Source: a virus. Taken from it: a DNA stretch of 64,000 nucleotides. Within the stretch, counting starts at the first letter, position 1; every line of letters begins with the position of its first letter. Below the pieces are notes generated by a model that had not been told where the DNA came from, did not search any database, and saw only the letters and a list, made by a program, of their open reading frames with translations. The position numbers were made by a program, and so were the translations under genes. This document shows positions 1-64,000 of the stretch, piece by piece. The stretch covers positions 5,688 to 69,687 of IMG/VR virus record IMGVR_UViG_3300025138_000032; one strand, given 5' to 3'.

Positions 1-1
1 A

Positions 2-2161
2 AATGAAAGAGTAGATGACAGAGTTAATGCATTACTAGTTGCCGGAACAGGCATTACATCTACATACGATGATGCCGCTGGAACACTTACACTTAACGGA
101 CAAGTTGGTGATGTAACAAGTGTTGTCGCTGGAACTGGTCTAACAGGTGGTGGAACAAGTGGTGATGTAACAGTAAATGTTGTTGGTGGTACAGGTATAA
201 TCGCAAATGCGAATGATATCGCAATCGATACTTCTGTAACAGTAGATTTAACTACTAGTCAAACACTTTCAGGCAAAACACTAACATCTCCAATCTTAAA
301 TACTGCTCTATCTGGTACTGCATTCTTAGACGAAGACGACTTCTCAAGTAATGCGAATGATAAAGTTGCATCTCAACAATCTATTAAAACATATGTTGAT
401 GCATCTGTTGCCGCTAAAGACAATACAGACGAAATCACTGAAGGTTCATCAAATCTATACTTCACAAATGAAAGAGTAGACGATAGAGTAGATGCTCTAC
501 TAACTTCTGGTGTCAATGTCGCTATGACATATGACGATGCAAATGGAAGTTTAGAGATTAGAGTACCTTTTGAGAATATACAAGATACAGTTGGTACTCA
601 GATTGCAACCAATGGTTCACATACAGGTCTTACTGCAACATATGATGATGCTGGTGACGGCGCTATAGACCTTGCAGTATCAACATCACATGTTAGGGGT
701 TTAATATCTGCTGGTGGTGACTTATCATACAACAGTACAACTGGTGTAATGAGTTTCACAAACGATGCTGGAGATATTTCTTCAGTAGTTGCTGGAACTG
801 GTACAACAGGTGGTGGAACTGCTGGCGATGTAACAATTAATGTTATTGGTGGCGATGGTATTACTGCAAACGCAAACGATATCGCATTATCATCTTCAGT
901 CGCTGGTGATGGTCTTGCATTCTCAAGTGGTATTCTTGCAGTAAATGTAGATGATTCATCAATCGAAACAAGTTCAGACACATTACAAGTAAAAGCAAGT
1001 GGTGTCACAAATGCCATGCTGGCAGGGTCAATCGGTGCAGATAAACTTGCAGGTTCAATAGGGAACGCAAAACTATCTAACTCATCAATTACAATAGACG
1101 GAAGTGCTGTTTCATTGGGTGGTTCAATAACTACTACAAATACACAACTTACACAAGAACAAGTCGAAGACTTTGTTGGTGGTATGTTAGATGGTACCGA
1201 AACAGGTATCTCTGTATCATACGATGATACAAATGGTAATCTTGACTTTGTTATTGGCGCTGACGACATTACTAACGATATGTTGGCAGGGTCAATTAAT
1301 CAATCCAAACTTGCAGGTTCAATTGCAAACGCAAAACTTGCTAATAGTACGATAACAATTGATGGACAATCAGTTGCATTGGGTGGTTCAGTCACAACAA
1401 CTAACACTCAATTATCAACAGAGAATGTACAAGATATCGCTGGGGCGATGTTCTCAAGTAATACTGAAAGTGGTATTACTGCAACATATCAAGATGCAGA
1501 TGGTACAATCGATTTAGATGTTAATGACCCAACAATATCCTTGACAGGCGATGTGACAGGTTCTGCTACAATGACCAATTTAGGTAATGTTAGTATCTCT
1601 ACTACAGTCGCTGCTAACTCAGTCGCACTTGGAACAGATACAACAGGTAACTATGTCGCAGGTGTAAGTGCAGGAACTGGTGTCTCAGTAAGTGGTTCTG
1701 GAGAAGGCGCAACTTCAACAGTAAGTATTGGACAGGCAGTTTCAACATCAAGTAATGTTCAATTTGCAAACTTAGTGTTATCAGGCAACTTGACAGTTAA
1801 TGGTGCAACATCAACAGTTAGTTCAACTAACACAACAATCGAAGATGCATTGATAGAATTAGGGACAGGTACTTCTGGTACGCCTTCTAACGATGCAGGT
1901 TTTGTTATTGAAAGAGGAAGTTCTGACAATGTATTCATTGGTTGGGACGAGAGTGCAGATGCGATAACATTTGGTACTGGTAGTTTTACTGGTGCATCTA
2001 CAGGTAATTTAAGTATTACACCAAGTGCAGTTAATACAGGCGCCTTGACGATTACTAATGCTAGTAACTCAGGCGGAACTGCGAGAAACATATATCAGTC
2101 AACATCAGCTCCAGGCGGAAGTGATGGCGCAGTTGGCGATTTATGGGTTCTCTACTCTTAA
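2..2161 (+). CDS. Long tail-fibre/adhesin-like structural protein (5' end outside the window)
   Basis: The frame of ORF 524..2161 is open back to base 2. It is G/S/T/A/D-rich with internal repeats (NERVDDRV; TITIDGxxVxLGGSxTTTNTQL twice; YDD motifs) and ends in a typical fibre tip, SAPGGSDGAVGDLW. Confidence 0.75.
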   Translation, partial: NERVDDRVNALLVAGTGITSTYDDAAGTLTLNGQVGDVTSVVAGTGLTGGGTSGDVTVNVVGGTGIIANANDIAIDTSVTVDLTTSQTLSGKTLTSPILNTALSGTAFLDEDDFSSNANDKVASQQSIKTYVDASVAAKDNTDEITEGSSNLYFTNERVDDRVDALLTSGVNVAMTYDDANGSLEIRVPFENIQDTVGTQIATNGSHTGLTATYDDAGDGAIDLAVSTSHVRGLISAGGDLSYNSTTGVMSFTNDAGDISSVVAGTGTTGGGTAGDVTINVIGGDGITANANDIALSSSVAGDGLAFSSGILAVNVDDSSIETSSDTLQVKASGVTNAMLAGSIGADKLAGSIGNAKLSNSSITIDGSAVSLGGSITTTNTQLTQEQVEDFVGGMLDGTETGISVSYDDTNGNLDFVIGADDITNDMLAGSINQSKLAGSIANAKLANSTITIDGQSVALGGSVTTTNTQLSTENVQDIAGAMFSSNTESGITATYQDADGTIDLDVNDPTISLTGDVTGSATMTNLGNVSISTTVAANSVALGTDTTGNYVAGVSAGTGVSVSGSGEGATSTVSIGQAVSTSSNVQFANLVLSGNLTVNGATSTVSSTNTTIEDALIELGTGTSGTPSNDAGFVIERGSSDNVFIGWDESADAITFGTGSFTGASTGNLSITPSAVNTGALTITNASNSGGTARNIYQSTSAPGGSDGAVGDLWVLYS

Positions 2162-2188
2162 TAAATAACCATTTAAGGATTATATAAT

Positions 2189-4255
2189 ATGGCGACAGGT
2201 TCACAAAAGGTCAAAACACCAACAGGTTGGAATTCTACAAGAGGTGCATGGGTAAAAACTGCATCTGGTACTTGGAAAGATGCAGAACAAATCTATGTCA
2301 AGACTCCAACAGGTTGGAATAACGCTTCAGGACAGGCAAGTGTCCAACAACCTTATCCGTACATTGCTAACGCTCAAGAACCCAATATAAGAAATAAACA
2401 AAACCCTTATCCTTATATTGCTAACGCTCAACAACCGAATATAAGAAATGCACAACAACCGTATCCTTATATCGCAAACAATCAAGAGCCTAATATTAGA
2501 GATGCAAGACAACCTGCGATTTATCAAAATCCAGTAAGCGCACAAGAACCTAATATTAGAAGTCAACAAGAACCTAATATTAGAAGTCAACAAGAACCTA
2601 ATATTAGACCGGCGAGACAACCTTCTACATATCAACATAGAAGTCCGTCAACATATAGAGACCCTAGAACATATCAACATCCGACTACCTATCAGCATAG
2701 AAGTCCTTTGACTTATCAACATAGAAGTCCATTGACTTATCAGCATAGAAGTCCGTTGACATATCAACATAGGTCTCCTTCTACTTATCAACATAGAGAA
2801 CCGAACACTTATAACCATAGGTCACCTTATAGAAGTCCGTTTACTTACAATCATAGAAGTCCTTTGACATATCAGCATAGGTCGCCATTTACATATCGTA
2901 ATCCGTTTACCTATAATCATAGAAGTCCGTTGATTTATCAACATAGGTCTCCTTATAGAAGTCCGTCCACTTATCAACATAGAGAACCGAACACTTATAA
3001 CCATAGGTCACCTTATAGAAGTCCGTCCACTTATCAACATAGAGAACCGAACACTTATAACCATAGGTCGCCATTTACATATCGTAATCCGTTTACCTAT
3101 AATCATAGAAGTCCGTTGATTTATAACCATAGGTCGCCACTTACATATGACCATAGGTCGCCATTTACATATCGTAATCCGTTTACCTATCAACATAGAA
3201 GTCCTTTAACATATAATCATAGAAGTCCGTTGATTTATCAGCATAGGTCGCCATTTACATATCGTAATCCGTTTACCTATAATCATAGAAGTCCGTTGAT
3301 TTATCAGCATAGAAGTCCGTTGACATATCAGCATCAAAGTCCTTCGACATATCAGCTTCCGTTTACATATCGTAATCCGTTTACATATAACCATAGGTCG
3401 CCATTTACATATCGTAATCCGTTTACCTATCGTAATCCGTTTACATATAACCATAGGTCGCCTTCTACATATAACCATAGGTCGCCTTCTACATATAACC
3501 ATAGGTCGCCATTTGGATATCAGCTTCCGTTTACCTATCGTAATCCGTTTACATATAACAACAGACAACCGTTTACTTACAATCATAGAGAACCGTATAC
3601 TGTTAATGCAAGACAACCATTTACATATAATGCTCGTACTGGAGTTAATGTTCAGACTGCATCACAACAACCAAGTAGTTACTCATTCCGTAACCCAATC
3701 ACTTTCCCACCAGGTGGTGGCGGAGGCGGCGGCGGAGGTTGCTTTGCTCCAGGTTCAATGATATGGCTTGCAGATGGAAGTCATTCGCCTATCGAGTCAT
3801 GTGTTCTTGGTCAATATGTAATGACTTGGAACGAAAGTACAAAACTTCTAGAACCTAGAGAGATATCTCTAATCATGAAACCAAGAATGTGTCCTATATT
3901 TGATGTTACATTCTCAGATGGAAGAATATTACAAATGACTGATACTCACCCATTAATGTTACCAAATGGCCAATGGGGTGCATTTGATGTTGAGAAATCA
4001 ATTAGAGAACATGAATGGATGCAAGATATTGAAACGCATGAACTTACAGTTGGCGATAGTGTCTTTAGTATGTTAGATGGTATAATGTTTGACAGACAAG
4101 ACGAAATGGGCTTAGAAATAGTATCTATAGAAGAACATTCTGAAATGGAAGTACATAACTTAAGTGGAGTTTATGAAAACAATAACTTCTTTGTTAATGG
4201 AATGCTCGCTCATAACTTTGGTAATCAGAGTCAGAATACCCAGGCGAAGAACTAA
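2189..4255 (+). CDS. Repeat fibre protein A: VKTxxGW N-terminal motifs, short QEPNIR tract, long TYxHRSP tract, Gly9 linker, C-terminal Hint domain
   Basis: Repeats are visible in the translation. The Hint domain starts CFAPGSMIWLADG, has TDTHPL (block B) and ends VHNL...FFVNGMLAHN. Confidence 0.85.
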   Translation: MATGSQKVKTPTGWNSTRGAWVKTASGTWKDAEQIYVKTPTGWNNASGQASVQQPYPYIANAQEPNIRNKQNPYPYIANAQQPNIRNAQQPYPYIANNQEPNIRDARQPAIYQNPVSAQEPNIRSQQEPNIRSQQEPNIRPARQPSTYQHRSPSTYRDPRTYQHPTTYQHRSPLTYQHRSPLTYQHRSPLTYQHRSPSTYQHREPNTYNHRSPYRSPFTYNHRSPLTYQHRSPFTYRNPFTYNHRSPLIYQHRSPYRSPSTYQHREPNTYNHRSPYRSPSTYQHREPNTYNHRSPFTYRNPFTYNHRSPLIYNHRSPLTYDHRSPFTYRNPFTYQHRSPLTYNHRSPLIYQHRSPFTYRNPFTYNHRSPLIYQHRSPLTYQHQSPSTYQLPFTYRNPFTYNHRSPFTYRNPFTYRNPFTYNHRSPSTYNHRSPSTYNHRSPFGYQLPFTYRNPFTYNNRQPFTYNHREPYTVNARQPFTYNARTGVNVQTASQQPSSYSFRNPITFPPGGGGGGGGGCFAPGSMIWLADGSHSPIESCVLGQYVMTWNESTKLLEPREISLIMKPRMCPIFDVTFSDGRILQMTDTHPLMLPNGQWGAFDVEKSIREHEWMQDIETHELTVGDSVFSMLDGIMFDRQDEMGLEIVSIEEHSEMEVHNLSGVYENNNFFVNGMLAHNFGNQSQNTQAKN
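2354..3643 (+). repeat. Coding tandem repeat tract A: 58 units of 4/6/8/10 aa (1290 nt)
   Basis: Mostly Pro-terminated units such as NIRSQQEP, LTYQHRSP, FTYRNP and YRSP. Confidence 0.95.
3740..4216 (+). other. Hint (intein-like/BIL-type) autoprocessing domain within protein A
   Basis: Cys1 follows poly-Gly; TxxH motif; terminal His-Asn followed by Phe rather than C/S/T; no endonuclease insert. Confidence 0.85.
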
Positions 4256-4303
4256 AATGATAATACTAACAAACAAAAATATGATAGTAAGGGGTAATAT
4301 CTA

Positions 4304-5722
4304 ATGCCACAACAACCGGTAATAGCAAACGCTCAGACGACTGTTAGGTCTCCAAGCATAGGACAACAACCTTATATTGCTAATGGTCAAACACCATTTA
4401 TTCAACCTACGCAGGGTCCTGCTATAAGAAACGGCCAGACGCCGTATATTGCGAATGGGCAGTCACCTAGTAATGCAAGAAGTCCGAGAAACGCACAGCA
4501 ACCTAATATTAGAAATAATCAAGAACCTAATATTAGAAATAATCAAGAACCTAACATTAGAAGTGCCCAATCACCTAGTAATGCACAATCACCTAGTAAC
4601 GCACAAGAACCTAACATTAGAAGTGCCCAGTCACCTAGTAATGCAAGAAGTCCAAGAAACGCACAAGAACCTAACATTAGAAGTCAACAAGAACCTAACA
4701 GTAGAAGTCAACAAGAACCTAATATTAGGAATGCTCAGTCACCTAGTAATGCACAACAACCTAATAGTAGAAGTCAACAAGAACCTAATATTAGAAACCA
4801 ACAAGAACCTAACATTAGAGATGCTCAGTCACCTAGTAGCGCACAGCAACCTAACATTAGAAGTCAACAACAACCTAATATTAGAAGTCAACAAGAACCT
4901 AATATTAGAGATGCTCAGTCGCCTAGTAATGCACAAGAACCTAATATAAGAAGTTATCAGTCTCCTTATATTGCTAACGCACAAACATCAGCACAAGAAC
5001 CTAATATAAGAAATTATCAGTCTCCTTATATTGCGAATAGACAAAATACAGCACAACAACCTAATAGTAGAAGTCAACAAGAACCTAATATTAGAAATGC
5101 TCAGTCACCTAGTAATGCACAAGAACCTAACATTAGAAGTCAACAAGAACCTAATATTCGTTCAGCACAAGCATCAGCACAAGAACCAAACATAAGAAGT
5201 TATCAGTCTCCTTATATTGCGAATGCTCAGAATCCTTTTATTAGAAATCAACAAGAACCTAATATTAGAAATCAACAAGAACCTAACATTAGAAATCAAC
5301 AAGAACCTAATATAAGAAACAAACAGACTACTTCTAATTATCAGAATCCTGTAAATGCTCAGAATCCATTTATTAGAAATAGACAGACACCATTTACATA
5401 TGACCATAGAAGTCCGTTGACATATGACCATAGGTCACCATTGATTTATAATCATAGAAGTCCGTTTACTTACAGGCATCCTGGAAATAGTCAGACTCCG
5501 TTTACCTATCAACATAGAAGTCCTTCAACATATGCTAGACAAGGTCAAACACCTTTCACATATCAACATAGAAGTCCTTCGACATATGCTAGACAAGGTC
5601 AGACGCCAACAACCTATCAACATAGAAGTCCTTCGACATATGCTAGACAAGGACAAACACCTGTTATCCGTTGGGATGGTGTTCTATCGCAGACCTGGCC
5701 AGGCACTCCTATATCGTCATAA
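4304..5722 (+). CDS. Repeat fibre protein B: long QEPNIR/AQSP tract followed by a short TYxHRSP tract
   Basis: Translation; SD-like AAGGGG upstream; same repeat vocabulary as protein A. Confidence 0.85.
   Translation: MPQQPVIANAQTTVRSPSIGQQPYIANGQTPFIQPTQGPAIRNGQTPYIANGQSPSNARSPRNAQQPNIRNNQEPNIRNNQEPNIRSAQSPSNAQSPSNAQEPNIRSAQSPSNARSPRNAQEPNIRSQQEPNSRSQQEPNIRNAQSPSNAQQPNSRSQQEPNIRNQQEPNIRDAQSPSSAQQPNIRSQQQPNIRSQQEPNIRDAQSPSNAQEPNIRSYQSPYIANAQTSAQEPNIRNYQSPYIANRQNTAQQPNSRSQQEPNIRNAQSPSNAQEPNIRSQQEPNIRSAQASAQEPNIRSYQSPYIANAQNPFIRNQQEPNIRNQQEPNIRNQQEPNIRNKQTTSNYQNPVNAQNPFIRNRQTPFTYDHRSPLTYDHRSPLIYNHRSPFTYRHPGNSQTPFTYQHRSPSTYARQGQTPFTYQHRSPSTYARQGQTPTTYQHRSPSTYARQGQTPVIRWDGVLSQTWPGTPISS
4373..5662 (+). 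repeat. Coding tandem repeat tract B: 58 units (1290 nt), mirror of tract A in unit lengths
   Basis: Units such as NIRSQQEP, SNAQEP, AQEP and STYARQGQTP. Confidence 0.95.
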
Positions 5723-5749
5723 ATATAAGACAATTTAGGAATTTACATT

Positions 5750-7297
5750 ATGAGTATCAAAAGCAAATCATTCGAGCATACAAAGGAATTACTCCAAGGA
5801 CTCGACCCAACAGATAAGAGTTTTCATCTACAGTTGGGTCAGTTCGATGTTCTAAAAGAATACAAAGAAACAGACACATACAAATCATTAAAGTATGTTA
5901 CAGAGAATCACACCGGAAAACTAAAACAAGTTAAATGGGGTGACATGACTAAACTAATCAAGGAAGAGAAATTTCTTGGTTGGAATAAACTACAGTCCCA
6001 TGCATGGGCATATCATTACTTTCTACCCCACGGATATACTGCACCGGAAGAAACTCCAGTACCAGGAATTTCGGGAATGGATTTTAAAAATTCTAACAAT
6101 GAATATCAAAAGTTAGAAGACTTCACTGATAAAAAACTAAATGACCAACAGAATAACAGTATCAATTCTGTATATTATCATGGCGCCAAGGCTCATTGGT
6201 TAGTAGATAGTATCAGAGAAGAGGGTCTATGGAATGCTATTCAAGGCACTGTAAGTTTAGCAGGAAAAAATAAAGATGGAGAACAGATGTATCAGTTATC
6301 AATACATCCAGGTTCAGTTCGTTCTGGTGTATTTGAAACAATGGATGACCCAAATTTAGATTTATGGATATGGGACAATCATGATGCTATACCTTTACCA
6401 GAGACATCTATAGATGAAATGATTGATGAGATGAAAGGGCAACTTATAGAACGAGATGCAGAACACTATTCAATATCTTTTGGATATACTCGTGGTTACT
6501 TAGAGATACATAGTGACTTATTGAAGATGAACTTCAGAGGAAGTGTAACCGATTATAACATGAAAGTTAACCAATTGTCAAAGGGTAAACATCTAAACAT
6601 ATACATTGGTTACGATTCTAGACATACTGATATCGCTGAGTTAAGTGCAAAATGTGTTAAAAGTAGTATATTATCTGGTGCCGGCAGAGGCGATGTGCAT
6701 GATGTATTAGGAGATTGGACTCCTGAGATAAAGTTTCTTGACATATCAAAGATTCCAGAGTATAATAGAGAGTATGCAGCTCAATCAACAGAGTTCACAT
6801 ATAGTAGATTCTTAATTCCTTACTTGGAAAACTATGAAGGATTTAGTATTTTTATTGATGATGATATACTATTCAATGAAAGTATCTTACCAATGTTCTA
6901 CTACTTAGACTTAGACGATGCAGTTGCATGTGTACAGTATGACTTTGATAGTTATGCTGAAACAAAATTTAACGGTGAAAAGAATGTATCTTATCCTAAA
7001 AAACTTTGGTCTTCTTTGATGATATTTAATAATGGTCATGAAGACTGTAAGAAACTTACACCAGAAGTTGTTAATACTGAAAGTGGTAAGTATCTACATC
7101 AATTTGAATGGACAGATAAGATATCAGAGATACCAGAGTGGTATGTTATAACAGAAGGACACGATACAGTAGAAGATAAGTGGCGTGCTTGTGCTATACA
7201 TTACACACGAGGCGGTCCTTGGATTGAAGATATGGATATCTCTCAGATAGAACACCTAAATATGTATGAAAGATTAAAAAATAAACATCAAAACTAA
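5750..7297 (+). CDS. Fusion: ParB/Srx-like N-terminal domain plus GT-A (GT8-like) glycosyltransferase
   Basis: C-terminal half has IYIGYDSR, QSTEFTYSRFLIP, DDD, WSSLMIFN and HYTRGGPW, typical of phage GT8-like proteins. N-terminal half has LVDSIREEG...HPGSVR, loosely ParB-like. Confidence 0.7.
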   Translation: MSIKSKSFEHTKELLQGLDPTDKSFHLQLGQFDVLKEYKETDTYKSLKYVTENHTGKLKQVKWGDMTKLIKEEKFLGWNKLQSHAWAYHYFLPHGYTAPEETPVPGISGMDFKNSNNEYQKLEDFTDKKLNDQQNNSINSVYYHGAKAHWLVDSIREEGLWNAIQGTVSLAGKNKDGEQMYQLSIHPGSVRSGVFETMDDPNLDLWIWDNHDAIPLPETSIDEMIDEMKGQLIERDAEHYSISFGYTRGYLEIHSDLLKMNFRGSVTDYNMKVNQLSKGKHLNIYIGYDSRHTDIAELSAKCVKSSILSGAGRGDVHDVLGDWTPEIKFLDISKIPEYNREYAAQSTEFTYSRFLIPYLENYEGFSIFIDDDILFNESILPMFYYLDLDDAVACVQYDFDSYAETKFNGEKNVSYPKKLWSSLMIFNNGHEDCKKLTPEVVNTESGKYLHQFEWTDKISEIPEWYVITEGHDTVEDKWRACAIHYTRGGPWIEDMDISQIEHLNMYERLKNKHQN

Positions 7298-7311
7298 ATT
7301 ATGGAGTTATT

Positions 7312-7863
7312 ATGAATATGTTAATTTATTGTGAGAATGGTCATCTTACTATCAGAAAACCAAATGGCCTAGAGTGGAGACACGAGAATGTCGACAAACC
7401 AGAATTAGGATTTGACTATGATGTTTTAATCTATGATGATATCGAAGTTAAGATTATGGAGTGGAAAGACGATGTTCAGTTTGATGACCAAGTTAAAGTT
7501 TCGCTTACAGATGTAGAGTCAGATGCAATTGAGAATTACATTGATAATTCTACACCACCTAATGATGTAACATTAGCAAATCAATACAGTCAACAAATCA
7601 ATAATGTTTGTAAAGACTATGTAGAACAACAAATAGAATCTTATGGATTTGAAAGTTTAATAGATACCATGGCAGCTGCCAGAGATGGTTCGAATCACCC
7701 TTTAAGGTCAGATGCAAGAAGAGCTTTAGAATACTATGATGTAATGTGGAATATTTACATCAATGTAATGAATGAAGTCAAGGCAACTAGAGAAGACTTA
7801 CTGCCAGATGTTGAAGAGTTTATTAATAGATTTCCTCAACCACAACAAGCATTGATTGAATAG
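7312..7863 (+). CDS. Putative tail-fibre assembly/chaperone-like protein
   Basis: C-terminal segment YGFESLIDTMAAA...RRALEYYDVMW resembles fibre-assembly proteins; lies next to fibre genes. Confidence 0.45.
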   Translation: MNMLIYCENGHLTIRKPNGLEWRHENVDKPELGFDYDVLIYDDIEVKIMEWKDDVQFDDQVKVSLTDVESDAIENYIDNSTPPNDVTLANQYSQQINNVCKDYVEQQIESYGFESLIDTMAAARDGSNHPLRSDARRALEYYDVMWNIYINVMNEVKATREDLLPDVEEFINRFPQPQQALIE

Positions 7864-8611
7864 TAGTATGTCTAAGTTTAACTTAGAAATAGTCAAGATA
7901 GATAAACCCTTTGCTATAAAAGACATGCCTATGGGAAATAAAATCTATGTAATTGATGACTATCTTGAAACATCAACACATCATTGGATGAATAATAGTG
8001 TTACTCGAGGACCTAGATGGTGTAAATCAAATCAAGTAAACGCTCAACATCCTACAGGTTTGCCACATCATTCCCTTTGGGGAGCATCTTTCTTTAAGAC
8101 AGATAGTAATGGCGCACCAATGATGGAAAAGGGCGAGAATGATTGGACAACTGAAGCCGCTAGATGGTTTAATAGAAAAATATGTACAGATTTTCTATTC
8201 AAATGGAAAAGATTTCAATACATGGGTACTAATTCTCAAACTCATGGCCAACACGGAACAACTCACTCAGATTGTGCAGAAGAAGATGATTGGAACTTAT
8301 CGTTTCTATATTATTATAACACATTCTGGAATCCTGCATGGGGTGGTGATTTAAGATTCTATGAACCCGATGTTTATCAAGCAGGTTTAGACGGTAGAGA
8401 TGAACACATAGAAAAACATTCAATAGGCAGTGTCGAGTTTAAACCAAACAGACTATTGATGTTTGACGGAAGAATACCTCATGGTGCAGATGCACCAACT
8501 TCTAGAGCCAGATATGCAGATAGATGTTCTATAGTACTTAGAGGCGATGAGATAGAACTTATTGAAAAGGAAGAATTATATAATGCCAACGATAGATTTC
8601 ACTACATTTAA
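7856..8611 (+). CDS. 2OG-Fe(II) oxygenase, prolyl-hydroxylase-like
   Basis: HSD (HxD), WGGDLRF, PNRLLMFDGRIPH and a distal Arg. Confidence 0.8.
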   Translation: MNSSMSKFNLEIVKIDKPFAIKDMPMGNKIYVIDDYLETSTHHWMNNSVTRGPRWCKSNQVNAQHPTGLPHHSLWGASFFKTDSNGAPMMEKGENDWTTEAARWFNRKICTDFLFKWKRFQYMGTNSQTHGQHGTTHSDCAEEDDWNLSFLYYYNTFWNPAWGGDLRFYEPDVYQAGLDGRDEHIEKHSIGSVEFKPNRLLMFDGRIPHGADAPTSRARYADRCSIVLRGDEIELIEKEELYNANDRFHYI

Positions 8612-9416
8612 CGAAGAGAGTCTTAGAGACTTTAAACCAGTTTTAGCTAAATCTCTAGCACCCGAATGGTTTAAAAAGATGAAAGTCTTTCAACACGATA
8701 GGGGTAAGAGAATGCAAACTATTCGTGCTTGCCCTGCTATGGATGACTGGTTAAAATCTGGTTGGTTGATTCTTGCAAATAGAGACATGGAAGTTAATGT
8801 AGATGGTCCTTTTACATATACAAAAGATACTGAATTAGGCAAACAAGGCACGGCATCTCCTTCTCACCCATCAGCTCAGTTTGGTTATGCATTTAGTTAT
8901 CTAGGTGAAGAAGGTCCAATCAAAGATGCATTTAAAATGAGAAGTGCCTGGAACATAATAACACCCAAAGGATACTCATGTTTTTACTTAGACCCATTTC
9001 TATTTCAAAACAATCACTTTGCTACATGGCAAGGTGTTATAGATACAGATGACTTTAATGTCAATCAAGACAATTCACAAATTATTTTTTATCCTAAAGT
9101 TAATCATTCGTTTATTATACCAAAAGGAACTCCTTTAGTTCAAATCATACCGTTCAAAAGAGAAGAGTGGGTGGCGACATATCAATTAAAAGATGAGAAG
9201 GCCTGGCACAACGACAGAGGCGAAAACAGACATCAAGATATGCCTGGAATGGATGAAATAAATAGAACTAAGTACAATAAACTTCAAGATGAGAATCCAA
9301 ATCATATGGGTGCTTACAGAACTGAGGGTCATTGGAAAAGTAAAGGTAAAAACTTTAAAGAAATGGAACCACCACCAGAGTGTCCGTTTCATAAAGGAGA
9401 TGTAGATGGCGATTAA
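8583..9416 (+). CDS. Conserved phage protein, DUF6065-like beta-barrel family
   Basis: TIRACPAMDD...GW, TPKGYSCF, GVIDTD and IPKGTPLVQIIPFKR motifs; likely start at MPTIDF. Confidence 0.6.
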   Translation: MPTIDFTTFNEESLRDFKPVLAKSLAPEWFKKMKVFQHDRGKRMQTIRACPAMDDWLKSGWLILANRDMEVNVDGPFTYTKDTELGKQGTASPSHPSAQFGYAFSYLGEEGPIKDAFKMRSAWNIITPKGYSCFYLDPFLFQNNHFATWQGVIDTDDFNVNQDNSQIIFYPKVNHSFIIPKGTPLVQIIPFKREEWVATYQLKDEKAWHNDRGENRHQDMPGMDEINRTKYNKLQDENPNHMGAYRTEGHWKSKGKNFKEMEPPPECPFHKGDVDGD

Positions 9417-10113
9417 ATTATTCAGTCCAGCAGTAATAGTAGTGAGACGATGGTTAGACGAACCAGATGATAAAGTAGAAGGACTTACTCCTGAATATTT
9501 TGCACTATTGAAGAACGAAATGGATGCGATGAGAACAAGAGACCCACAAGGCAGAAAGAGGTCTAATGCTGGTAATGGTTGGCAGTCAAATGATGGTATA
9601 GATAATAATCCCATATTCAATAAGTTGATGAGAAACATTAAGAAGATGGCTCAAAACGAGTTGTTAGGATTCTGTGGATTTAAACCTGGCGAAGGTGAAA
9701 TAGACCAACATAATGCTTGGGGAAACATAAACTACAAAAATGGATCCAATCAACCACATTTACATAATGGGTGTAGTTATTCTGGTGCTTGTTATATTCA
9801 TGCAGAAGGTGATGAAGGTGATATTAGATTTATAGAGACATCAAAACATTTTGTGGGTATGCCTGTAAATACTCCTAGAATGGAAGAATCGTGGGCTGTA
9901 GCACCTAGAACAGGAGATATACTTTTGTTTCCTAGTGGATTGATGCATATGGTAGAAACAAACAAGACAGATAAAGATAGATACAGTATTTCATTTAACA
10001 TGGATATAAGAGGTGCAGACAATTCAGATATTTTTATCGATGAGGATGAAGCAAGACAAGAGAAAATGGATAATATTTTCAAAACAGACCACTTTGGTAA
10101 GCTTATTCAGTAG
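9406..10113 (+). CDS. Putative 2OG-Fe(II) oxygenase (TIGR02466-like)
   Basis: WGNIN, HLH, SGACY, LLFPSGLMHMV and RYSISFN. Confidence 0.8.
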   Translation: MAIKLFSPAVIVVRRWLDEPDDKVEGLTPEYFALLKNEMDAMRTRDPQGRKRSNAGNGWQSNDGIDNNPIFNKLMRNIKKMAQNELLGFCGFKPGEGEIDQHNAWGNINYKNGSNQPHLHNGCSYSGACYIHAEGDEGDIRFIETSKHFVGMPVNTPRMEESWAVAPRTGDILLFPSGLMHMVETNKTDKDRYSISFNMDIRGADNSDIFIDEDEARQEKMDNIFKTDHFGKLIQ

Positions 10114-10134
10114 CACATATTCATAAATAAGAGT

Positions 10135-10395
10135 ATGGATATAGTCGTAGACCCACATTTACTTTGGAACATCGTTTTAACTGTTGTTGTAGTTCCTGTC
10201 GGATGGATGATTCGAGGAATCTTTGCTGAACAGAAAAGAATGGATATTCTAATTAACAAAACACGAGAAGAAATTGCCAAAGAGTATGTTACCAGAGAAC
10301 AAATGGAACAGACATTTCAGCGTATTATAGACTCAATCGAGCGTATAGACGAAAAGATAGATAGACTTCAAACTAAAACTTTTTTCCAAGATTAG
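10135..10395 (+). CDS. Small membrane-anchored coiled-coil protein (holin-like)
   Basis: N-terminal TM helix, then EYVTRE and a coiled coil. Confidence 0.55.
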   Translation: MDIVVDPHLLWNIVLTVVVVPVGWMIRGIFAEQKRMDILINKTREEIAKEYVTREQMEQTFQRIIDSIERIDEKIDRLQTKTFFQD

Positions 10396-10401
10396 ATTTC
10401 A

Positions 10402-10409
10402 TATAAATA
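10402..10409 (+). promoter_or_regulatory. T4-type late promoter TATAAATA (others at 17768, 41661, 49414 and before gp18 and gp22; CATAAATA variants at 5718, 10122, 24017, 31814, 38275)
   Basis: Consensus gp55-dependent motif upstream of structural genes. Confidence 0.8.
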
Positions 10410-10433
10410 GTAGTATAAACAGGAAATACTACT

Positions 10434-11249
10434 ATGGCAGCTCCAAACAGCAAAGCAACATTTAAAGAATACATCAAGAGGAAACTTGGTGCTCCAGTCT
10501 TGGAAATCAATATTGATGATGACCAATTTGACGATAGAATAGACGAGGCACTGCAATATTTCCATAACTACCATTACGATGGTACGATGAAAACTTATCT
10601 CAAACATCAAATGACTTCAGTTAAGAAAGTTGCAATGAAGACCAATGAGACTGAAACAGAATCAGCAGCTGGTACCCACGCATACGCAGACGAAGAATTT
10701 GCAATGCAACAAAACTACATAGTCTTACCAGAATCAGTTACGGCTGTAATGAACATATTTCCATTCAACGATAAGTCAGCACTTAATATGTGGGACATAA
10801 GATATCAGTTAAGACTAAATGACTTATACAGTATGAATGCTACTAATTTACTACATTACGAAAGTGTTCAACAACAGATTCAAACAATGAATCACATTCT
10901 TATCGGAAGAACACCAATCAATTACAATCAACATCAAAATAGATTATATCTTCATATGGATTCAAATATGATAAATGATAATGAGTGGTTGATTATCGAA
11001 TGTTACAGAAAAATAGACCCAAATAACTTTACAGATGTATACAATGATATGTGGTTAAAGAAATATGCAACTGCATTATGTAAATATCAGTGGGGTGAAA
11101 ACTTATCTAAGTTCTCTGGTATCGCACTGCCAGGTGGTGTAACACTAGACGGACAACAGATGAAACAAGAAGCTCAAGAAGAGATAACAAGACTCGAAGA
11201 AGAGTCAAGACTAAATCATGACATGTTACCTATGGATATGATTGGATAA
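10434..11249 (+). CDS. gp13: Neck protein gp13
   Basis: LGAPVLEINIDDDQ...WLKKYATAL...QWGENLSKF...LPGGVTLDG; synteny. Confidence 0.95.
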   Translation: MAAPNSKATFKEYIKRKLGAPVLEINIDDDQFDDRIDEALQYFHNYHYDGTMKTYLKHQMTSVKKVAMKTNETETESAAGTHAYADEEFAMQQNYIVLPESVTAVMNIFPFNDKSALNMWDIRYQLRLNDLYSMNATNLLHYESVQQQIQTMNHILIGRTPINYNQHQNRLYLHMDSNMINDNEWLIIECYRKIDPNNFTDVYNDMWLKKYATALCKYQWGENLSKFSGIALPGGVTLDGQQMKQEAQEEITRLEEESRLNHDMLPMDMIG

Positions 11250-11256
11250 TTAAATT

Positions 11257-12108
11257 ATGCCAACTAATGTATTTTTTAACCATGCAGTAAACTCTGAACA
11301 ACATCTTTACGAAGATTTAGTTGTAGAGTCACTTAGATTCTATGGTCACGACTGCATGTATCTACCTCGACAAGTTATCGAAGAGGATAGTATACTCAAT
11401 GAAGATGTTCAATCTAGATTTGGTGATGCATACGGTGTTGAGATGTACATCGAAAATACAGATGGATTCGAAGGCGAAGGAGACTTAATGTCTAAGTTTG
11501 GTCTACAGATAAGAGACCAGGCAACATTCGTAATATCATTAAGAACATGGGAAAGATTCATATCATTAGATTCAAACCTTGCAACATCATTTAGACCCAA
11601 CGAAGGAGATTTAATTTACTTCCCTCTTAGTGGTTCAATGTTTGAGATAAAATTTGTAGAACATGAAGACCCATTCTATCAAGTAGGTAAACTATTTGTA
11701 TTTAAGATGAGATGTGAACTATTCGAATATAGTCAAGAAGACTTTGACACTGGTGTTGGTGATATAGACCTCATAGAAGACGAACAGGCATACTCATTAA
11801 ATATGACAATGAACAATGGAAATTCTCAAGACTATATTGCTAATGAGACACTTTCTCTTAGTGGTACAGTTGTTGCAGAAGTCGTATCTTGGAATCAACC
11901 AACAAGTAAACTACTTGCAAAAGATATCACAACAACACTACAAGTTGGCGATGTATTAAATGGTGCCAATGGTGCAACATTTACAATTGCATCTATTGAC
12001 GATAGAATGACATTTAACAATGATGCAGCTGCTCAAAACTTAGACTTTGAGAATAAAGATTCATCATACTTAGACTTGAGTGAAACAAATCCATTCGGAG
12101 AACCATAA
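11257..12108 (+). CDS. gp14: Neck protein gp14
   Basis: EQHLYEDLVVESL, SKFGL, RPNEGDLIYFP and PFYQVGK; ends NPFGEP. Confidence 0.95.
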   Translation: MPTNVFFNHAVNSEQHLYEDLVVESLRFYGHDCMYLPRQVIEEDSILNEDVQSRFGDAYGVEMYIENTDGFEGEGDLMSKFGLQIRDQATFVISLRTWERFISLDSNLATSFRPNEGDLIYFPLSGSMFEIKFVEHEDPFYQVGKLFVFKMRCELFEYSQEDFDTGVGDIDLIEDEQAYSLNMTMNNGNSQDYIANETLSLSGTVVAEVVSWNQPTSKLLAKDITTTLQVGDVLNGANGATFTIASIDDRMTFNNDAAAQNLDFENKDSSYLDLSETNPFGEP

Positions 12109-13145
12109 TGTTCGGAACATATTTTTACAATGAAACTATAAAGAGATGCGTATCAGTCTTTGGTACAATGTTCAATAATATAGAGTTTAAGAAAGTTAAG
12201 GCAGACGGAACAATTCTATCTTCTCCTATGGTACCAATATCATATGGACCAAAACAGAAGTTCTTAGATAGAATATCAGAAGAAGCAAATCTGTCTGATA
12301 AGAATAGGAGTGCAATATCGTTGCCAAGGATGGCATTTGAACTTACAGGTTTTGAATACGATGTGCAAAGACAACAGAATAAACTCATAAGAGCTGTCAA
12401 ACCCATCACCGAATCAAATGGCAAGAAAGGGTTTCAATACGCACCTGCACCATACAACTTGAATTTTACATTGTCTATTCTAACTAAGAACATGAACGAT
12501 GCACTACAAATAGTAGAACAAATACTACCATATTTTCAACCAGAGTATACAGTCACAATGAAAATGGTTGATACAATGGCAGACCATAGAGATGTGCCTA
12601 TAGTTTTAAACTCTGTATCATTTCAAGACGATTATGAAGGTTCTTTTGAAGATAGAAGAGTCATAGAGTATACTTTAGACTTCACAATGAAGACATACTT
12701 CTTTGGTCCTATCTATACTGGTAACATCATTAAGAATGTTGTTGAAAGAACTTACATTGGCGACAACTCTAATACATTCTCATCATCAACAATAGGTGCC
12801 TCAGGATTAGTCAAAGAGGTTAAACACTATGAACCTGCATTTGCAGAGTCATCTAATGCAGTAAATAACAGTACGACAGTCACCTTTCCTACTGCAATAA
12901 ATACTAGTATATCGGTAGGAGATGAAGTATTCGGAACTAATCTTACAACAAATCCAACGATATCGAGTATTGCAGGAAACAAAGAATCTATAGTACTAAG
13001 TGCAGCTGTCAACATGAATAAGGCTGTCAACAAGTTAAAGTTTGTGGGTTCAGTTGATGCAGACGACACATTTGTTGTCGCAGAGAATGTCAAATTCTAT
13101 GACGATGGTGTTAAAGATGATTACAGTGAAGAAGACAATAGTTAA
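12108..13145 (+). CDS. gp15: Tail sheath stabiliser/completion protein gp15 (with C-terminal extension)
   Basis: YFYNETIK, VPISYGPKQKF, LPRMAFE and QIVEQILPYFQP. Confidence 0.93.
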   Translation: MFGTYFYNETIKRCVSVFGTMFNNIEFKKVKADGTILSSPMVPISYGPKQKFLDRISEEANLSDKNRSAISLPRMAFELTGFEYDVQRQQNKLIRAVKPITESNGKKGFQYAPAPYNLNFTLSILTKNMNDALQIVEQILPYFQPEYTVTMKMVDTMADHRDVPIVLNSVSFQDDYEGSFEDRRVIEYTLDFTMKTYFFGPIYTGNIIKNVVERTYIGDNSNTFSSSTIGASGLVKEVKHYEPAFAESSNAVNNSTTVTFPTAINTSISVGDEVFGTNLTTNPTISSIAGNKESIVLSAAVNMNKAVNKLKFVGSVDADDTFVVAENVKFYDDGVKDDYSEEDNS

Positions 13146-13147
13146 GT

Positions 13148-13543
13148 ATGAATGAAATAGATGAAACATTAGATGGCCTTCTAAATATAGAATCGGAAAT
13201 CAAGCAAGAAACAAAAGTAGTTAAACTTCCGTCTCGACATGAGAACATGGAAACAGACTACAAGTACGCTAGAGAAAATCTTTATGGACTCGTAGAAAGA
13301 GGACAAGATGCAATCGAAGGCATACTACAATTATCAAAAGAAACAGAACACCCTCGTGCATATGAAGTTGCAGGTCAGTTAATCAAAACAGTGGGTGAAA
13401 CAGCAGAGAAACTTATAGATTTACAGAGTAAATTGAAGAAGTTAGAAGGCGAAGAACAACAGAAAATAGGACAACAACACAATCATTTGTATGTTGGGTC
13501 AACTTCTGAATTACAAAAGTTTCTTAAAAAGAACAAAGACTAA
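13148..13543 (+). CDS. gp16: Terminase small subunit gp16
   Basis: DYKYARENL, HPRAYEVAGQL and YVGSTSELQK. Confidence 0.93.
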   Translation: MNEIDETLDGLLNIESEIKQETKVVKLPSRHENMETDYKYARENLYGLVERGQDAIEGILQLSKETEHPRAYEVAGQLIKTVGETAEKLIDLQSKLKKLEGEEQQKIGQQHNHLYVGSTSELQKFLKKNKD

Positions 13544-13546
13544 AAT

Positions 13547-15169
13547 ATGGTTCAAGCGAAGAACGAAGGTTACTTAGGTAACAATTTAATCAAAAGGGCA
13601 GGTACAGAAACTAAGTACACCCAAGAACAGATAGCAGAATATCAGAAATGTTCTTCGGATCCTTGTCACTTTATTGAAAACTATACTCAAATTATATCAC
13701 TAGACGAAGGTTTAGTGCCATTTAAACTTCGTGGTTATCAAGATAAACTTATAAATCACTTCAATAGTAATAGATTTAATGTAGTTCTTGCAGCCAGACA
13801 GAGTGGTAAATCAATAACATCGTGTGCATACTTACTATGGTACATATTGTTCACTCCAGAAGTCACCGTTGCTGTTCTGGCGAACAAAGGTGCGATTGCC
13901 AGAGAGATGGTGTCTCGTATTGTAACCATGCTGGAGACCGTTCCCTTCTTCTTACAGCCGGGTGTTAAAATACTAAACAAAGGTAATATAGAGTTTGGAA
14001 ATGATAGTAAACTAGTCGCAGCCGCAACATCTTCAAGTTCTATTCGTGGTATGTCTATTAACATGCTATATCTAGATGAGTTCGCATTCGTAGAAGATGC
14101 AGAGACATTCTATACTGCAACATATCCAGTGGTAACATCGGGTAAAGACTCTAAGGTTATCATCACCTCGACTGCGAACGGTGTTGGTAATATGTTTCAT
14201 AAAATATATGAAAGTGCAATACATGACCAATCAGAGTATAAGTCATTTACTATTGGTTGGCAAGATGTACCAGGTCGTGACGAGGCATGGAAGAAACAGA
14301 CTATTGCAAACACTTCAGAAGCGCAGTTCGAACAAGAGTATGGTAACTCATTTTTAGGAACAGGTAATACTCTTATCAATGCAGACACCCTATTGGGTAT
14401 GAGAGCTGTAGACGGTGAATGGCAAAAAGATGGTCTAACAGTATACGATAGACCAGTAGAGGGTCATAACTATGTAGTTACAGTCGATGTATCACAAGGA
14501 AGAGGGTTTGACTACTCTACTTTTAGTATCTTCGATGTTTCTCAGAGACCATTTAAACAAGTTTGTACTTATAGAGATAACATGGTTAGCCCCATGCTGT
14601 TTCCGGATTTAATAAATAAGTACTGTAGTAGATACAATGAGGCTCTAGTTATTATAGAAAATAATGCAGAAGGTTCAATGGTCGCTACACAATTGCATTA
14701 TGATGTAGAATATCCAAATGTTTTCGTTCAAGGAATGACACATGCAAAAGATATCGGCATTACAATGTCTAGAAAAATTAAGAGAGTTGGATGTTCCACT
14801 CTCAAAGAACTATTAGAAGAGAACAGACTAGTTGTAGTAGATAGACCGACAATAACAGAGTTAATGACTTTTGTTAATAAAGGGTCGTCTTTTGAGGCAG
14901 ATAGAGGTTATCATGATGATATGGTAATGAATTGTGTATTATTTGCATGGTTTGTTACTACAGAATTCTTTACGCATTTAACAGATACCGCTGTAAAGGA
15001 CTTATTATACTCAGAACAACAGAAGATGATTGAGGATGATATGTTACCAGCAGGGGTATTCGGTGATAACTATGGTGCTGAAATGATTGTTGACTCGTCA
15101 GGACAGGCATGGTCTGTTGCAGAACAAGAAAAACCTCAAGAAGAGTTCTTAGATAATATAAATATATAA
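13547..15169 (+). CDS. gp17: Terminase large subunit gp17
   Basis: Walker A ARQSGKS, LDEFAF, nuclease DVSQGRG and HDDMVM. Confidence 0.97.
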   Translation: MVQAKNEGYLGNNLIKRAGTETKYTQEQIAEYQKCSSDPCHFIENYTQIISLDEGLVPFKLRGYQDKLINHFNSNRFNVVLAARQSGKSITSCAYLLWYILFTPEVTVAVLANKGAIAREMVSRIVTMLETVPFFLQPGVKILNKGNIEFGNDSKLVAAATSSSSIRGMSINMLYLDEFAFVEDAETFYTATYPVVTSGKDSKVIITSTANGVGNMFHKIYESAIHDQSEYKSFTIGWQDVPGRDEAWKKQTIANTSEAQFEQEYGNSFLGTGNTLINADTLLGMRAVDGEWQKDGLTVYDRPVEGHNYVVTVDVSQGRGFDYSTFSIFDVSQRPFKQVCTYRDNMVSPMLFPDLINKYCSRYNEALVIIENNAEGSMVATQLHYDVEYPNVFVQGMTHAKDIGITMSRKIKRVGCSTLKELLEENRLVVVDRPTITELMTFVNKGSSFEADRGYHDDMVMNCVLFAWFVTTEFFTHLTDTAVKDLLYSEQQKMIEDDMLPAGVFGDNYGAEMIVDSSGQAWSVAEQEKPQEEFLDNINI

Positions 15170-15222
15170 ATAAAAGTGTAAACAACTTTTACAATGTAAC
15201 AATACATTAACAGGAGAAAAGT

Positions 15223-17226
15223 ATGGCATTTCAAGTTTCACCAGGCGTTCAAGTCAAAGAGATTGACTTATCGAATGTTGTTCCGGCAGTATCCTCAACA
15301 AGAGGTGCTTTTGCTGGCGTATTCCAATGGGGACCTGTTGATGAAGTAAAAACAGTTTCAGATGGACAACAACTAGTTGAAGAATTCTACAAACCAGCAG
15401 ACACAAACGCATCTGTTGAAGACTTCTACACTGCCGAGTCTTTCCTGAGATATGGTTCTTCATTATCAGTAGTTAGAATATCTAACACTGGTTTATTCAA
15501 CGCAAACCAAGCAGGAAACTCAGCAACATTATTAAAACATTCAGATGACTATGTGAACACCTATAAATCAGGCGCTCTACATGGTACAGTAGGAAAATGG
15601 GTGGCAAGATACGCAGGCGCTTTAGGTAACTCACTTAAAGTTTCAATGTGTGCTTCGTCCAACGCATATTTCAATGACGCTGTAACTGCTGTCAACCTTT
15701 CGAATGGATACGCAGTTGGTTCTACTTCAGTAGTAACCGATGCAGGCGCATCATTCTTAGTTGGCGACATCATCAAATTCGCAAATCATTCAACACATTA
15801 CTCAGTTGACGGTATCTCATCACAAACATTAACAATCAAGGCATTAGGTCAACCCGCTGGGACTGGTCTTACAGCTGCTGTAGTTGATAATGAAACCATC
15901 GATAGATTTTGGGAACATTATGCATTGTTTGACAAGGCACCAGGAACATCAGCAGGGGCCAAATTAGTTGGTTCTGTAAATGATGAAGTTCATATTGTCG
16001 TAACAGACGAAGATGGTCTATTCACAGGCACTAAAGGTGCTGTGTTAGAATCACACGCATTCCTATCATTAGGGTCAGATGCAAAAGACTCAACAGGTAA
16101 TTCAAGTTATTATAAAGATGTGTTAGAGAGAGAATCTACACATATATGGTGGTCTGGTCATTCAACAGGGGTTTACGCTTCTGCTAATGAGACTAGAACA
16201 TTACAACAGGCAGTTGGCGCTGCTTTCACTAGACCTTCTCTTCCTGAGAATTCATCACTAACAGGTGGTGCAGATGGAAGAAAAAATTCATCAGTCGCAC
16301 AAAAAACCGCTGCTTGGGATACACATTTTGCAGATGCAGAAACAATAGATATCTCATTCTTAATAGTTGGTTCATCATTGAGTGACGCTGGAGCTGGTTC
16401 TGAGTCAGAAGTAGATACAATTGCAAATCATAATTCACTAGTAAACAGTGCAATACAACTTGCAGAGTTAAGAAAAGATTGTTTAGTAATTGCATCACCT
16501 AGAAAAACTTCAGTAGTTGGTGTCGCAAGTGAATCAACTCAATCAACAAATGTTAAGGCAGATTACACAAATTGTACATCTAGTTCTTACGCAGTATTCG
16601 ACAGTGGTTGGACTTATCAATATGAGAAGTACAATGACAAATATTGTTGGATTCCTGCATGTGGACACACCGCAGGCATCATGGCAAGAAGTGACTTACT
16701 TCAAGACCCATGGTTCTCACCTGCTGGGTTCTCAAGAGGACAATACTTAGGTATCACTAAACTTGCTTTCAATCCGAAACAAGCATCTAGAGATGACCTA
16801 TATCGTGCAAGAATTAATCCAATAGTCACATTCCCTGGACAAGGTACTGTACTATTTGGTGATAAGACTGCATTAACAAGTCCTAGTGCATTCGATAGAA
16901 TCAATGTAAGAAGACTATTCATCGTATTAGAAAAGGCAATCGCTACTGCCGCTAAAGCTCAACTGTTTGAATTCAACGATTCATTCACAAGGGCTCAATT
17001 CCGTGCAAGTGTAGAACCTTTCTTAAGAGATGTGAAGAACAGAAGAGGTTTAGTAGACTTCTCAGTAGTTTGTGACGAAACAAACAATACAGATGCAGTT
17101 CAAGATAGAAACGAATTCGTTTGTTCAATATTCTTGAAACCTGCTAAATCAATCAACTACATAACTTTAAACTTTGTTGCCGCTAGAAGTGGTGTTCAGT
17201 TTGAAGAAATTTACGGCGCAGTATAA
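15223..17226 (+). CDS. gp18: Tail sheath protein gp18
   Basis: SPGVQVKEID, PWFSPAG, FDRINVRRLF and FEFND. Confidence 0.97.
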   Translation: MAFQVSPGVQVKEIDLSNVVPAVSSTRGAFAGVFQWGPVDEVKTVSDGQQLVEEFYKPADTNASVEDFYTAESFLRYGSSLSVVRISNTGLFNANQAGNSATLLKHSDDYVNTYKSGALHGTVGKWVARYAGALGNSLKVSMCASSNAYFNDAVTAVNLSNGYAVGSTSVVTDAGASFLVGDIIKFANHSTHYSVDGISSQTLTIKALGQPAGTGLTAAVVDNETIDRFWEHYALFDKAPGTSAGAKLVGSVNDEVHIVVTDEDGLFTGTKGAVLESHAFLSLGSDAKDSTGNSSYYKDVLERESTHIWWSGHSTGVYASANETRTLQQAVGAAFTRPSLPENSSLTGGADGRKNSSVAQKTAAWDTHFADAETIDISFLIVGSSLSDAGAGSESEVDTIANHNSLVNSAIQLAELRKDCLVIASPRKTSVVGVASESTQSTNVKADYTNCTSSSYAVFDSGWTYQYEKYNDKYCWIPACGHTAGIMARSDLLQDPWFSPAGFSRGQYLGITKLAFNPKQASRDDLYRARINPIVTFPGQGTVLFGDKTALTSPSAFDRINVRRLFIVLEKAIATAAKAQLFEFNDSFTRAQFRASVEPFLRDVKNRRGLVDFSVVCDETNNTDAVQDRNEFVCSIFLKPAKSINYITLNFVAARSGVQFEEIYGAV

Positions 17227-17237
17227 GGAGTAATTAG

Positions 17238-17735
17238 ATGGCAAGTATAGACCAATTCAAAGCACAACTTTTAGGTGGTGGGCCAAGAGCTAACCGATTT
17301 AGAGTTTTTATACCTAGAACAGGTAACAAGATTGAATTTTTATGTCAATCAGCACAAATTCCCGCTGCTACATTAGGTGTTGTAGAACAACAGTTTAGAG
17401 GACATACACTGAAACTCGCAGGAGACAGGACATTCGAACCTTGGACAGTTACAATAATTAATGATGTGGAATTCTCTTCCAGAACAGCACTAGAGGGATG
17501 GCAAACAGACATCCAGTCACTAGACAGTGGTGAGGGACAAACAAATTTAGATTACCTAGTAGACAGAGCATTTGTCGAACAATTAAACAAAGACGATTCA
17601 GTCCTTGCAAGATACGAATTCTTTAATATGTTTCCCACCTCTATTGGTGCGATTGACTTATCTTACGAGACAGTTGATACATTGGAGACATTTGATGTTG
17701 AATTCCAGTACTCGCATTGGGAAAGAGTTCTTTAA
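17238..17735 (+). CDS. gp19: Tail tube protein gp19
   Basis: RANRF, AGDRTFEPWTVT; follows the sheath gene. Confidence 0.95.
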   Translation: MASIDQFKAQLLGGGPRANRFRVFIPRTGNKIEFLCQSAQIPAATLGVVEQQFRGHTLKLAGDRTFEPWTVTIINDVEFSSRTALEGWQTDIQSLDSGEGQTNLDYLVDRAFVEQLNKDDSVLARYEFFNMFPTSIGAIDLSYETVDTLETFDVEFQYSHWERVL

Positions 17736-17780
17736 AAATAAAGTGAATTTAACGCCTAAAAGGGTGTTATAAATATAGTT

Positions 17781-19313
17781 ATGGATATTTTAGGATTTGA
17801 AATCACTCGTAAGAAAGACGAGTTAAGAACAACAGATGTGGCAAAGAAAAACGCCACATCTTTTGTCGCTCCGCAGGAAGATGATGGTACGCCCATTATC
17901 CAACAATCACCAGGCGGATACATATCAGGTGGGGCATATGGTTCCTATGTTGATATGGAAGGTGGTATTAAGAATGAGGTTGCACTCATTAGAAGATACC
18001 GAGAAACATCTCTCGTACCTGAGTGTGATATTGCTATCGAAGATATAGTAAATGAATGTATAGTTTCAGATACCCAAGATAGAGTAGTCTCGCTAGACTT
18101 AAGAGATGTAGATTTATCAGATGCAATTCAGAAGAAAATGCATGCTGAGTTTAGGGAAGTTCTTTCCCTAATGAAATTTCATCAAAATTCGCACGAGATA
18201 TTCAGAAAATGGTATGTCGATGGTCGTATCTACTTCCACAAAATAGTAGATTCTAAGAGACCTCAGGCAGGCATGGTTGATATTAGAAATATTGACCCAT
18301 TAAAAGTTAAGAAAGTTCGTAATGTCGAGAAAGAGAAAGATAATAAAACAAAAATCGATGTTATTAAGAGAGTTGAAGAATTTTATGTTTTCAACGACAA
18401 AGGATTTGATAAAGGTAGTGCCTCAGAAGGTGCTACAGTAAGAATTGCACCAGAGGCAATAAGTTATACTACTTCTGGTATGCTAGATTACACAAAGAAT
18501 GTTGTAATCGGATACTTACATAAAGCATTGAAGACTGCAAATCAGTTATCAATGATGGAAGATGCACTTGTTATCTATAGGATTTCAAGAGCACCAGAAA
18601 GAAGAATATTCTATATTGATGTTGGTAACTTGCCAAAAGCAAAGGCAGAACAATATCTTGCAGATACTATGAACAAGTATAGAAACAAACTTGTTTATAA
18701 TGCAGATACAGGCGAAGTTAAAGACGATAGACGCCATCAATCAATGTTAGAAGACTTCTGGTTACCTAGAAGAGAAGGTGGCAGAGGAACAGAGATTACG
18801 ACTCTTCCAGGTGGACAAAACTTGGCTGAGATAGAAGATATAGAATACTTCAAGAAGAAGTTATATCGTTCTCTGAATGTTCCTACTTCAAGACTTGAGG
18901 CTGATAATGGTTTCAATATGGGTAGGGCATCTGAAATTAGTAGAGATGAACTTAAATTTAATAAGTTCACTAGTAGATTGCAAACTAAGTTTGCTAGACT
19001 ATTTACTGATTTACTCAGAACACAATTGATTTTAAAGAACATTGTATCGGGTCCAGAATTTGATGCAATAAAAGATTTCATACATTATGATTTTGCGACA
19101 GATAATCACTTTCAAGAATTAAAAGAAGGTGAGATTATAAGAGAAAGATTAGATATTCTTTCACAGGCTGAGTCATTTATTGGTAAATATTTTTCTGATG
19201 ATTATATCAGAAAGCATGTACTTCGTTTTACAGAAGAAGATATTTCTAGAATACAGAAAGAAATAGATTCAGAAGGACATGATAGTGAAGAAGAAGAAGG
19301 AGATGACTACTAA
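17781..19313 (+). CDS. gp20: Portal protein gp20
   Basis: WYVDGR, YRISRAPERRIFYIDVGNLP and EDFWLPRREGGRGTEI. Confidence 0.98.
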   Translation: MDILGFEITRKKDELRTTDVAKKNATSFVAPQEDDGTPIIQQSPGGYISGGAYGSYVDMEGGIKNEVALIRRYRETSLVPECDIAIEDIVNECIVSDTQDRVVSLDLRDVDLSDAIQKKMHAEFREVLSLMKFHQNSHEIFRKWYVDGRIYFHKIVDSKRPQAGMVDIRNIDPLKVKKVRNVEKEKDNKTKIDVIKRVEEFYVFNDKGFDKGSASEGATVRIAPEAISYTTSGMLDYTKNVVIGYLHKALKTANQLSMMEDALVIYRISRAPERRIFYIDVGNLPKAKAEQYLADTMNKYRNKLVYNADTGEVKDDRRHQSMLEDFWLPRREGGRGTEITTLPGGQNLAEIEDIEYFKKKLYRSLNVPTSRLEADNGFNMGRASEISRDELKFNKFTSRLQTKFARLFTDLLRTQLILKNIVSGPEFDAIKDFIHYDFATDNHFQELKEGEIIRERLDILSQAESFIGKYFSDDYIRKHVLRFTEEDISRIQKEIDSEGHDSEEEEGDDY

Positions 19314-19489
19314 TGTCAGAAATAGCTAAGAAAATAGTGGACCAAATAGAGTCCGGAAGATTACAAGATGCCCAGGATAGTATACATCAAGGTATCAAAC
19401 AAAAGGCTGCTGACCAGGTCGACATGAAAAGAGTCGAAATGTCAGTTGATTGGACAAATGGCGAAAACTTGGGAACAGATAACGACTAG
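19313..19489 (+). CDS. Small prohead core protein (gp67-like), not in the ORF track
   Basis: 58-aa ORF MSEIAKKIVDQIESG..., translationally coupled to gp20, in the gp67 position. Confidence 0.6.
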   Translation: MSEIAKKIVDQIESGRLQDAQDSIHQGIKQKAADQVDMKRVEMSVDWTNGENLGTDND

Positions 19490-19766
19490 TCTTAATGAAG
19501 CGAAGTTTAAACTTCCCTCAGGACAGACTGAAGTTAAAAAGGCTACTGAAAAAGTAGGCGGTAAAACTCTGGACATAAGGTTTGGCGAAGATAAACGAGG
19601 CAAGATTCATGTTTATGTTAATACAGTCTCAATGGGAGACCCATACAAAAACATGAAAGAAGCTGAAAAAGAGATGAAGCATATAAAACAGGTAATGAAG
19701 CAAATGAATGAAGACGACATCTCATTAAAGGAAATTTTAGGAGTTATAAATGAAACTAATATCTGA
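19458..19766 (+). CDS. Prohead core protein (gp68 position)
   Basis: Lies between gp20 and gp21; ATG at 19458. Confidence 0.5.
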   Translation: MAKTWEQITTSLNEAKFKLPSGQTEVKKATEKVGGKTLDIRFGEDKRGKIHVYVNTVSMGDPYKNMKEAEKEMKHIKQVMKQMNEDDISLKEILGVINETNI

Positions 19767-20403
19767 ATTTGTTGATTACGCAATTGAACCAGTAATCGTA
19801 GAAGAAAACGAGAAAGGTGAAAAAGAATATTTCATCGAAGGTGTATTCATGCAGGCTGATATTAAAAACAGAAATGGTCGTGTATACCCTAAAGAAGTCA
19901 TGAAAAAAGAAGTAGACCGCTACTGTAAAGAGTTCGTTGAGAAAGGACGAGCATTCGGTGAGTTAGGACATCCTGACGGACCAACAATCAATTTAGATAA
20001 AGTATCTCACATGATAACAAAATTAGACGAAGATGGTTCTAATTTCATGGGAAGAGCAAAGATTTTAAGCACACCAAATGGGCAGATTGTAAAAAATCTA
20101 ATCAATGACGGTGCAAAACTTGGCGTATCATCACGAGGTTTGGGTTCGCTCGAACAAAGAGGTGGTGCCCAATATGTTAAAGGCGATTTTCAACTTGCAA
20201 CCGCAGCTGATATCGTTGCAGACCCCTCAGCACCTGAGGCCTTCGTTGAAGGAATCATGGAAGGTGTAGAATGGGTCTACGAGTCTGGTGTACTAAGAGC
20301 TCAAGATGTTGAAGTAATGCGTGATAATTTGCGTAATACCAAAATGAATAAACTCGAAGAAACTAAACTAAAAATGTGGAAAAAGTTCGTAGAGAACCTA
20401 TAA
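19750..20403 (+). CDS. gp21: Prohead protease gp21
   Basis: NRNGRVYP, GELGHP, GVSSRGLGS and DIVADPSAP. Confidence 0.97.
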   Translation: MKLISEFVDYAIEPVIVEENEKGEKEYFIEGVFMQADIKNRNGRVYPKEVMKKEVDRYCKEFVEKGRAFGELGHPDGPTINLDKVSHMITKLDEDGSNFMGRAKILSTPNGQIVKNLINDGAKLGVSSRGLGSLEQRGGAQYVKGDFQLATAADIVADPSAPEAFVEGIMEGVEWVYESGVLRAQDVEVMRDNLRNTKMNKLEETKLKMWKKFVENL

Positions 20404-20448
20404 TATATAAATAAAAGAGTTAAGCTAAAACTCAAACAGGAGAAAAAA

Positions 20449-21828
20449 ATGGCAGATTTAGAAAAATCCCTAGAACAAGCAATAGAAGAGGCTATGAAAC
20501 AGCCTACTGATAAAGCTCAAAAAGGTGACTCAAAACCTGTTAAGCAAGGTTCATCCGATGCCGCCAAAATAGAAGGTGGAAAAGGTGAAGTCGTCAAACC
20601 AGAAGAAAATCCTGTTGGCAAAGCAGTTGCATCCGTTAAGAGCGCAGAGAAAGGAACCAAAGAAGTTAGTGGTGACCCACAACAGAAAGGTGAATCACCT
20701 GCCGAGAAGCAACCTAAGTTGAAGAATGTTAAAGAAGAGGAAGTATCCGAAACAATGGATAAACCTTCTAAGATGCAAACTATCAAGGCTATGGTCAACG
20801 CAATGAAGGATATGAGTAAATCAGATTTACAAGCAATGCATTCAAAAATGGATGTTGACAGTGAAGATGAAGACTCAAAAGAGGTTGACGAATCCTTGAC
20901 TAAAGCAGAGATTGCGAGAAGCATCGTAGAATTCTTAAAGAGTTCAGACGAAGAAACAGTCGAAGAAACTTACAATTCAATTATTGAAGCTAAGAAAGAA
21001 GAAGAAGAAGACGAAGAAGATAAAGACGAAGATGAAGATGAAGATGAAAAGGATGTTAAAGAATCCTCAGACATCGATTCCGACCTCGTTGAGATGGAAA
21101 TAGAAGACGACCTATCTAAAATCTCAGAAGCACTTGACCTATCAGAAGAAAATTCTGAGAAAGCAAGAGTTATCTTTAAGGCTGCAGTTACTTCTAAAGT
21201 GGCAGAAATAAAAGAAGAGTTAGAAACAACTTATTCAAATAATTTAAAAACCTCAGTAGAGATTGTCAAAGGCGACCTAACAGAAGCAGTTGATAAGTAT
21301 CTATCGTATTGTGCAGAAGAGTGGACGAAAGAAAACGAACTTGCAATTGAAAGAGGTTTGAGGTCAGAAATGACAGATAACTTTATTGATGGACTTAAAA
21401 CATTGTTCGTAGAACATTATGTTGAGATTCCAGAAGATAAATACAATGTTATTGATGAACTCGCAAATCGTCTTGATGAGATGGAAGACAAACTAGACAC
21501 TGAAGTATCTAAAAATATGGATGTTGTCCAAGAAAACGACCAACTCAAAAGAGGCAATGTGATAATTGAGGCCTGTAAAGACCTTACCGAATCACAAACA
21601 GAGAAGATGAATTCACTTGCAGAAGGTGTAGATTTCATTAGTGCTGAAGACTTTAGTGATAAAGTTCAAGAATTAAAGAACGCTTACTTTCCAACAGACG
21701 AAAACATCGCTGAAGAAACTGTAGTAGAAGAAGGAACTGGTGATTTCTCAGAAGAGAATGAAGTCAGACTTGACCCTACAATGAACGCATATACTTCAGC
21801 AATTAGTAAACTAAAACCTTTGGGATAA
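20449..21828 (+). CDS. gp22: Prohead core scaffold gp22
   Basis: Acidic coiled coil; VDKYLSY..EEW..EN..AIERG; synteny. Confidence 0.9.
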   Translation: MADLEKSLEQAIEEAMKQPTDKAQKGDSKPVKQGSSDAAKIEGGKGEVVKPEENPVGKAVASVKSAEKGTKEVSGDPQQKGESPAEKQPKLKNVKEEEVSETMDKPSKMQTIKAMVNAMKDMSKSDLQAMHSKMDVDSEDEDSKEVDESLTKAEIARSIVEFLKSSDEETVEETYNSIIEAKKEEEEDEEDKDEDEDEDEKDVKESSDIDSDLVEMEIEDDLSKISEALDLSEENSEKARVIFKAAVTSKVAEIKEELETTYSNNLKTSVEIVKGDLTEAVDKYLSYCAEEWTKENELAIERGLRSEMTDNFIDGLKTLFVEHYVEIPEDKYNVIDELANRLDEMEDKLDTEVSKNMDVVQENDQLKRGNVIIEACKDLTESQTEKMNSLAEGVDFISAEDFSDKVQELKNAYFPTDENIAEETVVEEGTGDFSEENEVRLDPTMNAYTSAISKLKPLG

Positions 21829-21858
21829 ACCTAAAGGTTATTAATAGGAAATAAAACA

Positions 21859-23163
21859 ATGTTTTTATCAGAAAACTTACAAGAAAAGTGGAGCCCTATT
21901 CTAGAACACTCCGATTTACCTAAAATCGAAGACAACTACAAAAGAGCCGTCACAGCAGTAATTCTTGAGAACCAAGAGAAAGCCCTTAACGAAGATAGAG
22001 CTACTCTCTCAGAAGCTGCACCTATTAATGCTACTGGTTCTGCCATATCTAACTGGGATCCAATCCTAATTAGTTTAGTGCGTAGAGCTATGCCAAATCT
22101 CGTTGCTTACGACATTTGCGGTGTTCAACCGATGACTGGTCCTACAGGACTTATCTTTGCTATGAAAGCAAGATATCAAGATTACCCAACAAACAGCACA
22201 AGACTGAATCAGACTGAAGCTATGGGCGTAAACGAAGTACAAGATTCTTCAAGCGTCAAAGCAAAACAAGCTGGTCCTTTATATACTGCTAGAGAAGGTG
22301 ATCCATTTGCTAGTTCAAGTGCGTACGCTAACGCAACTACAACTGGTATGAGCACAGCTACTTCAGAAGCATTAGGTGATTCAAGTACTAACCATTTCGC
22401 AGAAATGAGTTTTACAATTGAAAAATCTACTGTAACTGCTGTATCAAGAGCATTAAAAGCCGAATACACACTCGAACTTGCACAAGACTTAAAAGCTATC
22501 CACGGTCTTGACGCTGAGTCTGAGTTAGCAAACATCTTATCTTCAGAAATACTTGCTGAAATTAACAGAGAAGTAGTAAGAAGTGTAAATGTACAAGCAA
22601 AAACTGGTGCTACAGGCACTGCATCTGCTGGTACATTCAACTTAGATGTTGACGCTAACGGAAGATGGTCAGTTGAGAAGTTCAAAGGTTTGTTATTCCA
22701 AATCGAAAGAGAATCAAATGTAATCGCAAAAGAAACTCGTAGAGGTAAAGGTAACTTTATTCTATGTAGTTCTGATGTTGCATCTGCTCTTTCAATGGCA
22801 GGCGTATTAGATTACGCTCCAGCACTTTCAACTTCTTTGAATGTTGATGACACAGGCAATACATTTGCTGGTGTTCTTAACGGAAGAGTTAAAGTGTATA
22901 TCGATCCATATGCTGGGTCTGATTACATGACAGTTGGTTATAGAGGTTCAAACCCATATGACGCTGGTATGTTCTATTGTCCGTATGTTCCATTACAAAT
23001 GGTTCGTGCAGTTGGCGAGAACACATTCCAACCGAAAATTGGTTTCAAAACAAGATACGGAATGGTATCTAACCCATTCGTTGGTGCTACACCATCAAGT
23101 GGCCTTGCTTCCGCTGGAACAAACCAATACTACAGAAAGATTGCAGTTTCAAACATCCTGTAA
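21859..23163 (+). CDS. gp23: Major capsid protein gp23
   Basis: LVRRAMPNL, GVQPMTGPTG, ELAQDLKAIHGLDAE and FQPKIGFKTRYG. Confidence 0.99.
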   Translation: MFLSENLQEKWSPILEHSDLPKIEDNYKRAVTAVILENQEKALNEDRATLSEAAPINATGSAISNWDPILISLVRRAMPNLVAYDICGVQPMTGPTGLIFAMKARYQDYPTNSTRLNQTEAMGVNEVQDSSSVKAKQAGPLYTAREGDPFASSSAYANATTTGMSTATSEALGDSSTNHFAEMSFTIEKSTVTAVSRALKAEYTLELAQDLKAIHGLDAESELANILSSEILAEINREVVRSVNVQAKTGATGTASAGTFNLDVDANGRWSVEKFKGLLFQIERESNVIAKETRRGKGNFILCSSDVASALSMAGVLDYAPALSTSLNVDDTGNTFAGVLNGRVKVYIDPYAGSDYMTVGYRGSNPYDAGMFYCPYVPLQMVRAVGENTFQPKIGFKTRYGMVSNPFVGATPSSGLASAGTNQYYRKIAVSNIL

Positions 23164-23191
23164 ACTTAGTAGTTTCGAATTTATTCGAATT

Positions 23192-23221
23192 AAAAAGGGA
23201 CTTTCAGAGTCCCTTTTTTTT
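23192..23221 (+). terminator. Rho-independent terminator after gp23
   Basis: GGGACT-ttcag-AGTCCC followed by a T-run. Confidence 0.9.
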
Positions 23222-23273
23222 AGCGTACTAAATACTACTGTACAATAAAGTACAACACACACACGGAGAAAGT

Positions 23274-23495
23274 ATGAACAATACACAACCTAAAAGTGGC
23301 TTTGAAATCAGAGCCGATTTACTTCAACAAAGTGAGAGTATACTCACTGGAAACATCTATAGAATGAATGATGCTATCGTTCAACATAACGATAATTTTC
23401 CAAACGATAAGAAACCATTAGGTGACCAATTCGTTTCCACGGAAGATGTTATTTCAACTGCAAGATTATTAAACGAATTTGTAAACGAGAAGTAA
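23274..23495 (+). CDS. Conserved small phage protein
   Basis: SGFEIRADLL...EDVISTARLLNEFV; SD GGAG. Confidence 0.7.
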   Translation: MNNTQPKSGFEIRADLLQQSESILTGNIYRMNDAIVQHNDNFPNDKKPLGDQFVSTEDVISTARLLNEFVNEK

Positions 23496-23501
23496 AACTT
23501 T

Positions 23502-23524
23502 AGGGGACTTCGGTCCCCTTTTTT
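23502..23524 (+). terminator. Rho-independent terminator
   Basis: GGGGAC-TTCG-GTCCCC followed by a T-run. Confidence 0.9.
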
Positions 23525-23536
23525 GTAGACAATATT

Positions 23537-24025
23537 ATGGAATTGTACACCGAGTCAGTATCACCTGATTTGACACATAGAATATATGCTGTTTATCGTA
23601 ACTCAGATAATAATTATTTTGATGACGATAGACATCATGCAAGTTCTATAGGTCATTTTCTTTTGAGTAGTTATACTATAGAAGAAATGCAATTTGTTTG
23701 GTCTACATTGTTAGAAAATGAGAAATCATTTGCTCTAGATTACGAACCAGTTCTGTTTAGAGTATTAAAGTACACGCCAGGTTGTTATGTGCAACCTCAT
23801 GAAGATGTCGCAAAATATGGCGATGAAACAGACCATAGTCTTATCATTCAATTGAATCCCACAAATGAGTTTAAAGGTGGTATTCCTACGGTTGCAGATA
23901 AAGAATATCGTATAGAACAAGGCGATGCCTTGATTTATCAATACGGAGAAAGACACGGAGTTACAGAAGTCACCGAAGGTGTTCGATATGTACTCAATGT
24001 GAGAATGAAGAAAATACATAAATAG
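23537..24025 (+). CDS. 2OG-Fe(II) oxygenase
   Basis: PHED, FKGG and RHGVTEVTEGVRY. Confidence 0.75.
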   Translation: MELYTESVSPDLTHRIYAVYRNSDNNYFDDDRHHASSIGHFLLSSYTIEEMQFVWSTLLENEKSFALDYEPVLFRVLKYTPGCYVQPHEDVAKYGDETDHSLIIQLNPTNEFKGGIPTVADKEYRIEQGDALIYQYGERHGVTEVTEGVRYVLNVRMKKIHK

Positions 24026-24029
24026 TATT

Positions 24030-24575
24030 ATGGGTATAAAAACAGATATAAACAAGTCAATACTAAACAGAAACAACTTTAGACTTCTGATAGATAAAGT
24101 TCCTACTGTAGAGTATTATGTCAGAACAGTAAACATACCAGGTGTTCAATTTGGTGAAACTGTTCAGTCAGCAGGTGTTGGTCTAGATGCATTCTTTCCA
24201 GGCGATAAGGCATCATTTGATACATTAGAAGTATCATTCTTAGTAGACGAAGACTTAGAAAACTTTGTTGAGATGTACAACTGGATAGACTCTATTGTAC
24301 CTCTAAGTGACCCAAAACTATATGGCACATACACTGATACTGCTGTGACTAGAACAAATGTTCTCGCATCTATTGATAACGATAGAAATCAGTACTCAGA
24401 TATAACACTAGTTATAAACACAAATAAAAATTTACCTAATAGATACATAAGATTTCATGATGCATTCCCTACATCGCTAGGGTCAATCGAATTGGAATCA
24501 GGCGCAGATGCCGAACCGGCAGTAGTCACTGTATCATTTAGATTTTCGTATTACGAGATAAAAACCACCTCGTAA
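24030..24575 (+). CDS. gp3: Tail tube terminator/completion protein gp3
   Basis: NFRLLI...VNIPG...FLVDEDLEN...DAFPTSLG; position before uvsY. Confidence 0.8.
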   Translation: MGIKTDINKSILNRNNFRLLIDKVPTVEYYVRTVNIPGVQFGETVQSAGVGLDAFFPGDKASFDTLEVSFLVDEDLENFVEMYNWIDSIVPLSDPKLYGTYTDTAVTRTNVLASIDNDRNQYSDITLVINTNKNLPNRYIRFHDAFPTSLGSIELESGADAEPAVVTVSFRFSYYEIKTTS

Positions 24576-24606
24576 TTTACTACAAACTGTAGTATAATAG
24601 TATATT

Positions 24607-25050
24607 ATGAACTTAGAACAATTGAAAGCAGAATGGGAAAAGGATTGTGAGATAGACGATATCGAACTTGATACGGCATCTTTACATGTACCCAAACTAC
24701 ACGCAAAATACTCAGACCTATTAACAAGTAAAATCTTACTGTTAAAAAAATACAACCAAGACTACAACGAACTACTTAAGTATAAGTGGATGTGGTTCAA
24801 TGGCAAACTTGACGATGATATGATAAAAAAGTTTGGTTGGCAAACAGACCCATTTGATGGTCTAAAAATAATGAAAACAGACTTTAATTATTTCTTCAAT
24901 TCTGATAAAGATTTAGTCGAATTACAAGCGAAGATTGACTATCTACAAGTCACCGTTGACTTTGTAAAGAGATGCATGGATAATATCACATGGAGACATC
25001 AAACAATTAAGAACACAATAGAATGGCGTAAATTCATGGCAGGACAATAA
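24607..25050 (+). CDS. uvsY: Recombination mediator UvsY
   Basis: PKLHAKY and IKNTIEWRKF. Confidence 0.9.
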   Translation: MNLEQLKAEWEKDCEIDDIELDTASLHVPKLHAKYSDLLTSKILLLKKYNQDYNELLKYKWMWFNGKLDDDMIKKFGWQTDPFDGLKIMKTDFNYFFNSDKDLVELQAKIDYLQVTVDFVKRCMDNITWRHQTIKNTIEWRKFMAGQ

Positions 25051-25052
25051 TA

Positions 25053-25742
25053 ATGAACTTAAGAAAATATGCAATGATATATCCTAGTTATCTATCTCAA
25101 CATGAGTGTGATACAATACAAACTTTTTCTGAAAGATACGAAGAAGTTGTATCTGGTATAGGTCAAAAAAATAATGATGTAGATGCTGAAGAACTTCAAG
25201 AACACGGCCAGGTTGATGACAATATCAGACAATCAGATGTCAGATGGTTAATACATGAAGAGTTTCCACTTGAGATTGCACAAAAAATAGAAAAAGGAAT
25301 CAACATGGCGTCAGCTGATGCTGGTTGGTTACATCAATGGGACTATGTAGAACATCATCAATACACGACATATAGACATAGACCAGATGCACGAGTAACT
25401 GGAGATTTCTATACATGGCATACAGATTCAAGCGATGAAGCACAATCAGACGGTGGCAAATACAGAAAGTTAAGTTCTACTATTCAATTATCACATCCAG
25501 ACGAATATGAAGGTGGATTGTTTCAATGGTTAGAACCAAGAGGAATGTTTGATATGTTAAGAAACAATCAAAGTCTTCAGTCTGTTTGTGTTGATGAATA
25601 TATTCAAACTGTTCCATTCAGTGGAAAAGAAAGAGGAAGTCTTATAGTATTTCCTTCTTTTGTACATCACCAAGTAACACCAGTTACCAGAGGGACTAGA
25701 ATATCACTAGTTAGTTGGTTTCATGGTCATCCCTATGTCTAA
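25053..25742 (+). CDS. 2OG-Fe(II) oxygenase (PKHD-type)
   Basis: WHTD, RKLS, YEGG and FPSFVHHQVTPVTRGTRISLVSW. Confidence 0.88.
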   Translation: MNLRKYAMIYPSYLSQHECDTIQTFSERYEEVVSGIGQKNNDVDAEELQEHGQVDDNIRQSDVRWLIHEEFPLEIAQKIEKGINMASADAGWLHQWDYVEHHQYTTYRHRPDARVTGDFYTWHTDSSDEAQSDGGKYRKLSSTIQLSHPDEYEGGLFQWLEPRGMFDMLRNNQSLQSVCVDEYIQTVPFSGKERGSLIVFPSFVHHQVTPVTRGTRISLVSWFHGHPYV

Positions 25743-27141
25743 TCTAGTCACCGTCTCTAAAGTAGACGAGTGTTTTCTAAAAGTAAATTGTGACAAAGGT
25801 CTTGCAAGAGACTTATACGATTTCTTTTCATTTACTGTACCTGGCGCCAAGTTCATGCCGTCATACAAAAACAAATGGTGGGATGGTAAAGTAAGACTAT
25901 TCTCTCTAAAAACTCAGAAGATATACATAGGTCTACTACCCTACATTGACGAGTTTTGTAGAGAAAGAGGATTCGATTTCGAGGGCGTAGAAGATGTCAT
26001 CGGACACAAACATAAACTCAAAGATTGGAATGTAGAAGACTTAAACTTACCCTTTGCTCCTAGAGATTACCAACTCGAAGCATTCAAAGAGACAGTCAAG
26101 TATGGTAGACAACTTCTTTTGTCTCCTACGGCATCTGGCAAGTCTTTAATCATATATATGATAGCCAGATACTATAACATGAAAACAATTATAATTGTTC
26201 CTACTACATCACTAGTAGAACAAATGACAAAAGATTTTCAGGAGTATGGATATGATAAACAAGTATGTAAAATTTATAGTGGTCAACCTGTATTTCCTGC
26301 TGACATTACGGTTACTACATGGCAGAGTTTTGCTAAAGCACCTAAAGAGGTTATGCAATCGTTTGATGTAGTAATAGGAGATGAGGCACATCTATTCAAG
26401 GCACAAACACTCAAAGGTATATTAGAGAAGATGAAGACCACTGCAATTAGAGTTGGTCTTACAGGAACATTAGATGGTACAGAAGTTCATAGACTACAAC
26501 TAGAAGGACTATTTGGTCCTGTTAAGAAAGTAGTATCTTCGGCACAACTTATGGAAGAAGGTACAATTGCTAATTTAAAAATTGATTGTGTCATACTCCG
26601 TCATACTAAACAGAAAAAAATGTCGTATCAAGATGAGATGGATTACTTAGTCGGCAATGATAGTAGGAACGAATTCATATGTAATCTAGTATATTCACTG
26701 AAAGGAAATACTCTAGTATTGTTTCAGTTTGTAGAGAAACATGGGGTTCTACTGCATAAGAAAATGTTTGAAAGATTAGATGATAAACTGCATTATGTAT
26801 ACGGTGGTACAGATGTAGAAGACAGAGAGAATGTAAGAGAAGTCGTAGAAAAGGCCAGTGATAATGTCATACTGGCGTCATACGGAACTTTTTCAACAGG
26901 AGTAAACATTAAGAAAATAGATAATGTTGTATTTGCAAGTCCCTCTAAATCTAGAATAAGAAATTTACAATCAATTGGTCGTGGTCTTCGTAAGGCAGAA
27001 GGCAAAACTGAGATGAGGTTATTTGATATTGCAGATGACCTACAATGTGAAAATCATACTTTAAATCACCTTAAAGAACGGATAAATATATATAACGAAG
27101 AAAGTTTTTCATATGAACTCAAACAATTTGACCTTAAATGA
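25735..27141 (+). CDS. uvsW: DNA helicase UvsW
   Basis: SPTASGKS, DEAH, GLTGT and QSIGRGLR. Confidence 0.95.
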   Translation: MSNLVTVSKVDECFLKVNCDKGLARDLYDFFSFTVPGAKFMPSYKNKWWDGKVRLFSLKTQKIYIGLLPYIDEFCRERGFDFEGVEDVIGHKHKLKDWNVEDLNLPFAPRDYQLEAFKETVKYGRQLLLSPTASGKSLIIYMIARYYNMKTIIIVPTTSLVEQMTKDFQEYGYDKQVCKIYSGQPVFPADITVTTWQSFAKAPKEVMQSFDVVIGDEAHLFKAQTLKGILEKMKTTAIRVGLTGTLDGTEVHRLQLEGLFGPVKKVVSSAQLMEEGTIANLKIDCVILRHTKQKKMSYQDEMDYLVGNDSRNEFICNLVYSLKGNTLVLFQFVEKHGVLLHKKMFERLDDKLHYVYGGTDVEDRENVREVVEKASDNVILASYGTFSTGVNIKKIDNVVFASPSKSRIRNLQSIGRGLRKAEGKTEMRLFDIADDLQCENHTLNHLKERINIYNEESFSYELKQFDLK

Positions 27142-27632
27142 CATCACCAATAGATTTAGTACCAAATAGATACGAAGTAATTAAACTCAAAGACGGAGCA
27201 GAAATAGTCGGAATGACTAAAGACTGTGGAGATTACTTAGAGATAACATTACCTATGATATGTCAGTTATCTATTGTACCAGGAACACCAAGAACAAATG
27301 CAGTGTTTTACCCTTACTCACCATTGAGTTCGGACGAGAGAGTTCAATTACCAAAATCACAAGTCGTTCATAGAAATTTAATGAACCCTCAGTTTATAGA
27401 ATTTTATGATAATGCATCAAGCAAATGGTTCGAGATGATTGAGAACCAAAGTATACCTCTAATGACTAAACAAGACGAAAAGATTGCAGATAGAATGAGA
27501 GGTGCTCTAAATGAAATGATGAGTAAATACCAACACATAGATGATGCAACACTAGACAGAGCCTTAGAAGATTTAGAATTCGAAGATGATTTCGATGAAG
27601 ATTATATAATCGACAAAAAGAAATTACATTAG
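27138..27632 (+). CDS. Conserved hypothetical protein (Sm-like fold) after uvsW
   Basis: VIKLKDGAEIVG motif; position conserved in T4-like phages. Confidence 0.6.
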   Translation: MTSPIDLVPNRYEVIKLKDGAEIVGMTKDCGDYLEITLPMICQLSIVPGTPRTNAVFYPYSPLSSDERVQLPKSQVVHRNLMNPQFIEFYDNASSKWFEMIENQSIPLMTKQDEKIADRMRGALNEMMSKYQHIDDATLDRALEDLEFEDDFDEDYIIDKKKLH

Positions 27633-27717
27633 GCTTTTGAAATGACTAAATAAGTGCGTATAACTTTGAGTTATATACATTTATCATTATAATTTATATA
27701 TTTAAACTGGAGATACC

Positions 27718-27882
27718 ATGTCAGCTGCAATCAGATTGATTCAGAAGAGCATGGTGGGACGATTCGAAGACCTGAAAGAAGTGCTACCTAGCATCATAGA
27801 AGCAATTGAGTTTACGACACTATTGACTCTTCCTGTTTTACTACCGTTTTTCATTATGTTTATGTCGAAAGGCATTGTATAG
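27718..27882 (+). CDS. Small membrane protein (54 aa), not in the ORF track
   Basis: SD GGAG, ATG, C-terminal TM helix (MSAAIRLIQK...LLPFFIMFMSKGIV). Confidence 0.6.
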   Translation: MSAAIRLIQKSMVGRFEDLKEVLPSIIEAIEFTTLLTLPVLLPFFIMFMSKGIV

Positions 27883-27976
27883 TGTCTAACAAGACTAAAA
27901 CTAACTTACAAAACACAGCAGAGGTGGCAACACTTCTGTTCGTGTTCTGTATTTCAATAATAGGACTACTACCAAA

Positions 27977-28231
27977 GTGAAACTAGATTCATGGAAAAGA
28001 CCGAAAGATGTTATATATTGCGAATACAGACAAGAAGACCTCAATTTTAACTCACTAAATATAGTAGAAGATGCAACTCCTGAAGAAGTTGATGAGTGGA
28101 TGAACACTGATTACTTCATGAAAGGCGAATTCGATGTAATGAAATTGTTCGTTCTAGTTCCTGCATTGATTCAAGTTACAGTATTTTTTATGATGCTCTT
28201 TATGTTTTATGTCAATAGTCTCGTATTTTAG
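27977..28231 (+). CDS. Small membrane protein
   Basis: C-terminal hydrophobic helix. Confidence 0.55.
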   Translation: MKLDSWKRPKDVIYCEYRQEDLNFNSLNIVEDATPEEVDEWMNTDYFMKGEFDVMKLFVLVPALIQVTVFFMMLFMFYVNSLVF

Positions 28232-28496
28232 AAAAACGCTTAAACTCATGTTTGGGTTAGGCAAATCCGAAGACTTTGAGATAAGTATACTTAATATACT
28301 AATAATTGCGATATTATTAGGAATTATGTTTGTAGTAGGTAATGGATTACTCCTTATATGGATCCTGACCCTGGCGACATAATTAGTTTATCATGCTATT
28401 TGTATCCTCACAAGGGGGTTTTTAAATTAATTTTAATTTAATTAACCTAAAAAACCACTATCCCTACAACAACTAATCTAGTATAATAAGTACATC

Positions 28497-29039
28497 ATGG
28501 CAAAAAACGCAAAACAACAAGAACACTATGTTAATAACAAAGAGTTCACAGCCGCAGTCGCCGAGTTTAACGAGAAAGTAAAGCTCGCCCAGGCAGAAGG
28601 TAAAACACCTCCACAAATGTCTAATTACATAGGAGAGTGCATCTATAAGATTGCTACTCGACTATCTACAAGACCAAATTTCATAAACTACACTTACAGA
28701 GACGAAATGATATGTGATGGCATAGAAAATTGCATTCAATATATCAAAAACTTTAATGTAGAAAAATCTAATAATGCATTCGCATATATTACTCAGATTT
28801 GTTACTATGCTTTCTTAAGAAGAATACAGAAAGAAAAGAAACAAGTCTATATCAAACAACAAGTCATATCAGACATAACACAAGAAACACTGGATTCCAT
28901 TGATGGCGATACCACAGGTATGGTCAACACCAATGTAGAGTGGATGCAAGATAACATGAATCATGTTGCTTATGAACCACGCAAATCAAAACGAGAAAAA
29001 GTCAAAAAAGAAAAAGGTTTAGATAAATTTACTGAATGA
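28497..29039 (+). CDS. gp55: Late-transcription sigma factor gp55
   Basis: HYVNNKEF, NFINYTYRDEMICDG and NAFAYITQICYYAFLRRI. Confidence 0.96.
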   Translation: MAKNAKQQEHYVNNKEFTAAVAEFNEKVKLAQAEGKTPPQMSNYIGECIYKIATRLSTRPNFINYTYRDEMICDGIENCIQYIKNFNVEKSNNAFAYITQICYYAFLRRIQKEKKQVYIKQQVISDITQETLDSIDGDTTGMVNTNVEWMQDNMNHVAYEPRKSKREKVKKEKGLDKFTE

Positions 29040-30103
29040 AAATAGCGATACTTAACGATACACATGCTGGTGTTCGTGGTGATATGTTGGAAATGTCCAA
29101 ATATCAAGGAAGATTCTACAAAGAGATATTCTTTCCATACCTAGACGAACACAACATAACACAAATCTTACACTTGGGTGATTACTTCGATAGACGAAAG
29201 TTTGTCAACTTTGTAACACTTGAAGCAAATAGAGAACACTTTATTAAACCTATGTTAGAGAGAAACATCTCTATGGATTTGATATTGGGTAATCATGATG
29301 TATATTACAAGAATACAAATACTGTAAATGCACCAGACTTACTACTATTTGAAAGTGATAATATCAATGTGATACATCATCCTATTGTAAAAGAATACGA
29401 TGGAGTTAATCTTGCACTTGTACCTTGGATTAATAACGAGAACTATGCCGACAGTATAGATTTTCTATTGAGTGCAAATGCAGATACATGTATGGGTCAC
29501 TTCGAGATAGAAGGTGCATTGATGATGCCTGGAATGACATGTCAACATGGTCTAGACCACACATATCTAAAACGATTCGATAAAGTTTATAGTGGTCATT
29601 TTCATCAAAAGTCGGAAGTAAAGAACATTAAGTATCTTGGTTCTCAAATGGAGTTCACATGGTCAGACTATGGTGATAACAAATACTTTCATATCTTTGA
29701 TACAGATACAAGAGAGATGTTACCAGTACATAATCCATTAACGATGTTCGAGAAAGTCTTTTACGATGACAGTAAAGAGACATTTGAAACAATCAATAAC
29801 AAAGACTATTCTAAGTACAAGGGTAAATTCTGTAAAGTAATAGTAGTAAACAAAGACAATCCATATTGGTTCGACTCAATGGTCGACAAACTTCATGCAG
29901 CCAATCCTTTGCATGTTGTCGTAGTTGATGACCATAAACATATGGACTTGATGGACGACAATGATATAGAAGGAGTAGAAGATACTCTTACCATACTAGA
30001 AAAGTATGTTGACGGTCTAGAAATACAAGGTCAGAAAAAACCCCTTCTGGAAATGATGACTTCGTTGTATAATGAAGCACTTGAAGAACATAATTATCTA
30101 TGA
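29036..30103 (+). CDS. gp47: Recombination endonuclease subunit gp47 (Mre11-like)
   Basis: DTH, GDYFD, GNHD and SGHFH. Confidence 0.95.
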   Translation: MKIAILNDTHAGVRGDMLEMSKYQGRFYKEIFFPYLDEHNITQILHLGDYFDRRKFVNFVTLEANREHFIKPMLERNISMDLILGNHDVYYKNTNTVNAPDLLLFESDNINVIHHPIVKEYDGVNLALVPWINNENYADSIDFLLSANADTCMGHFEIEGALMMPGMTCQHGLDHTYLKRFDKVYSGHFHQKSEVKNIKYLGSQMEFTWSDYGDNKYFHIFDTDTREMLPVHNPLTMFEKVFYDDSKETFETINNKDYSKYKGKFCKVIVVNKDNPYWFDSMVDKLHAANPLHVVVVDDHKHMDLMDDNDIEGVEDTLTILEKYVDGLEIQGQKKPLLEMMTSLYNEALEEHNYL

Positions 30104-31818
30104 TTAATTTTAGCAAAATACGATACAAGAACTTGTTATCGTCTGGTAACACATTTACTAGTTTCGACCTAGACAGGTCGCAGACAACATTAATTGTTGG
30201 AGATAATGGTGCAGGTAAGTCTACACTATTAGATGCATTGTGTTTCGTGTTGTATGGCAAAGGTTTTCGTAATCTTAAAAAAGACTTATTGGTAAACTCT
30301 ATCAATCAGAAAGACCTAGTAGTTGAGATAGAATTTACAGTTGGTAGAAAATCATACAAAGTTATTCGTGGTGCAAAACCAAATAAGTTTGAGTTATATG
30401 TCAATGGTACAATGCTCAATCAAGATGCAACAGTCAGAGATTATCAAGAACACTTAGAGAAGAACATTCTAAAGATGTCCTTTCGTTCATTCACTCAAGT
30501 TGCAGTATTGGGTTCGGCTAACTTTACTCCTTTCATGCAGTTAAAGTCAGTAGAGAGAAGAAGACTAGTAGAAGACCTACTCGACATATCTATATTCTCA
30601 ACCATGCAAGACATTCTTAAGAAGAGAGTTACACAACACAATATAGATGTCAGAGAAACCAAACACAACATTGAACTATTAGAAGAAAGAATAAGTGGTC
30701 TCAATGAACAAGTAAATCTACTTTCAAAGTCTCGTGATAAGAAAGTAGAGAAGTATGAAAATACAATAAGAGAAACTCAGAGTAACATAGACTCCGTAAT
30801 GGGTGTCATTAAACTAAATACTGAGGTGGTGAAAGAGAAGAGACATTCTATCTCAGACAGAGACCCACAAGGTGACAGATTAAAGCGGGCCTTAGACTTA
30901 GAAAGTAAACTAGAAGAGTCACAAAGAAAGGCACTTAAAGAAATAGAATTCTACAAAAACAATGATGATTGTCCAACTTGCAAACAGGGATTAGATGAAC
31001 AGCATAAGAAGAAACACATTAAAGATAAATCAGATAAGGTCAGCGAGCTCAAGGCGGCGGTGCTTTCGATTAACGAAACAATCGATGCATCAAGAAATAG
31101 AATGGCAGAAATCAACGATGTCCTCGGAGACATCGAAGAAGTCCAAAGACAAATAGGTTTACATCAAACAGAGATTTTATCTAATCAAAAGTACATAGAG
31201 AAATTGAATCAGGAAATCAGTGACTTAAAGAGTGAAGTTAATTCTGAGACTGGTGTAAATGATAAACTCAGTAATGCTGAAGATGACCTAGATAAATTAC
31301 ATTCTAAGAAAGAAAGTCTTACAGATAGACAACATTACTTTGACCTTGCAACAACTTTACTCAGAGACCAAGGTGTAAGACAAAGAATAATTAAACAATA
31401 TGTTCCTGTAATGAACAAGATGATTAACAAGTATCTTGCAAATTTAGAATTCTATGTTGGGTTTGAATTGAATGAATCATTCGAAGAGACAATCAAATCC
31501 AGATTTAGAGATGTATTTAAGTATGATAATTTCTCACAAGGAGAAAAGATGAGAATTGACCTTGCATTGTTGTTCACATGGAGAGCAGTCGCAAGAATCA
31601 AGAACTCAGTCAATACAAACATACTTATACTTGACGAGGTATTTGACTCCTCTTTAGATTCACAAGGTACAGATGACTTCTTGAAGTTACTGAACTCACT
31701 GAATGAGAAGACAAATGCATTTATTATCTCCCATAAAGGAGACCAACTATATGATAAGTTTGAAGAAGTGGTTCGATTTGAGAAACACAAGAATTTCAGC
31801 CGTATCGCAATTTCATAA
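30100..31818 (+). CDS. gp46: Recombination ATPase subunit gp46 (Rad50-like)
   Basis: GDNGAGKST, CPTC zinc hook, FSQGEK and LDEVFD. Confidence 0.96.
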   Translation: MINFSKIRYKNLLSSGNTFTSFDLDRSQTTLIVGDNGAGKSTLLDALCFVLYGKGFRNLKKDLLVNSINQKDLVVEIEFTVGRKSYKVIRGAKPNKFELYVNGTMLNQDATVRDYQEHLEKNILKMSFRSFTQVAVLGSANFTPFMQLKSVERRRLVEDLLDISIFSTMQDILKKRVTQHNIDVRETKHNIELLEERISGLNEQVNLLSKSRDKKVEKYENTIRETQSNIDSVMGVIKLNTEVVKEKRHSISDRDPQGDRLKRALDLESKLEESQRKALKEIEFYKNNDDCPTCKQGLDEQHKKKHIKDKSDKVSELKAAVLSINETIDASRNRMAEINDVLGDIEEVQRQIGLHQTEILSNQKYIEKLNQEISDLKSEVNSETGVNDKLSNAEDDLDKLHSKKESLTDRQHYFDLATTLLRDQGVRQRIIKQYVPVMNKMINKYLANLEFYVGFELNESFEETIKSRFRDVFKYDNFSQGEKMRIDLALLFTWRAVARIKNSVNTNILILDEVFDSSLDSQGTDDFLKLLNSLNEKTNAFIISHKGDQLYDKFEEVVRFEKHKNFSRIAIS

Positions 31819-31826
31819 ATAAAACT

Positions 31827-32462
31827 ATGTATCAATTAATAGAAGAAGCATCAAATGTATTAAGAACTCCACCTCCGGAGTTTGACTTTGAAAATCCACC
31901 AGAAGACCCAATTGAAATTGCCAAGAACATGGCAGAGGCAATGGACAAATTTGGGGGTTTAGGACTCTCATGTAATCAAGTTGGATTACCTTACAGAATG
32001 TTTGTCATGAGAACAATGCATGAGGGCGATAAAGAATCAAAAGTCATCGCATACTATAATCCTAAGTTGACACGAGTGTCACAAGATACAGACTTAATGA
32101 AAGAGGGGTGTTTATCGTTCCCAGACCTATTCTTAATGATTAAAAGGTCTAAAACGATAGAATTCACATATCAAGATGAAACCGGTGAAGAGAAGAGTGC
32201 AGTGCTAGAAGGCATTGGTGCAAGATGTGTTCAACATGAAATTGACCACTTGAATGGAATCTTATTTTTACAAAGGGCATCAAGATTAAAACTTGAGAGA
32301 GCTCAAAAGGCTCGAGTAAAAGAAAAAAAGAAAAGACTAGAATATGAAAGAAGAATCGCACTTGCAAAATACTTCCAAGAATTGCAGTCCTCCAAGGATG
32401 CTGAAATATCTAATGATGCCGGAGAGGTGTCAACAGATAATAGAGTTTCACAAGAGTCATAG
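31827..32462 (+). CDS. def: Peptide deformylase
   Basis: GLGLSCNQVG, EGCLS and QHEIDHLNG. Confidence 0.93.
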   Translation: MYQLIEEASNVLRTPPPEFDFENPPEDPIEIAKNMAEAMDKFGGLGLSCNQVGLPYRMFVMRTMHEGDKESKVIAYYNPKLTRVSQDTDLMKEGCLSFPDLFLMIKRSKTIEFTYQDETGEEKSAVLEGIGARCVQHEIDHLNGILFLQRASRLKLERAQKARVKEKKKRLEYERRIALAKYFQELQSSKDAEISNDAGEVSTDNRVSQES

Positions 32463-32982
32463 ACACTTACAAGCTGTAGGAGATGGGTCTGATTACTTTG
32501 GTATCAGACTTATGCACATTCACAATCCTGACATTAGACAATGGGTCTTTGAAGTCATGGTGGATTTAATTGGTGAAATAAGAAAAACATCTGACCAGAT
32601 AGTATTTCCAGAAATGGTGGCAATCAATGAATGGCCAATTGGTGGTATTCAAGACCCACACCTAGACACCTATTCTAATCAACAATTCGAAGCCGGTACC
32701 CAAGAAACTCATCCTTCCAGAGAGTGGACTTGTATTCTATATCTAAACGATGACTTCAGAGGTGGCAGAACTTATGTGCCAGATGGAGAGACATATGAAC
32801 CAGAGATGGGTTCAGGTCTACTATTTCAAGGAATCTACATACCTCATGGTGTAGAAAAAGTGAGAAGAAACTCACGACACACAATCTCATTATGGTTCAC
32901 AACTGATTCGTCCAGAGTCATGCCCATATATCCAGTAAGAGACTTAAATCTCAACGAAGACAACATCCGACAACAACCTTAA
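32398..32982 (+). CDS. 2OG-Fe(II) oxygenase, prolyl-4-hydroxylase-like
   Basis: PHLD, YLNDDFRGG and HGVEKV...RHTISLW; start uncertain. Confidence 0.8.
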   Translation: MLKYLMMPERCQQIIEFHKSHRHLQAVGDGSDYFGIRLMHIHNPDIRQWVFEVMVDLIGEIRKTSDQIVFPEMVAINEWPIGGIQDPHLDTYSNQQFEAGTQETHPSREWTCILYLNDDFRGGRTYVPDGETYEPEMGSGLLFQGIYIPHGVEKVRRNSRHTISLWFTTDSSRVMPIYPVRDLNLNEDNIRQQP

Positions 32983-32991
32983 TTTATCTAG

Positions 32992-33024
32992 GGGTTGACA
33001 GCGACCCTCACTTTTTGTTACCAT
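32992..33024 (+). promoter_or_regulatory. Conserved early (sigma70-like) promoter, copy 1
   Basis: GGGTTGACA-18 nt (…CCCTCACTTTTTG…)-TACCAT; five related copies in the window. Confidence 0.75.
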
Positions 33025-33053
33025 TATCCTATAATGAAAAAGGAGATAATATA

Positions 33054-33341
33054 ATGCCAAAATTTAATGACCGAGTAGAGGTTGCAGGAAGACACTATTC
33101 TAGGTGGGGAATCACAGGTACATTCAGTACGACTAGAGATGCAGTCGAAAAATACAAAAATGATTTTATAATCGTAGAGGGCGTAGTTCGTTGGAAGTCC
33201 AATGACCAAATTCCTTTTGGTGATATGTTATTAGATTTTTGTGAAGCAAGTCTTATTAGTCCGAAACAAGTAAGAGTTTCTTCAGAAATTAGAGAAAAAG
33301 AAACTGATGAGTTTTGGGAAAGATTTGGACTTGGGGCCTAA
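33054..33341 (+). CDS. Hypothetical early protein
   Basis: SD AGGAG before ATG 33054. Confidence 0.65.
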   Translation: MPKFNDRVEVAGRHYSRWGITGTFSTTRDAVEKYKNDFIIVEGVVRWKSNDQIPFGDMLLDFCEASLISPKQVRVSSEIREKETDEFWERFGLGA

Positions 33342-33342
33342 A

Positions 33343-33374
33343 GGTTGACAATGACCTTCACTTTTTGATAGGAT
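33343..33374 (+). promoter_or_regulatory. Early promoter, copy 2
   Basis: GGTTGACAATGACCTTCACTTTTTGATAGGAT. Confidence 0.78.
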
Positions 33375-33380
33375 ATAAAC

Positions 33381-35759
33381 ATGACAGAAAAACTTAAAAA
33401 CCAAAAAGACTCACTCGCAAGATTAATGGCAACAGAAAATCTTACGATTGTACATAAAAAAATACCAACTGCATACTTTGATGTTAAGAATAGGATACTC
33501 GCTTGTCCTACTTTCAAAGATGACATTTCTCCAGAACTATATGACTTGTTCATGGGGCATGAAGTTGGCCATGCACTGAATACTCCTTACGAGGGACTTC
33601 ATTCTACATTAGTTGAGAATAGAACTCTTAAGGGTTATCTTAATGTTGTCGAAGATGTAAGAATCGAGAAGGCAATCAAACAGAAGTATCAAGGGTTGAG
33701 AACTTCTTTCTTTAAGGCATACAATGAACTTATGGAAAAGAACTTCTTCGGCATCGAGGGTAGAGACTTACAAGAACTTGCATTGATTGACAAAATCAAT
33801 TTGATTACTAAGTGTGGTTCTAGAGTCAACATCAAACTTAATTCTGAAGAACAAACATTCTTAGATATGGCAGAGGCATGTAAGACTTGGGAAGAAGTTG
33901 TCGCTTGTGCTAATTCAATCTATGAGTACTCTAAAGAAAACGAAGACAGAACTAAAGAAGACGAACAAATTTCTACTATGCAAATGCCTGATATTGAAGA
34001 GTCTGAAGAAGAAGACGAAGATGCAGAATCAAATCAGATGCCTGGTAACTATGACGAATCAGAAGAAGAGTCTGAAGAAGAAGACGAAGTATCAAAGGCT
34101 GACTCTGAAGTAGACGAGAAAGGCGAAGAGACTGATAACCAGATTAAAGAAGTTGGTTCTAAGGGTGGCAAGTTCGAAGGCGCCTATGACGAATTAGATG
34201 GTGCTAGAGAGTCAATCACCGAACACTTTGCACATAACAACGAAGATGACTTTGTTGACGAAAATGCAAACATAAAAACTAATGTTGACTTGAGAACTAA
34301 ATTCAAGAATGCTGATATAGACTCTATGATTTACACTCACAAACAAGTTGCCACTGATTGGCAAGAATGGTTAGTCGCTGCTGATTGGGACAGACAAATT
34401 GCAGAAGATGACTACTACAATCAAGAACATAAAGATGAGGCACTTACTGAAAGAAGTCACACTATTATTCTTGGCAAACATTACAGAAAACATCTTCAAA
34501 ACAAAAACAAAAAGATTGTTGCCCACATGGCAAAAGAGTTTGAGTTAAGACAAAATGCACATAGAAGTGCTAAGGCATATACAGGCACTAGTGGTGACCT
34601 TGATATGAATAGACTTGCTAAGTATCAGATTGTTGATGACATTTTCAAAAGAGTCACATACATTCCAGATGGCAAGAATCATGGTGTCAATGTTTTACTT
34701 GACTGGTCTGGTTCTATTCATAATGAGTGTGCCGACATGTTAGAACAATCAATTATACTTTCAGAGTTCTGTAGAAAAGTAAACATTCCTTACAGAGTGT
34801 ATCTCTTCTCAGATTCTATTCAAAGACAAGACAGATATGACTACTCAAGTGGCACTGCAAAACTTGTCGAGATTATGACTAACGAAATGTCTAACAGAAA
34901 ATACTCAGAGATTCTAGATTACTTATCTTGTATACTAGTTGGCAAAATGCATGATGAGCTTCAGCACTCATGGGGTGGTTCAACAAAGGCCGAGAAACTT
35001 GCTGAAGAATACAATGCGATATTCAGTTCAATTCAACAATGGGATCCTGCAACTTCATACTGGAGAGATTCAAGATTCTCAAGACATTGTTGTCCTGAGA
35101 ATTACAGATTGGGTGGTACACCTCTTGACCATTGTTTAGTTGCTATGAGAAAATTCTTACCAGAGTTCAACAGACAGTATGGTATTGAGAAATCAATTCT
35201 AACAATCATCACCGATGGGTTCAGTTTCAGAAGTGACTTCTTTGACGAATCAGAAGCAGAGTCTACTGACTACAAGGCTCAGGCAGGCGATGACTACTGG
35301 TATTCTGCCAAGAGAGAGAGAAGTTTCATCGACCCATACATCAACAAGAACTTTCTTTACACAACTAATTCTGGTTATGGCAGAAACGACTTCGAGAAAA
35401 CTCAGAACATATTAGAGTGGTTATCAGATACTTGCAATGTCACCGTGACAGGATACTTTGTTTTCACCAAGAAGAGAGACTTCCAGTCAATGGGTGAATA
35501 CATCATACCAAACTTTTGGGCAGAAGTTGATGGGTTGTGGAAAGATATGAGAAAATCAGGTGTAGTAGTTGACACCAAGGGTTACAACAAATTGTTCTTG
35601 ACCACTGCATCTAATCTTGCTACGACAGGCGATGACGAACTTGGCGAAGAGTTCATTGGTGCAAACAAAAACAGAGTGACTGCCGCTTTCAAAAGAAATC
35701 AGAAAGGCAAGTCAACATCAAGATTTCTAACTAACGAATTTATAAAGGAGATTGCATAA
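33381..35759 (+). CDS. HEXXH metallopeptidase-like plus VWA domain protein (CobT-like partner of the AAA ATPase)
   Basis: HEVGH...EDVRIE; acidic linker; MIDAS DWSGS, GGTPL and ITDG. Confidence 0.85.
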   Translation: MTEKLKNQKDSLARLMATENLTIVHKKIPTAYFDVKNRILACPTFKDDISPELYDLFMGHEVGHALNTPYEGLHSTLVENRTLKGYLNVVEDVRIEKAIKQKYQGLRTSFFKAYNELMEKNFFGIEGRDLQELALIDKINLITKCGSRVNIKLNSEEQTFLDMAEACKTWEEVVACANSIYEYSKENEDRTKEDEQISTMQMPDIEESEEEDEDAESNQMPGNYDESEEESEEEDEVSKADSEVDEKGEETDNQIKEVGSKGGKFEGAYDELDGARESITEHFAHNNEDDFVDENANIKTNVDLRTKFKNADIDSMIYTHKQVATDWQEWLVAADWDRQIAEDDYYNQEHKDEALTERSHTIILGKHYRKHLQNKNKKIVAHMAKEFELRQNAHRSAKAYTGTSGDLDMNRLAKYQIVDDIFKRVTYIPDGKNHGVNVLLDWSGSIHNECADMLEQSIILSEFCRKVNIPYRVYLFSDSIQRQDRYDYSSGTAKLVEIMTNEMSNRKYSEILDYLSCILVGKMHDELQHSWGGSTKAEKLAEEYNAIFSSIQQWDPATSYWRDSRFSRHCCPENYRLGGTPLDHCLVAMRKFLPEFNRQYGIEKSILTIITDGFSFRSDFFDESEAESTDYKAQAGDDYWYSAKRERSFIDPYINKNFLYTTNSGYGRNDFEKTQNILEWLSDTCNVTVTGYFVFTKKRDFQSMGEYIIPNFWAEVDGLWKDMRKSGVVVDTKGYNKLFLTTASNLATTGDDELGEEFIGANKNRVTAAFKRNQKGKSTSRFLTNEFIKEIA

Positions 35760-35992
35760 TGGAAATGATAGGTACTATTAATATTGATAAATTTCAAGAC
35801 GCCATACAACAGGTCGGTAAAGGACCTTGTGTAGAGTTTGATTGCCCTAGGCAAAGGGCTTGTGGCGAAGAAGAGGTTGAATGTAAGGCATTTAGGTTTT
35901 GGGTCAACAATGATTCATACACCACAATGAGAAAAGGTCAGAAGACTTCTATTGCAATTGACATGGAAAGATTACTAAAAGAAATTGAATAG
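35759..35992 (+). CDS. Small Cys-rich hypothetical protein
   Basis: Four spaced Cys residues (PC..FDCP...C......CKAF); SD AAGGAG. Confidence 0.6.
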   Translation: MEMIGTINIDKFQDAIQQVGKGPCVEFDCPRQRACGEEEVECKAFRFWVNNDSYTTMRKGQKTSIAIDMERLLKEIE

Positions 35993-36024
35993 GGTTGACA
36001 ATGACCCTCACTTTTTGATAGGAT
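35992..36024 (+). promoter_or_regulatory. Early promoter, copy 3
   Basis: GGGTTGACAATGACCCTCACTTTTTGATAGGAT. Confidence 0.78.
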
Positions 36025-36066
36025 AATAACTGATGAGAAATAAAACTACTTTAACGGAGACAAATT

Positions 36067-37281
36067 ATGAGTAAGTGGACATACGACCCAACAGAGTCGA
36101 TTAATATAGGGAATGCAAATTTCCACCTGACACCTGACAGGAAAGAATTTATTCAGGCATTAAAGGAAAAATATCCGAATCAATTGCAATTCACGAAAGA
36201 GCAATTCAATTCGTTAGGACATTTTCCATATTGGCTGAAGTCAAACAGGTATAACTTTAAAGATGGTTCAGTCTTTAATCTTCAACCTATTCTTGCTGTC
36301 GATAATAACGGCACGACTATTGCAGTTTCTAATAAACCAGAACCTCTTGCAGTTCCTCAGACCAAGAGGGTTCAACAGATGCCTGTTGCCGCTCAATCTG
36401 AGAGTGTGAATATCATGAGTGATGTCAAAATCATTCCTGAGAAGATGCCAAACTATGTGCCTTTTGGTCATGCTAAAGATGTTAAGAACATTCTTAAATC
36501 TAAGATATTCTTTCCTTTCTTTGTGACAGGTCTTTCAGGTAATGGTAAAACATTAATGATTGAACAAACTTGTGCTCAGTTGAAGAGAGAACTCTTCAGA
36601 GTCAATATCACTATTGAGACAGACGAAGACGACCTAATGGGTGGTCACACTTTGCAGAATGGTAACATCATCTTCAGAGAAGGTCCAGTTATCAAGGCAA
36701 TGAGAAAAGGCGCTGTCTTACTTCTTGACGAAGTTGACTTAGGGTCTAACAAAATGATGTGTTTACAATCAGTTCTTGAGGGCAAAGGTTACTTAATCAA
36801 GAAAACTGGTGAGTGGGTTACACCGACTCCTGGTTTCACTGTTGTCGCAACTGCCAACACTAAGGGCCAAGGGTCTGAAGATGGCAAGTTCATTGGTACT
36901 CAAATCATGAATGAGGCGATGCTTGAAAGATTCGCTATCACAATGCAACAAGAATATCCACCAGTAACTACTGAGAGAAATATTCTAAAACAAGAAATGG
37001 CTTTGACTGGCGATGTTGACGATGACTTCGTTAAGAAACTAGTTGATTGGGCTGACATAATCAGAAAGACTTATTACGAAGGCGCCATTGATGATGTGAT
37101 TACGACCAGAAGGTTAGTTCACATTGTTAGTGCTTACAAGATGTTTGGTGACAAACTAAAGGCGATTACAATGTGCATATCTAGATTTGACGAAGAAACT
37201 AGAAATGCTGTTCTTGACCTTTACACCAAAGTCGATGATGGTGTGCATTTAGAAAACCCTGTTGACGAAACAGACTCTTAA
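36067..37281 (+). CDS. cobS: CobS/MoxR-like AAA+ ATPase
   Basis: GLSGNGKT, LLLDEVD, ATANTKG and NEAMLERF. Confidence 0.88.
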   Translation: MSKWTYDPTESINIGNANFHLTPDRKEFIQALKEKYPNQLQFTKEQFNSLGHFPYWLKSNRYNFKDGSVFNLQPILAVDNNGTTIAVSNKPEPLAVPQTKRVQQMPVAAQSESVNIMSDVKIIPEKMPNYVPFGHAKDVKNILKSKIFFPFFVTGLSGNGKTLMIEQTCAQLKRELFRVNITIETDEDDLMGGHTLQNGNIIFREGPVIKAMRKGAVLLLDEVDLGSNKMMCLQSVLEGKGYLIKKTGEWVTPTPGFTVVATANTKGQGSEDGKFIGTQIMNEAMLERFAITMQQEYPPVTTERNILKQEMALTGDVDDDFVKKLVDWADIIRKTYYEGAIDDVITTRRLVHIVSAYKMFGDKLKAITMCISRFDEETRNAVLDLYTKVDDGVHLENPVDETDS

Positions 37282-37296
37282 GAGTATAATACTAAT

Positions 37297-37605
37297 ATGG
37301 GTTTATTTACTAAGTCAAACAACAAAGTCCAACGAGGCATTGACTACAAATACAATGAGGGAGAACTTCTAAAAGAGTTCTCTCAATATGTAGATTCAAC
37401 TTATGACCAACACTACAGTCTGAACAAGTATCAGGCAACTGAATTCATTATGGATGCAGGACACGGTGAAGGTTTTTGTATTGGGAATATTTTAAAGTAT
37501 GCCCAACGATATGGCAAAAAGGGTGGGAAAAATCGTGCCGACCTTTTGAAAGTAATTCATTATGGGTTTCTTGCTTTAAATAATCACGATAAAAATGGAG
37601 ACTAA
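37297..37605 (+). CDS. DUF3310-like protein (T7 gp1.7-like nucleotide kinase family)
   Basis: HY...GFCIGNILKYAQRYGKK...DLLKVIHY. Confidence 0.75.
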   Translation: MGLFTKSNNKVQRGIDYKYNEGELLKEFSQYVDSTYDQHYSLNKYQATEFIMDAGHGEGFCIGNILKYAQRYGKKGGKNRADLLKVIHYGFLALNNHDKNGD

Positions 37606-37608
37606 GAA

Positions 37609-38274
37609 ATGAAAATTTCAAGTGAAACAAAGGCGATACTAAAAAACTTCGCTACAATTAATTCAGGTATCAAAGTTGATTCAGGTAATCAACTTAAGAC
37701 GATATCTAACATGAAGAATATTCTGGCTGTCGCTACGATACCAGAAACATTCGACAAGTCATTTAGTATCTACAATCTTGTAGAATTTCTAGGTGCAACT
37801 AGTCTATTAGAGAATCCAGAATTCAATTTCAATGATTCGTCATTGAGTATTGCTGATGCTGATACATCTCTAACTTACTTCTATGCCTCAGAGGGTATGG
37901 TCACTTCACCAGAGAAGATGATTACTATGCCAGATGCAGAGATTAATATAGAATTATCTTCTACACTTCTAACTGAATTGCAAAAGGCAGCTTCAGTATT
38001 GGGTGTTAATGATTTGATACTTACATCTGATGGGACTAAAATTCAGATGCAAGTAACTGATAAGAAGAATACAACTTCGAACACATTCAGTAGAACTGTT
38101 GGCGAAGGCAATGGTGACACATTCACCATGAATTTCAAGATTGAGAACTTGAAAGTTTTAGATGGCAACTACTCAGTTGCAGTATCCTCAAAAGGCATAT
38201 CTCATTTCAATAATAAAGATTTGGCTTTAGAATACTTTATTGCTTTAGAACCAGATAGTTCTTACAGCGCTTAG
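37609..38274 (+). CDS. gp45: Sliding clamp gp45
   Basis: LKNFATINSG, IYNLVEFL and YFIALE. Confidence 0.95.
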   Translation: MKISSETKAILKNFATINSGIKVDSGNQLKTISNMKNILAVATIPETFDKSFSIYNLVEFLGATSLLENPEFNFNDSSLSIADADTSLTYFYASEGMVTSPEKMITMPDAEINIELSSTLLTELQKAASVLGVNDLILTSDGTKIQMQVTDKKNTTSNTFSRTVGEGNGDTFTMNFKIENLKVLDGNYSVAVSSKGISHFNNKDLALEYFIALEPDSSYSA

Positions 38275-38389
38275 CATAAATACTTATGTGTGAAACAGCG
38301 CCAGTCTCCGCTACTTTCATGGGAGTATTAGAATCTCATCATCAATGGTCTAATACACGAACACTCGGAGGGGTTTGTTCTTCTTAATT

Positions 38390-39334
38390 ATGAATACAAA
38401 TGAATTTTTATATGTAGAAAAGTATCGTCCTACTATCATTGCCGATACTATACTACCCAAAGGCGTTAAGAAAACATTCCGAGAGTTTGTTTCTAATAAC
38501 GAGATACCAAATCTAATGCTTTGTGGTTCACAAGGTACAGGCAAAACAACGGTCGCTAAGGCACTCTGTAATGAGTTAGGAGCTGATTTCATTGTCATTA
38601 ATGGCAGTGACGAGGGCCGTCTTATCGACACTTTGCGAACAAAGATTAAAAACTTCGCATCTACTGTATCTCTTCAAGGTGGCCCGAAAGTGGTCATACT
38701 TGATGAGGCAGATTATATATCTGCTGACTCAGTACAACCTGCATTGAGAAACTTCATAGAAGAGTTCTCAAGTAACTGTAGGTTTATCTTTACATGTAAC
38801 TACAAGAATAGAATCATTGCACCTCTACATAGTAGATGTACTGTAATTGATTTCTCAATACCCAAGAACGAAAAACAAGCACTCGCAATGGGTGGTCTAG
38901 ATAGACTAAAATCTATATGTGACAATGAGGGTATTAAGTATGATGAGAAGGTATTAGTAGAACTTATACTAAAGTTCTTTCCAGATTTCAGACGATGTAT
39001 CAACGAAGTTCAACGATATGGTGCAAGTGGTGTAATCGATAGTGGTCTATTAGCGACATTATCAGAAGAAAAACTGACACCATTGATTGATATGATTGCA
39101 GGTAAAAACTGGGGCGCCATGAGAAAATGGGTCGCTCAAAATTCTGATAATGATTTCAATGGTTTATATCGTAAGATATTTGATGCACTCGAACAAAGAT
39201 TAGAACCAAGTTCTATACCTGCAGCTGTTTTGTTCATCGCTGATTATCAATACAAGGCTGCATTCGCTATGGATTCAGAAATTAACTTCACCGCATGTCT
39301 CACCGAGATTATGTCCGAGTGCAAGTTTAAGTGA
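38390..39334 (+). CDS. gp44: Clamp loader large subunit gp44
   Basis: VEKYRP, GTGKTT, ILDEAD and PLHSRC. Confidence 0.96.
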   Translation: MNTNEFLYVEKYRPTIIADTILPKGVKKTFREFVSNNEIPNLMLCGSQGTGKTTVAKALCNELGADFIVINGSDEGRLIDTLRTKIKNFASTVSLQGGPKVVILDEADYISADSVQPALRNFIEEFSSNCRFIFTCNYKNRIIAPLHSRCTVIDFSIPKNEKQALAMGGLDRLKSICDNEGIKYDEKVLVELILKFFPDFRRCINEVQRYGASGVIDSGLLATLSEEKLTPLIDMIAGKNWGAMRKWVAQNSDNDFNGLYRKIFDALEQRLEPSSIPAAVLFIADYQYKAAFAMDSEINFTACLTEIMSECKFK

Positions 39335-39435
39335 TTGAATTATTAGTATGGAGTTTAATAGTAATTACATGGGCAACATATGGTATGCATGTAATAAAAG
39401 AGTTTGTGAGAAATCACATAGAATAGGAGACTGAA

Positions 39436-39849
39436 ATGAAAGTAGAACCAATAATGAAAAAACCAACTAGATTCAGACGATTTGCATTTGCACTTGTGAA
39501 TGCTTGGAGAAGAGTAATGGATGTGAAATATAATCCATTAAAATATATACCCGACCCAAGTTTACAGACTTACTTTATGTTAGTTTTGTTTACTGTATGG
39601 AGTGTATTCTTTGGGTTTCTGGCTGCAAACTACTTAGGGTTCTTTAATTACAATACTCTAATTAGTATCATCATACATATTGCAATACTATTACCATTAG
39701 CATTTACCAATGCAATCTTTGTTGATGCAGAGAGAGATGGACATAAATGGTTAAAAGAATGGACAGAAGAAAGAAACAGATATCGTATTGTCGCTAACAG
39801 ACTCAGAACTAAAAACTTAGTTATGTGGAATCCAAACGAGGAAGCATAA
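39436..39849 (+). CDS. Conserved membrane protein
   Basis: MDVKYNPLKYIPD followed by two TM helices. Confidence 0.65.
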   Translation: MKVEPIMKKPTRFRRFAFALVNAWRRVMDVKYNPLKYIPDPSLQTYFMLVLFTVWSVFFGFLAANYLGFFNYNTLISIIIHIAILLPLAFTNAIFVDAERDGHKWLKEWTEERNRYRIVANRLRTKNLVMWNPNEEA

Positions 39850-39945
39850 TGGGTAAATTAAGACAATGGTTAGCAAGATGGTTTGATTACCACTTAGAAA
39901 AAAGTCTACAAAGACATGCCGATAAAATATGGCGGGAAAGTAAAG

Positions 39946-40215
39946 ATGACAGAACACAATAATATAGTAGAATTTCAAAGACAATTATTGGCCGCAGAAG
40001 AATGGTCGAGTAAAGTTAAGGGCATACATGCACATTCAATAAACTCTATGTGGTACGATGACAGACCACAAGATACTTCAGAAGGCAAGTGTGTTACCGA
40101 TGTTGAATACAATAACGGCACAATTGAGAGAACTCAACAAGACGGAACTAAGCATATGTTTGGCACTGCTCTTACTGGTCAAGCCCTAGTTGATTCTATG
40201 AATAGAAACACTTAA
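39946..40215 (+). CDS. Hypothetical protein
   Basis: Open frame with phage-like codon use; start uncertain. Confidence 0.55.
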   Translation: MTEHNNIVEFQRQLLAAEEWSSKVKGIHAHSINSMWYDDRPQDTSEGKCVTDVEYNNGTIERTQQDGTKHMFGTALTGQALVDSMNRNT

Positions 40216-40608
40216 GTGTCAAAACGAAATCCATTCGACTTCGTTAAGTCGGTCTCTTACGACAAAAAAGATATCATGGTTGATGATATCGAAGAGAAAG
40301 CATATCAACCATTCTTAATCAATAAGGCATTATCTTATCACCAAGATGCAGTCTTTCTAGTAAACGAGATGAATACACGGTTTGATACTGATAACCGTCT
40401 TCAATACTTGTTTTTCATAAATACTCTTAGAAAACGACAAAGATTTTCTAAATGGCATAAACCTTTCGAAAGTAAGAAGTTAGATACAGTGAAGCAGGCC
40501 TTCGGCGTATCCTCACAAAGGGCCAAAGAATATCTTGAGTTATTAAATGATAAACAGTATCGTGACTTGAAAGACAGTATGAAAATTGGTGGAAAGAATA
40601 ATGGATGA
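40216..40608 (+). CDS. gp62: Clamp loader small subunit gp62
   Basis: YQPFLINKALS, NEMN and LRKRQRFSKW. Confidence 0.92.
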   Translation: MSKRNPFDFVKSVSYDKKDIMVDDIEEKAYQPFLINKALSYHQDAVFLVNEMNTRFDTDNRLQYLFFINTLRKRQRFSKWHKPFESKKLDTVKQAFGVSSQRAKEYLELLNDKQYRDLKDSMKIGGKNNG

Positions 40609-41011
40609 CTTATTAGAATCAGTAAAAGACTTAGTAGAAATAACATTTCCTGAAAAGGACGACTTCTTAAAGATAAGAGAAACACTATCTAGAATTGGTG
40701 TAGCGTCTCGAAAAGAGAAAGAACTCTTTCAGTCATGTCATATACTACACAAAAGAGGCAAGTATTACATTGTCCACTTCAAAGAGTTATTCAAACTCGA
40801 TGGCAAACAAACAAACTTTGACGAATCAGATGTCGCTAGACGAAACACTATTGTCGATTTATTAAGACAATGGAACCTTGTCAAGGTACTTGACTCGAAG
40901 AGAATAGAAGAGCCTAGAGCGCCACTTTCTCAAATTAAGGTTATACCTTATAAAGAAAAGAACCAGTGGAAACTCACACAAAAATACTCTATAGGCACTA
41001 ACATAAACTAA
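40601..41011 (+). CDS. regA: Translational repressor RegA
   Basis: DDFLKIRETLSRIG and QSCHILHKRGKYYIVHFKELF. Confidence 0.97.
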   Translation: MDDLLESVKDLVEITFPEKDDFLKIRETLSRIGVASRKEKELFQSCHILHKRGKYYIVHFKELFKLDGKQTNFDESDVARRNTIVDLLRQWNLVKVLDSKRIEEPRAPLSQIKVIPYKEKNQWKLTQKYSIGTNIN

Positions 41012-41050
41012 ATACCCTTGTTATAAATCAATTAATAACAGGAGTATTAT

Positions 41051-41224
41051 ATGTTGGAATTTCTTCAATGGATAATTGCTTGGGTACAAGTGTTACCTTG
41101 GTTAGTAATGGGTGCATCTTTAGTTGCAGCTCTTACACCTACACCAGTTGATGATGGCATAGTCAAGAAAGCTTACAAAGTACTTGATTGGGTCGCATTA
41201 AATGTTGGAAAAGCAAAGGACTAA
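41051..41224 (+). CDS. Small membrane protein (holin-like, TPTPxDD family), not in the ORF track
   Basis: 57 aa, MLEFLQW...AALTPTPVDDG...ALNVGKAKD; SD AGGAG. Confidence 0.7.
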   Translation: MLEFLQWIIAWVQVLPWLVMGASLVAALTPTPVDDGIVKKAYKVLDWVALNVGKAKD

Positions 41225-41303
41225 AAAGTTCTATAAAAACCCCCTTTACAAATTAGCGAAACTTCGATATACTGGAGACTCATAATTTCAATAGGAGTAT
41301 ATT

Positions 41304-41591
41304 ATGGAATACGCAATTGCAATTGTAGTGTTATTTGTTATTGTTTACGCTTATCTCAATAGAGATGAAAGTGGTACTACAACTTCATCGGCTCCTGCTC
41401 CGGTTTCAAGACCAAGAGTAGTAAAGTCTAATGTTGCAGATAAAAACAATAATGGTGTTACATCTAAGGCTGAACTTAAGACATTAACTAAGGTTCAACT
41501 ATTAGAACTTGCTGACAAACAATCACTGAAAGTTAAAAGAAGTGGTTCTAAAGCAGCTGTAATCAACGAGATACACTCGCAATTAAAGTAA
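41304..41591 (+). CDS. Membrane-anchored protein with C-terminal Rho-N/HeH-like helical motif
   Basis: N-terminal TM; LTKVQLLELA...KAAVI. Confidence 0.6.
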   Translation: MEYAIAIVVLFVIVYAYLNRDESGTTTSSAPAPVSRPRVVKSNVADKNNNGVTSKAELKTLTKVQLLELADKQSLKVKRSGSKAAVINEIHSQLK

Positions 41592-41610
41592 GTCCTCACA
41601 AGGACACTTA

Positions 41611-41638
41611 AAGGGACTCATCTGAGTCCCTTTTTTTT
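41611..41638 (+). terminator. Rho-independent terminator
   Basis: GGGACTCA-tc-TGAGTCCC followed by a T-run. Confidence 0.88.
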
Positions 41639-41673
41639 AGCCTACATGAAAGTCTATTTGTATAAATAACAGT

Positions 41674-41970
41674 ATGGAAGAGATTTTTAATCTAATAGGT
41701 GAAGTGGGTGCCCCAATTGCAGGTAGTCTGTTAATGGGCTTTTTCATCTTTATAGTCATCAAACAGATACTAGAAGGTGTAGTAGATTCAATAGCAACTC
41801 TAACAATATTTTGTGTTTCGCTAGAGAATCGTGCAAGAACCATGTCAAACGAAATGATTAAGATAGACCTGTTAGTTTCATCAGCGTTGGAATTAAGACC
41901 AGACATAGAACGCATCGCTAGAGCAGAAAATTTCATAGAAGACGAAAAACTAGATGTAAGGAGAGATTGA
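41674..41970 (+). CDS. Small membrane protein (first of a related pair heading the curli operon)
   Basis: N-terminal GxPI TM helix plus coiled coil. Confidence 0.65.
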   Translation: MEEIFNLIGEVGAPIAGSLLMGFFIFIVIKQILEGVVDSIATLTIFCVSLENRARTMSNEMIKIDLLVSSALELRPDIERIARAENFIEDEKLDVRRD

Positions 41971-42239
41971 TGGATATCGCTCAAATTATATCTGATTACG
42001 GATTCCCAATAGTCATGTCAGTGGGACTTGGCTATTTCATATATTACATTTGGTGGTTTGTAGGCGAAAAACTAGAACCCGAAATTGAAAAGATGCATTT
42101 TCAATTAATTAAAGTAATAGACCAAACAAGAATGTTAGACCAAGATTTGATAAGATTACAACAGAAAGTTGATGTAGTTTTAGAAATGAAGGAGAATATG
42201 AAAGTACAAAGGTTACAAGAAGAGGCGAAACGAAAATGA
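41967..42239 (+). CDS. Small membrane protein (second of the pair; YvrJ/BhlA-like GFPI motif)
   Basis: ISDYGFPIVMSVGLGYF plus coiled coil. Confidence 0.65.
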   Translation: MMDIAQIISDYGFPIVMSVGLGYFIYYIWWFVGEKLEPEIEKMHFQLIKVIDQTRMLDQDLIRLQQKVDVVLEMKENMKVQRLQEEAKRK

Positions 42240-42727
42240 ACAAATATCTACTTACATTAATACTACTCGGTGGAATACTTTTTATGAGCGCTCTAAGTGC
42301 TGATATAAAACACAAATTTAAGAACCCTAGTTTCAGTGGAATAGGTACAGCATCACATTACCTAACCGTTGAGAACCAAGAGTTCACAAGAAAAAAAGAA
42401 ATAGAAGATGCACTTGAATCTGCTAGAAAGGCAGCTGAAAGGGCAGAAGATAATACAACCATGGCCAAATTTATTCGGAATCTAGAATCACGAATTTATG
42501 CACAAATGGCTAAACAATTAGTTGAGTCTATGTTTTCGAATGACGGTTCAGTTAGATTTGGTTCATTCAGTTTAGAGGGTAATGTTGTCACATATGAAGT
42601 GATAACTAACGAAGATGGTTCAGAATTTATACGAATGACAATTGTTGATTCCGATGGAACAGAAACAATTTTAGAAATACCAATCGGAACAGGAAACTTT
42701 GGACAAGACTCAGATGGCACTGGTTAA
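42236..42727 (+). CDS. csgF: Curli assembly protein CsgF
   Basis: Signal peptide, FKNPSFSG, F.RNLESRIYAQ...; immediately precedes csgG. Confidence 0.85.
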   Translation: MNKYLLTLILLGGILFMSALSADIKHKFKNPSFSGIGTASHYLTVENQEFTRKKEIEDALESARKAAERAEDNTTMAKFIRNLESRIYAQMAKQLVESMFSNDGSVRFGSFSLEGNVVTYEVITNEDGSEFIRMTIVDSDGTETILEIPIGTGNFGQDSDGTG

Positions 42728-43682
42728 ATATTTACTTACCGGCGTAATTTTACTATCTGGATGTGCATCTGTTCCAAAGTGGTCAGACAACCCAGCAGAT
42801 TGTGCCTATGAGACAGGAAGATTTGATGAGGGTTTCGGCAGAGATGTTGTCACAGGTGTCGCAAAGGCTTGGTCTAGAAATTACATATGTGTGGAAAATG
42901 CTACTGTAGTTAATCTTCCTTCACATTTAGAACTACTTAATTTGCCTAAGGCAAAAGATAGACCTACTGTTGCAGTTTATAACTTTGTGGACAAAACAGG
43001 ACAGAGAAAATCAGAAGATAATCTTGCATCATTCTCTACTGCTGTGACACAAGGTGCAACCGAAATGGTTATTGATGCACTTAAAACGGCAGGTAAAGGA
43101 ACATGGTTCAGAGTTGTTGAAAGGTCTGGCATAGACAACTTGGTAAGAGAGAGACAAATTATTCGTTCTGCTAGACAAGACTTTGCTAAACAACAAGGCG
43201 AAGAGAAGTTTCAAAATTTACAACCCTTACTATTCGCAGGTATGATAATAGAGGGTGGTATAATAGGTTATGATTCCAATTTATTAACTGGTGGTCGAGG
43301 CGCAAGGACACTAGGAATTGGAGTTAGTAGACAGTATCGTCAAGATGCTGTCACGGTTAGTATGAGAGCTGTTTCAGTTCTAACAGGTGAAGTATTATTG
43401 AATGTCCAAACAAGAAAGACTATCCTTTCTTATGGTTCAGGCGGCGATGTATTCCGATTCATTGAAGAAGGAACACAATTGCTAGAGTTCGAGGACGGAG
43501 TGGGTAATAATGAGTCAGTGACATATGCAGTACGAACAGCTATCGAGGCTGCCGTACTGGAATTAATCTACCAAGGACATGATAGGGGTTTTTGGAAAAT
43601 CGAGGAAAATCATAGACACCCACACAATAGTGATGGTGTAAATGATTTACACTCATTAAAAGGAGAAGAAGAAAATGAATAA
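42714..43682 (+). CDS. csgG: Curli secretion channel lipoprotein CsgG
   Basis: Lipobox LSGC; VAVYNFVDKTGQRK, FSTAVTQGA, WFRVVER, ERQIIR and EGGIIGYDSN. Confidence 0.93.
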   Translation: MALVKYLLTGVILLSGCASVPKWSDNPADCAYETGRFDEGFGRDVVTGVAKAWSRNYICVENATVVNLPSHLELLNLPKAKDRPTVAVYNFVDKTGQRKSEDNLASFSTAVTQGATEMVIDALKTAGKGTWFRVVERSGIDNLVRERQIIRSARQDFAKQQGEEKFQNLQPLLFAGMIIEGGIIGYDSNLLTGGRGARTLGIGVSRQYRQDAVTVSMRAVSVLTGEVLLNVQTRKTILSYGSGGDVFRFIEEGTQLLEFEDGVGNNESVTYAVRTAIEAAVLELIYQGHDRGFWKIEENHRHPHNSDGVNDLHSLKGEEENE

Positions 43683-44409
43683 AATTTTAAGTATTTTATT
43701 ACTAATGTCGACACCATTCGTTTTCGCAGCTGCAACTGATGATAATGAGATTATGATAACACAAGTTGGTGATACTCTAAAATTATATGTTGACCAAGTT
43801 GGTTTTGGTAACAAAGTGGGATTGAACAACTTTTCAAGTGGTTCTGGTTCAAACATGACCATTACTGGTGTGACTTTGGATTTCAACATAGATATGATAG
43901 GTAACAAGAACTTGTTATTCGGACCTCTCGTTGCCGATACATCTAACTATACTTTATTGATGACTGGTGACTCTAACTCTATTGACTGGAACATAGGTTC
44001 TACAGGTAGTTCAGACGATTCAGATATCAATTTCAACATGACCGGCGATTCGAATACATTCGATTTAGACCAAGGTTCTGTTGCAAGTGCAGAGAGATTA
44101 AATGCGGATTTAGTTATCATCGGAAGTAGTAATGTTTTTGATGTTGATTGGGAATCAGATGATATCACATGGAATTTCGATGTGACTGGTTCTAGTTCTA
44201 ATATCAACACATTGCAGAAAGATGGTTCACAAACACTTAATTTTGATTTTACAGGAGACAGCGCTGATGTTGATATCACTCAGATATCAGGCACATGTGC
44301 AGCTTCTGGCGGAGGGTGTGCAACACCTAATGCAAATGTCAATCTTAATGTAAATAGTGACAATGCGATTATTCAGATTACACAAAAAGATTCAAACAGC
44401 GATAGTTAG
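43675..44409 (+). CDS. Secreted curlin-like beta-solenoid protein
   Basis: Signal peptide; NxxxIxQxG and GxSN repeats. Confidence 0.7.
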   Translation: MNKILSILLLMSTPFVFAAATDDNEIMITQVGDTLKLYVDQVGFGNKVGLNNFSSGSGSNMTITGVTLDFNIDMIGNKNLLFGPLVADTSNYTLLMTGDSNSIDWNIGSTGSSDDSDINFNMTGDSNTFDLDQGSVASAERLNADLVIIGSSNVFDVDWESDDITWNFDVTGSSSNINTLQKDGSQTLNFDFTGDSADVDITQISGTCAASGGGCATPNANVNLNVNSDNAIIQITQKDSNSDS

Positions 44410-45514
44410 TTTCTTTTTACTATTCGCTGGTGGGTTCAGTTCTGCTGAACCCATTGGCGGTGTAATTGAATCTACAGGTGTTACATCTGTAAAAAGAGAG
44501 CAGGACAGAATTCTAACAGATGTCGGTACAGACATCAACATGTATGATGAAGCAGAGACTGCCAATGGTCGTATGCTCATACAATTCTTAGATAATGAAA
44601 AATTGAGTTTAACAGAAAACTCACTCGTTTACATAGACGAGGCATATTACGACCCCGACCCAAGTTTATCCAAAATGTCAATACGAATGGCACGAGGCAC
44701 AGCACGATTCGCCTCGGGTGGTGGTTCAAGAATTAAAAAACAAAATGTAGATGTATCTACTCCTACAGCCAATATCACAATGAGAGGGACAGATTTTACA
44801 ACCACCATTGATGAGTTGGGAAGGACTATGGTAATCTTACTTCCGGATGAAGAGACAGGTGAATCATCTGGAGAAATACTAGTTTATAATGACGGTGGTG
44901 AAACCGTTTTAAATCAACCATATCAGGCAACTACTGTTGCATCGTATGATTCACCACCAACTACAGCAGTCACGGTTCAAGGTATTACGCCGAATCTGAT
45001 TGACAATATGTTTATCGTAAATCCACCTTCGGAAATACGACAGGCGATGGAAGAATCCTATCAAGATGAAAATTATGATGACCAGGGTTTATTAGATGTA
45101 GACTTCTTAGAGTTCAATGAACTTGAGGGAGATGCTTTGGCCGATACGACTGAAGATTTATCATTTTCAGAGTTGGACATAGATTATTTGGATGTGGATT
45201 TTTTACAAGACTTATTAGATGTTATAGAAGAATTAGAGAGAACCACGGTATCGTTAGGTTCCAGAGGTGGTTCAAGTACTGAATTAGCTGGGTTTGCACT
45301 TAAAGGTGCATCACCAGGTTTCAACAAAGATTCTCAGTTTAATGTTTTCGAACAAGACGGAGACCTAGTTTTCTTTCGTGATGTCCAAGGAGTCATAAAT
45401 ATAATTATAACAAGTGGTGGTTCGGGCATTGTAGATGCCGAAGTTCCAGGATATTCAGGTGTCATGACATTTGGAGATGGAGATGGAATTACAATTGTTA
45501 TACGACAAGACTAA
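44357..45514 (+). CDS. FecR-domain periplasmic protein
   Basis: Signal/TM; T.NGR..I.F.D...L.ENS and TPTANITMRGTDF. Confidence 0.82.
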   Translation: MTMRLFRLHKKIQTAIVSFFLLFAGGFSSAEPIGGVIESTGVTSVKREQDRILTDVGTDINMYDEAETANGRMLIQFLDNEKLSLTENSLVYIDEAYYDPDPSLSKMSIRMARGTARFASGGGSRIKKQNVDVSTPTANITMRGTDFTTTIDELGRTMVILLPDEETGESSGEILVYNDGGETVLNQPYQATTVASYDSPPTTAVTVQGITPNLIDNMFIVNPPSEIRQAMEESYQDENYDDQGLLDVDFLEFNELEGDALADTTEDLSFSELDIDYLDVDFLQDLLDVIEELERTTVSLGSRGGSSTELAGFALKGASPGFNKDSQFNVFEQDGDLVFFRDVQGVINIIITSGGSGIVDAEVPGYSGVMTFGDGDGITIVIRQD

Positions 45515-45523
45515 GGAGAGATT

Positions 45524-45680
45524 TATGAACATAAATATTGACTTTACTAAACTAAGACAATGGCATGAAAACATTACATGGGAAGTTGCCGATTTTTTTG
45601 GTTTAGATGAATATGAAATGTTATGGGTGTCATACACCGAGGGATTAATTTTAGGATTATTATTATGGTGGATTTTTTAA
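45524..45680 (+). CDS. Small membrane protein
   Basis: SD AAGGAG; C-terminal hydrophobic stretch. Confidence 0.55.
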
Positions 45681-46327
45681 AAAGAACATTTATTGTAGGG
45701 GCATTTATTTTGATAAGTGGCCTTACTTTTGCTGACGACAATCATGTTCATGTCGAACAAGTAGCTAGTGGAGATAACTTAAATTTAAACATAACACAAA
45801 TAGGTTATGATAACGAAATAAACTTCACTGTAGGACATTCTGGTAATGTATTCAACTTAATTCAAAACGGTAATGGAAATTACATTGGTTGGGTATCTTA
45901 TTGGGGTTCAGGTAAAGCATGGGGTGGTGATATTGATGGAACAGATAATACTGAAAACATAGAACAATGGAATGGTGCAACATATGGCCGTCACATATTG
46001 GGAAATAATAATGAAGTAGATGTCTATCAGAATGGTTCACATACTCATTGGTTAGATATACATATAGATGATGCTGACCATGATGCACATCAATCTGGAA
46101 CAGGAAGTCATTACGCACATACATATTACTATGGCACTCAAGACGGTTCTGTTGCTAGCATTATGCAGAAAGATACAGGAAGTCATAACGCACAAATAAC
46201 ACTTACAGGCAGTCAACCAACAACACTTAATTTATTACAACAAGGCGCAACCAATAAGTCTTACAATCTAACTCAAAATTGTATGACTGTTGGAGGGTGT
46301 ACAGTATCGGTGACTCAAAGTGACTGA
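45665..46327 (+). CDS. Secreted curlin-like repeat protein (CsgA/CsgB-like)
   Basis: Signal peptide; repeats NHVHVEQ, NITQIGYDN, LIQNGNGN, VYQNGSH and LLQQG. Confidence 0.72.
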   Translation: MVDFLKRTFIVGAFILISGLTFADDNHVHVEQVASGDNLNLNITQIGYDNEINFTVGHSGNVFNLIQNGNGNYIGWVSYWGSGKAWGGDIDGTDNTENIEQWNGATYGRHILGNNNEVDVYQNGSHTHWLDIHIDDADHDAHQSGTGSHYAHTYYYGTQDGSVASIMQKDTGSHNAQITLTGSQPTTLNLLQQGATNKSYNLTQNCMTVGGCTVSVTQSD

Positions 46328-46586
46328 ATGTCCAGAAGAGTATTATCATTGTCTCAGTGAAAACGAATATGAAGAGTGGATCACACTTCTAGAAGATAAT
46401 GAATTAGAAATGCCTGAATCACTTGCACCATTAGGTGACGGTGAAGCTGCAGCTAACTTTGTTTGGAATGTTCTTTTCTTGTCACCAGTAGAATTATTCT
46501 ATATCGGAATATCAATGTCCGTACTTGCATTCTATGGACTCTCTATATACTATATGTACAAAAAAATACAGAAGAAATTTTCATGA
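46320..46586 (+). CDS. Small membrane protein
   Basis: C-terminal TM helix. Confidence 0.6.
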   Translation: MTECPEEYYHCLSENEYEEWITLLEDNELEMPESLAPLGDGEAAANFVWNVLFLSPVELFYIGISMSVLAFYGLSIYYMYKKIQKKFS

Positions 46587-46741
46587 GTCAAGAACGAGTT
46601 ATAAAAGAAGTCAACGAGTATCGTAAAAAGAAGAAACAACAACAATGGTCTCAAGCCTGGAATGTTATTCTTGCCACATCTTTGCTATTAGTATGTCTTT
46701 ACATATTTTTCTTTGCGTGGCCAACAGTTGAACAAGTTTAG
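46583..46741 (+). CDS. Small membrane protein
   Basis: MSQERVIKE...WNVILATSLLLVCLYIFFFAWP. Confidence 0.5.
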   Translation: MSQERVIKEVNEYRKKKKQQQWSQAWNVILATSLLLVCLYIFFFAWPTVEQV

Positions 46742-46788
46742 AAAATACAGATTAGTCGAGTGGAAAAAAGGTAATCTGATAGACATCT

Positions 46789-48630
46789 ATGTATAATTGG
46801 AAAACAGTTTTAATAACCATAGTCGCCCTAGTGGGTATAAAGATATGGTCGCCCTATCTAATAGACAATGTTAGATGGTCTTACTTCGATGTTCTACATC
46901 AACAAAAAGAAAAGGTGATAGTAGATAACATTCTACTAGTCAACATCGATGAGAAGGCAATAGAGAAGTATGGTCAGTATCCTTTCCCTAGAAATATATA
47001 CGCAGACACATTATGGGAAACTCATTTCTCAAACACTCATGTATTCAACATACTCTTTGCAGAGAAAGATAGATTTGGTGGAGATGAACTCTTTGCAGAG
47101 GCATTAGAAAACAGACTAACTATATTATCTTCATCGCCCACAATACAAAAAGAATCTGGTAATGCACCATTCGTAAACACCTCAGTATTTGGTGATGGTG
47201 ATATACAAGACCATGTGTGGAACTTTCCAGGTCTAGTATCGCCAATCCCGGAACTACAAAACAGTGCTTGGGGCATGGGCGTGACAGTTGCCACACCACC
47301 TGTGGCGAATACACCTAATTTTGACGGAACAAACAGAGCGGTTCCGCTAGTCATCCAGGCAAATGGTCAATTATATCCAAGTTTAGGATTCGAAGTTCTC
47401 AGAGCATACTATGACCAACCCAATTATCAAACTAGGGTAACTGCTGATGCCGGTATTGAGTGGGTTAAAATGGGCAGAGATAAACCAATAGAGACCACAT
47501 CAAGCGCTGACTTGATGGTATCGTATTGGAACGAATTCGAGTCTATCTCGTTCGCAGACTTAAGAGAATCTAATTTAGAGAATAAGATTCTAGTCTATGG
47601 ATTAACCGCTGAGGGGTTATCTATTCCAGTTTCAACCCCAATGGGTGTAATGTATCCCCACGAAGTTCAAGCACACCTAATCCAAACCGTTTCGTCAGGA
47701 GTTCAAATACATGTATCCGACTATCTTGAATTCGTAGAAACCGTTCTTCTTCTGATAGTCCTTCTAGGAATACTGGTATCGGTCTACAGACTTCCCACAG
47801 CCTACTCGGCGATAGTTTCAGTAGGTTTCGTAGTACTTCAGGTGGGAGGGAGTTATTATATGTGGTCTTACAATCTCGTTCTTTTCGATATTTTCTGGTC
47901 ATCGTTAAGCTCCGTTGTGGTTTTTGGTCATGCGTCCTTCAACAAATACTATGTAACTTTCCAAGAAAAGCAACAAATAAAGAAGCAGTTCCAAAAGTAT
48001 TTATCTCCTGACATGATTGAGGAACTACAAAAAGACCCTTCTAAATTAAGATTAGGGGGAGATAGAAAAGAAATGACCTTCATGTTTATGGACATAATCG
48101 GATTCACTCCCATAAGCGAACACTACATGCAACAAGACAATCCGGAAGGTCTAGTAGAACTCATCAACAAGTTTTTAGACATGCAGACTAAGATAATTCT
48201 AAATAATAGTGGTACCATAGATAAGTATATGGGGGACTGCATAATGAGTTTTTGGAATGCACCACTTGATTGTGAAAACCACGCAGACCTTGCCGTAAAA
48301 TCAGCACTAGAAGTTCTAGATGCAACAAAGGAATTAAATGAAGAACTTAAACCTCTTAACCTGCCTCCTATTAATGTGGGCATCGGTATCAGTTCAGGCG
48401 AATGCATCGTTGGAAACATGGGGTCAGAACTTAGATTTGACTATTCCGTCATTGGAGATGCCGTCAACCTTGGTGCTAGACTCGAAGGCCAAACAAGAAA
48501 TTACGATGGGGTGGACTTGTTGTTATCGGAAAGAACTTATCAACTATGTCCAGACAGAGCATTCACTAAAGTTGATAGGATTACAGTTAAAGGAAAATCA
48601 GAACAAGTCACAATATACACTCCAGTCTGA
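46789..48630 (+). CDS. CHASE2-domain class III adenylate/guanylate cyclase
   Basis: CHASE2 (VNIDEKAIEKYGQYPFPR), TM helices, FMDIIGFT, DKYMGD and YSVIGDAVNLGARLEG. Confidence 0.93.
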   Translation: MYNWKTVLITIVALVGIKIWSPYLIDNVRWSYFDVLHQQKEKVIVDNILLVNIDEKAIEKYGQYPFPRNIYADTLWETHFSNTHVFNILFAEKDRFGGDELFAEALENRLTILSSSPTIQKESGNAPFVNTSVFGDGDIQDHVWNFPGLVSPIPELQNSAWGMGVTVATPPVANTPNFDGTNRAVPLVIQANGQLYPSLGFEVLRAYYDQPNYQTRVTADAGIEWVKMGRDKPIETTSSADLMVSYWNEFESISFADLRESNLENKILVYGLTAEGLSIPVSTPMGVMYPHEVQAHLIQTVSSGVQIHVSDYLEFVETVLLLIVLLGILVSVYRLPTAYSAIVSVGFVVLQVGGSYYMWSYNLVLFDIFWSSLSSVVVFGHASFNKYYVTFQEKQQIKKQFQKYLSPDMIEELQKDPSKLRLGGDRKEMTFMFMDIIGFTPISEHYMQQDNPEGLVELINKFLDMQTKIILNNSGTIDKYMGDCIMSFWNAPLDCENHADLAVKSALEVLDATKELNEELKPLNLPPINVGIGISSGECIVGNMGSELRFDYSVIGDAVNLGARLEGQTRNYDGVDLLLSERTYQLCPDRAFTKVDRITVKGKSEQVTIYTPV

Positions 48631-48913
48631 TACTGATAACCGTGACTGGTTGGTGTTTTATACCGTTCAGATACTAGATATACATTCTACCACACAAGGT
48701 CTAAAGTATAGTTGTATTTATGAAGCAAATCCACTTTTACCATCTGTTCCACATAGAGACCATCTCATATTACAAAAGGCAATCTTAATGCTTACAGTCT
48801 TCCGTCAAGAATATTGGCAAATGGAACAGATTAACGCATTGACTTTGTTTACTGGTGCAGTTGTTATAGAAAATAATAGAATAACTAATAAGGCAACTTG
48901 TCCTTTAAGATAA
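48631..48913 (+). CDS. DUF5658-like membrane protein, start unclear
   Basis: LDIHSTTQGL...EANPLL motif; the upstream part of the called ORF overlaps the cyclase. Confidence 0.4.
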
Positions 48914-48969
48914 AACCACCTATACATAACATGAGTAATGTTGTATAATTGTTACAACAGGAGTAAATC

Positions 48970-49191
48970 ATGCCAATCAAATTCGGACCAACAATAGTTA
49001 CTAAAGACAGAAACACTGGAAAAGTAACGACAAAAACAAATTACATTAAAAACTTATCAGTTGATGAACTCATCAAAGCTTATAACAAACCAGTCATACC
49101 TAAACTTCGTCAGAAAGTTAAGAATGAAATTGTTAGAAGAAATAAAGAGAAGTTGATAATTGAATTCGGACCGAAAACCGCAGAGGTTTAA
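48970..49191 (+). CDS. Small basic hypothetical protein
   Basis: SD AGGAG; 73 aa. Confidence 0.65.
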   Translation: MPIKFGPTIVTKDRNTGKVTTKTNYIKNLSVDELIKAYNKPVIPKLRQKVKNEIVRRNKEKLIIEFGPKTAEV

Positions 49192-49295
49192 AAAACACTA
49201 AATAATTGTGTGACATTTATGTGACAAAAGAGTGAGTAGATGGCAACATCGAAGACCAAGTTCACGGATAGTCCACAACATAACAGGAGATAACA

Positions 49296-49406
49296 ATGCA
49301 ACATTACGCATCATTATCTGCCGAGTATCTAACAACCTTCGCAGATAAATTCGACAACATGATGAAGTCAGGCACATTACTGAATATACTTTCAAAAAAC
49401 TGGTAA
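49296..49406 (+). CDS. 36-aa small protein, not in the ORF track
   Basis: Strong SD CAGGAG; MQHYASLSAEYLTTFADKFDNMMKSGTLLNILSKNW. Confidence 0.5.
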   Translation: MQHYASLSAEYLTTFADKFDNMMKSGTLLNILSKNW

Positions 49407-49424
49407 CATCTGTTATAAATAATA

Positions 49425-49559
49425 GTGTAGAGAGTTCTAGGTAGAGACAATCTATAAGACTGAACAGAAGGTCTTCGTGTAGTCACATTAAATCCTAGAT
49501 ACTTCTACACGCCTAATGCCCAATTGGGGTTAGGAATATAAACTTGCTTAATAAAGGAG
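49425..49559 (+). ncRNA. Structured hsp20 leader: multi-stem junction plus ROSE-like thermometer hairpin
   Basis: Closing stem GTGTAGA..TCTAGG / CCTAGA..TCTACAC with inner hairpins; CTTGCT can pair with the SD AAGGAG. Confidence 0.55.
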
Positions 49560-49565
49560 AAAACT

Positions 49566-50003
49566 ATGACAAGTAAACAGCTCGGAGACTTCGATGTCTT
49601 CAATTTCGGGAAATCATTCCCATTCGCAATCGGGTTCGACAGAACTCTTCAACTATTAGAAAGGGCTAATCAGTCACCGACTAATACAAACTATCCACCT
49701 TACAATATTGTAAAACACGATGCAGAGAACTTCAGTATCGAACTTGCATTAGCTGGATTTGATAAGAAAGACATCACAATCTCAAAAGAGAAAGAGGTTC
49801 TTAATATCGAAGGTAAACAGAAGGAAGGGGAAAACCTTGAGTATGTCCATAGAGGACTTGCATCTCGTTCATTCAAAAGAACATTCACACTTGCAGACGA
49901 TATAATCGTTAAAGGTGCAGATATGAAGAATGGTATTTTGAGTGTATCTTTAGAAAGGATTGTTCCCGAAGAAGATAAACCCCAAGAAATTAAGATTAAA
50001 TAA
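49566..50003 (+). CDS. hsp20: Small heat shock protein Hsp20 (IbpA-like)
   Basis: NYPPYNI, IELALAGF, HRGLASRSF and GILSVSLERIVPEE. Confidence 0.95.
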   Translation: MTSKQLGDFDVFNFGKSFPFAIGFDRTLQLLERANQSPTNTNYPPYNIVKHDAENFSIELALAGFDKKDITISKEKEVLNIEGKQKEGENLEYVHRGLASRSFKRTFTLADDIIVKGADMKNGILSVSLERIVPEEDKPQEIKIK

Positions 50004-50054
50004 TTTCGAAAACCCCCTTGCAAATTGGGCACTGATTTAGTATAATAAATGAGT

Positions 50055-50128
50055 GCGGAGATAGTTTACTAGAAAAACGGTCTAATACCATTAGACAGAC
50101 GAGAGTGCAAATCTTTCTCTCCGCTCCA
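50055..50128 (+). tRNA. Atypical tRNA-Gly, anticodon ACC, with encoded CCA
   Basis: Cloverleaf: acceptor GCGGAGA/TCTCCGC, D stem GTTT/AAAC, anticodon stem GTCTA/TAGAC with loop ATACCAT, T stem GAGAG/CTTTC, U73, CCA. Sigma70-like promoter (TTGCAA..TATAAT) just upstream. Confidence 0.85.
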
Positions 50129-50148
50129 ATTTTTTTACGGAGAACAAT

Positions 50149-50694
50149 ATGTCATACCCTTATAATAACGGAATGCTAACAGTTGGGGACGAATTCCCAC
50201 CTTTTGAATTACAAGGAGTTAATCCCAGTAATGAACTTGTATCAGTCTCAGTAGAAGGTAGTTACACGCCACATAAACATGATTGGTCAGTAATCTATTT
50301 CTATCCTAAAGACTTTACATTCATTTGTCCTACAGAAATTTCTGCAATGGATATTTTAGTAGACGAAGCCAATGTCATTGGTATTAGTGGTGACAATGAG
50401 TTTTGTAAACTTGCATGGAAAAACGACAATGATTTGATAGGTAATATCAGACACCCATTGGCCGCAGATTGTGGGTTGTATCTTTCAGAAGAACTCGGTA
50501 TTGTAAATCAACGAGAAGGTGTTTGCTATAGGGCAACATTTATTATTGATAAAGACCGTGTAATTCAACATGTATCAGTGAACGCATTAGATACAGGTAG
50601 AAATGCAGACGAAGTGTTAAGAACTCTTCAGGCACTTAAGGCAGGCGGACTAACTGGTTGCTCTTGGTCACCAGAAGATGACTTCGTAGCATAA
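50149..50694 (+). CDS. ahpC: Peroxiredoxin (AhpC/TSA)
   Basis: FYPKDFTFICPTE, RATFIID and GRNADEVLR. Confidence 0.92.
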   Translation: MSYPYNNGMLTVGDEFPPFELQGVNPSNELVSVSVEGSYTPHKHDWSVIYFYPKDFTFICPTEISAMDILVDEANVIGISGDNEFCKLAWKNDNDLIGNIRHPLAADCGLYLSEELGIVNQREGVCYRATFIIDKDRVIQHVSVNALDTGRNADEVLRTLQALKAGGLTGCSWSPEDDFVA

Positions 50695-50715
50695 TACAAA
50701 AACTCACTAGACAGG

Positions 50716-50751
50716 AACCCAAGTTCATCGTATAATGGACTTGGGTTTTTT
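50716..50751 (+). terminator. Terminator hairpin overlapping a sigma70-like promoter
   Basis: AACCCAAGT...ACTTGGGTT plus T-run; TATAAT lies in the loop and TAGACA just upstream. Confidence 0.65.
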
Positions 50752-50754
50752 ATT

Positions 50755-51879
50755 ATGTTAATACTTTCAAAACAAGATGCTGAATATGTAGGTCAAATTT
50801 TTATTGACTACTATTCTAATTTCGATAGAATCGATGACTATTTACGCAAGGTTAAACTTGAGAAAATGGCAGAGAGACCTGCGTCCTTATTTGGCATGGG
50901 TCCAGAAGATGATATGTTTCAAGACTTTACTATGCACCCAAATGATATGGACTTCGTGTGTAGAGAAATGCCAATCTATGATGATTACATTGACATAGTT
51001 GCATCTCAAATGATACAAAAGTCTATACCAGGCAAAACTCTAAAGTGGGTAGTTTATGAAAAGAATACGAATAAGATTGTTGGATTTATTAGATTTGGCA
51101 GTCCTACTATTAATAGTAAACCTCGTAACGAGTTCTTAGGCAAACCTCTAAATACAACAGACAAAGATACAATGAAGAGATTCAATGATTCTACAATCAT
51201 GGGTTTCAATATCATACCAACTCAACCATTTGGTTTTAATTATCTAGGTGGTAAACTTCTTGCCGCCATTTGCACTTCGCATTACGCCAGAAGAGCATTG
51301 AACAAGAAGTACAATACAAACTATTGTATGTTTGAAACTACATCGTTATATGGTTCAAGCAAATCATCATCAATGTATGACGGCATGAAACCTTATCTAA
51401 AATTCATTGGTCTAACTGATTCAGATTTTGTACCTAGTATCAATGATGATAAGTATCATCATTTAAAAGATTGGTTCGAAAACAAAAACAGTGGCGTACC
51501 TTTAGTAGATGCAGAGGCGTCAAGTAGAAAGTTGAAGACTCAAAGTAAGATGATATCTATTATAAGAAACTCACTAGCGATGGCAAATAGTGAAATGTAT
51601 GAACCATTCAAACAATGTTTTATAGATGCCAAGAATCTTACAGAAAGAAAGAGACAATACTTAGGTACATATGGTTATGCAAATGTAAAAGAGTATATGA
51701 ACTCAGAGACAGATACCCTAGTGAAGAATGTAAACTTTGACAGATTTGAATTAGACAATGTTTATACATGGTGGAAAAAGATGGCAACTAAAAGATATGA
51801 AAATCTCCAGAGAGATGGTAGATTAAGAACTGAACTAGAAGTTTGGTCAAAGAATTCAAACATAGATATTATAAGATGA
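50755..51879 (+). CDS. DUF4338/Druantia DruA-like protein
   Basis: GFIRFGSP...PR, IIPTQPFGFNYLGGKLLA and ETTSLYG..SSMY. Confidence 0.65.
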   Translation: MLILSKQDAEYVGQIFIDYYSNFDRIDDYLRKVKLEKMAERPASLFGMGPEDDMFQDFTMHPNDMDFVCREMPIYDDYIDIVASQMIQKSIPGKTLKWVVYEKNTNKIVGFIRFGSPTINSKPRNEFLGKPLNTTDKDTMKRFNDSTIMGFNIIPTQPFGFNYLGGKLLAAICTSHYARRALNKKYNTNYCMFETTSLYGSSKSSSMYDGMKPYLKFIGLTDSDFVPSINDDKYHHLKDWFENKNSGVPLVDAEASSRKLKTQSKMISIIRNSLAMANSEMYEPFKQCFIDAKNLTERKRQYLGTYGYANVKEYMNSETDTLVKNVNFDRFELDNVYTWWKKMATKRYENLQRDGRLRTELEVWSKNSNIDIIR

Positions 51880-52028
51880 AGAACATAAGAGAACAAGAAA
51901 CTACTGATAACCATTTAGAACTAATAGAAAGAATAGACAAACTATTAATGGTCGTTTATCTGATAAGTGAAGACTTAAAAGAAGTCAAGGCAAAACAACA
52001 GAGGCAGATAGAAAGAAGTGGGTACTAA
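51876..52028 (+). CDS. Small coiled-coil hypothetical protein
   Basis: ATGA overlap with the upstream stop. Confidence 0.45.
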   Translation: MKNIREQETTDNHLELIERIDKLLMVVYLISEDLKEVKAKQQRQIERSGY

Positions 52029-52419
52029 GATAGGGTTTACATGTGGTGCTTGGGACTTATTACACGCAGGTCATGTAGTCATGTTAAAACAGGCAAGACA
52101 GAATTGTGACTATTTAATTGTCGGACTTCAGACTGACCCAAGTATCGATAGACAAGAAAAAAATCAACCAGTGCAATCTGTATACGAGAGATTCGTTCAA
52201 GTTTCTGCTTTAAGAGATGTAGACGAAGTTGTACCATACGATACTGAACAAAGTTTAATTGACTTACTAGAATCAACATCTATAGATGTTAGATTTATAG
52301 GTGAGGATTATAAAGATAAATCTTTCACAGGCGATTACTTGCCTATAAAGATTTTTTACACAAATAGAAAACACTCATTTAGTTCGAGTGGTTTAAGAGA
52401 GAGGGTTACACAATCATGA
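52018..52419 (+). CDS. Cytidylyltransferase (TagD-like, HxGH family)
   Basis: GAWDLLHAGH, VGLQTD and RKHSFSSSGLR. Confidence 0.88.
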   Translation: MGTKIGFTCGAWDLLHAGHVVMLKQARQNCDYLIVGLQTDPSIDRQEKNQPVQSVYERFVQVSALRDVDEVVPYDTEQSLIDLLESTSIDVRFIGEDYKDKSFTGDYLPIKIFYTNRKHSFSSSGLRERVTQS

Positions 52420-53402
52420 ATATAACAATAGCAAGACTTCGTTCAAATGTAAAGTACTTAGGTCCATTAGAAACTGTACTAGATAGTTTCTTTGAGAATT
52501 ACATAAAATGGATGAGAGACCATCCAGAACATAACTATGATACTTACAATGTATCATTTGAAAACAAAAGACCTAAGAGAACGCCAGAGACTATTGAATG
52601 GGCAGATTGCATTGTTATACCAAGTGACTCAGAGTTTAGATATCATGGCGAATTGCAGATGAACCCTAAAGACCTTGCAACATCAAATGAACATATGGCA
52701 AAGATTGTACCTCATTTTGAAGGTAAACATGTCATCATGTTCTGTAGTGATAGAGCAGATACAGAAGAGTTATATGTCAACGAAGTATTTAAGGGTATCA
52801 ATTTAAAATCATTCACTAAAATCGATGAGATAGATTTCAGTGGTAACATTCACGGCATGAAGTATCACTTTATAAATACTTTAAAAAACCCATTGGCAGA
52901 AATGGTTGGGTCATCTAAGACTCACGACTTTGGATATTGGGGTCGTATGAAACATGGCCACGATAGAGAGAAGACAATTCGCCAAATTTATCGTAGTGAC
53001 CTTTCATGCCAACTTATTGGTGGTATGCCATCTGGTGTAGAAAGAAAGTCTAAATGGATTAAAGATTGGAAAGTTCTTTATCCTCTCTTAGAGGGTTGCA
53101 GAGAAACATTATGTTTCAACTGGTTAGATGAAACTGCAACAACATCTAGATATGTAGAGGCACTTGCAATTGGTATCGTACCACTAGTATGGAGAAATTA
53201 CGATTGTAACAATACATACAGAATAAATAAGTGGCAGAGATGTTATACTTTTGAAGAGTTCTTAGAGAAGTCTTTAGAGTTAAGAGATGACTCATTTAGA
53301 GAAGCGAAACTAGAAGAGTATAGAAATAACTATGCAGAAGTGCATCTAACAGAAGAAGGTTATTACAAAGAATTCGCAAGGAGAATGGACAATGCTTTTT
53401 AA
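52416..53402 (+). CDS. GT-B glycosyltransferase resembling T4 DNA beta-glucosyltransferase
   Basis: FGYWGRMKHGHDRE and TSRYVEALA parallel BGT YGGSFRSGQRE and TLRVWETMA (recalled from memory). Confidence 0.55.
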   Translation: MNITIARLRSNVKYLGPLETVLDSFFENYIKWMRDHPEHNYDTYNVSFENKRPKRTPETIEWADCIVIPSDSEFRYHGELQMNPKDLATSNEHMAKIVPHFEGKHVIMFCSDRADTEELYVNEVFKGINLKSFTKIDEIDFSGNIHGMKYHFINTLKNPLAEMVGSSKTHDFGYWGRMKHGHDREKTIRQIYRSDLSCQLIGGMPSGVERKSKWIKDWKVLYPLLEGCRETLCFNWLDETATTSRYVEALAIGIVPLVWRNYDCNNTYRINKWQRCYTFEEFLEKSLELRDDSFREAKLEEYRNNYAEVHLTEEGYYKEFARRMDNAF

Positions 53403-53715
53403 AGAAGTTTATCAAGTTGTAGAGAACCCACATGAAGCCGATGCAGGTATAGAACTTCTATCTGGTGAGTGGCAGGGTTTAGTATTTCAGTTTGGTGATG
53501 TTCAATTCGAAGACGGCAAACCTCAAATGAACTTCAAAAGAACTATAAGAAGAATGCCGGAAAGTGTAGAAGGTACGGAGGAGAACATTCAAGAATTACT
53601 AAATAATGGTGAATTAAATAAACTCATGGGTGACATTCTAGTAGAACTAATCCAAGAACAAATCAAAAGAGAAGAGGAAACAAAAAATGGCAAGAATAAA
53701 TCTAAAATTTCATAA
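53392..53715 (+). CDS. Conserved hypothetical phage protein
   Basis: IELLSGEWQGLVFQFGDV...MGDILVEL. Confidence 0.65.
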   Translation: MLFKEVYQVVENPHEADAGIELLSGEWQGLVFQFGDVQFEDGKPQMNFKRTIRRMPESVEGTEENIQELLNNGELNKLMGDILVELIQEQIKREEETKNGKNKSKIS

Positions 53716-53869
53716 AATGGAAGGCGACCCAGAAATTAAAGTAGGTTATTACTTTAATTGTGAAGAAGGTGATAGAGCAGAATTTCAGGCAGCAAAAGAA
53801 AGCGAAGGCTTTACATTTGATGAACTAAAGGATCCAGATTTTACTAATGCAGTAGAAGACGATTCATAA
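53687..53869 (+). CDS. Small hypothetical protein
   Basis: SD GAGG; 60 aa. Confidence 0.5.
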   Translation: MARINLKFHKMEGDPEIKVGYYFNCEEGDRAEFQAAKESEGFTFDELKDPDFTNAVEDDS

Positions 53870-53879
53870 GGAATAAATC

Positions 53880-54335
53880 ATGAATAAAGATGTTTTAAAA
53901 GAACAAATCAAAAGACATGAGGGCGAAGTGCTTGAAGTCTATGCAGACTCATTAGGGTATCTAACACTAGGTGTTGGGCATCTTATCAGAGAAGATGATG
54001 CAGAGTTTGGAGAACCAGCAGGAACTCCAGTCAGTCAAGATACTGTTGACCGTTATTACGAAGCAGATTTTGACAAACATGTTGATGAAACTATACATCT
54101 ATTTGAATCAAAGGGTGGAGAAGACTTCTATAGTCTACCAGAAGATATTCAACATGTACTAGTCAATATGACATTCAACTTAGGTGGAAGTCGTTTTGGT
54201 AAATTCAATAACATGTGGAAAGGAGTCATCTCAGAAGATTGGGATACAGTCGCAGTTGAAATGGAAGACTCAAAATGGTTTGGTCAAGTTGGCCGCCGTT
54301 CAGTTGAATTACAGGAAATGGTAAGAAATGCGTAG
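53880..54335 (+). CDS. Lysozyme (GH24, T4-lysozyme-like endolysin)
   Basis: HEG...VYADSLGYLTLGVGHL, NMTFNLG and DSKWFGQVGRRS. Confidence 0.9.
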   Translation: MNKDVLKEQIKRHEGEVLEVYADSLGYLTLGVGHLIREDDAEFGEPAGTPVSQDTVDRYYEADFDKHVDETIHLFESKGGEDFYSLPEDIQHVLVNMTFNLGGSRFGKFNNMWKGVISEDWDTVAVEMEDSKWFGQVGRRSVELQEMVRNA

Positions 54336-54621
54336 AGTAAGATGTATCAGACTTGACACAGGGGAAGTGCTAATAGGTTTCGTAGAACGAAAGTGGAATG
54401 GTGATTATGTCATTAGTGAAGCTCAAGTATGCCTAATGGAAGTAAAAGAAGGAACTATGGAAGTCAACATGGCACCATGGATACCATTTGCTAAAGAGTA
54501 CACATTTACAATCAACGCAGGTCTTATACAGACTGTATTTGATGCGAAACCACAACTAGAAACTAATTTCAAAGTTTCAACAGGTAATAACTTCCAACAG
54601 AGGGGCAAAGTCGCTAAGTAA
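54328..54621 (+). CDS. Hypothetical protein (Sm-like fold)
   Basis: IRLDTGEVLIG...APWIPF. Confidence 0.6.
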   Translation: MRRVRCIRLDTGEVLIGFVERKWNGDYVISEAQVCLMEVKEGTMEVNMAPWIPFAKEYTFTINAGLIQTVFDAKPQLETNFKVSTGNNFQQRGKVAK

Positions 54622-54622
54622 T

Positions 54623-54844
54623 ATGGCAGATGTATTAAGAGCCCTAGAAAAAAAATACGAAGGTGACATTGCAGTTCACACTACAAATATCCAAGTATAT
54701 CAAGAAAACCCAGCAGGTATTGGAGAACACTCAGACATAGTTCAAACACTAGACTTAGAGGTTGCTAAACTTGCTGATGCAAAAGACAAACTAAACGCAA
54801 TAAAAGAATTATTGCATCCAACAAGAAAAACCCTTGTAGAATAA
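54623..54844 (+). CDS. Conserved hypothetical protein
   Basis: YQENPAGIGEHSDI motif. Confidence 0.7.
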   Translation: MADVLRALEKKYEGDIAVHTTNIQVYQENPAGIGEHSDIVQTLDLEVAKLADAKDKLNAIKELLHPTRKTLVE

Positions 54845-54868
54845 CCAAAACTGTAGTATACTTACAGT

Positions 54869-57376
54869 ATGGATTTTTACACAAATGTATGTCGCACTCG
54901 TGACAAAATATTAGCGATTGGTTACCAGAACGGAAAGAAACAAAAACTTTCCGTTTCTTATCGTCCCAATCATTTCATTCCCTCAAAGAAAAGTTCAACG
55001 CCTTACAAAGCACTTGACGGCAGACCACTAGATGTAGTCAATCTTGACTCTATGGGTGGGGCAAGAAAGTTCAAAGAGAAGTATCAAGGCATAGATGGTT
55101 TCGAAGTACATGGTTACGATAGATATGTTTATACTTACATATCTGATAAGTTTCCTGGCAAGATAGACTTTGACCCAAAAGTTATCAAAATCGCTACACT
55201 CGATATAGAGTGTGAGTCTGAAAATGGTTTTCCAGAACCAGGCGAAGCGATAGAAAAAGTCAACGCAATCTCAATCAAACCATTCGGTAAGTCTTGTGTT
55301 GTATTTGGTTTAGGTGAATGGGAAACAGAATCAGATGTAATCTATTTCAACTGCCGTAACGAGGCACATCTACTAACAGAGTTTATCAAGTACTGGCGCC
55401 AAGAATGGTTCGATATCATTACTGGTTGGAATGTAGATGCATTTGATATGACCTATCTTTGCAATCGTATTGATAGACTTTTTGGTGAAGATGCACATAA
55501 GAAATTATCACCATGGGGTATGTCTTCAAGTAGAGAGTTTCTACAGAATGGTTATCAGAAGACTCAGATATTTGATTTGTACGGCGTCAACATAGTTGAT
55601 TACTTAGAACTGTATCGTAAGTCTACTTTTCACAATCAAGAATCATACAAACTAGATTACATTGCTCACTTCGAGTTGGGTAAGAAGAAACTAGATTATT
55701 CAGAGTATGGTTCATTACACACCTTATACAAAAACAACTATGCCAAGTTCTTAGAATACAATGTCAAAGATGTTGTTCTCGTAGAAGAACTAGAAGACAA
55801 ACTAGGGTTCTTAGACTTGACTCAGGCAATGGCATATGATGCCAAGTGTAATTACACCGACACATTCGGTATGGTTAAGTATTGGGAAACAATCATCTAC
55901 AACTTCTTAAAAGAACAAGGAGTTCAAACGCCACCTCAGAAAAGACATGAGAACAAGACCAATCAGATTGCAGGTGCATATGTAAAAGAACCAATCACTG
56001 GTGGCCACAATTGGGTTATGTCATTCGACTTGAACTCATTGTATCCTCATTTGATTATGCAGTGGAATATCTCACCAGAGAAAATGATTAAAGGTCATAG
56101 ACAAGATGTTAATGTAGATTTAATGTTGCATAAGAAAGTAGATTTGTCTGTTGCAAAAGAGATGAACGCTACAGTTGCACCCAATGGTGTAATGTTTACA
56201 AGAGAAAAACAAGGTTTCTTTCCAGAGATTATGGAAGTCATGTATGACGAGCGTAAAGCCTGGAAGAAAAAGATGATTGAGTATCAGAAAGAAAAAGAAA
56301 AAGAACGAGACCCTAAACGAATTGCAGAACTCGATACTCTTATTAAGAGGGCATACAACAATCAACAAGTAAGAAAGATTGCATTGAACTCTGCTTATGG
56401 TTCTATGGCGAATCAATGGTTCGCATTCTTTGACCCAAATCTTGCAGAGGCAATTACTTACTCAGGTCAGTTAGTTATCAAATGGTCAGAGAAGATAGTC
56501 AATGAATATCTAAACAAGATACTCAAAACAGATAACGAAGATTATGTTATCGCAATGGACACTGATTCAATCTATCTAACAATGGATAAATTTGTAGAAA
56601 CAGTAATGCCAGGTGAAACAGATAAAAACAAGATATGTGATTTCTTATCTAAGGCAGAGTCTAAGATTGAAGATGTATTAGATGCAGGTTTCGAAGACCT
56701 TGCAGAATACACCAACGCATATCAACAGAAAATGGAAATGGGTCGTGAAGTAATTGCAGATAGAGGTATCTGGACTGCAAAGAAAAGATACATTCTAAAT
56801 GTATATGACAATGAGGGTGTGAGACTAGACGAACCTAAACTCAAACTTATGGGCATTGAGACTGCAAAGTCATCAACGCCGTTATGGGTGAGACGAAAAT
56901 TAGAAAAAGCAATCAGAATTGTCATGCGTGGTGATGAACAGCAGTTATGGGACTTTGTAGAAACTGCAAGAAAAGAATTCAGAGAATTACCTCCAGAAGA
57001 TGTTGCATTCCCTAGAGGGTGTAAAGGTATGATTCAGTATGCAGACCCTACACACATCTATGGCAAAGGCACACCAATTCATGTCAGAGGTTCATTGTTG
57101 TTCAATCATAGACTCAAAGAAATGAATCTACTTAAACGATACGAACCTATTAGAAATGGTGAGAAGATACATTTCACATACCTTACTATGCCAAACCCTA
57201 TCAATGAGAATGTGATATCATTTACTAACTCATTGCCGAAAGAGTTTGATTTACATAGATTTGTAGATTACGATTTACAGTTTGACAAATCATTTATAGA
57301 CCCATTACGCAATATAATTCAGTTAATTAACTGGAATGTAGAGCCAGTCGCAAGTTTAGACTCCTTTTTTGGATAA
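54869..57376 (+). CDS. gp43: Family B DNA polymerase gp43
   Basis: DIE exonuclease motif, SFDLNSLYPH, KIALNSAYG and MDTDS. Confidence 0.98.
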   Translation: MDFYTNVCRTRDKILAIGYQNGKKQKLSVSYRPNHFIPSKKSSTPYKALDGRPLDVVNLDSMGGARKFKEKYQGIDGFEVHGYDRYVYTYISDKFPGKIDFDPKVIKIATLDIECESENGFPEPGEAIEKVNAISIKPFGKSCVVFGLGEWETESDVIYFNCRNEAHLLTEFIKYWRQEWFDIITGWNVDAFDMTYLCNRIDRLFGEDAHKKLSPWGMSSSREFLQNGYQKTQIFDLYGVNIVDYLELYRKSTFHNQESYKLDYIAHFELGKKKLDYSEYGSLHTLYKNNYAKFLEYNVKDVVLVEELEDKLGFLDLTQAMAYDAKCNYTDTFGMVKYWETIIYNFLKEQGVQTPPQKRHENKTNQIAGAYVKEPITGGHNWVMSFDLNSLYPHLIMQWNISPEKMIKGHRQDVNVDLMLHKKVDLSVAKEMNATVAPNGVMFTREKQGFFPEIMEVMYDERKAWKKKMIEYQKEKEKERDPKRIAELDTLIKRAYNNQQVRKIALNSAYGSMANQWFAFFDPNLAEAITYSGQLVIKWSEKIVNEYLNKILKTDNEDYVIAMDTDSIYLTMDKFVETVMPGETDKNKICDFLSKAESKIEDVLDAGFEDLAEYTNAYQQKMEMGREVIADRGIWTAKKRYILNVYDNEGVRLDEPKLKLMGIETAKSSTPLWVRRKLEKAIRIVMRGDEQQLWDFVETARKEFRELPPEDVAFPRGCKGMIQYADPTHIYGKGTPIHVRGSLLFNHRLKEMNLLKRYEPIRNGEKIHFTYLTMPNPINENVISFTNSLPKEFDLHRFVDYDLQFDKSFIDPLRNIIQLINWNVEPVASLDSFFG

Positions 57377-57384
57377 ATAAACAT

Positions 57385-57534
57385 GTGTATGAAGAACTTA
57401 AAGAGATTATAAAACGACTAGAGAGCCTTGAAGAAGACTCTCATCCTTCTATTGGTCTTTGTGAGTTTGATGGATATAAAGATTTAGTTAAACGAATAGA
57501 AATAATAGAAAATGTACTCAAAAAAAGTAGTTGA
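57385..57534 (+). CDS. Small coiled-coil protein, not in the ORF track
   Basis: GTG start; MYEELKEIIKRLESLEEDSHP...; 13 nt after GATAAATA. Confidence 0.45.
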   Translation: MYEELKEIIKRLESLEEDSHPSIGLCEFDGYKDLVKRIEIIENVLKKSS

Positions 57535-57928
57535 TAGATTCGAGGCAGTGTTAAACGCACCTGAACAGTTTTCAGTAGGGAGTTTCGACCCGAAGGATCC
57601 TAATGTTGCAACAGGATTATCTGGTGCTCCTGCATGTGGCGATGTCATGAAACTACAACTCAAACTTAATGAAGATAGAGTGATTACAGATGTCAAATTT
57701 AAAACCTACGGATGTGGTTCAGCAATTGCATCAAGTTCAATGTTCGTTGACTTACTTACAGGGAAAACGATTGACGAAGCAAAACTCATTAAAGATAAAG
57801 AGATTGCAGATGCGCTTGAATTACCTCCTATCAAACTACACTGTTCCGTACTCGCAGAGGACTCAATCAGAAGAGCAATTCTAGATTGGGAAAGCAAATC
57901 AGGAGAGAACAATGGCAGAACAGAATAA
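57512..57928 (+). CDS. iscU: Fe-S cluster scaffold IscU
   Basis: GAPACGDVM, FKTYGCGSAIASSS and LPPIKLHCSVLAEDS. Confidence 0.95.
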   Translation: MYSKKVVDRFEAVLNAPEQFSVGSFDPKDPNVATGLSGAPACGDVMKLQLKLNEDRVITDVKFKTYGCGSAIASSSMFVDLLTGKTIDEAKLIKDKEIADALELPPIKLHCSVLAEDSIRRAILDWESKSGENNGRTE

Positions 57929-58367
57929 TTACAGATATACAGTAAATGTAGTGAAGGTTGTCGATGGAGATACAGTAGATGTAGATATCGATTTAGGGTT
58001 TGGTATGGTATACAAGAAACAGAGAGTTAGAATGCTGGGCATCGATACTCCTGAAAGCCGTACAAGAGACTTAGTAGAAAAGAAATTTGGTAAAGCATCA
58101 AAGAAACATCTTAAAAGTATTATAGAAAACGCTGAGTCAATTGAACTAGTATCACACGACAAAGGAAAGTTTGGAAGAATCTTGGGTGACTTATTCATAG
58201 GAAATAGTCATTACTCAATCAACCAACAAATGATTGATGAAAATCATGCAGTCGCATATACAGGTGGTAATAAAGAAGAGACTCAAGCTGAACATATGGC
58301 AAATAGATTAGTAGTAATAGAAAGGGGTGAGGTTGTGTTAGAAACACAATCAGAGTTAGAACTATGA
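57912..58367 (+). CDS. Thermonuclease (SNase-like)
   Basis: VVDGDT, RMLGIDTPE and KGKFGRILG. Confidence 0.9.
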   Translation: MAEQNNYRYTVNVVKVVDGDTVDVDIDLGFGMVYKKQRVRMLGIDTPESRTRDLVEKKFGKASKKHLKSIIENAESIELVSHDKGKFGRILGDLFIGNSHYSINQQMIDENHAVAYTGGNKEETQAEHMANRLVVIERGEVVLETQSELEL

Positions 58368-58592
58368 TAATCCAGGTAATGGATGTATTCTACATAATCA
58401 TGATTGCTATAATCTTTGGTTTCATAATTCATTTAGAAACTCAATCTAAAATAATATTAGAAATTCTTAGGGCAAACAATGATTACAAATCTTGTCGTGA
58501 AGAGTTAGAAGATTTAGAAAACCAACTAGACAAATAGAACATCTTTTAGTATACTAGACTAGTATATTAATAATATATTATGGAGAAGTGAA

Positions 58593-59648
58593 ATGAATTT
58601 TATTAAAGATTTAGTCAAAGCATCTGGCAATGAATACGCAGGCATAGTGTCTGATGGTATCAACGCTGGTGATGTAGACTCGTTTGTAGATAGTGGGTCT
58701 TACATCTTTAACGCTTTGCTTAGTGGGTCACTATATGGCGGCCTTCCTAAAAACAAAATCACCGCAATCGCAGGTGAATCAGCAACAGGTAAAACTTTCT
58801 TTGCATTGGGAATGGTAAAACAATTCCTAGAAGATAATCCTGATTCTGCTGTTATCTATTTTGAATCAGAATCAGCAATCAGTAAATCAATGATTGAAGA
58901 TAGAGGAATTGATTCAGACAGAATTGTTATCGTGCCTGTGGTAACAGTACAAGAATTTAGAAACCAGGCAATCAATATTCTTGACAAGTACTTAGAAACA
59001 CCAGAGGCCGAAAGACCTCCGATGATGTTCTGTTTAGACTCACTTGGTATGTTATCAACTACCAAAGAGATACAAGATACTGCTGACGGAAAAGAAACGA
59101 AAGACATGACTCGTGCCCAAATCACAAAGGGTGCATTTAGAGTATTAACTCTTAAACTAGGTCGTGCAGGAGTGCCGATGATAGTCACAAATCACACATA
59201 CGATGTGATTGGTTCTATGTTTCCTCAGAAAGAAATGGGTGGGGGTAGTGGTCTCAAGTATGCCGCTAGTTCAATCATCTATCTTTCTAAGAGAAAAGAG
59301 AAAGAAGGAACTGAAGTTGTGGGCAACATCATTCACTGTAAAAATGCCAAGTCAAGACTTACTGTAGAGAACAGAATGGTCGATGTCAGATTGACATATG
59401 ATAAAGGTCTAGATAGATATTATGGTCTATTAGATATGGCACTTGCAAGTGGTGTATTTCAGAAGTCAAGCACAAGGGTGTTGTTACCCAATGGCAAAAC
59501 CGAGTTTGGTAAAACCATTAACAACAATCCCGAAAAGTATTTCACTACAGATGTAATGGAAAGACTAGAAAAAGTCGCAAACAATTATTTTAAGTATGGT
59601 AGCAATGAGAGTAGAACAGACAATCCTGAAGAACCTGATTCAGAGTGA
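58593..59648 (+). CDS. uvsX: RecA-like recombinase UvsX
   Basis: [13 protein letters not shown] and MGGGSGLKY. Confidence 0.95.
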
Positions 59649-60984
59649 ACAGTATACACGAAAAGTAATACCTTTTCTAAAACCTGAATACTTTGCAGAC
59701 TCATCTGAGCAGTTGGTATACACCGAGATAAAATCTTATTTCGAAAAGTATATCAAGAGCCCAACCCTCGAAGCACTTCTCATAAATCTAGACAATAATA
59801 CATCTCATTCAGAGGGTATTATTGACGGTTGCAAAGAGATGTTGGGCTCAATGCCAGTTGAAGACACGCCATTTGATTGGCTTGTCGATGAGACAGAGAA
59901 GTGGTGCAAAGATAGAGCAATCTATATTGCAGTCATGGACTCTATTGAAGTCATTGACCAAAAGTCTCAGAGGTCTACTGGTGAAATACCAGAACTATTA
60001 AAAGATGCATTATCAGTTTCATTTGACCAACACATTGGTCATGATGTATTAGAAGATGCAGAAGAGAGGTGGGAGTTCTACAATACAGAAGAAGAGAAAC
60101 TTCCGTTCGACTTAGAATACTTCAACAAGATTACTAAAGGTGGTTTGCCAAACAAGACATTAAACATTTGTCTTGCAGGTACTGGTGTTGGTAAATCTTT
60201 GTTCATGTGTCACATGGCTGCAAGTGCTTTGATGATGAACAAGAGTGTTCTTTATATTACACTTGAGATGTCAGAAGAAAGAATTGCAGAGAGAATTGAT
60301 GCAAACATCATGAATGTTCCTATGCAAGATTTACCAGAGATGTCTAAGAAAGAGTATGGCAAGAAGATTGGCAGACTCAAATCCAAGACTCAAGGTAGAC
60401 TTATTGTAAAAGAATATCCTACTGCATCTGCTCACGCAGGTCACTTCAGACATCTATTACAAGAACTTGAAATCAAGAAAGACTTTAGACCAGATATCAT
60501 ATTCATTGACTATCTAAACATATGTGCATCTCAGAGAATTAGACCAGGTGCTGGTGCAAACTCTTATACATTAGTTAAGAGTATTGCAGAAGAACTTAGA
60601 GGTGTTGCAGTTGAATACGATGTGCCTATCATGAGTGCAACTCAGACTACAAGAAGTGGTTTTGGTTCTACAGATGTTGGTCTAGAAGATACATCTGAAT
60701 CATTTGGGTTACCTGCAACTGCTGACTTAATGTTTGCACTGATTACATCTGAAGAACTAGAAGAGTTAGACCAACTCGTAGTGAAACAGTTGAAGAACAG
60801 ATACAATGACCCAACAATCTTTAAGAGATTTGTTATTGGTGTCGATAGGGCAAGAATGAAACTCTATGATGTCGAACAAGAAGCACAAGAAGAACTAGTA
60901 GATGGTGAAATGTTAATTGATGACAGTATACCTGTTGCCGACAGAGCAAGACCTTCTACTAAATTTAATGACTTTAACATATAA
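59605..60984 (+). CDS. gp41: Replicative helicase gp41
   Basis: [18 protein letters not shown] and [11 protein letters not shown]. Confidence 0.96.
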
Positions 60985-62264
60985 TGGAACCATTTGTACA
61001 AAAACAATTCGATGATTATCAGGCCAATAGGGTCGAGAAAGATATCATTGACAGAGAAGAACTTAGAGAACTACTGATAAAAGACTTATCATTTGTTTCT
61101 AAAATGGGTGTAGCAGAATACACCTTGTATCAGAAGTATCAAGAGATACATATGAAATATCCGACACAAACAGTTTCGACATTGTTTGGTGAAGAGACTA
61201 ACTTTGTTAATGAAGACCATCTCAAGTTAATCAATGAGACTAAGAACAACATATGGTTTCCAAATTCGTATGAAGACTTTGAGAAATTAGAACCAGAGTT
61301 AATCTACACCGATAGTAACAAAGATAAACAATCTGCTGGTTCTCTTACAGAGAAATGGAATTGTCTTAGAACAATGACACACAGCCAGAAGAACTCATCT
61401 AACATTGGTAGAAATCTACATTACATAGTCAAAGACAAACCAACAGGAAAGTATCTTGGTGTTATCTGTATTACAGGTGACTTCATTGACTTAACACCTA
61501 GAGATAATTACATTGGGTGGGAAAGAATATACAAAACGAATAGTGGTAAACTAAACAACAGCGCCATAGGTTCAAGTATTCTACCAACACAACCACTAGG
61601 GTTCAATTACACTGGTGGTAAACTTATGGCATTGTTATGTACTGCTGATGTGATACAGAAACAATGGGAAGAAAACTATGGAGATAAACTAGTCGGTATG
61701 ACTACAACATCTCTCTATGGTAAATCTAAGGCAGGTGGGTTATCACAATACGATAGACTCAATCACTGGAAGAAAATGGGTTACAGTCAAGGTTCATTAT
61801 CATTTGAGATGACCAAAGAGACTGAGAGAAAGATGTTAGACTATGCAGAACATCACTTCAATGAAAGATACTTCTTGTTGTATGTTGCAAAGAGAGAAAG
61901 TGGTCAGACTCTTAAGAGAGACCATAGAAATCGTATGAGACAGTTCATGTACTCGCAACTTAAGATACCAAAAGACTTACAGAAGTCAGACCATCAACGA
62001 GGTATCTACTATTCTTGTTTCTATGAAAACACCAGAGAGTTTCTCAGAGGTGAGATAGAACAAGACCAATTAGTCAGAAACAACAACGATGGTTCAGTCG
62101 AAACACTTACGCAATTGTGGAAGGATAAGTATGCGGCTAAACGAATAAATAACCTCATGAACGCAGAAAGACAAAATTTAACAGAAACATTATTCTATGA
62201 TGATATCATTTCGATGTCATGGGAAGAATGTAAACAAAAATATTTAGGAGATGTAGGTAGATGA
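60984..62264 (+). CDS. DUF4338/Druantia DruA-like protein (second copy)
   Basis: GRNL, ILPTQPLGFNYTGGKLMA and TTTSLYG..SQYDRL. Confidence 0.65.
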   Translation: MEPFVQKQFDDYQANRVEKDIIDREELRELLIKDLSFVSKMGVAEYTLYQKYQEIHMKYPTQTVSTLFGEETNFVNEDHLKLINETKNNIWFPNSYEDFEKLEPELIYTDSNKDKQSAGSLTEKWNCLRTMTHSQKNSSNIGRNLHYIVKDKPTGKYLGVICITGDFIDLTPRDNYIGWERIYKTNSGKLNNSAIGSSILPTQPLGFNYTGGKLMALLCTADVIQKQWEENYGDKLVGMTTTSLYGKSKAGGLSQYDRLNHWKKMGYSQGSLSFEMTKETERKMLDYAEHHFNERYFLLYVAKRESGQTLKRDHRNRMRQFMYSQLKIPKDLQKSDHQRGIYYSCFYENTREFLRGEIEQDQLVRNNNDGSVETLTQLWKDKYAAKRINNLMNAERQNLTETLFYDDIISMSWEECKQKYLGDVGR

Positions 62265-62506
62265 ACATTATAGACATGTTACCAGTAACACACAAAAAGA
62301 AAGTGACAGTAGGCAGAGATGACTACAGACACTTTGAAGAATCAATGAGTAAACTAGAAGGTCTGAATGTTTCATTACCACACATGGTAACACATAACAA
62401 AGAAGAAGACACATTTACCGTTGAACTTTTAGATGCAAACAATGTTAATCTAGAAGAACTTGATAAATTAATAGAAGATACTAAATTTTTAGTAGAAGGA
62501 GAATAA
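62261..62506 (+). CDS. Hypothetical protein
   Basis: SD AGGAG; ATGA-type overlap. Confidence 0.6.
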   Translation: MNIIDMLPVTHKKKVTVGRDDYRHFEESMSKLEGLNVSLPHMVTHNKEEDTFTVELLDANNVNLEELDKLIEDTKFLVEGE

Positions 62507-62509
62507 CAA

Positions 62510-63037
62510 ATGGAATATCAAATAACACCACTTAGACAAGAACATGCAAAAGGATGTTATGAACTTCAACATGAAGAGGGTCTACACTTTCACGGCGAAG
62601 AAGAATTACACTCACAAGAGACATGGAATTTTATTGCAAATCAAATGAAAGACTCATGGGTCTGTTTACATGAAGATAGAGTTGTCGCTATGATTATTGG
62701 GTGGATAACACTTGTAGATGAAGAAGAAGATGAGAACAGAGATTCATTGACCTACTTCACTTATGACTTATGTGCAACAAAAGACGGAATGTATCCTGGT
62801 GCCATGAAACAATTGATGACTGTCGTGTGGGCAGAACATCCTTATGTGACTGCATGGATACATGAAGACAATACAACAGCAATTGAGTACTCTAAGTTAT
62901 GGGGTTCTAAGGTATGGAAACCAAAGAGTTCTGGTACTGGACCTAAAATGTACATGACTATTGCAACAGACAATGATGTCTCATTGGCACTCCGTGAAAA
63001 GACAGAAGAACTTATGGGTATAGATAGAGAGGGTTGA
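62510..63037 (+). CDS. GNAT-like acetyltransferase
   Basis: C-terminal IHEDNTTAIEYSKLWG resembles the GNAT V..xN..A..fY.k.G motif. Confidence 0.5.
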   Translation: MEYQITPLRQEHAKGCYELQHEEGLHFHGEEELHSQETWNFIANQMKDSWVCLHEDRVVAMIIGWITLVDEEEDENRDSLTYFTYDLCATKDGMYPGAMKQLMTVVWAEHPYVTAWIHEDNTTAIEYSKLWGSKVWKPKSSGTGPKMYMTIATDNDVSLALREKTEELMGIDREG

Positions 63038-63063
63038 CAGTAGCCCTCATTTTTTGTTATCCT
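63031..63063 (+). promoter_or_regulatory. Early promoter, copy 4
   Basis: GGGTTGACAGTAGCCCTCATTTTTTGTTATCCT. Confidence 0.72.
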
Positions 63064-63090
63064 TATTCCATGATGAAAAAGGAGACAAAA

Positions 63091-63402
63091 ATGATATACA
63101 AATTCGTAGATGATTACATCGAACTAGGGTTAGATGACTGCAAATTTATAATTAATGGGTATGAGTATACTGCAATTATAAAAGAAGTTACCGACACTCA
63201 CCTGGTAGTTAAACCAGTCCAAAAAACAAACTGGAAAGATACCTTCGAAAGGTCTCCTCAATGGAAACACGAAGAGATATCTTTGCCTGCAAAATCTTAT
63301 AAAAAATTCGACTTACAATTCTGGATTGACGGAAGAGGTTGTGACAACTCAGCAATAGGTTGTCATGGTTGTTGGGAATCTTACACTGCTTTGGCTGCGT
63401 AA
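63091..63402 (+). CDS. Hypothetical early protein
   Basis: SD AAGGAG before ATG 63091. Confidence 0.6.
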   Translation: MIYKFVDDYIELGLDDCKFIINGYEYTAIIKEVTDTHLVVKPVQKTNWKDTFERSPQWKHEEISLPAKSYKKFDLQFWIDGRGCDNSAIGCHGCWESYTALAA

Positions 63403-63435
63403 GGGTTGACAATGGGTGTCACTTTTTGATAGGAT
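63403..63435 (+). promoter_or_regulatory. Early promoter, copy 5
   Basis: GGGTTGACAATGGGTGTCACTTTTTGATAGGAT. Confidence 0.72.
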
Positions 63436-63472
63436 GGAACAGTAGAGAGAACATACAGAAACGGAGAAAGAC

Positions 63473-63995
63473 TATGCTAAACTTAATAATTCAAACACAA
63501 TACAAAGAGAACTATGCCGCTCATAATGAAGATTATGAACATGGTGTTTCAGAACCGTATTGGAAATTTAAGGGTGGTTCTTCATATCTGATTACAGATG
63601 TGGACTTTATTAACTCCGAGCACCTTCAAGGTCTTGTTGATGAGACTGCATTTATACATTCTTATGAGAATCCTGCATCTATGGAATATGTCCTAGATTG
63701 GGAACTTATTGATGAAGATAACCTTCATGAACATATTGAACATTGGGAAACTCCTTACATTCTAGAGAAGACTGCCGATGGTTGGACTTCATCTAAGTTC
63801 ACCGACAATGGTGAAGATGGTTACATGAGAGATGAGATAGTCTCTAGAACTCAAGTTTGGACATATGAACAAGGCAATAGAGATTGTGTCAATTATCATG
63901 TCGAGTTCTCTATGATTGATAATAAGACAATGATTGGCGAAAGGGCATTGCGTGTGTGGTTCGAATCAAGAGAGGCATTAAATGAAGTATCTTAA
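63473..63995 (+). CDS. Conserved hypothetical early protein
   Basis: IQTQYKENY.AH...YWKFKGG motif; SD GGAG. Confidence 0.7.
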
Positions 63996-64000
63996 AGAAA

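What the first reader, a model, noticed from the sequence alone, without database searches (positions are those of the whole stretch)
2189..5722. Two adjacent repeat proteins are exact mirror images in repeat register: a candidate antiparallel complementary protein zipper
Seen in sequence: tract A (2354-3643), cut into units that mostly end in Pro, has lengths 10,8,10,8,10,8,6,6,8,8,8 | 8,6,6,8,8,8,8,8,8,4,8,8,6,8,8,4,8,8,4,8,8,6,8,8,8,6,8,8,8,6,8,8,8,6,6,8,6,6,8,8,8,6,6,8,8,8,8. Tract B (4373-5662) gives the same 58 lengths in reverse order; a few boundaries (four in B, one in A) fall at non-Pro residues. Both tracts are 1290 nt (430 aa). Three further degenerate units (6,4,8) also match near the A end and B start. 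TYxHRSP-type units face NIRxQxP-type units. All unit lengths are even, as expected for beta-strands. The DNA tracts are not reverse complements, so the symmetry exists at protein level. Inference: A and B anneal antiparallel along their whole length into a two-chain beta-ribbon of about 140 nm if fully extended (430 residues at about 3.3 A). It is probably a virion fibre, given the VKTxxGW N-terminus and the position after a tail-fibre gene. I know of no described system like this.
Basis: partly seen in the sequence, partly recalled or inferred. Interest (0 to 1): 0.96.

Follow-up and report, generated by a model that had tools for sequence, protein, structure and literature searches.

The report
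Mirror-complementary two-protein phage fibre pair
Two neighbouring genes of an uncultured marine T4-like phage encode repeat proteins that match unit for unit, in length and in opposite type, when one is read backwards, and related phages keep this match through paired insertions and deletions, which points to a long two-protein antiparallel fibre of a kind I could not find described.

Summary
ORF A is 2189-4255 (688 aa) and ORF B is 4304-5722 (472 aa). Both are built from proline-punctuated units of 4, 6, 8 or 10 residues. In one antiparallel register, 55 of B's 61 prolines face a proline of A. The best parallel register gives 31, and 5000 unit shuffles give at most 32.

The pattern is not a DNA inverted repeat. 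In 50 distinct homologous pairs from IMG/VR, with 42 distinct B architectures, the mirror beats every shuffle and the best parallel register in 50 of 50. Facing units are of opposite type: 454 of 488 8-mers and 263 of 316 6-mers. Close relatives differ by indels of equal size at mirrored positions.

Best reading (0.7): A and B pair side by side, antiparallel, in an extended beta-type shaft belonging to the fibre/neck module. Binding, stoichiometry and virion location are inferred, not shown, and structure predictors gave nothing usable. No Pfam, PHROG or PDB family covers the repeats, and I found no paper on them. Earlier notes of this scan report the same family in at least 14 other genomes.

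The parts
2189..4255 (+). Gene A, 688 aa: N-cap, repeat tract, Gly run, Hint-like domain
   Evidence: ORF. AAGGA lies 8 nt before the ATG.
2189..2353 (+). A N-cap (aa 1-55) with three VKTPxGW-type motifs. It is the most conserved part of the family.
   Evidence: Alignment A3 has 85% mean column identity over 26 sequences. The profile finds only about 24 clusters with a full N-terminal match among 1.84 billion representatives. AF2 gives short strands here at pLDDT about 50.
2354..3643 (+). A repeat tract (aa 56-485): 11 NIR/YIA-type units followed by 47 TYxHRSP-type units
3644..3712 (+). Degenerate last units of A (aa 486-508)
   Evidence: alignment; the mirror is loose here.
3713..3739 (+). 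Gly9 run. Its length is polymorphic in the field.
   Evidence: Translation. An extra GGCGGA follows 3730 in contigs of 3 of 4 runs.
3740..4252 (+). Hint/intein-like autoprocessing domain of A (aa 518-688): Cys1 after the Gly run, TDTH, and C-terminal HN followed by Phe
   Evidence: PF14890 E 1.3e-5, 25.4 bits, under the cut-off of 35.8. PDB 4o1r_A E 0.0033. Motifs read. The domain is present in 18 of the 37 pairs listed, counting L087's, which the script missed.
4286..4303 (+). Ribosome-binding region of B (AAGGGG before the ATG); B is a separate cistron
4304..5722 (+). Gene B, 472 aa
   Evidence: No Pfam, PHROG or PDB match.
4373..5662 (+). B repeat tract (aa 24-453): 47 NIR/NAQ-type units followed by 11 TY-type units. 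It is the mirror complement of A's tract.
5663..5719 (+). B C-cap (VIRWDG...WPGTPISS), conserved. In the mirror register it lies opposite A's N-cap.
   Evidence: Invariant R185 W186 D187 G188 W194 P195 P198 in alignment A2; alignment.
1..2161 (+). 3' part of the upstream fibre-like gene (932 aa in the full record), always next to A
   Evidence: phrog_697 'structural protein' E 1.4e-18. Full length. Found upstream in 43 of 43 loci with room.
5750..10113 (+). Five strictly syntenic downstream genes: GT8-like (5750-7297), 183-aa ORF, 2OG oxygenase (7856-8611), 284-aa ORF, 2OG oxygenase (9406-10113). They are candidate modifying enzymes of A and B.
   Evidence: Pfam. Synteny 78/78, 78/78, 77/77 and 77/77 in B-anchored loci; GT behind B in all 78 loci with a recognised B.

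Best explanation
A and B are obligate partners. Their repeat tracts lie side by side in opposite directions, so A's N-end meets B's C-end, and each unit of one chain sits against a unit of equal length and opposite type in the other.

The pairings are TYxHRSP-type against NIRxxQxP-type for 8-mers, FTYRNP-type against xxAQxP-type for 6-mers, and YPYIANAQxP against STYARQGQTP for 10-mers. The unit order therefore works as a register code, and B is the 'reverse complement' of A at the level of repeat units.

The chains are most likely extended, with a two-residue (beta-type) period. All prolines would fall on the same, outward-pointing class of positions. The alternate residues F/L, Y, H, S of TY units would pack against E/Q, A/Q, R, N of NIR units.

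The conserved A N-cap and B C-cap form one end. The Gly run, with or without a self-removing Hint domain, and B's N-terminus form the other. The product would be a long thin shaft belonging to the fibre/neck module of the virion, either one A:B ribbon or three of them. Its length would be set by the number of units, and it may be modified by the adjacent glycosyltransferase and 2OG oxygenases.

Shown here: mirror, type complementarity, compensating indels, synteny. Inferred: physical binding, beta geometry, stoichiometry, virion location, modification.
For: (1) In the window, 55 of B's 61 prolines are mirrored in one register, against at most 32 in 5000 shuffles and 31 for the best parallel register.

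(2) In 50 distinct pairs (A 309-778 aa, B 223-563 aa, 42 distinct B architectures) the mirror exceeds every one of 500 shuffles and the best parallel register in 50 of 50. The median share of prolines matched is 0.89 and z ranges from 5.0 to 14.2.

(3) Of 36 A proteins, 25 fit their own B best, 7 tie with near-identical relatives, and 4 are beaten. The cognate mean is 0.83 and the non-cognate mean 0.50.

(4) Facing units are of opposite type. This holds for 454 of 488 co-bounded 8-mers (2 T:T, 3 N:N, 29 other; 28 pairs used after dropping 9 near-duplicate or aberrant ones). It also holds for 263 of 316 6-mers (25 T:T, 4 N:N, 24 other). It holds where a chain is half T and half N: L073 has 356 complementary against 23 same-type residues.

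(5) Written as unit tokens, A equals the reversed and type-swapped B over 55 units in L090, 51 in L081 and 48 in the window.

(6) Relatives show compensating indels. Window vs L001: 10 and 20 aa at A 369 and 439, and 10 and 20 aa in B mapping to 369 and 437. L090 vs L129: 44 and 44. L081 vs L073: 88 and 88. L090 vs L093: 2, 2, 22 against 2, 2, 19+3. L114 vs L028: A has six indels (6, 2, 2, 2, 12, 2) and B seven, of which 6, 12, 2 in A answer 6, 8+4, 2 in B; the three 2-aa A indels at 270-293 face an 8, a 2 and an opposite-direction 3.

(7) Facing units covary at residue level. TY position 1 = F goes with NIR position 5 = A in 229 of 265. L goes with Q in 58 of 63 and with E at position 7 in 59 of 63. 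TY position 5 = A goes with NIR position 3 = A in 44 of 44. The six largest mutual-information values are all between odd positions.

(8) Pro spacings are even in 63 of 64 and 57 of 58.

(9) The module order fibre-A-B-GT-ORF-oxygenase-ORF-oxygenase-ORF-gp14 is kept in all loci with room, next to the neck, gp15, terminase, sheath and portal genes.

(10) The stretch's words occur in 14 DNA runs at 0.78-0.85 and in RNA libraries at up to 0.60.
Against: There is no physical evidence of binding. Each chain alone is predicted as unstructured: AF2 pLDDT is 31.5 and 34.7 and the Atlas model has pLDDT 0.50. The composition is polar and Pro-rich, like a disordered protein, with few hydrophobic residues per unit.

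In three divergent pairs (L055, L058, L087) only 0.45-0.53 of prolines are mirrored, with z 5.0-5.8, and type complementarity falls to 0.38-0.80. L054 reaches 0.71 with type complementarity 0.59.

Four A proteins fit another locus's B better than their own (L010, L071, L072, L087). L072's A fits L081's B at 0.90 against 0.67 for its own.

Unit pairs within a locus are not independent, because blocks were duplicated. The covariation z-scores are therefore inflated, and N positions 1/3 and 5/7 are coupled, so the exact register (P opposite P, or shifted by two) is not resolved.

No natural A-B fusion was found (weak evidence). The homologous pairs come from one phage clade and share ancestry.
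Confidence: 0.7

Rival explanations
1. The pairing is real but the shaft is not a single two-chain ribbon. Three A:B pairs would build a six-stranded antiparallel needle around a three-fold axis. This is like the needle of the T4 long-tail-fibre tip, where each chain runs out and back, but here the outward and returning strands are separate gene products.
For: Phage fibres are as a rule trimeric (my own knowledge). [quoted passage not shown] One face of the units carries F/L, Y and H and the covarying residues, while position 4 of both unit types is polar and covaries only weakly, as expected for a buried and an exposed face. Upstream fibre length rises with B length: Spearman 0.585, n 39, not corrected for phylogeny.
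Against: The repeats have no sequence relation to any solved structure or to Pfam or PHROG families. TY units carry one His, not the HxH pairs that I recall from gp37. No stoichiometry data exist.
Confidence: 0.3
2. A and B do not bind each other. Both would bind lengthwise, in opposite directions, to a third periodic partner such as the shaft of the upstream fibre protein or a host surface polymer. Their unit orders would then mirror each other only indirectly.
For: Strict adjacency to the fibre-like gene (43 of 43) and the correlation of its length with B's.
Against: It needs a third molecule whose features change in step with every mirrored indel. It does not explain why facing units are of opposite type rather than the same type, nor the residue covariation between facing units. 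No such periodicity of the fibre protein was examined here.
Confidence: 0.1
3. The mirror is a relic of an inverted DNA duplication. B would have begun as the antisense strand of A, or the two tracts would pair as DNA or RNA, with no present protein-level meaning.
For: An inverted repeat would give mirrored unit lengths for free. In one register a few codon pairs are exact antisense pairs (L/Q, T/S, N/I, R/P by hand).
Against: Both tracts have the same strand skews. The best revcomp identity is 0.387 in the window, with a mean of 0.336 over 14 of the 37 pairs. That is no better than the meaningless 'reverse' control at 0.393 and 0.350. Exact antisense codon pairs reach only 5% at the best register, against up to 3.9% in the control. 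A relic cannot explain lineage-specific compensating indels.
Confidence: 0.02
4. The proteins are disordered, heavily modified (glycosylated or hydroxylated) surface or coat polymers. The mirror would be a by-product of repeat dynamics or of assembly error.
For: The predictions look disordered. A GT8-like gene and two 2OG oxygenase genes always follow. Public contigs break in the repeats.
Against: No repeat process on one strand produces mirrored order with type swap in a second gene. 50 of 50 separately assembled pairs show it. Modification and pairing are not exclusive.
Confidence: 0.03

Closest known systems
Needle domain of the T4 long-tail-fibre tip protein gp37
   Same: [quoted passage not shown]
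   Different: It is one gene and a homotrimer, with both directions in the same chain. It has no Pro-punctuated unit alphabet and no second gene that is its mirror complement. No sequence similarity was found.
Antiparallel coiled-coil arms of SMC/Rad50/MukB proteins (my own knowledge)
   Same: Two long segments pair antiparallel, and their interruptions sit at mirrored positions and change together in evolution.
   Different: They are alpha-helical and intramolecular, with heptad rather than 4/6/8/10-residue Pro-bounded units, and have no two-type unit code.
Spectrin alpha/beta heterodimer (my own knowledge)
   Same: Two different repeat proteins associate side by side in antiparallel orientation.
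   Different: The repeats are 106-residue three-helix units. Pairing is nucleated at a few repeats, and no unit-by-unit mirror of variable-length units is known.
Streptococcal antigen I/II stalk (lead from earlier scan note e1-5790595; details from my own knowledge, not tested)
   Same: Two complementary repeat classes pair antiparallel to make a long stalk.
   Different: It is a single chain, with an alpha helix against a polyproline-II helix and three repeats of each.
Type-A bacterial intein-like (BIL) / Hedgehog-type Hint domains (applies only to the C-terminal domain of A)
   Same: There is a Cys nucleophile directly after a Gly run, a TxxH block, and a C-terminal HN (read). Pfam and PDB give weak hits to intein splicing domains.
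   Different: Phe follows HN, so canonical splicing is not expected. The Pfam score is under the gathering cut-off. The domain is optional in the family.
Hydroxyproline-rich glycoproteins and viral prolyl-hydroxylase substrates (my own knowledge)
   Same: Pro-punctuated short repeats are encoded beside 2OG oxygenase and glycosyltransferase genes.
   Different: Those are single-chain, polyproline-II type polymers. No complementary partner or mirror is known. Modification of A or B is untested.

Membership tests
Hint/intein superfamily (C-terminal domain of A) | Significant match to an intein/Hint profile | tested here: inconclusive
   PF14890 E 1.3e-5, 25.4 bits, against a cut-off of 35.8. PDB 4o1r_A, a DnaB-derived chain, E 0.0033.
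Hint/intein superfamily (C-terminal domain of A) | N-terminal Cys/Ser nucleophile, TxxH block, C-terminal HN | tested here: met
   GGGGGGGGG-C518 FAPG, TDTH and AHN were read in the translation. The block names are recalled.
Canonical splicing intein | Cys/Ser/Thr at +1 after the terminal Asn, and a C-extein to be ligated | tested here: not met
   Phe follows HN, and only 11 residues follow it before the stop.
Known phage fibre repeat families (gp37 needle, gp5 beta-helix, collagen-like, others in Pfam/PHROGs) | Profile or sequence match of the repeat tracts | tested here: not met
   There is no Pfam family for B and none for A's repeats. Neither has a PHROG. There is no PDB chain at E up to 1 for B or for A's repeats. 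Atlas feature hits are 0.84 or lower, so they are leads only.
Collagen-like / polyproline-II repeats | Three-residue period (Gly-X-Y) or odd/triple Pro spacing | tested here: not met
   Pro spacings are 2, 4, 6, 8, 10, 12, 14 or 18 residues. They are even in 63 of 64 (A) and 57 of 58 (B). There is no Gly period.
Sense-antisense (inverted-repeat) gene pair | Reverse-complement similarity of the two coding DNAs | tested here: not met
   identity is no higher than the reverse-only control, and exact antisense codons reach 5% at best.
Glycosyltransferase family 8 (downstream gene 5750-7297) | Pfam PF01501 at or above the gathering score | tested here: inconclusive
   24.1 bits against a cut-off of 24.3, E 3.2e-5, residues 341-418 only.
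Heteromeric antiparallel fibre (the class proposed here) | Physical A:B complex with antiparallel register | not testable with these tools
   Only comparative evidence is available.

The most novel reading that the evidence does not exclude
This would be a natural protein-protein pairing code that works like base pairing. A small alphabet of Pro-bounded units exists in two complementary types and several lengths (T6/N6, T8/N8, T10/N10). One gene spells a word in it and the next gene spells its reverse complement. The two chains would zip into a register-locked antiparallel hetero-duplex whose length evolves by compensating unit gains and losses in both genes. That would be a new fibrous fold class and a ready-made programmable beta-type zipper.
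Probability: 0.6. Interest if true: 0.97.

Novelty: categorically new. Interest (0 to 1): 0.9.

Why it matters
If the two chains really zip together, this is a fibrous protein architecture with no described counterpart. It would be a two-gene hetero-duplex kept in register by a readable unit code, evolving through compensating indels in the way paired RNA stems evolve through compensating substitutions.

It would give structural biology a new long beta-type shaft. It would give protein design a natural set of orthogonal pairing units of defined length. It would give phage biology an explanation for a conserved but unannotated module of abundant marine T4-like phages, which may set the reach of a fibre.

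The dozens of natural variants already form a covariation data set from which pairing rules can be read.

Tried and rejected
**Complex prediction.** The complex of A 1-236 with B 272-472 was predicted with alignments A1 and A2. The result was no verdict (score 0.00 in two runs, controls not run). It counts neither for nor against binding.

**Single-chain prediction.** AF2 on single chains gave pLDDT 31.5 and 34.7, so no fold search was made. The Atlas model has pLDDT 0.50, and feature hits are 0.84 or lower, so they are leads only.

**DNA-level explanations.** Reverse complement, plain reverse, complement and direct identity profiles were compared, and exact antisense codon pairs were counted. 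All were rejected.

**Self-mirror.** A against A and B against B are lower than A against B in 33 of the 36 intact pairs. The exceptions are L054 (A-A 42 against A-B 40), L055 (B-B 42 against 34) and L058 (B-B 32 against 28).

**Fused A-B proteins.** None was found among proteins of 827-2360 aa (weak evidence).

**Isolate phages.** There is no close DNA match and no tblastn match to A's first 144 aa, so no annotated record or virion proteome could be consulted. By portal protein the nearest isolates are Methylophilales phage Melnitz (54.9%), Pelagibacter phages Mosig (54.8%) and HTVC008M (51.8%).

**N-cap profile search.** Hits with 3-8 short stretches are translations of repeated DNA, not relatives (P0020, P0025, P0028 and P0045 read).

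**Literature.** Six unit motifs searched anywhere in the text gave 0 papers. A six-term search on heterodimeric antiparallel beta-ribbon phage fibre repeats listed nothing relevant among 15 titles and abstracts. A first search on pelagimyophage, tail fiber and repeat listed 15 papers; I opened one, and saw nothing on these proteins in the other 14 titles and abstracts. In PMC7029224 I read the passages holding six search terms, including 'repeat', 'tail fiber' and 'glycosyltransferase'. They describe a hypervariable host-recognition cluster but not these proteins. Supplements were not opened.

**Read laying.** Contigs fragment in the repeats and none spans a tract, so unit order is neither confirmed nor contradicted. 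Parts of the stretch without cover in the RNA run say nothing.

**T4 late-promoter word TATAAATA.** There are 8 matches against 6.1 expected, and none lies before A or B.

Full report
**What is there.** The window carries two adjacent, co-oriented ORFs. A is 2189-4255 (688 aa) and B is 4304-5722 (472 aa). Each has its own Shine-Dalgarno-like sequence. A has five parts:
- a 55-residue N-cap with three VKTPxGW-type motifs;
- a 430-residue tract of Pro-bounded units;
- a few degenerate units;
- a Gly9 run;
- a 171-residue Hint/intein-like domain.

The Hint-like domain has Cys1, TDTH and a terminal HN followed by Phe. Its Pfam match is PF14890, E 1.3e-5, under the cut-off, and its PDB match is 4o1r_A, E 0.0033.

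B is a 430-residue tract between a short N-terminus and a conserved C-cap (VIRWDG...WPGTPISS). The repeats match no Pfam family, no PHROG and no solved structure.

**Check of the observation.** B's list is A's list backwards once three 12-mers and one 14-mer of B are split at non-Pro residues.

A count that needs no parsing gives the same result. In the register pA+pB=508, 55 of B's 61 prolines face a proline of A. The next-best registers give 42 and 33, the best parallel register 31, A against A 35, and B against B 30. Shuffling B's units 5000 times gave a mean of 20.4, sd 3.0 and a maximum of 32. Pro spacings are even in 63 of 64 and 57 of 58.

**Not a DNA effect.** Both tracts have the same strand skews. 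The ungapped identity of A to revcomp(B) peaks at 0.387, while the biologically meaningless reverse(B) reaches 0.393. Over 14 of the 37 pairs the mean peaks are 0.336 and 0.350. Exact antisense codon pairs reach 5% at the best register, against up to 3.9% for the control. The symmetry is therefore at the protein level.

**Relatives.** Three scans of IMG/VR were anchored on the Hint domain, the downstream glycosyltransferase and B's C-terminal part. They returned 173 loci. From these I extracted 50 distinct complete A/B pairs, counting the window and leaving out the frameshifted L011. There are 42 distinct B and 45 distinct A proline architectures. A ranges from 309 to 778 aa and B from 223 to 563 aa.

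In 50 of 50 pairs the antiparallel coincidence exceeds all 500 shuffles and the best parallel register. The median share of prolines matched is 0.89 (range 0.45-0.95; 39 pairs at 0.8 or more). The median z is 10.7 (range 5.0-14.2). The weakest are three divergent pairs (L055, L058, L087), whose units are longer and carry fewer prolines.

Cross-pairing 36 A proteins with 36 B proteins gave these results: 25 fit their own B best, 7 tie with near-identical relatives and 4 are beaten. L072's A fits L081's B at 0.90 against 0.67 for its own, so it is a natural recombinant or a chimeric assembly.

**Type complementarity.** Units fall into a TY class (xTYxHRSP, FTYRNP, STYARQGQTP) and an NIR/NAQ class (NIRxxQxP, xxAQxP, YPYIANAQxP).

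Of 488 exactly co-bounded 8-mer pairs, 454 are TY against NIR: 268 with TY in A and 186 with TY in B. Two are TY:TY, 3 are NIR:NIR and 29 are unclassified. These come from 28 pairs after dropping 9 near-duplicate or aberrant ones. Of 316 6-mer pairs, 263 are complementary, 25 are T:T, 4 are N:N and 24 are other.

The rule holds in loci where each chain is half of each type. L073 has 356 complementary against 23 same-type residues. Written as tokens, A equals the reversed, type-swapped B over 55 units in L090, 51 in L081 and 48 in the window.

**Compensating changes.** Between close relatives, indels in A are answered by indels of the same size at the mirrored place in B:

| Comparison | Indels in A | Indels in B (mapped to A coordinates) |
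|---|---|---|
| Window vs L001 | 10 and 20 aa at 369 and 439 | 10 and 20 aa at 369 and 437 |
| L090 vs L129 | 44 | 44 |
| L081 vs L073 | 88 | 88 |
| L090 vs L093 | 2, 2, 22 | 2, 2, 19+3 |
| L114 vs L028 (three of A's six indels) | 6, 12, 2 | 6, 8+4, 2 |

The remaining L114/L028 indels match less tidily. Three further comparisons (window vs L002, L056 vs L060, L172 vs L170) gave many small indels whose sizes and mirrored places agree only in part.

**Residue level.** Within TY8:NIR8 pairs, facing residues covary:
- TY position 1 = F goes with NIR position 5 = A in 229 of 265.
- L goes with Q in 58 of 63, and with E at position 7 in 59 of 63.
- TY position 5 = A goes with NIR position 3 = A in 44 of 44.
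- TY position 7 = Y goes with NIR position 1 = Y in 25 of 25.

The six largest mutual-information values all link odd positions. This is the pattern of residues on one face of two antiparallel extended strands.

There are two caveats. Unit pairs inside a locus share duplication history, and NIR positions 1/3 and 5/7 are coupled. The exact register (P opposite P, or shifted by two) is therefore not fixed.

**Mechanism proposed.** The two tracts pair antiparallel, unit against complementary unit. The even spacing puts every proline of both chains on the same class of positions. In a two-stranded antiparallel ribbon these can be the outward-facing, non-hydrogen-bonded sites, where Pro is tolerated and blocks further sheet growth. 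That step is inferred from general knowledge of beta-sheet geometry.

The conserved caps lie together at one end. In the register, A's KTPTGW lies opposite B's WPGTPI read backwards. The Gly run, the optional Hint domain and B's N-terminus lie at the other end. The Hint domain is present in 18 of the 37 pairs listed (counting L087's, which the script missed), so it is not essential.

The architecture is constant at the cap end (N10 N8 three times in every pair shown). It varies towards the A/B gene junction. A single recombination spanning the junction would therefore exchange mutually paired segments together; this is also inference.

**Context.** The record is a 69.7-kb virus fragment. Neck gp14, gp15, terminase, sheath and portal genes follow, so it is a T4-like myovirus. 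By portal the nearest isolates are Methylophilales phage Melnitz and Pelagibacter phages Mosig and HTVC008M, at 52-55%. The host is unknown.

The order fibre-like gene, A, B, GT8-like gene, 183-aa ORF, 2OG oxygenase, 284-aa ORF, 2OG oxygenase, 271-aa ORF, gp14 is kept in every B-anchored locus with room. The counts are 43/43, 78/78, 78/78, 77/77, 77/77 and 76/76, and the loci were not deduplicated. That supports a structural role and suggests modification of A and B. Neither is shown.

The stretch's words are found in 14 DNA runs at 0.78-0.85 and in RNA libraries at up to 0.60.

**What failed.** Complex and single-chain predictions gave nothing usable. No fused form, isolate phage or paper was found.

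**Earlier notes.** Notes of this scan report the same family and reading in at least 14 other genomes. I used them as leads only: the gp37 needle, SMC arms, the antigen I/II stalk and the optional Hint domain.

**Verdict.** The comparative evidence makes antiparallel A:B complementarity the best explanation (0.7). Geometry, stoichiometry and virion location remain open. I found no described counterpart.

Noticed in passing
window 1-2161 (full gene in L095 5050-7848): The length of the upstream fibre-like protein rises with the length of B across loci (Spearman 0.585, p 9e-5, n 39). Starts were taken at the first Met and there is no phylogenetic correction. The fibre and the A/B shaft may be length-matched parts of one structure.
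   Followed up: partly
window 5750-10113: Five genes always follow B in the same order: a GT8-like gene, a 183-aa ORF, a 2OG-FeII_Oxy_3 oxygenase, a 284-aa ORF and a 2OG-FeII_Oxy_5 oxygenase. They are candidates for hydroxylation or glycosylation of the repeats. GT8 includes glycogenin, which glucosylates Tyr (my own knowledge), and Tyr is nearly invariant in TY units (444 of 454).
   Followed up: partly
window 3713-3739: The Gly run is length-polymorphic. Contigs of 3 of the 4 runs laid carry an extra GGCGGA (two more Gly) behind 3730.
   Followed up: no
L072 (A 4754-6244, B 6271-7905): This is a mismatched pair. Its A fits the B of L081 (0.90) better than its own B (0.67), and its B equals that of L073. 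It is either a natural recombinant with a poorly matched duplex or a chimeric assembly. L010 and L071 are similar but milder cases.
   Followed up: partly
P0004 (400 aa): This A-type protein has the usual N-cap and units but a different Tyr/Ser/Thr/Pro-rich C-terminal domain of about 130 residues in place of the Gly run and Hint domain. It may be a tip domain.
   Followed up: no
window 2294-2311 and 5693-5710: In the mirror register, A's N-cap motif KTPTGW lies opposite B's C-cap WPGTPI read backwards. At the cap end like residues (P, T, G, W) therefore face each other, unlike the heterotypic pairing in the tracts.
   Followed up: no
L054, L055, L058, L087: Divergent lineages use longer units with a Gly-containing middle, such as FTYAYQVDARGSTQQP and NTYIYQVTTTGNTRSP, and sets such as FRYP YIQP LIGNTQEP. 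The proline mirror is weaker there (0.45-0.71). A scoring that does not rely on Pro would be needed.
   Followed up: partly
one search hits P0020, P0025, P0028, P0045: These proteins match the N-cap profile in 6-8 short stretches. They are three-frame translations of a repeated DNA element (FQFPTGWNST / SFNSQRDGIL / VSIPNGMEFY), probably CRISPR-like arrays miscalled as genes. They are not relatives.
   Followed up: partly

What the first reader, a model, noticed from the sequence alone, without database searches (positions are those of the whole stretch)
2354..5662. Residue-level pairing code between the mirrored units
Seen in sequence, using the mirror alignment: residue 1 of each HRSP-type 8-mer predicts residue 5 of its partner. 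F faces A or G in 13/13 cases (10 A, 3 G), L faces Q in 13/13, N faces Y in 3/3 and T faces K in 2/2; S is variable. Also STYQHREP faces YIANxQ in 3/3, LIYQHRSP faces NSRSQQEP in 3/3, xxYQLP faces RNAQxP in 2/2, YRSP faces AQxP in 3/3, and YPYIANxQxP faces STYARQGQTP in 3/3. The F, L and T rules still hold in the short segment where A and B swap roles. Inference: large/small steric complementarity across strands gives a sequence-programmable protein duplex, which could be useful for protein design.
Basis: partly seen in the sequence, partly recalled or inferred. Interest (0 to 1): 0.88.

Follow-up and report, generated by a model that had tools for sequence, protein, structure and literature searches.

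The report
Mirror-coded two-protein phage fibre duplex
Two neighbouring genes of an uncultured marine T4-like phage encode repeat proteins that match residue by residue when one is read backwards, following pairing rules that related phages keep through matched changes, which suggests a two-chain protein "duplex" not described so far.

Summary
Observation confirmed. ORF A (2189-4255) and ORF B (4304-5722) align without any gap in one antiparallel register, A[i] facing B[506-i], over about 430 residues.

The code is not a block-duplication artefact:
- It survives collapsing duplicates.
- It recurs in 40 other distinct IMG/VR gene pairs: F faces A/G 428 of 478, L faces Q 116 of 126.
- A pair matrix learned from distant loci picks the true register in the window.
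- Close relatives differ by mirrored indels of equal length and by paired substitutions such as LQ>FA and LQ>YI (odds ratio 13).

DNA complementarity is only 28-39%, so the coupling acts on protein. Pro-to-Pro spacing is even in 3465 of 3471 cases, and covariation lies mainly among odd-numbered positions. Both suggest beta-type pairing.

Simple large/small sterics explains F-A/G only. N-Y is a local rule of this clade. Physical binding is untested.

I found no paper on this. The scan has flagged the same family before, in at least 27 other genomes.

The parts
2189..4255 (+). ORF A (688 aa), the first chain of the pair: conserved head, repeat array, Gly turn and Hint domain.
   Evidence: Conserved as an ORF with an invariant N-terminus in 14 aligned homologues. 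dN/dS against the closest relative is 0.26.
2189..2353 (+). Conserved non-repeat head of A (aa 1-55). B's last residue faces A aa 34.
   Evidence: Invariant columns. B's end faces aa 34 of the first chain in 28 of 40 loci and aa 35-36 in 6 more. Weak strands only in the AlphaFold2 model.
2354..2623 (+). A aa 56-145: short segment of N-type units (YPYIANxQxP, NIRxxQxP). It faces the T-type tail of B.
2624..3703 (+). A aa 146-505: long array of T-type units (xTYxHRSP, FTYRNP, YRSP). It faces the N-type array of B.
3704..3739 (+). A aa 506-517: the turn (FPP plus nine Gly), lying beyond the residue that faces B Met1.
   Evidence: the homologous tail is 5-15 residues and Gly-rich in most loci, ending at a stop codon or at Hint Cys1. 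Two DNA runs carry 6 extra bases in the Gly run.
3740..4216 (+). A aa 518-676: Hint (intein-like, type-A BIL-like) domain, Cys518 to His675-Asn676, followed by Phe at +1.
   Evidence: Pfam Intein_splicing, E 1.3e-5, below its cut-off. Model pLDDT 75-91. Foldseek matches to mini-inteins, BIL and Hedgehog domains, TM by target up to 0.86. Invariant residues.
4256..4303 (.). 48-nt spacer between the stop codon of A and the start codon of B.
4304..5722 (+). ORF B (472 aa), the second chain of the pair.
   Evidence: 335 unnamed relatives at E <= 1e-10. dN/dS is 0.27.
4373..5392 (+). B aa 24-363: long array of N-type units (NIRxxQxP, SNAQxP, YIANxQxP).
5393..5662 (+). B aa 364-453: short segment of T-type units (xTYxHRSP, STYARQGQTP), where the unit roles swap.
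5663..5719 (+). B aa 454-472: conserved C-terminal tail that faces A aa 34-52.

Best explanation
A and B are the two chains of one long antiparallel protein duplex, probably the shaft of a virion fibre.

Proposed layout (inferred):
- The chains lie side by side over their whole repeat regions, A34-505 against B472-1.
- The conserved A head and B tail sit at one end. A short Gly-rich turn, where the end of A meets the start of B, sits at the other.
- Every T-type unit (xTYxHRSP) lies opposite an N-type unit (NIRxxQxP), whichever chain carries it.
- Within a unit pair the facing residues are T1-N5, T2-N4, T3-N3 (Tyr-Arg), T4-N2, T5-N1 (His-Asn), T6-N8 (Arg-Pro), T7-N7 and T8-N6 (Pro-Gln).

The variable T1-N5 pair, with T5-N1/N3 and T7-N7, forms a specificity code: F with A or G, L with Q, D with R, Y with I or A, T with K, Q or R, and S permissive.

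I read the irregular order of unit lengths and pair types as an address. It would allow only one register and so fix the length and flush ends of the duplex.

All unit lengths are even. This fits a beta-type two-residue alternation that keeps every Pro in the same kind of site, which I infer to be the non-hydrogen-bonded one.

Shown here: the mirror, the code, its conservation, and its maintenance by compensating changes. Inferred: physical contact, the beta conformation, the fibre role, and self-removal of the Hint domain at Gly517/Cys518.
For: 1. One gap-free antiparallel register, far beyond chance. In 41 of 41 distinct loci the best antiparallel proline register beats the best parallel one. 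A-with-A and B-with-B mirrors stay at background, 35 of 75 and 30 of 61 prolines against 55 for A with B.

2. Length coupling. Second-chain lengths range from 247 to 563 aa, yet both ends stay flush. Against the closest relative (L013), indels of 10 and 20 aa in the first chain are matched by 10- and 20-aa indels at the mirrored places in the second. Against L001, 14, 12 and 4 aa are matched likewise.

3. Residue coupling.
- Across 943 T-unit/partner pairs, F faces A/G 428 of 478, L faces Q 116 of 126, and D faces R 8 of 8.
- In 12 disjoint genome comparisons restricted to the T1/N5 site class: both changed 39, T1 only 16, N5 only 26, neither 140 (odds ratio 13, p 6.5e-14).

4. Transferability. 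Log-odds learned from 19 distant loci score the window's true register at 1.46 bits per residue, against 0.09 for the best other register (z 7.5).

5. Not a nucleic-acid effect.
- DNA of the first gene against the reverse complement of the second is 28-39% identical in the mirror register. Watson-Crick plus G-U pairing would be 37-48%.
- F-A codons (TTT/GCA) are not complementary.
- L-Q persists through synonymous change: TTG/CAA 43 and TTA/CAA 25 of 78.

6. Beta-type signature.
- Pro-to-Pro spacing is even in 3465 of 3471 cases in 75 proteins.
- T1 covaries with the partner residue directly opposite (0.87 bit) and two steps away (0.66), but only weakly one step away (0.16-0.21).
- The very variable T4 (entropy 1.94 bits) covaries with nothing (at most 0.14).

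7. Both frames are under purifying selection, dN/dS 0.09-0.27.

8. Context. The pair sits next to a fibre-like structural gene (phrog_697), upstream of terminase, sheath, portal and capsid genes.
Against: No experiment or structure shows that the chains touch.

Exceptions to the single register:
- Three of the 40 homologue loci need two registers, meaning unmatched indels of 44, 44 and 18 residues (L043, L048, L076).
- L014 loses register near the start of its second chain, and L075 has two equally good registers.
- So the coupling is not absolute, or some assemblies are wrong.

The arrays break into short pieces in short-read assemblies of public runs, so details of individual arrays may contain assembly errors.

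The code is degenerate. S is permissive and T has three partners. It predicts 26 of 37 window pairs.

Several partner positions are invariant, so the period-2 covariation pattern rests on few informative positions. One odd-shift value is not small (T7 with the next N4, 0.33 bit).

A bare two-stranded ribbon 430 residues long would be unusual. A higher-order bundle may be needed, and none is shown. No virion proteome places A or B in the particle.
Confidence: 0.7

Rival explanations
1. Relic of an inverted duplication. B descends from the in-frame antisense strand of A (or the reverse). The mirror and the 'code' would then be inherited history, with no present contact between the proteins.
For: The protein mirror register is also the best DNA reverse-complement diagonal in the window (39.5% over 1335 nt). 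It is the best of 81 in-frame registers in 33 of 41 loci. At unit level it gives 9.1 of 24 complementary bases, against 4.2-7.3 in the other 23 cyclic phases. Several pairs are codon/anticodon pairs: L-Q (TTG/CAA), F-K (TTT/AAA, 8 of 8), Y-I (TAT/ATA), S-R (TCT/AGA), R-P (AGG/CCT, 2.15 of 3) and N-I.
Against: History alone cannot explain the mirrored indels of equal length between relatives about 88% identical. Nor can it explain paired substitutions at facing sites or flush ends across a two-fold length range. Repeat blocks within an array are nearly identical in DNA, while the two genes are only 28-39% complementary. So the blocks were duplicated long after any inversion, and in both genes. 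The dominant pair F-A is not an antisense pair. An antisense origin may still be true as the starting point, about 0.3 in my estimate. It does not replace present coupling.
Confidence: 0.07
2. The two proteins do not touch each other. Both line up on a third partner with two-fold (dyad) symmetry, for example the two strands of a nucleic acid or an antiparallel filament. The mirror and the code would then come from reading complementary features of that partner.
For: Mirror order with complementary unit types is what two readers of opposite strands would show. Nothing distinguishes direct from indirect coupling.
Against: There are many more than four pair classes, and they are degenerate. Only about one strongly variable residue pair occurs per 8 residues. 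No nucleic-acid-binding family was detected. Covariation peaks at the directly facing residue and at the one two steps away, as side-chain neighbours would. The ends are flush and a Gly turn is present.
Confidence: 0.1
3. The chains do pair, but only unit against unit (T-type against N-type, with matched lengths). The residue-level rules (F-A, L-Q and so on) would be hitch-hikers of recent block duplications and carry no specificity.
For: The window's arrays contain obvious duplicated blocks. For example [STYQHREP NTYNHRSP YRSP] and [FTYRNP FTYNHRSP LIYQHRSP] occur several times with near-identical DNA. In 16 of 39 loci the collapsed T1/N5 mutual information does not reach p < 0.01 on its own.
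Against: The rules survive collapsing duplicates. They hold in clades at most about 50% identical to the window. They are restored by double substitutions at orthologous sites in 12 disjoint comparisons.
Confidence: 0.08
4. The constraint is a long-range hairpin in the DNA or mRNA between the two coding regions. The protein pattern would be a by-product.
For: The layout is hairpin-like: array, 0.6-kb Hint 'loop', array. There are 20-nt inverted repeats 75-80% complementary.
Against: In the mirror register, Watson-Crick pairing would be 28-39%, or 37-48% with G-U. That is too little for a helix. Synonymous change occurs within conserved amino-acid pairs.
Confidence: 0.02

Closest known systems
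Stalk of streptococcal antigen I/II adhesins (SpaP, BspA)
   Same: A long fibrillar stalk (over 50 nm) made of two different repeat regions running antiparallel and interlocking repeat against repeat. One region is Pro-rich, and a binding part sits at the far turn (passages of PMC7732690 read).
   Different: There, both regions lie in one polypeptide, and the partner of the Pro-rich region is an Ala-rich heptad region. Here there are two genes, both chains are Pro-punctuated with even-length units, each chain carries both unit types, and a residue-level pairing code co-varies between the genes. No sequence relation was found.
Needle domain of the T4 long tail fibre tip, gp37
   Same: [quoted passage not shown] From my own recall, each chain runs out and back. 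Three A-B duplexes would give the same strand count and topology.
   Different: In gp37 the out and back strands belong to the same chain of a homotrimer. There is no sequence similarity and no family hit here. Trimer formation is not shown here.
Heterodimeric coiled-coil zippers (Fos/Jun type; my own knowledge)
   Same: Two chains with short sequence repeats. A few positions per repeat form a pairing code that sets partner, orientation and register.
   Different: Those are alpha-helical heptads. The present units have Pro every 4-8 residues and even lengths, which is not compatible with a helix.
Sense-antisense ('complementary') peptide hypothesis, reviewed as the 'Proteomic Code' (PMC2206014; seen only as a search listing and abstract start)
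   Same: The pairing register equals the in-frame antisense register. L-Q, F-K, Y-I, S-R, R-P and N-I are codon/anticodon pairs.
   Different: The commonest pair F-A/G, and D-R, T-K and S-N, are not. Present DNA complementarity is only 28-39%.
Type-A bacterial intein-like (BIL) domains
   Same: Cys1, C-terminal His-Asn and no +1 nucleophile (Phe). PMC4031507 (passages read) says such domains form an N-terminal thioester, cleave by Asn cyclisation and mostly yield cleavage products. The fold matches inteins, BIL and Hedgehog domains.
   Different: This concerns only the accessory domain at the turn. It is absent from 23 of 40 homologous loci, which end with a similar Gly-rich tail. Activity was not tested.

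Membership tests
Hint / type-A BIL domain (A aa 518-676 only) | N-terminal Cys (or Ser) nucleophile directly after the upstream segment | tested here: met
   G517-C518-F519 are invariant in 14 aligned homologues.
Hint / type-A BIL domain (A aa 518-676 only) | Block B Thr-x-x-His, and a C-terminal His-Asn with no +1 nucleophile | tested here: met
   T584 is nearly invariant. H587, H675 and N676 are invariant. Residue +1 is Phe. The definition is taken from PMC4031507.
Hint / type-A BIL domain (A aa 518-676 only) | Hint fold | tested here: met
   Model pLDDT 75-91 over 516-678. Foldseek: 4o1r at E 1.8e-9 with TM by target 0.82, BIL2 (6tmm) 0.79, C. thermocellum BIL (2lwy) 0.82, Hedgehog (1at0) 0.70.
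Hint / type-A BIL domain (A aa 518-676 only) | Pfam Intein_splicing gathering score | tested here: not met
   25.4 bits against a cut-off of 35.8.
Hint / type-A BIL domain (A aa 518-676 only) | Autoprocessing activity | not testable with these tools
   Needs expression and mass spectrometry.
Coiled-coil zipper | Heptad periodicity in a helix-compatible sequence | tested here: not met
   Pro-to-Pro spacings are 8 (1915), 6 (1045), 2, 10 and 4; none is 7-based.
Collagen-like triple helix | Gly at every third residue | tested here: not met
   The units are xTYxHRSP and NIRxxQxP. Gly is rare outside the turn.
Known phage fibre repeat families (gp5 C-terminal beta-helix, gp37 and the like) | Match to a curated family or to a solved chain | tested here: not met
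   No Pfam or PHROG family matches the repeat parts. No PDB sequence match for B at E <= 1. Atlas rows for gp5 and gp37 score 0.80-0.81, below the level that counts.
Antigen I/II-type stalk | Ala-rich heptad region and Pro-rich region in one polypeptide, flanking a globular domain | tested here: not met
   There are two separate ORFs, no Ala-rich region, and no fused form among longer proteins (weak evidence).
Sense/antisense gene pair (one gene the in-frame reverse complement of the other) | DNA of B complementary to DNA of A in the pairing register | tested here: inconclusive
   28-39% identity. It is the best of 81 registers in 33 of 41 loci and the best of 24 unit phases. This is compatible with an old relic but not proof.

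The most novel reading that the evidence does not exclude
A natural protein analogue of nucleic-acid base pairing. Two complementary unit classes (T and N) plus a residue sub-code (F:A/G, L:Q, D:R, Y:I and others) would let two separately encoded chains find a single antiparallel register over more than 400 residues. The pair would evolve like an RNA helix, by compensating substitutions and matched indels. The pair may have been born from the two strands of one repeat, since the pairing register is the in-frame antisense register. That would make it the first natural test case for the old sense-antisense peptide complementarity idea, and a template for designing addressable beta-type heterodimers.
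Probability: 0.3. Interest if true: 0.95.

Novelty: categorically new. Interest (0 to 1): 0.86.

Why it matters
If the two chains really zip together, this would be a new way to build a long protein fibre. Two genes would encode complementary "strands" whose irregular series of units sets register and length. The specificity could be read directly from sequence.

- For protein design, it would offer a natural, highly diversified library of orthogonal antiparallel pairing modules: hundreds of variants in marine viromes.
- For evolution, it gives a protein-protein interface where compensatory change can be counted site by site, as in RNA stems.
- It may also give a datable case of a gene pair derived from opposite DNA strands.
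- For phage biology, the pair lies among fibre-like and sugar-modifying genes. Such a region is called the hypervariable host-recognition cluster in pelagimyophages (PMC7029224, passages read). I did not map the window's pair onto that cluster's boundaries.

Tried and rejected
1. Complex prediction. A 1-200 against B 306-472, each with a 14-row alignment, returned 'no answer': the score was under the mark and the controls were not run. This is neither for nor against binding.

2. Single-chain AlphaFold2.
- B alone had mean pLDDT 36 and no secondary structure.
- In A the repeat part had pLDDT about 25-29; only the Hint domain folded.
- This says nothing about the duplex.

3. Sequence and family searches.
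- PDB sequence search found nothing for B. For A it matched only the Hint part.
- Pfam and PHROGs found nothing for the repeat parts.
- All ESM Atlas feature scores were 0.84 or below, so they are leads only.

4. Phage record collection.
- Megablast of the locus and of its flank found no match.
- tblastn of B gave only a low-complexity hit in a mycobacteriophage.
- tblastn of the Hint part matched helicase inteins of Vibrio phages.

5. Search for a fused A-B protein among longer proteins found none (the tool calls this weak evidence).

6. Public runs.
- Contigs of two DNA runs and two metatranscriptome runs cover pieces of both genes at 99% identity or more.
- The arrays are fragmented in those contigs, and the joints listed lie inside repeats.
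- Contigs cannot show transcription, so I claim neither expression nor independent confirmation of the full array order.

7. Ideas considered and dropped.
- An RNA or DNA hairpin, because pairing would be too low.
- Repeated symmetric inversions, because these would leave antisense-type units and high complementarity, and neither is seen.
- Read-through joining A to B, because the two ORFs are in different frames in L022 (coordinates).
- Adenine-directed, retroelement-like copying, because the mismatches seen by eye are not A-specific.

8. Literature. Searches returned no paper on a mirrored repeat-protein pair. The passages of PMC7029224 that I read do not mention it, and its supplementary files could not be opened. 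'Aromatic rescue of glycine' in beta sheets is recalled from memory; the phrase occurs in none of the 8 papers listed.

Full report
WHAT IS THERE

The window comes from a 69,687-base virus record estimated 38% complete. It belongs to a T4-like marine myovirus, with terminase, tail sheath, portal, scaffold, major head protein and T4-type replication genes.

At its left end lie two co-oriented ORFs. A is 2189-4255 (688 aa) and B is 4304-5722 (472 aa). Cutting after each Pro gives units of 8, 6 and 4 residues, of two types:
- T-type: xTYxHRSP, with the short forms FTYRNP and YRSP.
- N-type: NIRxxQxP, with the short form SNAQxP and the variant YIANxQxP.

A runs: conserved head (aa 1-55), short N-type segment (56-145), long T-type array (146-505), FPP plus nine Gly, then a Hint domain starting at Cys518. 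B runs: long N-type array (24-363), short T-type segment (364-453), conserved tail.

CHECK OF THE OBSERVATION

A read forwards and B read backwards align with no gap: A[i] faces B[506-i].
- 53 of 55 B prolines coincide with A prolines in that one register. Shuffling the order of B units gives at most 31 in 2000 trials.
Mutual information between T1 and N5 is 1.93 of 2.15 bits, with 0 of 10000 permutations reaching it. After collapsing duplicate unit pairs it is 1.74 bits, again 0 of 10000.
- The eight FTYRNP 6-mers also all face Ala.

IS IT MORE THAN BLOCK DUPLICATION, AND IS IT IN HOMOLOGUES?

A scan of IMG/VR found 188 related stretches. Eighty were kept, and they gave 40 further distinct pairs of adjacent repeat ORFs.

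Mirror in homologues:
- In 41 of 41 loci the best antiparallel proline register beats the best parallel one. Typically one register holds 85-95% of the second chain's prolines, for example 61 of 65 in L022 and 64 of 69 in L025.
- In homologues the two unit types alternate many times within one chain, and the partner always carries the opposite type.
- Of 943 T-type 8-mers, 869 face an N-type 8-mer by a strict pattern.
- Self-mirrors are at background.

Pair table over all loci:
- F faces A/G 428 of 478.
- L faces Q 116 of 126.
- D faces R 8 of 8.
- Y faces I 16 and A 13 of 34.
- T faces Q 18, K 16 and R 10.
- S is permissive (A 88, N 42, R 28).
- G faces N 8 and F 6 of 15.
- N-Y is only 6 of 24, so it is a local rule.

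A facing-pair log-odds matrix was learned from 19 distant loci. It scores the window's true register at 1.46 bits per residue, against 0.09 for the next best (z 7.5). Its commonest-partner rule predicts 26 of 37 window pairs, including all F-A and L-Q pairs.

CO-EVOLUTION

Against the closest relative (L013, about 88% identical), the two array indels in the first chain (10 and 20 aa) are matched by 10- and 20-aa indels at the mirrored places of the second. All 440 facing pairs aligned in both genomes still face each other. L001 shows the same for 14, 12 and 4 aa.

Double substitutions at facing sites number 19, against 6.1 expected. Both facing sites are hypervariable, so I restricted the test to the T1/N5 class in 12 disjoint genome comparisons. 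The result: both changed 39, T1 only 16, N5 only 26, neither 140 (odds ratio 13, p 6.5e-14).
- The doubles move between allowed pairs: LQ>FA, LQ>YI, SN>FA, DR>FA, YI>FA.
- The singles stay within an allowed set: FA>FG, TK>TR, TQ>LQ, SA>SR.

Both ends of the mirror stay flush, although second-chain lengths range from 247 to 563 aa.
- B's last residue faces aa 34 of the first chain in 28 of 40 loci and aa 35-36 in 6 more.
- In most loci the tail of the first chain, beyond the residue facing Met1 of the second, is 5-15 Gly-rich residues.
- That tail ends either at a stop codon or at Cys1 of a Hint domain.

Exceptions:
- L043, L048 and L076 carry an unmatched indel of 44, 44 and 18 residues.
- L014 loses register near the start of its second chain.
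- L075 has two equal registers.
- In L072 the first chain is split into two ORFs.

NOT A NUCLEIC-ACID EFFECT, BUT PERHAPS A NUCLEIC-ACID ORIGIN

In the mirror register the DNA of the first gene is only 28-39% identical to the reverse complement of the second. Counting G-U pairs, pairing would be 37-48%. This is too little for recombination, gene conversion or a hairpin to couple the arrays.

Repeat blocks within one array are nearly identical in DNA. They are therefore far younger than any inversion, yet they occur at mirrored places in both genes.

Still, the mirror register is also the best antisense register.
- It is the best of 81 in-frame registers in 33 of 41 loci.
- It is the best of 24 cyclic unit phases: 9.1 of 24 bases against 4.2-7.3.
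- Several pairs are codon/anticodon pairs: L-Q, F-K, Y-I, S-R, R-P and N-I. The dominant F-A (TTT/GCA) is not.
- L-Q persists through synonymous change.

I read this as a possible relic of an origin by inverted duplication of a repeat that was open on both strands (about 0.3). It is not the present cause of the code.

HOW IT MOST LIKELY WORKS

Pro-to-Pro spacing is even in 3465 of 3471 cases in 75 proteins. Covariation is concentrated among odd-numbered positions of both unit types:
- T1 with the directly facing N5 gives 0.87 bit, and with N7 two steps away 0.66. With the neighbours one step away it gives 0.16-0.21.
- T5 gives 0.53, 0.44 and 0.40 at even shifts, and about 0.01-0.02 at the adjacent odd shifts.
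- The very variable even position T4 (entropy 1.94 bits) is coupled to nothing.

The pattern is not perfectly clean. T7 with the next N4 gives 0.33 bit, and several partner sites are invariant and so uninformative.

Together these results fit an extended, beta-type antiparallel pairing. One face (x1-x5, Tyr3-Arg3, His5-Asn1, Ser7-Glu7) carries the specificity, and all prolines fall in equivalent sites, which I infer to be the non-hydrogen-bonded ones.

The canonical pairs Tyr3-Arg3 and His5-Asn1 are replaced together by Tyr3-Ala3 and Arg5-Tyr1 in the YIANxQxP/STYARQGQTP unit pair. This is a relocated Tyr-Arg contact.

Sterics alone does not explain the code. Pair volumes span 174-360 cubic angstroms, and the correlation by pair type is not significant.

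I propose that the aperiodic series of unit lengths and pair types acts as an address that permits only one register and hence a defined length. Whether the duplex stands alone or bundles is open. One possibility is three duplexes giving six strands, as in the gp37 needle (PMC7291167 passage).

THE TURN

The Hint domain is genuine. Cys1, T-x-x-H and the terminal His-Asn are conserved, the model is confident, and the fold matches mini-inteins, BIL domains and Hedgehog.

With Phe at +1 it fits the type-A BIL description, in which cleavage products dominate (PMC4031507). It is present in 17 of 40 homologous loci: 15 by pattern, plus L046 and L054 by eye. Loci without Hint end with a similar Gly-rich tail. 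So the domain most likely just removes itself. Ligation of the Gly thioester to another amine is possible but untested.

CONTEXT AND STATUS

- Both ORFs are under purifying selection (dN/dS 0.09-0.27).
- Relatives are numerous and unnamed: 335 proteins at E <= 1e-10.
- Near-identical DNA occurs in 14 marine DNA runs of 9 coded studies. Pieces occur in metatranscriptome libraries, which does not prove transcription.
- Neighbours are a fibre-like structural gene upstream, and downstream a GT8-like glycosyltransferase and a 2OG-Fe(II) oxygenase.

COMPARISON WITH WHAT IS KNOWN

It works most like the antigen I/II stalk (PMC7732690) and like coiled-coil zippers in logic. Its topology is perhaps that of the gp37 needle. 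It meets the defining features of none of these families (see Membership tests).

I found no description of it in print.

The scan itself has met this family before. Forty-one notes in at least 27 genomes describe mirrored pairs, and earlier follow-ups reached a similar reading. This agreement is not independent evidence.

New in this report:
- The class-restricted compensatory-change test.
- The cross-clade transfer of the code.
- The even-spacing rule and the odd-position covariation pattern.
- The codon-level dissection of the code, and the negative test of simple steric complementarity.

VERDICT

The coupling between the two proteins is real and acts at protein level. Physical pairing is the best explanation (0.7) but is not demonstrated.

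Noticed in passing
window 3704-3739: The length of the Gly run at the turn is polymorphic. Contigs of two DNA runs from different coded studies carry 6 extra bases (two more Gly codons) behind 3730. Homologues have 5-9 Gly.
   Followed up: partly
window 5750-9416: Directly downstream lie a GT8-like glycosyltransferase (5750-7297), a 2OG-Fe(II) oxygenase (7856-8611) and a phrog_7084 protein (8562-9416). A homologue of the last lies about 4.3-4.8 kb downstream of the start of the second-chain ORF in L070, L072 and L075. These are possible modifying enzymes for the Pro/Ser/Thr-rich repeats.
   Followed up: partly
window 2-2161: The upstream ORF, open at the window start, is a different repeat-rich fibre-like structural protein (phrog_697, 'structural protein').
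   Followed up: no
window 2327-2638(-), 3206-3616(-), 4449-4949(+), 5174-5431(-): Long open frames on the opposite strand and in other frames run through the arrays. They are a by-product of the repeats. They show that the antisense strand of such arrays stays open, which is a precondition for an antisense origin.
   Followed up: partly
L043, L048, L076 (also L014, L075): These are natural exceptions to the single mirror register: unmatched indels of 44, 44 and 18 residues in one chain only. In that clade 44 residues is a higher-order repeat length. They may be real uncompensated intermediates or collapsed assemblies.
   Followed up: partly
L060 (same contig as L013, about 10 kb away): A further ORF of 378 aa built almost only of N-type units (18 N-type motifs, 3 T-type). 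No mirrored partner was seen in the locus.
   Followed up: no
L072 4737-6480: The first chain is split into two ORFs (286 and 294 aa). The second piece still mirrors the start of the second chain (31 of 38 prolines). This is a frameshift or a sequencing error.
   Followed up: partly
window 3740-4216: Among the best fold matches of the Hint domain is the BIL2 domain of the Tetrahymena BUBL1 locus (6tmm, 6y75). From memory, such domains hand a C-terminal Gly to another protein. That would be relevant to what happens at the Gly-rich end of A.
   Followed up: no

Follow-up and report, generated by a model that had tools for sequence, protein, structure and literature searches.

Organization of the A and B genes

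The window analysed here, a 64,000-nucleotide stretch of viral DNA, carries two adjacent plus-strand genes, A and B. The phage is an uncultured T4-like myovirus from the sea, and gene A maps to its host-recognition region, in the hypervariable fibre region that precedes the neck genes. Recognised by its open reading frame and by synteny, which holds in 13 close loci as well as in others more distant, gene A (2189..4255) encodes a 688-residue precursor of fibre chain A. The N-terminal domain (residues 1-54; 2189..2350), with two copies of the motif VKTPTGWN, was defined by identity among relatives: the first 45 residues have a mean pairwise identity of 0.78 over 51 pairs, and the domain as sole query retrieved 41 proteins. 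Pro-led repeats of 8 and 6 residues follow (2351..3712), recognised by a Pro spacing of 8 residues (40 times) or 6 residues (14 times), with PNIRxxQE and PYIANAQx units preceding PxTYxHRS types. ITFPP (residues 504-508) stands directly before a run of nine glycines (Gly9, residues 509-517; 3713..3739), the end of the N-extein and the proposed turn. The codons of Gly9 are mixed, so it is not a slippage run.

Immediately after Gly9 lies a BIL-like mini-Hint of 159 residues, Cys518-Asn676 (3740..4216), recognised by profile, fold model and alignment. Cys518 (3740-3742) is Cys1, Thr584 and His587 form a TxxH motif (3938-3949), and the domain ends in His675-Asn676 (4211-4216). Position +1 is occupied by Phe677 (4217-4219), the first residue of a 12-residue C-extein tail that reads FGNQSQNTQAKN in the gene A translation (4217..4252); the tail includes Lys687 (4247-4249) and runs to the TAA stop of A (4253-4255).

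Gene B (4304..5722) encodes fibre chain B, a 472-residue protein of repeats followed by the conserved end TPVIRWDGVLSQTWPGTPISS; it was called as an open reading frame and is linked to A by the length law and reversed complementarity described below. The repeat parts of A and B had no PHROGs or Pfam match, and a protein cluster search with B gave nothing at or above 0.9, the Gp5_trimer_C and gp37_trimer clusters (0.80-0.81) falling within the stated noise. In the window, B shares its frame with A across a 48-nt spacer (4253..4303 including the stop of A) that contains a second in-frame TAA (4295-4297) and the sequence AAGGGG (4289-4294), 9 nt before the gene B ATG (4304). The features reported in the initial annotation (ITFPP-Gly9-Cys, His-Asn, the 48-nt spacer, both TAA codons and the B start) are all present at the positions claimed. 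The in-frame spacer with its two stops carries no conserved significance: it is not conserved among relatives, and across 18 distinct related pairs the A-B gap varies from -1 to 48 nt, with a common frame in only 6. The common frame and the spacer length are thus incidental and, because gap and frame vary in this manner, fusion of A to B by read-through or frameshifting was rejected. The spacer held only two promoter-like matches, 9 of 12 each (region total 18, near the shuffle mean of 13.8), and the two terminator-like sites within 2000-5900 both lay outside it, at chance level.

Antiparallel relationship of A and B

Comparison across related loci revealed a strict length law, in which the part of A before Cys1 equals B plus 40.7 ± 2.8 residues (r = 0.9996, 24 distinct pairs); the repeat regions of Hint-bearing pairs are matched to within a few residues across lengths of 206-489 residues. 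The repeat-type profiles of A and B were complementary only when B was reversed, and only within the same locus. Parallel pairing was rejected, the forward profile correlation lacking a locus-specific signal (-0.01 versus -0.05, p 0.23, for 15 pairs; -0.08 versus -0.03 for 51 pairs). Conservation is concentrated at the N-terminus of A and the C-terminus of B, so the Hint occupies the variable and probably distal end. This gradient, the length law and the complementarity seen only on reversal together support an antiparallel A:B zipper and, with it, the proposal of the initial annotation that the Hint sits at its predicted turn. Complex prediction with A 300-517 and B 1-215 returned a score of 0.00 with a poorly folded partner, a result that weighs neither for nor against the pairing. 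The Hint marks the variable end of an unusual two-gene fibre, an architecture that merits its own study.

Fold and family assignment of the Hint domain

The Pfam Intein_splicing model matched the window's domain over its full length (E 5e-7) at 30.0 bits, below the 35.8-bit cut-off, and the NCBIfam score of 21.5 bits was likewise below the curated cut-off of 24.5. A whole-library search with the Hint nevertheless yielded 1759 relatives at E<=1e-3. An AlphaFold2 model of the domain (pLDDT 86.5, pTM 0.82) gave 60 Foldseek matches in the PDB at E<=0.001, and all among the matches listed were Hint domains. BIL and intein structures led the list, and the best four were chains of BIL2 from Tetrahymena (E 1.9e-10 to 1.6e-9, TM by target 0.80-0.86); the Clostridium thermocellum BIL ranked 12, and Hedgehog Hint structures, weaker structural matches, ranked 17 and 20. 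Scoring with the Hint family profile gave a similar order, with BIL2 at 1e-23, the C. thermocellum BIL (2LWY) at 1.5e-19 and the best canonical intein at 2.9e-14.

Residues 518-676 of A are a complete A-type BIL-like mini-Hint. The domain combines Cys1 and TxxH with the C-terminal His-Asn that defines A-type BILs in the available text of PMC4031507 and PMC7765530, has no Cys, Ser or Thr at +1, and is closer to known BILs than to inteins by profile score. The protein that carries it is not a conserved one and the surrounding region is variable; at 159 residues without an insert, the domain has no homing endonuclease. The initial annotation had called a Hint domain with Cys1 and no +1 nucleophile, and the profile, the fold model and Phe677 at +1 establish that call as genuine.

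Other assignments were considered and set aside. A canonical intein was rejected on Phe677 at +1 and a C-extein that is a 12-residue non-conserved tail; a Hedgehog-type Hog domain on the mere 12 residues after the Hint, the absence of an adduct (sterol) recognition region and the presence of His-Asn. The window's domain was unlisted for PT-HINT (PF07591) even at E<=10, and no domain lies downstream of it. A split intein or fractured gene was rejected too, the Hint being complete within A and B opening directly with repeats. Some relatives of the Hint do match PF07591.

Conservation of catalytic residues and of the tail

An alignment of 29 sequences at 27-68% identity showed Cys1, the block-B His and the penultimate His to be invariant, with the block-B Thr and terminal Asn at least 90% conserved. 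Among a wider set of 171 full-length Hint domains in 120 proteins, Cys1 was present in 171/171 and His-Asn in 164/171; a Cys, Ser or Thr at +1 occurred in only 10, leaving 161/171 with no nucleophile there. A-family proteins have F, G, M, Y, L or R at +1 (22/22). Such catalytic-residue conservation is expected with or without a benefit to the phage, and it does not tell which nucleophile acts.

The flanks of the domain follow rules of their own. Over 22 distinct A proteins among the relatives, the last 10 residues before Cys1 include 2-9 Gly. All 53 C-terminal Hints are followed by a tail of 1-29 residues (4-29 in the A family), none stopping exactly at the Asn. Lys is present in 39/39 distinct A-family Hint tails versus 11/22 Hint-less ends, and is scarce elsewhere, with 6 in the 517 residues of the N-extein and 1 in the 472 of B. 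Other C-terminal Hints carry a tail Lys in 43 of 48 cases, where 15.3 are expected from background. The rule common to the family (glycine-rich sequence leading in, a His-Asn pair, one or more residues beyond the Asn and a Lys in the tail) provides a concrete hypothesis for resolution of the thioester.

Optional presence of the Hint among A/B pairs

We compared 71 distinct A/B pairs, in which the position at the end of A is taken by the Hint in 24, by a short tail in 31 and by a globular domain in 16. The 47/71 pairs without a Hint, in a sample that was seeded both ways and so gives no frequency estimate, show that the Hint is dispensable for the A/B pair. The initial annotation had counted a general lack of the Hint in homologous pairs as evidence against its proposal, and these pairs bear that out in part. 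Many Hint-less A proteins end in a Gly-rich stretch and a short tail, which is what excision of a Hint would be predicted to leave. Such short-tailed A proteins exceed B by 41-58 residues in 25/31 pairs, compared with an excess of 40.7 ± 2.8 for the Hint-bearing N-extein, to which the tail contributes a further 4-29. L165 and L170, the most closely related Hint-bearing and Hint-less members compared (their A proteins are 75% identical), did not reveal a clean empty site.

Mapped onto a 68-row tree of the adjacent glycosyltransferase-like gene, the distribution of the Hint requires 5 changes, and well-supported branches force at least 3 of these. The tree of the Hint itself, computed like the other by FastTree only, gathers almost all A-family Hints in one clade (33 rows, 27 of them A-family, support 88). 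Repeated gain of the Hint from outside is not supported, since A-family Hints form nearly one clade; this pattern suggests long vertical retention, which a useful role fits better than a passing parasite.

Putative self-removal of the Hint

We propose, with a probability of roughly 60%, that the Hint removes itself after translation through thioester formation and Asn cyclisation. An N-to-S acyl shift at Gly517-Cys518 would generate the thioester, and cyclisation of Asn676 would cut the Asn676-Phe677 bond. Water could then resolve the thioester, in which case A 1-517 would end in Gly9. Otherwise the attack could come from an amine of the tail, whether released or not yet detached (the Phe677 alpha-amine or the Lys687 epsilon-amine), and A 1-517 would become joined to the 12-residue tail. 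Both predicted products correspond to Hint-less A proteins of related phages. Precedents exist on either side of this choice: in the available portion of PMC4031507, A-type BILs are described as cleaving and as able to splice by way of a free amine, at odds with the portion of the review PMC7765530 in which they cleave but cannot ligate, and BIL2 is described in part of PMC8616854 as forming a Lys isopeptide. We infer that the chemistry runs, and likewise the nucleophile that resolves the thioester and any gain to the phage. The gain might be that of a transient cap or timing device in A:B assembly; otherwise the Hint may be merely tolerated. Of the three fates offered in the initial annotation, namely self-cleavage, small-molecule capping and ligation to B, self-cleavage is the best supported.

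Ligation to B would have the N-terminal amine of B (Pro2 after Met removal) attack the Gly517-Cys518 thioester, producing a covalent A-B hairpin with Gly9 as its turn. The antiparallel, length-matched pairing does set the A C-terminus beside the B N-terminus, the turn would need a flexible Gly run, and at every locus inspected the initial Met of B is followed by Pro, Ala or Thr, all of them small residues. A small second residue should permit Met removal. Amine nucleophiles are also accepted by BIL chemistry, in trans too for BIL2 (available text of PMC4031507 and PMC8616854). However, the 47 Hint-less pairs of our mixed sample obey the same length law, 71 distinct A genes and 41 database proteins (385-522 residues) included no fused A-B open reading frame, and B N-termini are alike in the Hint-bearing and Hint-less loci inspected, though not tallied. 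A nucleophile in cis is already available in the invariant Lys of the tail that follows the Hint, and relatives of the Hint end unrelated tail proteins with no B-like partner in view. We therefore regard the hairpin of the initial annotation as an improbable outcome that gained nothing specific from these comparisons. If true, the thioester would pass to an amine in trans, in the simplest case the exposed N-terminus of B; the Hint would then be a ligase that works once, at the tip of an antiparallel fibre made from two genes, and would provide a post-translational route to a fibre topology that no single gene in the family encodes.

It is similarly doubtful that the Hint stays on the virion at the distal tip, whether as a resident domain there or in the form of a latent thioester that passes the C-terminal Gly of the fibre to an outside nucleophile, for instance an amine on the host surface, a further protein of the virion or a small molecule. 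Other lineages bear a globular domain exactly at the Hint position, so the site tolerates, and probably uses, a resident tip domain, and Hedgehog and BIL2 transfer to outside nucleophiles (PMC8616854 and PMC7765530, in the parts available). Against this, 4-29 residues after the Hint leave no adduct-recognition region, and the 12 present in the window speak equally against the Hedgehog-like small-molecule capping raised in the initial annotation. A thioester equilibrium would be unlikely to outlast cell thiols and long exposure to sea water, and the conserved His-Asn, the obligatory post-Asn residue and the tail Lys point to chemistry completed in cis. Least probable of all is an inactive relic, a Hint that no longer processes and persists as a passive C-terminal appendage; the sub-threshold Pfam and NCBIfam scores of the window's domain would fit such a relic, but its catalytic positions are all intact and conserved down to 27% identity, and its fold is predicted with high confidence (pLDDT 86.5).

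Comparison with known Hint systems

A-type BILs (Amitai 2003 and Dassa 2004, as cited in the available text of PMC4031507, with 2LWY of C. thermocellum as a solved example) resemble the phage Hint in their mini-Hint fold, Cys1, TxxH, C-terminal His-Asn, absence of a +1 nucleophile and of an endonuclease, and carriage in a hypervariable, non-conserved surface protein. Unlike them, the phage Hint is carried by a virus structural protein, lies at the extreme C-terminus between a Gly run and a Lys-bearing tail of just 4-29 residues, and is present in some orthologous fibre genes but not in others. By both structure and profile, the best match is BIL2 of the Tetrahymena thermophila BUBL locus (PDB 6TMM, 6Y75), whose N-extein ends in Gly-Gly as the phage Hint is preceded by a Gly run; a Lys amine of its C-extein takes over the thioester, according to the part of PMC8616854 available, and the tail Lys is invariant here. 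In its eukaryotic host, however, BIL2 is flanked by ubiquitin-like domains and serves to dispense ubiquitin-like proteins, whereas the phage N-extein is a repeat fibre and the C-extein a short peptide.

Class 1 mini-inteins (Npu, Ssp DnaB) share the fold, blocks A, B, F and G, Cys1 and His-Asn, but the phage Hint has Phe at +1 and a dispensable tail as C-extein, and does not occupy a conserved site of an essential enzyme. The Hedgehog (Hog) Hint is similar in its Gly-Cys-Phe cleavage site, its thioester chemistry and its place after an N-terminal part that is secreted or exposed; it differs in that His-Asn is present here and the sterol/adduct recognition region absent. Peptidase_S74-type C-terminal intramolecular chaperones of phage tailspikes and fibres are self-cutting C-terminal modules that use a Ser-Lys dyad in the trimer. 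They are alike in outline to the self-cutting fibre module proposed here, with unrelated fold and chemistry, and A had no Pfam match to Peptidase_S74.

Among GenBank phage records, neither megablast of A+B nor tblastn of the first 140 residues of A gave a match. With the Hint, tblastn reached only 17 records, all below 60% identity (9 helicase genes, 2 large terminase, 1 P-loop NTPase, 2 hypothetical and 4 unannotated records), none annotated as a fibre gene. When the literature was searched for phage fibres with a Hint or BIL domain, nothing emerged beyond inteins of terminases or helicases and general reviews, and the pelagimyophage paper does not mention inteins; both statements apply to main texts, and supplements might list such domains. 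A BIL-type Hint at the far tip of an apparent two-chain antiparallel fibre thus looks like a setting for which we found no earlier description.

BIL-type Hints described so far come from bacterial surface and toxin proteins and from ciliate polyubiquitin loci; here they recur as a C-terminal module of virion proteins. Of 62 distinct Hint-bearing frames in the viral sample, 46 place it no more than 30 residues from the C-terminus, and some of these proteins are recognisable as tail proteins. A small natural, putatively self-removing module after poly-Gly could also serve protein engineering.

Layout and genomic setting of the A/B locus

Gene A (2189-4255; 688 aa), encoding the fibre chain A precursor, begins with an N-terminal domain of 54 residues and continues with a repeat part of ~450 residues composed of Pro-led 8- and 6-residue units. 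ITFPP and nine Gly residues follow (Gly at 3713-3739, with mixed codons), and the Hint domain starts right after the Gly run at Cys518-Phe-Ala-Pro-Gly. Its TxxH motif occupies residues 584-587, and it ends at His675-Asn676, with Phe677 next; the C-terminal tail, FGNQSQNTQAKN, precedes a TAA stop. Gene B (4304-5722; 472 aa) lies beyond a 48-nt spacer that contains a second in-frame TAA and AAGGGG 9 nt ahead of the B ATG. All sequence features described in the initial annotation were located in the window, but the same-frame 48-nt spacer does not extend to the family: among 18 distinct pairs, A and B share a frame in 6, and the gap varies between -1 and 48 nt. Two sigma-70-like matches fall in the spacer, each 9-of-12, with a regional total near the shuffle mean; terminator-like sites are absent from the spacer, and the 2 found elsewhere in the region are at chance level. 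Neither chain matched any Pfam or PHROG family except through the Hint of A and a single weak phrog_33328 hit in B. The long ORFs that overlap the two genes on the minus strand and in other frames (2327-3616 and 4543-5656; for example 3206-3616, minus strand, 136 aa) arise from the repeats and are not genes.

The source is a 69,687-base IMG/VR virus record with an estimated completeness of 38%. T4-type neck, sheath, tube, portal, prohead protease, major head protein, terminase and replication genes are encoded in the window, and the major head protein is 67% identical to that of OM43 phage Melnitz and 66% to that of Pelagibacter phage HTVC008M. The A/B locus is 6 kb upstream of the neck genes, with a fibre-like gene (2..2161), a GT8-like gene and 2OG-Fe(II) oxygenases as neighbours. 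Since pelagimyophages and cyanomyophages are described as carrying a hypervariable host recognition cluster directly upstream of neck gene gp14 (PMC7029224), A and B probably belong to such a cluster; VrlC, its other marker, was not located here. The T4-type late promoter motif TATAAATA occurs at 10402, 15157, 15165, 17768 and 20406, directly upstream of neck, sheath, portal and scaffold genes; the total of 8 does not exceed chance. No copy precedes A or B or falls in the spacer, and A and B are therefore probably transcribed together with the upstream fibre gene.

Probable antiparallel pairing of A and B

The placement of the Hint at the turn of an A:B zipper depends on antiparallel pairing of the two chains, which we therefore tested on relatives. 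Two viral-contig scans located a complete A at 115 loci and gave 71 distinct A/B pairs. Across 24 distinct Hint-bearing pairs, in which B is between 206 and 489 residues long, the part of A preceding Cys1 has a length of 0.9997 times that of B plus 40.8 (r=0.9996), with a length difference of 40.7±2.8. The repeat part of 16 globular-ended pairs follows the same law (r=0.9992), as do 25 of 31 short-tailed pairs, the six outliers including one with a frameshifted A. Five Hint-less pairs (L132, L135, L151, L154 and L166) depart from it by 17 to about 90 residues while their near-identical sisters comply; these breaks could reflect repeat collapse during assembly or real population variants.

Orientation was evaluated by comparing smoothed aromatic-residue profiles of A with those of B, forward or reversed, using 20,000 permutations. 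With B reversed, 15 non-redundant Hint-bearing pairs gave a mean correlation of -0.55 for true partners versus -0.08 for partners from other loci; in 14 loci the true partner was among the top two of 15, and none of 20,000 permutations reached the observed mean. Forward B gave no locus-specific signal in the same pairs (-0.01 versus -0.05, p 0.23). Extending the comparison to 51 pairs of all classes yielded -0.37 versus 0.01 for reversed B (0 of 20,000 permutations) and -0.08 versus -0.03 for forward B, with a weaker reversed anticorrelation (-0.18) in the short-tailed class. Unit listings place PxTY-type units opposite PNIR or PYIAN-type units away from the junction of the A C-terminus and B N-terminus, while at the junction both chains carry like units in mirrored order, which suggests an explanation for the weaker short-tailed effect.

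Mean pairwise identity is 0.78 over the first 45 residues of A and 0.13 over its last 30 repeat residues, versus 0.25 over the first 30 and 0.50 over the last 22 residues of B, so that the A N-terminus and B C-terminus are the conserved ends and the others variable. Overall, the length law, reversed-only anticorrelation and conservation gradient fit an antiparallel pair in which the A C-terminus meets the B N-terminus, as initially proposed, and do not fit a parallel one. The conserved end is presumably virion-proximal and the variable end distal.

Identity of the Hint domain

Pfam Intein_splicing covers its full model length in the Hint (E 5e-7) but scores 30.0 bits, below the curated cut-off of 35.8; NCBIfam intein_Nterm is also slightly below cut-off. 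PT-HINT, another family suggested for comparison, gave no match in the Pfam search. Searching 1.84 billion representatives recovered 1759 relatives at E<=1e-3. In an alignment of 29 relatives (27-68% identity), Cys1, Phe2, the block-B His and the penultimate His are invariant, and the block-B Thr and terminal Asn are at least 90% conserved. An AlphaFold2 model from this alignment (pLDDT 86.5, pTM 0.82) retrieved as best Foldseek matches four chains of BIL2, a bacterial intein-like (BIL) domain from the Tetrahymena BUBL1 locus (E 1.9e-10 to 1.6e-9; TM by target 0.80-0.86), followed by DnaB mini-inteins, the Clostridium thermocellum BIL (rank 12) and Hedgehog (ranks 17 and 20). Against the family profile, BIL2 reaches 1e-23, the C. 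thermocellum BIL 1.5e-19 and the best canonical intein 2.9e-14. The domain is a Hint with Cys1 and with Phe at +1.

Among the matches listed, 120 of 150 representatives provided 171 full-length domains. All 171 begin with Cys and 164 finish with His-Asn; at position +1, 84 have Lys and only 10 have Cys, Ser or Thr. Because Cys1, a terminal His-Asn and the usual lack of a +1 nucleophile are A-type BIL features as given in reviews (PMC4031507, PMC7765530), we file the domain as an A-type BIL-like Hint. Related Hints are also arranged in tandem, with as many as seven copies linked by HN-K-(G)-CF (P0007, P0009, P0010, P0022 and others), and between ubiquitin-like repeats in the BUBL arrangement (P0051, P0074, P0146).

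Optional presence of the Hint

Using the N-terminal 60 residues of A as sole seed, with a length filter that removes most short Hint-less forms, we recovered 41 proteins of 385-522 aa. Thirty-six have a terminal Hint and five end in an unrelated Ser/Thr-rich globular region; none of the 41 is the A-B fusion that the initial annotation had suggested looking for. One database protein, P0089, continues from a Hint and its tail into roughly 16 B-like repeat residues, followed by an off-frame translation of the repeats; it resembles a frameshifted call more than a true fusion. At L012/L023 (one contig), a frameshift splits A into 444- and 345-codon ORFs, the second containing the Hint; this is a pseudogene or assembly error.

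The concern that mirror pairs might generally lack the Hint is partly justified: in a sample seeded both ways, which gives no estimate of frequency, 24 of the 71 distinct pairs have it, with a tail of 4-29 residues, and the others show two further states of this site. Thirty-one carry a Gly-rich or aromatic end and a short tail (for example eight or nine Gly, then seven residues ending in Lys), and 16 carry a globular domain some 140-150 residues long; in these pairs a 95-codon ORF separates A from B. This ORF, at 6492-6779 of L095 and the equivalent place in 15 other such loci, could encode a chaperone for the tip domain. Of the 31 short-tailed pairs, 25 have an A that is 41-58 residues longer than its B, the value expected from N-extein (A before Cys1) plus tail of a Hint-bearing A.

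In a FastTree of the GT8-like neighbour (68 rows), Hint presence takes 5 changes, of which well-supported branches force at least 3. When 191 Hint domains are placed in a FastTree, the 27 A-family Hints fall within one 33-row group (support 88), whose six other members comprise three truncated A-like fragments, two tail-fibre proteins and an odd frame. These quick trees read as old presence with losses or cassette exchange, not repeated capture.

Proposed self-removal and alternatives

Conserved residues, a constant tail Lys and the chemistry known for BIL2 and A-type BILs suggest that the Hint probably excises itself from A. Given conservation of Cys1 and TxxH, an N-to-S acyl shift would occur at Gly517-Cys518. 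Asn cyclisation at the C-terminal end would be expected because His-Asn is conserved and C-terminal Hints never end at Asn (0 of 53 representatives among the matches listed, with tails of 1-29 residues; 0 of 46 in the viral sample). Every one of the 39 distinct A-family tails contains Lys, with no other conserved sequence among them; Lys accounts for 13% of tail residues, compared with 6 among the 517 residues of the N-extein and 1 among the 472 of B. Of 22 Hint-less ends, only 11 contain Lys, and other C-terminal Hints have it in 43 of 48 tails versus 15.3 expected. The thioester of BIL2, the nearest solved relative, is reported to be resolved by a Lys of its own C-extein (PMC8616854), and a freed alpha-amine is described as usable by A-type BILs (PMC4031507). 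After excision, A would have a free Gly9 end or be rejoined to the small tail through an amine. Before it leaves, the transient Hint might help A to find B.

Thioester ligation of A to the B N-terminus, as initially suggested, is chemically reasonable and suits the geometry, but it lacks support of its own and we consider it improbable: Hint-less pairs show the same architecture, no fused gene was observed among 71 distinct A genes and 41 database proteins, B N-termini are alike with and without the Hint in the inspected loci, and related Hints terminate unrelated tail proteins (among them Prophage_tail, phrog_3558 and central tail fibre J-like proteins). That a globular domain occupies the same place in other lineages might point to a resident or reactive tip domain; the cis features speak against this reading, which we regard as similarly doubtful. 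An inactive relic is unlikely in view of residue conservation.

GenBank phage records contained no relatives of the A N-terminus and no relatives of this Hint within fibre genes, and among phage Hint domains in the literature searched we found only terminase or helicase inteins. The domain type itself is known; new here are its occurrence as an optional module at the C-terminus of virion fibre proteins, the lysine-tail rule and its position at the variable end of a two-gene antiparallel fibre with matched chain lengths. A/B repeat regions at 2189-5722 and in loci L002-L174 match in length within a few residues (r about 0.999), their repeat types complement each other solely with B reversed, and the pair looks like a two-chain antiparallel fibre not described before. 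In one clade (L134, L140, L161-L164, L167) the order is B then A, 10 nt apart, and A has a Gly run followed by a tail of about 17 residues.
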